Below are positions 1 through 16,385 of a DNA stretch of 16,385 nt, one piece after another (position 1 is the first letter of the stretch; each line of letters begins with the position of its first letter). Source of the DNA: Candidatus Micrarchaeota archaeon (GTDB taxonomy: Archaea; Micrarchaeota; Micrarchaeia; Norongarragalinales; SBBD01); contig JBBSVW010000035.1 of assembly GCA_038046605.1 (NCBI GenBank), forward strand, positions 16,026 to 32,410, written 5' to 3'. Below the pieces are notes generated by a model. That model saw only the letters and a program-made list of their open reading frames with translations. It had not been told where the DNA came from and searched no databases. The translations under genes were made by a program, and so were the position numbers.

Positions 1-1
1 T

Positions 2-3000
2 GAAATCTACAGGCACCCTTGAGCCCCTTGTGTAATTTACACCTAGGGGCCGGGCTAGGGATATTGACAGGTTGGTATTGATCGTAATGTTGTAGACGGT
101 GGAATTGACGCTCTTATAGCAGGAATTACTGGTGGATCCTATTTTCCAGCCTTGGATTCCAGGAGCGTAAGTGCATGAGGGATCAAAGGAGGTATTCAAA
201 TAGCCATTTGAAAGGGTCGTAACTCCGGTGCCGGCATCGTAACTGCTCCCATTTGTTGTAACCCACCTGGTTCCTGAAACAATGCCAACTCCGGGGAAGG
301 TGCTACCATCTATGTCGTAGAGGCGAAGTGAAAACGCGGATGAGTTGGTTCCATTCCTCCAAATCGAATCACCATCGCCAGCAACGTAAGTAAAGTTCAC
401 ATCCTTTGGTTCGATTGTGAAATTGGTGGGGGTGAGGTTTGCCGTGAAATTCTCATCAGAGGCATTCCAGAAGAACTGCCAGCCGGCGATGTCGCCGCAT
501 GCAAAATTGCTCTTGGGGATGGAGAGCATGGTGCTGTTGCAGTTGCTTGAGCAGGTACGTGTCGATACCAAGGTCCAATCGCCAGAATAGCCCTGGCGGA
601 TAAATAAATAGGCCGTAACAAGGTCATTATCTTCATCGGTTACTGAAACGTTGAAATTGAAGGTTTCTCCGGGGGCGCCATAATCTTGTGTGTTTCCATC
701 CTCATTGGAAGTGTTTACAAACTGCACATTCAAGGTTGGGCCGGTTTGGATCCTGAAGATGTTGTTTATTGTAGTCGAGTTGAAGTTGTGGTATGGCTTG
801 GATGCGTTCATGGTGACATTGTAGTGGCGGGATGGCAAAGCGGTCGTATTGAATGTGCAATTGTAAGCGCCGGTGGTCTCATTTAGGATTGGGGCGCAGG
901 AATAATCAGCTGAGCTGCGTTTGTATGAAAGATTGACAAGCGCGTCGGTAAGTGGCACGGAGCATTCGTCCGTGATATTTGCCCTAATCGTCACATTGGA
1001 TCCGCGCGGATAATTTGCCCCGTTCGGGGTCAGGAGGGAATTTTGGATGTCTGCAAATACGCTTACATTGAATTCGGATGAATTCAACACCTGGTAGCAT
1101 CCATCAGTAGCTCCCGCTTTCCATAATTGTTTCCTTGGCTGGTAGGTACAGGAGGGATTGAATATTGCCTGCAGGAAGCCAGAGGAATTTGTTTGAGTGG
1201 CATTGCCAGAATCATAAAGCGAACCATTTGTTGTAACCCATACTGTCCCGTTCACAGACCCATTAAGGAATGCGCCTTTTTCCGAATCGAACAACCTAAT
1301 TGACAGTAGTTGTGCGCCAATGCTCCTATTCACATTGGTTTCGTTCCCAATGAAGTGGGAAACGGTGAGATTTGAGGTGGACATGTTTGGGCCGTAGGTG
1401 TTGCTTGTGTTTTGGGTATTCAGGACCGAACCTGCCTGGTAGTCGTAAATATTGAATTTGAAATAGTTATCTGTGCCAATTTCGCCGCATGCGTAATTGG
1501 AGACGTTGAATATGCATGTCCCATTCCCGTTTGCCAATGTGTAATTTTGGCCTTGCAATGTCCATGAGGTCCCATTATCGACGCTGGTATACAATGAGCA
1601 GTTTACGGAATTGCCATCTGGATCGGATACATTCACGGAATATGTGAAAATCCTGCTCCAGCCTCCACTTGACGGAGTGACACCGATATTGTTGAAGGTG
1701 GGCTGGGCATTGACCAGCGTAAACCGTTCGAAAAATAGCGAGCTGTTTGAATTATAGGTGGAATTGGTCGCATTGACCCGGATGCTCCAAAGTCCGGGCG
1801 CTTTTCCGGATGAATCCCAGGTGCAATTGAAATTTCCATTGCCCTCATTTGAAACCGGCGTGCAAAGCTCGGTAGCATTCGACGGCGATTGGAGCTGGAA
1901 AACTACTGTCGAGGCATTAAGCGGACCTTCCGCTGAGCAGTCGGTTGTGACATTTGTCCTCAATGCTAATAGGTTCGAAGTATTGTAGGTGGTGCCATTT
2001 ACTGGAGTGGAAAGGTTGACAAATAGCTGGCCCGTCACATTTATAGAAAAGTTGCTGGTTAGCGAATCAGAATAATAAAGGTCGTTTTGGACGCCGCCGC
2101 GCCATCTTTGTATGGAAGAAGAAAAGGAGCAATCCGGATTGAAATCAAGGGTCAGGAAACCCGAAGAGTTGGTGGTCGTGTTTTGGGGGGTATTGAAAAC
2201 TTGCCCATTGAGCGTAATGAAATAGCTTCCATTGACATTCCCTGCAACATACTCCCCACGGATTTGGTCGTAGACCCGAAGGATCAGGGGGGTTGTCTGG
2301 GATCCCTCCCGATTCACGACCGAATTGACACCGGCACCAATTTCAATAGTCACCGTATCCTTGGCGATTGTAAACGAGGATACGGATGTGTTGGTAGTAT
2401 AGCCGTATTGGTCGGTTGCGTTGAAGAAATACTCGCTTACGCCTACATCGGTGTTGTTGAAGGTTTGGACGAAATTTAGGGGGGTTGAAGAGCAGGCGCT
2501 GCAGCTTTGGGTTTGAAGGAAAACCCAGGTGGAATTGCCACTTTTGCGCTTGAATAAGTACACAGTAACGTTGTTATCATCAAGATCGGTTACGGTCACG
2601 GAAAAATTGAACTGGCCTCCCCAGCCGCCAGAAGAAGGCGTTACTGATGGGGAACTTAGGATTGGCCTGCTTGCTAGGTAGAATGCAAACGCCCGGGTCA
2701 CGGAGGCATTGGAAAAGTATGATTTGCTCGCATTCACTGTGACATTATGGAAGCCGTACGTCCAGCCGGCGGTCGTGGTGTTTGGCGCAGTGCAATTGTA
2801 AAAGCCATTCCCCTCATTCACGGCATTACAGGTGTAGCTGGTATCGGGGGCCATGAGCACGGTTGATCCGTTCACAAGTCCGCATCCGCCTATGTCCGTA
2901 ATGTTTGCCCTGAAATTTATGTTGTCGACGCCCCGGAGGAAGGTAAGATTGAGCGGCGCATAAAGCGCAGGGAGGAATTCGGATGTGATTGTCACATTGA

Positions 3001-6000
3001 AATCGGTGGAATTCGAGGGCTTGAATAGCGAAGAGGTGTCAAGGATTCCTGCTTTCCATTTCTGGAGCCCCACGCCATAAGTGCAATCCGGATTGAACGC
3101 CGAGGAATCAATCCAGCCGGAGGAATTTGTGAATACCTGAATGCCTGCATCGTAATTGCTCCCATTGGTAGTGACCCATATCCTGCCTTCTTCACTTGCC
3201 ACATTTATTGATGGCTTGTCTGTGTCTACAACCCTGACAATGAACCTTGAGGAATTGGACCCAAGCCTGCTTACCGTTGTTGAATTCCCAAGGTAATGGT
3301 CGGCCCTTGTGTCGTCGCGCTCAATTGTGAAATTGTACTCCGGCGATGTGATGCTGTTTGCCGCATCATCCTCAGTTGCATTGAATTTCACGGACCAATT
3401 CCCGATGTCCCCGGATGAGCCGAATGTCTTGGAGAAATTGATGGATTGGTTTTGGCCTTGGCGGATAACAGAGCCTACAAGCTGCCATTCTCCAAGTGCG
3501 GGCGTTAATTGCCTTACGAACGAGTATATGGTTATCGTGTCATTGTCCTCATCCGTCAGATTGGAGGAAAGGTAGAAGGTTTCGCCATACCCGCCGGGAT
3601 TTGGATTTGCCAAAACATTGGTGAAATTAACGTAGGTCTCGATGAAGAAAGACGAGGTGGACGCAACGTATTCGCGCAGGGTTGTCTCGTTGTTGAAGAA
3701 CGCCTTGGAGGCATTGAAGGTCACATTGTATGCGCCGGCATACATCGAAGTGGTATTGAATGTGCAGGAATAATTCCCGGAGCTGAAATTGGATACGCCT
3801 AGGCAGCCGTAAAGCTGGCGGGTGTTGTTGTGGGTTGCGGAGAAATTGGCCATCGCATCAGTCACCGGGACATTGCAATCTGTCAGGATTGAGCCGTTGA
3901 TAGTGGCATTTTGCCCCCGTATAACTTCTATGCCATAAGGCAACGTGACGTTTAATGAAAGGCTGCCAAGGATTGTGAGGGAGGATGCAGTGGTGTTTAC
4001 CGGGAGGTAGCAATTGTTGGTTGAGCCAACCTTCCATTGCGCAACGCCTGTGCCATAGCCGCAGGAGGGGTTGAAATCCAGCCTTGCATGGCCGGAGGAA
4101 TTGGTTTGGGTCTGATTTCCCAAATCATAGTCTACCCCGTTTGTTGTGACCCAGAATGTGGCATTGACCAGCGGGTCGTAGGATTGGTTGTCGGTATCAT
4201 AGAGCCGCATTATCAGAGTCGTGAAATTGCCAAGGCTCCTATTGACATACGAGTTCTGCCCATAGATGAAATCCACCGTAAGGTTGTCTGCCGTCAAGTT
4301 GAGGTCCGCATTTGGCGTAGCATTGAAGGTGTTGCTTGGCTCGCCATTTACAATTTGGAAGAAATATTGGGAGTTGTTTCGCAAATCGCCGCATGTGAAA
4401 TTGCCAACAGTCACAGTGCAATTTCCACTGCCAGTTGAAAGGGTTGAGGACCCTTGGTAAACGAACTGCCCGGATGTGTTGACAAATAGATTGCAGGTTA
4501 CTGGCTCCCCTTCAGGATCGTATACTGATACGTTGAATTGGTAGGCAAGGCCCCAGCCTCCAGCTTTCCTATTCACGCTTTGGTTTTGGGCGCTTGTCAG
4601 GACGTTTTTTAGGTAGAAGCGGTTGCTAAAGAGGGTAACATTGGAATTGTAGTAGGGCATGGAGGCGTTTAGGAGGATGGAGTAGTTGCCCTGCGCCTTG
4701 TTCGAGGTGTCGAATGTGCAGTTGTAGTAGCCGTCGCTTTCATTCATCGTTGGCGAGCAGAGGTAGTTTGCCAGGGTTTGGTTGTGGATGAATGTGGCAT
4801 TTGTTATCGATGTGTTAAGGAAGCCTTCCTGCGCAAGGCATTCGCTTGTGACATTATATCGAACTGTAACGTTATTTGTTACGTTGTAGATGGATTGGTT
4901 GATTGGGAGGAGAAGCGATACGTGCACCTGGCCGATGATGTCAAGGCTGTTAGCGGATGAATTCTTGTTCTTGTAGCAGATGTCGTTTAAGACGCCGCCT
5001 TTCCAGTTGTGGCTTCCGGCTATGTACGAGCATGAGGGATTGAAATCATAGTTGAAATAGCCGCTTGAGTTGGTCTGGTTGAAATAGCCAGAGTCGAACA
5101 CGCTTCCGCTTGTGGTCACCCAGAATGAGCCGTTGACTCCAGTTCCCACAATTGAGGCGTTGTCTGTGTCGTTTACATAAAGGCGCAGCGCGCCGGAGGG
5201 GGTTCCGTCCCGGTTGATTTGGAAGGCGGATGCACCCACAAGCACATCCACATCATCCTGCTGGAGCGTGAAATTTGAAACAGTTGATTGATTTGCAAGA
5301 CCGGTACAAAGGCCGGTTGTTACATTGAACATGAAGTCCCATGTGGAATTGTCGACAAAGTTTGAGCAAGTGAAGGCCTCATCAACAAAGGTTAGGTTCG
5401 TGCCGGAGCCAGCGCTGCAGGAGGGGCATGATTGCGATCCGCGGAACTGCCAGACAAGAGAGTTGTTTGGCTTTACCCAAAGGGAGACGTTTATTGTGTC
5501 ACCTGAAGGGTCGAAAACGGTGATGTTGAATGTGCGCTTGACACCCCAGCCATCTACTCCCACATTCACTCGCGGATCATTTAGTTCAGGAACTGCGGCA
5601 AGCCTTAGGGAACTTACGGAAGTGTTTGAGGCATTCTGATAGTATTGCTTGCTTGAATTCACAGTGATGTTGTAAAGGCCATAGCTCCTGCCGGTCGAAT
5701 CCCAGGTGCAGCTGTAATTGCCGGTTGCAAGGTCGGTAGCTGAGCTGCATGAGAATGTGGAGGATTGGCGTTTCACGAAAGTTTCAACAACGGCGCTGGC
5801 AACTCCCGAGCATTCATCCCGGATTGTTGAATTGATTATTATTTGGGTTCCGGGGGAATAGCATGTTCCGGCAACCGGGGAGACGATTGTATTGTTGAAG
5901 GGATCAGTAATGATGGATAGGTTGTAATCGGAGGAATTCATCTCATAGTAGCAGCTAGTTTGGGGCACGTTTACCTTCCATCTCTGCGGTCCGACAATAT

Positions 6001-9000
6001 AGCTGCAGGTTGGATCGAACGACCGTATGACAAGGCCGTTTACGGAGGTATTCGTGCCGGATGCTATGTAATTGGACGATCCATCAGCGGTTACATATAG
6101 CGTGCCGGTAACCCCGTCTGGAAGGTCTGTCGAATCTACGAAATCGCGGAATCGGATTGAAAGCGTCGTTGCATTCGTGACCCTGTGGACGACCGAATTG
6201 TTCCCAAGGGATAGGGTCGCCGTTAGATTGCGCCTCTCAAGGGCAAAGGTCTTGTTTTCGGTTTGCGCCGTAAGGCTTTGGTTATCCGTTGCATTGAACT
6301 TGAATTGCCAATTGCCAAAATCCGAGCATGCCGAATGGGTTGAATCGGAGAATGTCAGGGTTTGGTTTGTGCAATTGTTGCATTCCTGGGATGAGACAAG
6401 CGTATATTCAGAAGCGCCAGGTGCTTTTTGCCAAAGCCTGACGGTCGCATTGTCATCCTCATCCCAAACCGTTACGTTGAAGAGTATCGATGCCCCCCAA
6501 TATACCCAGGATAGGTTGGAAAGGGGGTTTGAGAGGTAGGGCGGCGTCGAGATGTGGAATGAGTTTGTTTTTGATGTTTGCGCAAGGAAGTAATTTGTTT
6601 TCGATGCATTCATGAAGGCCATGTAAGTCCCTCCTTGGAGGGCGGACGTGTTGAAGGTGCAGTTGTACATCCCGCCTCCTTCCTCTAGGACATTTGAACA
6701 GGCAAATGCAGAGCCGCCATCCCTTATTGAGAAATTGACATTTGCGCCCGTCACAACAACGCCGCAATCATCAGTCAAATTGCCCCTTATGGTGACATTT
6801 TGGCCTTGCGAAATCATGCTTCCTAGGGGGGAGGTTATGTTTGCATTTAGCTCGCCTTGGATTGTCAAAACCATGTCGGAGGAATTTTGGCTAAAGTAGC
6901 AAGCATCAGCTAAAATTCCCCCTTTCCAAATTTGAGGCCCAATTGAATAGCTGCATGTTGGGTTGAATGACACTGGGGCGTGGCCGGAGGAATTGGTTTG
7001 GGTGGAATTGCCCAAATCATACAATGCGCCGTTGGTGGTTATCCAGATTGTGGCATTTGACGAGCCTATGAGGTAGGTTTGGTTATCCAAATCGAATAAT
7101 CGAAGCACAAGGTTTGTTAGGTTTGAGCCTGATCTGTTGACAACGGAGGCATTTCCTGCCCCCAGGGTTACATTTATCGCATCCCGGGTAAGGTTTAGCG
7201 TCGCATTTATCGTCGTATTGAAAGTGTTCGACGGCTCGCCGTTTATAACCTGGAACATGAAACCCGAGTTATTTCTGATATCGGCGCAGGTGAAATTATG
7301 AACCACCACCGAGCATGTGCCCTGGCCCGTTGGCAGGGTGCTGTTTCCGCGGTAGGTGAATTGGGTGGAGGTGTTGGTGAATAGCTGGCATGTCACCGAT
7401 TCACCCTCGGGATCCAGTATGGTTGTGTTGAATTGGTAGCTTTGCCCCCAGCCGCCTTGGGTTAGGTTTACAATTGGCGGAGTGGAATTGGTTAGGATGT
7501 TCCTTAGGTAGAAGCGGTTGCTAAAGAGGGTAACATTGGAATTGTAGTAGGGCATGGAGGCGTTTAGCAGGATGGAGTAGTTGCCCTGCGCCTTGTTCGA
7601 GGTATCGAATGTGCAGTTGTAGTAGCCGTTGCTTTCATTCATGGTTGGCGAGCATAGGTAGTTTGTCAGGGTTTGGTTGTGGATGAGGGTTGCGTTTGTA
7701 ATGGAGGTGTTGAGGAAGCCTTCCTGTGCAAGGCATTCGCTTGTGACATTATACCGAACTGTAACGTTATTTGTTACGTTGTAGGTGGATTGGTTGATTG
7801 GGAGGAGAAGCGATACATGCACCTGGCCGATGATGTCAAGGAAGGAATCCGAGGAATTTTTGTTCTTGTAGCAGGCATCATTGAGAACCCCGCCCCGCCA
7901 TACCTGCGCCCTTGCATTATAGCTGCAGGATGGATTGAAGTCGTAGTTAAGGTAACCGGAGGCATTTGTTTGGTTGAAATATCCCGAATCTAGAATGCTG
8001 CCATTTGTCGTAATCCAGAAACTTCCGTTGACTCCAACGCCCACGATGGATGCATTGTCGGTGTCGTTTACATAAAGGCGCAGGGTTCCGTATGGCGAGC
8101 CGTCCCTGTCAACGGATGAGGCGCTTGCACCAATTATGACATTGACATCATCTTGCTGCATGGTAAAGTTTGCAACTGAGGATTGGTTTGTAAGGGAGGT
8201 GCAAAGGCTAGTTGTTGCATTGAACATGAAGTCCCATGAGGAATTAGTGGCATAGTTCCCGCATGTGAAGGTCTCATCGACGAATGTTAGGTTAGTGTAG
8301 GTGCTGCAGGAGGGGCATAATTGCGATCCGCGGAACTGCCATATGTTGCTGTTGTTGGGCTTTACCCAAAGGGAGACGTTGATGGTGTCGCCCGAAGGAT
8401 CCCGAACGGTGATGTTGAATGTGCGCTTGACACCCCAGCCATCAACCCCCACATTAACCCGGGGGTCGTTTAGTTCTGGAACTGCGGCAAGCCTTAGGGA
8501 ATCTAGGCTTGTGTTGCTGGCGTTGGCATAGTATTGCTTGCTTGAATTCACCGTTAGGTTGTAGAGGCCATAGCTCCTGCCGGCAGAATTCCAAACGCAG
8601 CTGTAATTGCCTGTTAACAGGTCGGTTGTGGAGCCGCATACTGATGAGCTTGCGCCTTGCCTAACTGTTGCACTAACAGTAGCGCTTGCAATGCCAGAGC
8701 ACTCGTCCCTAACTGTAGAATTGAGTATTATCGAAGCCCCTGGAACATAACAAGTGCCACTAACGGGCGATACAATTGTATTGTTTGGGGCATCGGTGAT
8801 TATGGAGATATTATAAACTGTCGAGTTGACCGAATAGTAGCAGGAAGTTGCAGCCGATTCTATTTTCCAGCTCTGGGGGCCAACTTGCCAGCTGCATGTC
8901 GGATCGAATGCACGCCTAACAATGCCATTTAGGGATGTGTTGGAGCCGCCGGAGAGGTATGAAATGGCGCCTCCATCGGTTGTGACATACAAGGTGCCAG

Positions 9001-12000
9001 TGACACCCGTTCCGATATCCTGAGCTGAATCTACTGCGTCAACAAATTTTACGCCAAGGGAGGATGTGTTGGTTACGCGATGGACTACGGAGCTGTTTCC
9101 GGATTGCAGCTGGAAGGTAAGGTTCCTTTGCGTTAGGTTGAAGGTGTTGTTCGTCGTCTGGTCGGTGAAATTGACAGTGTCCGTCGCATTGAACTTGAAT
9201 TGCCACTGGCCAAAATCAGAGCAGGCGGAATGGGTGGAATCGGAAAACGAGAGGTTGTAGTTGGTGCAGTTTGTGCAAACCTGTGAGGAGATGAACGAAT
9301 ATTCGGAAGCCCCAGGCGCTTTTTGCCAAAGTGATACCGTCACATTATCATCCCGGTCAGTGACAGTTACGTTGAATTCAATTGTTGCCCCCCAATAAAC
9401 TGATGAAAGGTTTGCAAGTGGATTTGTTAACACGGGGGAGGTTGCTATTTTGAAAGCGTTGGTTTTTTGAATTGAGCCATTTGAATAATGCAGCTTGGCA
9501 GAGCCCATGAATACACGGTAAACCCCCCCACCTAAGGCAGTTGTATTGATCGAGCAGTTATATGAGCCAGATCCTTCTTCATAAACAATGGGGCATGCGA
9601 TTGGTCCGCCGCCGTTTTGCACTGTGAAATTGACAGTTGCTCCGGTTACCGCAATGCCGCAATCATCCGTGACATTGCCCCTAAGGGTTATGTTGACACC
9701 CGGCGTGTAATTTTGGCCAAGTGGGAATGTGACATTGTTGTTCAGGGCGCCGATGACAAAGAAGGAATAGTTTTGGGATGAGTTCCTCTGGGAATAGCAG
9801 GCATCGGATAGCACCCCGCCAGACCAGTTCTGAAGGCCCACATTGTAGCTGCAGGAGGGCTTGAATATTATGCTGAAATTCCCGGATGCATTTGCGGCCG
9901 TGAAATTGCCGGAATCGTAGGAGGCGCCATTGGTTGTGACCCAAATGGTCCCATTCGCATTTGTGGCGCCCGTGCGATTGTCATCATCATATGCCCTAAG
10001 CGCCAGGATTATGGTCCCGTTTTGCCTAGTGACATTGGCCCCATTCCCGGAAATGTAGGAAATTGTGACGTTGTCTTTTTCAACTGTCCAGTTTGAAATT
10101 ATGGATGAACCATTTGAGCCTTGCGTATCCGTGCCATTGAACATGAAGTGCTTTAGCCCGATGTCATTGCAGGTGAATTTGTATTCGACGGTGTAATTGA
10201 CAATTGAATTCGTGCATGTGGTGCATGTGGATTGGTTTAGGATGCTAAATGGCCCGGTTGAGGCATTCCCATAATAGAGCGTCAAATCGACATCCTGGCT
10301 CTCGGAATCCTGCACAATCGCCGAAAAGTTAAGCTGCTCCCCCCATCCTGCAGGGGAGGGATATTCTGAAATACTGATTATCACAGGGGCAGTGTTGTTT
10401 GGGGAGAAGAGCTGGAAGGCATTGCCTGCAAGAGAAGTGCCATAATTGAAATATTCCTTTGTGGCATTTGCGGTAATGTTGTATATTCCCGGCGCCAGGG
10501 CGCTCGTATTGAAGGTGCAGGAGTAGGTGCCGTTGGAATAGTTGACTATGTCGCTTCCGCCGCAGTGCGTCATGTTGAAAAGTCCGGTGATGTTGAATGC
10601 GGGAGTGGCATTTGCGGCAAACAAGCCGCATTCATCGCGGGTGTTCAAGGTCAGTGTGACATTTTGCCCGATAGTGTATGAGGCGCCAGTGCCATTGAGA
10701 GTGGAAATTGCGAATGCAAAATCCGCATAAACAGAAACATTGAACCGGGCGGAGAGCTTATCGACATAGCAGGTGTCCGATGAAACAATTGCATACCAGC
10801 TTTGGTTCCCAGGGGAGTTATCGCAGGTTGCATTGAAGTAGAAATCAACGCTTCCGGAAGAGTTTGTAGTATTCGTGCCTGCGGTTAAGTTAAAGGTCGT
10901 ATTGGTTGAAACATTGAATGTGATGGTTGCCGCTGGCGTTCCTGCATACAAACCTCTATCGGTATCCGATATGTTGAGCGTAAACCTTACTTTTTGCTCA
11001 CCGGACCTATTGACAATTGAATTATTCCCGCGAATATGGAGGAAAGTCACATCGTCCTTTTCAATTGTTGTGGAATTTTCAGCAATTGAGGCGGATTGCC
11101 CTTCGGAAGTGTTTGCGGAAAATGTGTAAAACCACGTGCCTACCTGCGAATTGCCGGCAGCGCAGGTGAAATTGTAGGTCCAAAGCGCCGTCTTGTTCAG
11201 GCAGCCTACGCAAAAACTTGCGGGCGTTACTTCGAAGGATGGAACAACAGGCGAACAGCTAGGGCAGCGAAGAGAGAGCCTTGCAGTAGTATTAATGTTC
11301 CAAACCGAGGAGGAGTAATTAACTGTATAATTTACTGGAACGCCCCAGCCATCGCTTGATGGGATCACAAGCGGCGCGGAAATCTTGGGCTTTGCCGTCA
11401 GGTAGAATAGGTATGCGGGATCGGGCCCGACCTTCGTTTTGAAATCGCCGTAGTATTTGGACGCGGTTGAATTCATGGTGACATTGTAATATCCGCCGAT
11501 CTTATCCTCGGTTGAAGCCCATGGGCATTCGTAAAACCCCCCTCCAAGGCTGCTTCCCGAGCAGAGCTTGTTTGTGTTATTTGCGGTGAAGTTGAATGAG
11601 GTGATTATGGATGAATCCTCAACGGGGGATATGAAATTGCCGCAATCATCCTTCACATTCCCTTGCGCATTGATTTCGGTTGGGTCGGTGAAATTTGTTG
11701 AGCCGGAAGGATTTGTCACATTGTTTGTTAGGAATCCCTTGATCTGCAGGGCATAGATTGTGGAGGTAATGTCATTGTAGCAGCTGGATCCCACAAGGGA
11801 TACTTTCCAGCTCTGGTCGGGCCTTGAGGTATACTGCGTTGGCGAGCAGGTCGCATTGAAATTGTAATCGAGATATCCGGTTGAATTCGTCGAATTGAGT
11901 ATAGAGGGGCCATAATTCGTGCCATCGTAAGTGACTGATAAATTAAGCGCATAATTCCCAAGATATGTGCCATTGGTATCATTGACAAGGACTCTAAGAA

Positions 12001-15000
12001 GGTCGTTATTTGAGCTTGATCTGTTTGCAAGCGAGGCATTTCCCGCAATTAGGTTTATTTGGAGAGTGTCCTTGGTTATTGTATAAGTGGTTCCCAGGGA
12101 TACTGTGGTCGTATTTAGATTGCCGTCGTTGTCGAAGATCGTGAAATTGTAATACCATGAGCCGATGTCATCGCATCTCCATGCCTGCGAGAAATTAGCA
12201 TAATTCCAAACGCCATTGGAGGTCACATTAGATGTGTTCAAAACCGTCCAATTGACAAGCCCATCGGGGGATTTTGAAAGGTTGACAGTCAGATTGTGGA
12301 ATTGCGAATAAACTGCAACTGAAAACTGTTTGCGGAAACCAAATCCGGAAGAGGAAGGAGTAACTGAAACATTCTGGTATTGCGGAGTGTCGGTACAGGA
12401 GAAATTAACATAATAAAGCCGGCCCTTGTGCTGCGCAAAGTAGGTATTGTTTGTGGCATTGAATTGGAACTGCTGGTTGTATTGCGCGCCAAGGGGAGTT
12501 GCGAAGGAATAATTATAAGCAAGCGAACCCGATGTGCCATCGGCTGTGAGGTTTATGGCATTACCCCATCTTGCAAACCCTGTTCCGGATGCAAACAATG
12601 CGGTTGTGAAGCCCTGTGGAGTAATAGTTGAAGGGTAATATTCTGTGAAATTATACAAATAGCCTACCCTGTTGCCCTTGTTGAATATGGCGTTGCTGAC
12701 ATTGAATGTGCCGCATGAAAATGAGGACGGGAAGCCTGAAATCCAAGGACCTGCTGGATTCGATGCATATGCCCTTGAGGTCTTAAGGAATGGGCCTTGT
12801 ACTACAAGAGCAAAGCGATTATCGTCCAGTTTGAATCTAATGGGGGGACCAGTTGCGGTCTCACCTTGCGATGAACCCCTAGCGCTAAAGAAATAGCGCT
12901 TGCCTCCGGGTTGGAAATCAGGAGTAGCTGAAACATTTGTTGTGAAGGAGAATTCTAAACGGGCCCCCTCCTGCAACTGCCCCAAGGATTCCATTTTGAT
13001 AACCCAGCCTTCCGCCACCGAGCCAAGCGGATAGCCGGGCCTTGGAAGGACTGAAGTGAAATTATAGGGTTTGGAAAAACCATGTGCCAATTCCGATCTA
13101 ACTATATGCATGTTTGCATCCCTGTCTCCAGCAGAGCTCCCGCCTTGGAAAATGAGCCGCGTATTTACATTGATGGTTGAGTTCTGGTTCACAGATGCAT
13201 TAGGGAAGTAAGTAATATTGTTGCCCGAAAAAACCACTGTCGGGAATGTGTTGTCGGCTTGCGCGGATGACTGGGAAATGGTCCTCACTTCCGAAACGGA
13301 TTTTGAATTCCCCGCCCACGAAACTGTGGTGGTAAAGGAATGGTCCAAGCCCGTGAAATCAATTGGCCCCCAGGAAAGTATTGCGCCGAAGCATTCGGAA
13401 GTGGCAATGGGAATATTGCTCCACCTTGCAAATGAGCCATCGCCCGAAGTATTTGCGGGGGTTGCTGCAATAAATGTGAAATAGGCACTTGGAAATTCAA
13501 GGTCTATTACGGCATCTGTTATTGGGACATCACCGTAATTGCAAACGGCAATGGTCATGTTGAAATCTTCATAAGTATCCTCGGTAGTCGTGCCCACATA
13601 ATCGTCTGACGCGGTATAAATGACCACTGGCTCGCTTGCAAGAGTGAAGGTTTTTGCATAAGTGTTTTGCTGGAAAGGGCTCTTGACCAAAACTTGGGAG
13701 GTATATGTTTTGGAAGTATCCGCATCGTCTGGCACCCATACCCTCCATAACACCGCGGATTCGTTAAAAAATGGCGTGGTGTTGTGCTGATAGCCGGAAA
13801 TTCCAATTGAAATGGATTGGGAAGCGCCTTCCTCCATGTACCAGTCTTTGCTTGTGCTGCCATCGAGAATAGAAAGCGTCACATTGGCATTTAACGCATT
13901 TGTCTCATTATAGTTGAAAAGAGGCATTGCTATGTAGCCTATACTTCCGGGTATGAGTATGCTTGAGATGCCAGAATTATCCTTTACGGACATTTCCCTA
14001 TTTGCGACTTCTATATTCGAACAATTCCGGACAGTTACGGATACTATATTGCTTGAGAATTGTACGACCCCGTTTCTAAGCTGCATGTAAGTTCTAAGAT
14101 TATATGAGCCGGTTGCTTGCGGTTTGATTGTGAAATTTGTTGAACTGAACCCAAAAGTAGGAGAAGTTGTGGTGGCAGTCCAACTAACATCGTGTGGATT
14201 CATGTCTCCGGCCCAGAAGACCCAGTTGCTTGCGGGAAGGCTAGCGTAGGGGCCTCCGGTTGAAACCTGAATTGATACATTGTCTACATCTGTTCCAGTG
14301 GATCCCTTGACTATTCCAACAGATAAGTTATAGGTATGGTTTGCGCAAAGGACTGCCGGATCCCAAGGATACGGGGTTGCAGCAGAGTATGTTTCATTGA
14401 AATAAAAAGTTAAGTCGTGTATGAAGAAACGATCATCAGCGCCAATTGTCCAGTTGCGTGCCTCCTCGAATGAATTGCCCGAATTATATTCTATTTTCAT
14501 CCTTCCAGCCAAGTAGAGCATGGGGGAAATCGGAGGCGGCTCGTAGGAGTATTGAATGGTTTTTTCCTGGCCTGCCATCAAATTCCCAAGGGGGAATTTT
14601 ATCTGCTTGTAGCCGTTGCCCAAATCAGTCACATCGAGGGATGAGGGCCCAAAGACAAATGAAGAGGGGAGGTATTCGTAGGCAGTGGCGTTAAGCACAT
14701 CGCTTGTAGGAGTGATTTCAATTGTTACGGGCGTTAGCCCAAGCTGGATTAGTGTTGGCTCCCTCCGTTCGATATCAAATTGCCTACTTGCCCTGGCTTC
14801 AAATGCATCTGAAAAATCGGAATCGATGCCAACTTCGGGCTTTTGCGCGCGGGCATAGATGAAATATGCCCCGATTTCATCTACAGGGTATTGCAAGGAG
14901 TATTCCCCATTGTAATTGTCTGAGATGATTCCCGGATAGGTGGTGAAATTGTATTGCGCGCCAGTTGGGGATGTAATTTGCACATCAATGGTTGCCGAAT

Positions 15001-16312
15001 CCGCCCTTGAGCCATCGGGATTCAGGACTCCAATTGTTATGTTTGCAATTTCGCCTGGAAGGTAGATGCTGCGCTCCGTATTGATGTTGACAAGGCCAAG
15101 GGCAAAGCCCTCCTCCTCGCCATAATCGGAAATTTCAATAAGCGATTCGCCGGCTGCAAGCGGGCCAAAGAGCGCAAGGTCGCTTTGGGCATCAGGGGAA
15201 TTTGCCGCTTTTGCCCCAAAGGGGGGAAGCGAAACTGTTGTTGGTGAAGGCAAGGTTTCAGCAGAATGCAAGGGCGCTTCTGAAGGGGAAGGAGTTGCAG
15301 ATGGGAAAGGGGTTGATTCAATTATTCCTGTTGGGGAAGGAGAAGGAATTGCACCTATTGACTCCGTCGGGGTTGGAGATGCAATTGATGCAGGCGCATC
15401 CATTGGGGAAGGGATGGGGGAGGAAATTTCAGTTGGGGATGGGGAAATCTGGTTGGTAGCATTAGCCTCATCCAAAATTATTGGTATGGCAGTTAGTGTG
15501 CTTCCAGTCAGGATTGGGATTCCAGTTGCAGCCGGTTCGGGCGTTGGGGCAACGGGTTTGGGCGTTGGGGGCGCGCCATTTGCTGGATCATCCAAAGCCT
15601 TATTTCCCGCCCCTAATTTCACCTTCTTCTTGAAATTCGCAACAAATTTCAGGTAATAGTAGCCTGGCCGGAATGCATTTTGGGATGGGATCTCAAAGCG
15701 CTTTCCATTGGGGCCATCGGCCAGGGCGACCTCAATTTCGGCTCCATCACTTGCAACAAGGAATGCCTGGAACTTGCCACCGGCTATTTTCTTGCTCTCA
15801 TCATCAAGGAAATCAAGATCGAATGAGATGCTCTCGCCAATCTTGTAGCTTTTCTTCTTGTTTGAAATGATTGCCTGGAATTTGGTTGGCTTTTTGCGGA
15901 TTAATCCCGATAAGTTTAAAGCGGTGCCGTTTAGTTCGGTTGAATTTGTGATGTTCATGCCGGTTTGGTTCAATATTGATTCGTTAAGGGTTAGGTTTGC
16001 TTGGGGAAGCTGCGTTAGGTTGATTGCCAAATACAAATCGCTTATGACCATCAGGGCAGTATCAAAATATCCTGTAAAATTTTCTTTGCTTACCCTAAGG
16101 GAATGGAATCCTTCGGAAATGTTTGTGAAATTGGCAGGGGATGGGAAGGGCGCAAGATCATCCAGGGATATTTCCGCATCTGCCGGGATGGCCTCCACAA
16201 AAACATTCCAGGTTGCATTGGTGAAATTGTATGCAATTGCGGTTGGCGAAGGCGAAATGGACGGCTCAACTGATGGGGATGGGGAAACATTCACAGATGG
16301 TTCTGGTGAAAA
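2..16312 (-). CDS. Giant (>=5,437 aa, 3'-partial) repetitive, Cys- and N-glycosylation-sequon-rich surface/secreted protein with tandem Ig-like beta-sandwich domains (adhesin- or S-layer-associated-like)
   Basis: Manual translation of the minus frame whose codons occupy p..p+2 with p mod 3 = 2 gives coherent protein at both ends (16312: FSPEPSVNVSPSP...; near base 2: ...SLARPLGVNYTRGSRVPVDF) and in every section translated between them. No minus-strand ORF in the supplied track lies in this frame, consistent with no internal stop. In the 336-bp duplicated block, 14 of 18 mismatches are at third codon positions of this frame. First in-frame starts after the TAA are GTG 16294 and ATG 16051; neither has an obvious RBS or is followed by a signal peptide. 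Confidence 0.95.
4000..6870 (-). repeat. Copy 2 of the ~2.9-kb tandem DNA duplication
   Basis: Matches copy 1 as above; the indels seen are in frame (e.g. CSAGSGTNL vs CSTYTNL). Confidence 0.85.
4611..4946. repeat. 336-bp near-identical direct repeat, copy A (partner 7506-7841)
   Basis: Base-by-base comparison: 18 mismatches in 336 bp (~95% identity), no indels. Confidence 0.95.
6870..9760 (-). repeat. Copy 1 of a ~2.9-kb tandem DNA duplication (three repeat units)
   Basis: Many exact or near-exact matches to ~4000-6870 at offsets of 2889-2895 bp (e.g. 7506/4611, 8066/5171, 8220/5325, 8303/5414, 9186/6291). Boundaries are approximate. Confidence 0.85.
7506..7841. repeat. 336-bp near-identical direct repeat, copy B (partner 4611-4946)
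   Basis: Same comparison; offset 2895 bp (965 codons). Confidence 0.95.
14792..15097 (-). other. Macroglobulin MG2-like Ig domain
   Basis: GLVNINTERSIYLPGEIANITIGVLNPDG...IDVQITSPTG...GEYSLQYPVDEIGAYFIYA resembles the MG2 (PF01835) motif TDRPIYRPGETV...I.DP.G...G.Y.I.A. Recognised by eye. Confidence 0.6.
15200..15590 (-). repeat. Pro/Ser/Thr-rich low-complexity linker 2 (~130 aa)
   Basis: Translation includes APPTPKPVAPTPEPAA...ISPSPTEISSPIPSP...SPTPTES...PSPSPT...SATPSPSE...LPSPTT. Confidence 0.85.
15611..15885 (-). other. Ig-like/MG-like domain (KKSYKIGESISFDLDF...FRPGYYYLKF)
   Basis: Y-x-x-G-E-x-I-x-F start and PG-x-Y-x-L tyrosine-corner-like motif typical of beta-sandwich domains. Confidence 0.5.
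16016..16210 (-). other. PEGA-like domain within the giant protein
   Basis: WNVFVEAIPADAEISLDDLAPFPSPANFTNISEGFHSLRVSKENFTGYFDTALMVISDLYLAINL follows the PEGA pattern (V.S.P.gA.V.iDg...tP.....l.pG.H.v.v.K.gy). Recognised by eye, not by HMM. Confidence 0.65.
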
Positions 16313-16385
16313 TTAAGGAGAGGGGGATATGGATTGCTCAATTGAAGCATAAGGGGTAGGCGACATGGTAGAGGTCGGCATGGGG
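16229..16385 (-). repeat. Ser/Pro/Thr-rich low-complexity linker 1 (SPSP-type motifs)
   Basis: Translation PMPTSTMSPTPYASIEQSISPSP*FSPEPSVNVSPSPSVEPSISPSPT. Confidence 0.85.
16313..16385 (-). CDS. 5'-partial in-frame upstream segment (PMPTSTMSPTPYASIEQSISPSP*), probably the N-terminal part of the same giant gene, ended by an in-frame TAA
   Basis: Same frame as the giant ORF, with the same Ser/Pro/Thr linker composition on both sides of TAA 16313-16315. Confidence 0.7.
   Translation of the reverse strand, partial: PMPTSTMSPTPYASIEQSISPSP

Follow-up and report, generated by a model that had tools for sequence, protein, structure and literature searches.

A window of Micrarchaeota DNA lies in the middle of a gene of about 12,000 codons for a SPEARE-type giant surface glycoprotein

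We analysed a window of DNA (the whole stretch of 16,385 nt) that is spanned by one minus-strand reading frame. An earlier note had claimed an uninterrupted frame of 5,437 codons that is absent from the ORF track, and both translation and the default ORF list bear this out: positions 2-16312 translate into 5,437 codons with zero internal stops. By arithmetic (~3 stops per 64 codons), the chance of a stop-free run of this length is ~e^-260. The frame is missing from the default list because it runs off the window; when open ends are allowed, the ORF caller returns 2..16294 (5,431 aa, GTG start, 3′-open). As the note had also stated, neither terminus lies inside the window. The low end (base 1) adjoins a 100-N scaffold gap (contig C35, positions 15926-16025), and at the high end a linker continues to the contig end at window base 16385. 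The features of the locus are the following, with residues numbered along the frame.

2..16312, minus strand: internal part of the giant gene, corresponding to residues 440-5757 of an intact 12,373-codon frame in genome G038
16316..16384, minus strand: 23 further codons of Pro/Ser/Thr linker in the same frame, up to the contig end
16313..16315, minus strand: in-frame TAA within the Pro/Ser/Thr linker (SISPSP*FSPEPS)
16220..16309, minus strand: Pro/Ser/Thr-rich linker, residues 2-31
16055..16207, minus strand: PEGA-like beta-sandwich domain, residues 36-86, within the least conserved stretch
15212..15460, minus strand: second Pro/Ser/Thr-rich linker, residues 285-367
14846..15091, minus strand: MG2/filamin-like beta-sandwich, residues 408-489, with Pfam scores under the curated cut-offs
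12419..14845, minus strand: non-repeat region, residues 490-1298
2..12418, minus strand: 13 super-repeat units of ~322 residues each, residues 1299-5437, the last cut by the scaffold gap
4055..9688, minus strand: diverged tandem duplication of a three-unit block (4055-6793 versus 6947-9688)
6072..6539, plus strand: 155-aa ORF antisense to the giant frame
15858..16316, plus strand: 152-aa ORF antisense to the giant frame

The two antisense ORFs are most likely shadow ORFs and not genes. Residues 490-1298 matched no Pfam or NCBIfam family, and their leads in the ESM Atlas are weak and DUF11/CARDB-like. The array that follows consists of 12 whole units and one cut by the gap, each with three beta-sandwich domains, in agreement with the earlier estimate of about 38 Ig-sized domains. 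The AlphaFold model of the repeat unit is all-beta with three sandwiches (pLDDT 87.8), and Foldseek matches it to arrays of MG domains in complement proteins and to SiiE and MpIBP, two giant adhesins. The closest internal DNA repeat is the duplicated block, whose two copies are 70.7% identical; within it, units i and i+3 share 68, 84 and 53% protein identity.

The window is the middle (about the second to the sixth thousand residues) of one gene of ~12,000 codons in Micrarchaeota, a DPANN lineage. The full gene has over twice the length of the window and is split here over three contigs and a scaffold gap. Its N-terminus lies on contig C83; past the 100-N gap it resumes on the window's own contig, where it closes with a transmembrane (TM) helix and a DUF87/HerA domain, and the downstream gene runs from C35 to C17. 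The codons seen number 10,675 on C35 and 327 on C83. The full length of ~12,400 codons is estimated from G038, a genome of the same genus, whose intact frame runs collinear with each of the three pieces (73.9, 60.8 and 66.7% identity). The first of these values belongs to the window part, which aligns as a single HSP of 5,408 columns with 96 gap columns.

From the N-terminus, the gene encodes a short AbrB/MazE-like segment, a hydrophobic segment, a Pro/Ser/Thr linker, a variable N-terminal region, an array of ~25 three-domain beta-sandwich units, more beta-sandwich domains, one TM helix and a cytoplasmic HerA/VirB4-like P-loop ATPase whose Walker A and B motifs are intact; a coiled-coil gene comes directly after. 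We counted 13 + 8 + about 1.3 of the three-domain units, along with Big_7 Pfam matches. The window's share is part of the linker, the whole variable region and 13 array units. Identity to G038 falls to 35% over residues 36-285; the array reaches 67-87% and the tail 85-86%.

We consider it extremely unlikely that this length is an assembly artefact, in which repeats were mis-joined or collapsed and the true gene is much shorter or otherwise ordered. The scaffold does contain a 100-N gap, its contig ends fall inside repeats or linkers, and the orthologues in genomes G040, G044 and G006 likewise break at contig ends within the array. Yet the 5,408-column HSP is collinear with an independent genome, no two repeats in the window exceed the 70.7% DNA identity given above, and one Logan contig (run X2) covers a 1.6-kb stretch outside the window unbroken. 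The assembly of the window looks sound.

The MAG copy contains three in-frame TAA codons (window 16313-16315, C35 8478-8480 and C35 8472-8474), and TAA is an ordinary stop in this genome (after long ORFs: TGA 421, TAA 373, TAG 265). Such codons could mark a decaying gene, that is, a pseudogene copy of a once-functional giant gene broken by three nonsense codons, but we judge this very unlikely. At the two C35 sites, the only ones compared, independent contigs from runs X1 and X2 carry the sense codons TAC and GAA, which restore NATLYDEC, the same as in the 90%-identical relative P0003. Depth at the compared sites is only ~6-9, so that a consensus error is plausible. The remaining 10,675 codons have neither stop nor frameshift, and the alignment to G038 is almost gap-free with high identity. 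Stops in the MAG record of such a giant gene can therefore be consensus errors rather than signs of decay.

A DPANN origin, which had been proposed from sequon density and domain style, is supported by rRNA genes and relatives. The rRNA genes score best with archaeal models, the nearest relatives that have a name share 86-90% identity in the ATPase tail and are titled Candidatus Micrarchaeota archaeon, and NCBI places the Micrarchaeota phylum in kingdom Nanobdellati.

The claim of a giant surface protein also stands, given the load of glycosylation sequons and the confinement of hydrophobic segments to the ends of the gene. The window protein has 356 N-glycosylation sequons, whereas 500 shuffles gave 120.7±9.3 and never more than 145; the background across the genome is 0.81 per 100 aa. 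The genome also encodes STT3/AglB and several further surface proteins rich in sequons. No hydrophobic segment occurs in the window protein, and the whole gene has only two, one per far end. Both lie beyond the window, the N-terminal one on C83 and the C-terminal one as the TM helix before the tail. The N-terminal segment (residues 104-122 of the C83 piece, with ~100 residues ahead of it) is a putative signal peptide or signal anchor. If it stays uncleaved, the ectodomain would form a loop rather than a free rod with a distal tip.

The tail comprises ~375 residues after the TM helix and matches DUF87/HerA in Pfam (E 2.4e-11). Its structural model (pLDDT 88.7) is closest to HerA of S. solfataricus (PDB 4d2i; Z 25.8, rmsd 2.8 Å over 254 residues), followed by VirB4 (PDB 4ag6; Z 23.6), TrwB (19.6) and FtsK (18.1). 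All 20 aligned sequences share the same Walker A (G/T/G/G/K) and Walker B (D/E) residues. Only ~45 residues separate the TM helix from the P-loop, probably too few for a full HAS-barrel; in the model, the segment from the juxtamembrane helix to the P-loop has just three short strands (residues 75-102). Every NCBIfam score is far under its cut-off, including those for HerA (NF040937, 26.8 bits against 800; NF040819, 22.8 against 970) and VirB4/TraC (TIGR02746, 28.1 against 567).

The tail family is widespread. At E ≤ 1e-30, 368 representative clusters (50% identity) match the tail, and the species-representative genomes contain at least 579 matching stretches. Many of the 150 clusters listed, though not all, have the module at the extreme C-terminus, and the proteins concerned reach 7,665 aa. 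It lies ≤14 residues from the C-terminal end in all of the 80 best species loci, and the 10-kb upstream flank is open throughout in 41 of the 43 loci with a full flank. Within the order the ATPase module is patchy (14 of 68 genomes; 0 of 26 in family f8 and 0 of 12 in family f9), so the DPANN lifestyle does not depend on it. Another member of the family in this genome has 5,337 codons, and its tail gives a weak ResIII match. By arithmetic, the giant gene takes up ~2.3% of the 1.64-Mb genome, and the two members together ~3.2%. Giving up so much of a scarce coding space points strongly, if indirectly, to a protein that is central to the organism's way of life.

A coiled-coil gene lies downstream on the same strand in all 77 loci with at least 1.5 kb of downstream sequence, and it is followed by a MinD/ParA-like gene in 12 loci. 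In this genome, the further neighbours are a 594-aa ORF without assigned function (554 aa from the first ATG) and DnaJ; no NurA/Mre11/Rad50 operon was found around the tail. The conserved ORF clusters in the 6 kb downstream of the 77 loci yielded no other T4SS component.

These data bear on whether the protein could be a trans-envelope conduit with a channel at the contact site, through which a HerA/VirB4/FtsK-like ring would pump DNA or protein; the Ig array would then mainly set the distance. The cargo could be exported effectors, as in the 'straw' idea from the 2023 paper on nanohaloarchaea, or imported host DNA, as in Ced-type systems. The nearest folds of the tail are all ring translocases, weak NCBIfam matches extend to TraC, CedD and TraB, and a T4SS-like secretion reading has been put forward in PMC10266531. 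We nevertheless regard a conduit, in either variant, as rather unlikely: each chain has one TM helix only, we found no further T4SS or Ced component among the conserved downstream genes, the NCBIfam scores fall far short (for TraC, 28 against 567 bits), and a beta-sandwich rod has no obvious lumen.

The glycosylation data could instead suit a cell coat or matrix, that is, a structural envelope or biofilm glycoprotein that would give protection or cohesion with no host recognition. The very high sequon density and the STT3 gene are consistent with a coat, as are the other sequon-rich proteins of the genome, and there is a precedent in halomucin, a giant archaeal extracellular sugar-binding surface protein that serves as a size benchmark in Hamm et al. 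2019 (PMC6642349). A conserved cytoplasmic ATPase with a partner gene would, however, be unexpected for a passive coat. Evolution is much faster at the N-terminal end than elsewhere in the protein, a pattern seen in recognition proteins, and the family is concentrated in host-dependent DPANN lineages, going by the names of its members. On balance, a coat appears improbable.

We also considered a signalling device that builds on the N-terminal AbrB/MazE-like segment, which lies outside the window and is fused in frame in seven of seven genomes of the genus. All eight aligned members match PF04014 (best E 4e-05; the first member scores 21.4 bits against a gathering cut-off of 24.7), and PDB profile matches to C56 and SpoVT are weak (E 0.09-0.2). 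The giant protein would then be tethered at both ends, with a DNA-binding segment at the cytoplasmic face that could be released by signal-peptide processing or by a pull on the fibre and feed back on transcription. Fibre export or host contact might thereby be linked to transcription, while the C-terminal HerA-like ring and its coiled-coil partner would sense or drive the other end. We think this doubtful, as improbable as a coat.

Our preferred explanation is a SPEARE-type gene whose product works in host contact, and we assign this combination a probability of about 0.75. The ectodomain would be exported and N-glycosylated at several hundred sequons, forming a rod of over 100 domains that could reach several hundred nm if extended. 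Its fast-evolving N-terminal end may be the tip that touches the host cell. Under the membrane, the ATPase tail would form oligomers like its ring-forming relatives, here together with the coiled-coil partner; such oligomers could hold several chains in a bundle and link ATP hydrolysis to a process at the contact site. The host-contact role, the oligomerisation and the partner interaction are inferences.

Several known systems share parts of this design. With HerA, VirB4, TrwB and FtsK, the tail has in common a RecA-like core with Walker A and B, with Z from 25.8 to 18.1 over 215-278 aligned residues at an identity of only 14-24%. Unlike these ring translocases, it is covalently joined to a membrane helix and a giant ectodomain, and neither NurA/Mre11/Rad50 nor T4SS genes turned up among its neighbours. 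The adhesins SiiE from Salmonella and MpIBP from Marinomonas are also rods of many tandem beta-sandwich domains, and the three-domain unit matches them structurally at E ~4e-9 with a sequence identity of only 12-16%; they use type I secretion, sit anchored in the outer membrane and are not known to carry a cytoplasmic ATPase. Halomucin (Haloquadratum walsbyi, ~9,000 aa), likened here by description and not by homology, is another giant archaeal extracellular protein. It is not known to have a TM-ATPase tail, and it has been proposed as a protective coat, not as a contact device.

The closest system is SPEARE, described for Nanohaloarchaeota as 'giant membrane-anchored extracellular proteins' (Hamm et al. 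2019, PMC6642349; PMC10266531). The same two sources give sizes of 5,998 aa in Ca. Nanohaloarchaeum antarcticus, 8,553 aa in Ca. Nanopetramus SG9 and 9,409 aa for SVXNc_0300. An N-terminal Sec signal peptide belongs to the description of the family, and proteomics has shown that the protein of Ca. Nha. antarcticus is made. Hamm et al. (PMC6642349) already report Micrarchaeota assemblies whose cytoplasmic portions are similar, and they list RLG14629.1 as a SPEARE match. Our tail matches this protein (P0095) at E 3.8e-115, with 50% identity and 89% coverage, and the gene is therefore a Micrarchaeota member of the known family, a homology that rests on this listed match and not on the type proteins. 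The layout is shared as well: a very long, mostly extracytoplasmic protein with a huge tandem Ig-like ectodomain, a single TM helix close to the C-terminal end and then, in the cytoplasm, a conserved P-loop ATPase with coiled-coil helices after it, in a DPANN organism. In the 2023 description, tandem Ig-like adhesion domains make up the bulk of the SPEARE ectodomain (PMC10266531).

The SPEARE wording of Hamm et al. (PMC6642349) includes at least one laminin-G domain in the ectodomain. Using Pfam on eight pieces covering all 10,675 residues, we found no Laminin_G family at E ≤ 0.01, and no protease, toxin-like or WD40 domains. Because the domain description of SVXNc_0300 (PMC10266531) names no laminin-G, we do not treat this domain as defining; the same paper argues that other original domain assignments were wrong for the SPEARE type proteins.

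The gene differs from the SPEARE examples in its greater length (~12,400 codons estimated; 12,373 intact in G038), in an ectodomain made of 322-residue three-domain units, in the in-frame AbrB/MazE-like segment that this genus carries at the N-terminus, and in its next gene, which encodes a coiled-coil protein here versus a second VirB4-like ATPase for SVXNc_0299 (PMC10266531). The overall SPEARE design is already published, and this gene is its Micrarchaeota member; what is new here is an intact, collinear 12,373-codon reference in a sister genome, a clear repeat grammar and a genus-wide N-terminal AbrB-like fusion.

The earlier note had described one uninterrupted minus-strand frame spanning the window, absent from the ORF track, and read it as a giant surface protein. 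Translation confirms the frame, which runs from 2 to 16312 on the minus strand and encodes 5,437 residues with no stop codon, and the evidence below supports the reading as a surface protein. The frame is indeed omitted from the default ORF list and appears only when open ends are allowed, as an ORF at 2..16294 of 5,431 aa that starts with GTG and is open at its 3′ end. GC content is even across the window (46–50%), and we take two plus-strand ORFs of about 150 aa, antisense to the giant frame, to be shadows.

The window occupies positions 16026-32410 of contig C35 (32,410 b). Its right end is thus the contig end, and window base 1 adjoins a run of 100 N (C35 15926-16025) that is a scaffold gap. 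Past the gap and on the same strand, 2,481 further codons (C35 8481-15923) lead to 'NATL*D*CSLVAS', where two TAA codons fall in frame; after it the same frame runs for 2,757 codons, to C35 201. C35 is therefore almost wholly one gene, with 10,675 codons and 658 N-x-S/T sequons seen. The N-terminus lies on another contig, C83, which encodes, in order, a conserved 50-residue segment, a charged linker, a hydrophobic segment (residues 104-122) and a Pro/Ser/Thr linker. The window top has the same type of linker as the C83 end ('PMPTSTMSPTPYASIEQSISPSP*FSPEPSVNVSPSPS'), and so the TAA at 16313-16315 falls inside a linker and is no sign of a gene start. The 36 bases beside this TAA have 0 exact matches in a scan of metagenome contigs.

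Features of the giant gene and its downstream partner in genome G000 (Candidatus Micrarchaeota archaeon); residues are numbered in the window frame
C83 (3,328 b), ATG at 2346: N-terminus of the giant gene, 327 codons, to the contig end
C83:2346-2510, outside the window: AbrB/MazE-like segment, about 50 residues
Residues 2-31, minus strand: Pro/Ser/Thr linker
Residues 36-86: PEGA-like domain (Pfam E 1.5e-5)
Residues 285-367: second linker
Residues 408-489: MG2/filamin-like sandwich, under Pfam cut-offs
Residues 1299-5437: repeat array, 13 units of about 322 residues each
C35:8472-8480 (locus L004 8472-8480), outside the window: double in-frame TAA, three codons apart
C35:2-157 and C17:7049-10339, minus strand: coiled-coil gene, >1,150 residues

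We examined the double TAA by comparing L004 7700-9300 with the Logan contigs of four sequencing runs from two samples of one study, one of which may be the source of the G000 assembly. Independent contigs of two runs, X1 and X2, differ from the record at 8474 (C, not A) and 8478 (G, not T), which on the coding strand gives GAA and TAC (E and Y), and a 90% identical relative, P0003, has 'NATLYDEC' where the G000 record has 'NATL*D*C'. The X1 contigs break exactly at the double TAA, and one X2 contig spans the whole of the compared stretch; both differences between the record and these runs are G-to-T or C-to-A, at a depth of about 6-9. Since X1, X2 and P0003 have sense codons there, the double TAA is a consensus error or else a minor allele; at the least, the dominant sequence in two runs is intact. 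We reject recoding of TAA: all three stops end long ORFs at ordinary rates (421 TGA, 373 TAA and 265 TAG after stop-to-stop ORFs of ≥200 aa in G000), and same-frame long-ORF neighbours are separated by 14 TAA, 14 TGA and 10 TAG, with no TAA excess.

The length of the whole gene was estimated from its orthologues. Of 68 genomes of the order searched with the first 600 residues of the frame in the window, 14 have a match. A genome of the same genus, G038, has a 12,373-codon open frame, free of stops and of N, that is collinear with all three pieces of the G000 gene: window residues 36-5437 correspond to G038 440-5757 (73.9% identity in a single HSP), the second piece to 7137-9618 (60.8%) and the third to 9622-12373 (66.7%). 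About 1,380 G038 residues map into the scaffold gap, which puts the G000 gene at an estimated 12,400 codons or so. Orthologous frames in three other genomes of the order (G040, G044 and G006) reach 5,191, 4,722 and 6,975 codons before a contig end cuts them off within the array. In G006, a member of another family, the 1.30-Mb contig opens with 5,236 more codons that close with the same C-terminal ATPase; the two ends of this contig differ in phase and have a repeat in common, so the two lengths give no simple total.

Most of the protein is a repeat array, with 8 more units past the scaffold gap, about 1.3 past the double TAA and 27 unit matches in G038. Units are mostly 25-40% identical to one another. 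Three adjacent units recur three units on with 68, 84 and 53% identity, and the DNA of this block is 70.7% identical over 2,775 b, which reflects an old duplication of three units as a block. Modeled with AlphaFold from 18 aligned units, one unit is all-beta and folds into three sandwiches (pLDDT 87.8), and Foldseek matches it to the MG-domain arrays of complement C3/C5 and to the giant adhesins SiiE and MpIBP (E about 2e-9 to 5e-9). Ahead of the array, residues 490-1298 match no Pfam or NCBIfam family and the NCBIfam search of residues 1-1300 was without result; ESM Atlas leads for residues 490-1298 (DUF11/CARDB) were weak and of low recognition value. Identity to G038 is 35% in residues 36-285, 53% in residues 286-535, 67-87% in the array and 85-86% in the C-terminal tail, marking the N-terminal region as fast-evolving.

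The whole gene encodes only two hydrophobic segments, one on C83 and one just ahead of the ATPase; none occurs in the window or in the second piece. The window protein contains 356 sequons (6.55 per 100 aa), an excess over 500 shuffles of the same protein (120.7±9.3, maximum 145) and over a background of 691 ORFs of ≥250 aa (0.81 per 100 aa); comparable densities occur in several other long ORFs, among them a paralogue. The genome also encodes an STT3/AglB homologue (50.9 bits against a cut-off of 24.5). We infer an ectodomain that would be exported and N-glycosylated. ORFs of 863, 1,001 and 1,349 aa on contigs C85, C78 and C67 have sequon densities of 6-8 per 100 aa and presumably encode further glycosylated surface proteins, and the C85 ORF resembles the C-proximal ectodomain of the giant protein.

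The final 375 or so residues, after the transmembrane helix, match DUF87/HerA (E 2.4e-11) and HerA_C in Pfam. We modeled the last 418 residues (pLDDT 88.7) and compared the model with known structures.

Structural comparison of the tail model (VIA-align scores)
S. solfataricus HerA: Z 25.8, 2.8 Å over 254 aligned residues
Bacterial defence HerAs: Z about 24
VirB4: Z 23.6
TrwB: Z 19.6
FtsK: Z 18.1

Foldseek and a PDB sequence profile search agree with this comparison, and none of 20 aligned homologues departs from the Walker A and B residues. NCBIfam matches (TraC, CedD, HerA, TraB) are all far under their cut-offs. From these structure and profile matches and NCBIfam scores, the tail has a HerA/VirB4-like ring-ATPase fold and lies outside every curated family.

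Proteins ending in this ATPase are widespread. Among 7,997 scored candidates of 1,516-4,825 aa, near the length searched for, 320 match at E ≤ 0.001, named as DUF87 proteins of Micrarchaeota, Aenigmarchaeota, Nanoarchaeota, Woesearchaeota, Pacearchaeota and Nanohaloarchaeota. An exhaustive search finds 973 representatives at E ≤ 0.001 and 368 at E ≤ 1e-30; among 150 listed representatives, of about 350 to 7,665 aa, many, not all, have the module at the extreme C-terminus. In species-representative genomes, at least 614 stretches match the patterns and at least 579 encode a relative. The module ends ≤14 residues from the stop in all of the best 80 of these loci (at least 579 in number), and the frame is open throughout in 41 of the 43 among the 80 with a full 10-kb upstream flank.

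Within the order, the module's distribution is patchy, with 14 of 68 genomes having it (10 of 22 high-quality ones): 8/10 in family f1, 3/6 in f3, 0/26 in f8 and 0/12 in f9. Module-bearing genomes are the larger ones (1.0-1.6 Mb); those of f8 and f9 are mostly 0.7-1.1 Mb, many of them incomplete. G000 itself has a paralogue of 5,337 codons on contig C9 (29126-45136, minus strand) whose tail is 52% identical and whose ectodomain is quite different, with right-handed beta-helix/NosD and Big_13 domains; a 596-codon coiled-coil ORF directly follows it. In G006 (C1:780693-795224), three more ATPase-tail matches, each split in two and carried by frames of 2,942, 3,404 and 450 codons, lie close together and look like a cluster of paralogues.

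A partial archaeal 16S rRNA gene lies at positions 13-2098 of G000 contig C1 (locus L005). Its model positions 829-1467 are spread over 1,978 bases, which suggests an insertion of some 1.3 kb in the gene, perhaps an rRNA intron. In the 16S-23S spacer (L005 2346-2414), Rfam reports a tRNA (38.7 bits) and ARAGORN none.

The AbrB/MazE-like segment at the N-terminus occurs once per genome in 7 of 7 genomes of the genus, always in frame with a giant ORF (frames of 12,373, 5,383, 5,191, 4,191 and 3,502 codons, with two cut by contig ends). It is better conserved than the neighboring ectodomain, with 62-67% identity over 60 aligned residues and 72-80% over the matched 50 or so. All 8 aligned sequences match PF04014 below its gathering score (best E 4e-05), and PDB profile matches to C56 and SpoVT are weak. 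A TATA-like element (TTTAAAAAG ... AAATTAAT) about 50 b upstream of the ATG is conserved in 7 of 7 genomes, in keeping with this ATG as the true start. In G006, which is from a different family, a similar ORF of 47 codons lies by itself, away from the giant gene.

Directly downstream, the coiled-coil partner gene starts at C35:157 on the minus strand, runs 53 codons to the contig end and resumes on C17 from 10339 to 7049; its product has a conserved core and a small C-terminal beta domain. The gene is conserved: in 77 of the 77 loci that extend at least 1.5 kb downstream, an ORF belonging to a single similarity cluster comes next on the same strand, a count that may be somewhat generous, since spurious similarity is common among coiled coils; even so, the alignment consensus shows a core motif. 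In 57 of the loci the ORF begins within 120 b and encodes 450-740 aa. Pfam and NCBIfam give only sub-threshold coiled-coil matches to the partner, and the PDB search returned no relative (best E 0.031). A MinD/ParA-like gene comes next in 12 loci. In G000 the next genes, as in G038, are an ORF, here of 594 aa (554 aa from its first ATG), whose 554-aa product matches no Pfam family, and DnaJ.

Several steps can be proposed for how such a protein might work. A beta-sandwich domain is about 4 nm long, and at that length the ectodomain would form a rod of >100 domains reaching several hundred nm. Its variable N-terminal end could make contact with the host. If the N-terminal hydrophobic segment is uncleaved, the ectodomain would instead be a loop held at both ends. 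By analogy with its structural relatives, the tail may form a ring, and it may co-operate with the coiled-coil protein.

Very long nanohaloarchaeal proteins have been named SPEARE, with an extracytoplasmic bulk, a C-terminal transmembrane segment and a conserved intracellular portion; one was found by proteomics to be made (Hamm 2019, PMC6642349). The same paper reports similar sequences in Woesearchaeota, Aenigmarchaeota, Micrarchaeota and Altiarchaeales, and its supplement tabulates Micrarchaeota matches that may include close relatives of the present protein (Fig. S17, Table S3). Thus, SPEARE-type proteins in Micrarchaeota are already in print. The G000 tail matches RLG14629.1 (P0095) at E 3.8e-115, and this accession is among those given by Hamm 2019; on this sequence match, we therefore place the giant protein in the SPEARE family, its gene being a new, very large member of a known family. 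Archaeal genes of >10,000 codons are reported in a survey preprint.

Literature searches on DPANN with DUF87 found nothing, those on DPANN with HerA and giant proteins found nothing relevant by title or abstract, and those on Micrarchaeota with Ig-like, transmembrane, ATPase and host found only a 2023 paper on xylan-degrading consortia (PMC10266531). That paper reinterprets the SPEARE architecture as a signal peptide, about 75 Ig-like domains, a transmembrane helix, a VirB4/TraG-like ATPase and a coiled coil, and proposes a secretion 'straw'. No paper on the coiled-coil partner or the AbrB-like fusion was found in these searches, which were aimed at other terms. Compared with the SPEARE proteins of Hamm 2019, Pfam finds no laminin-G, protease or toxin-like domain in the G000 protein; also particular are its conservation profile and, in its genus, the AbrB/MazE-like N-terminal fusion.
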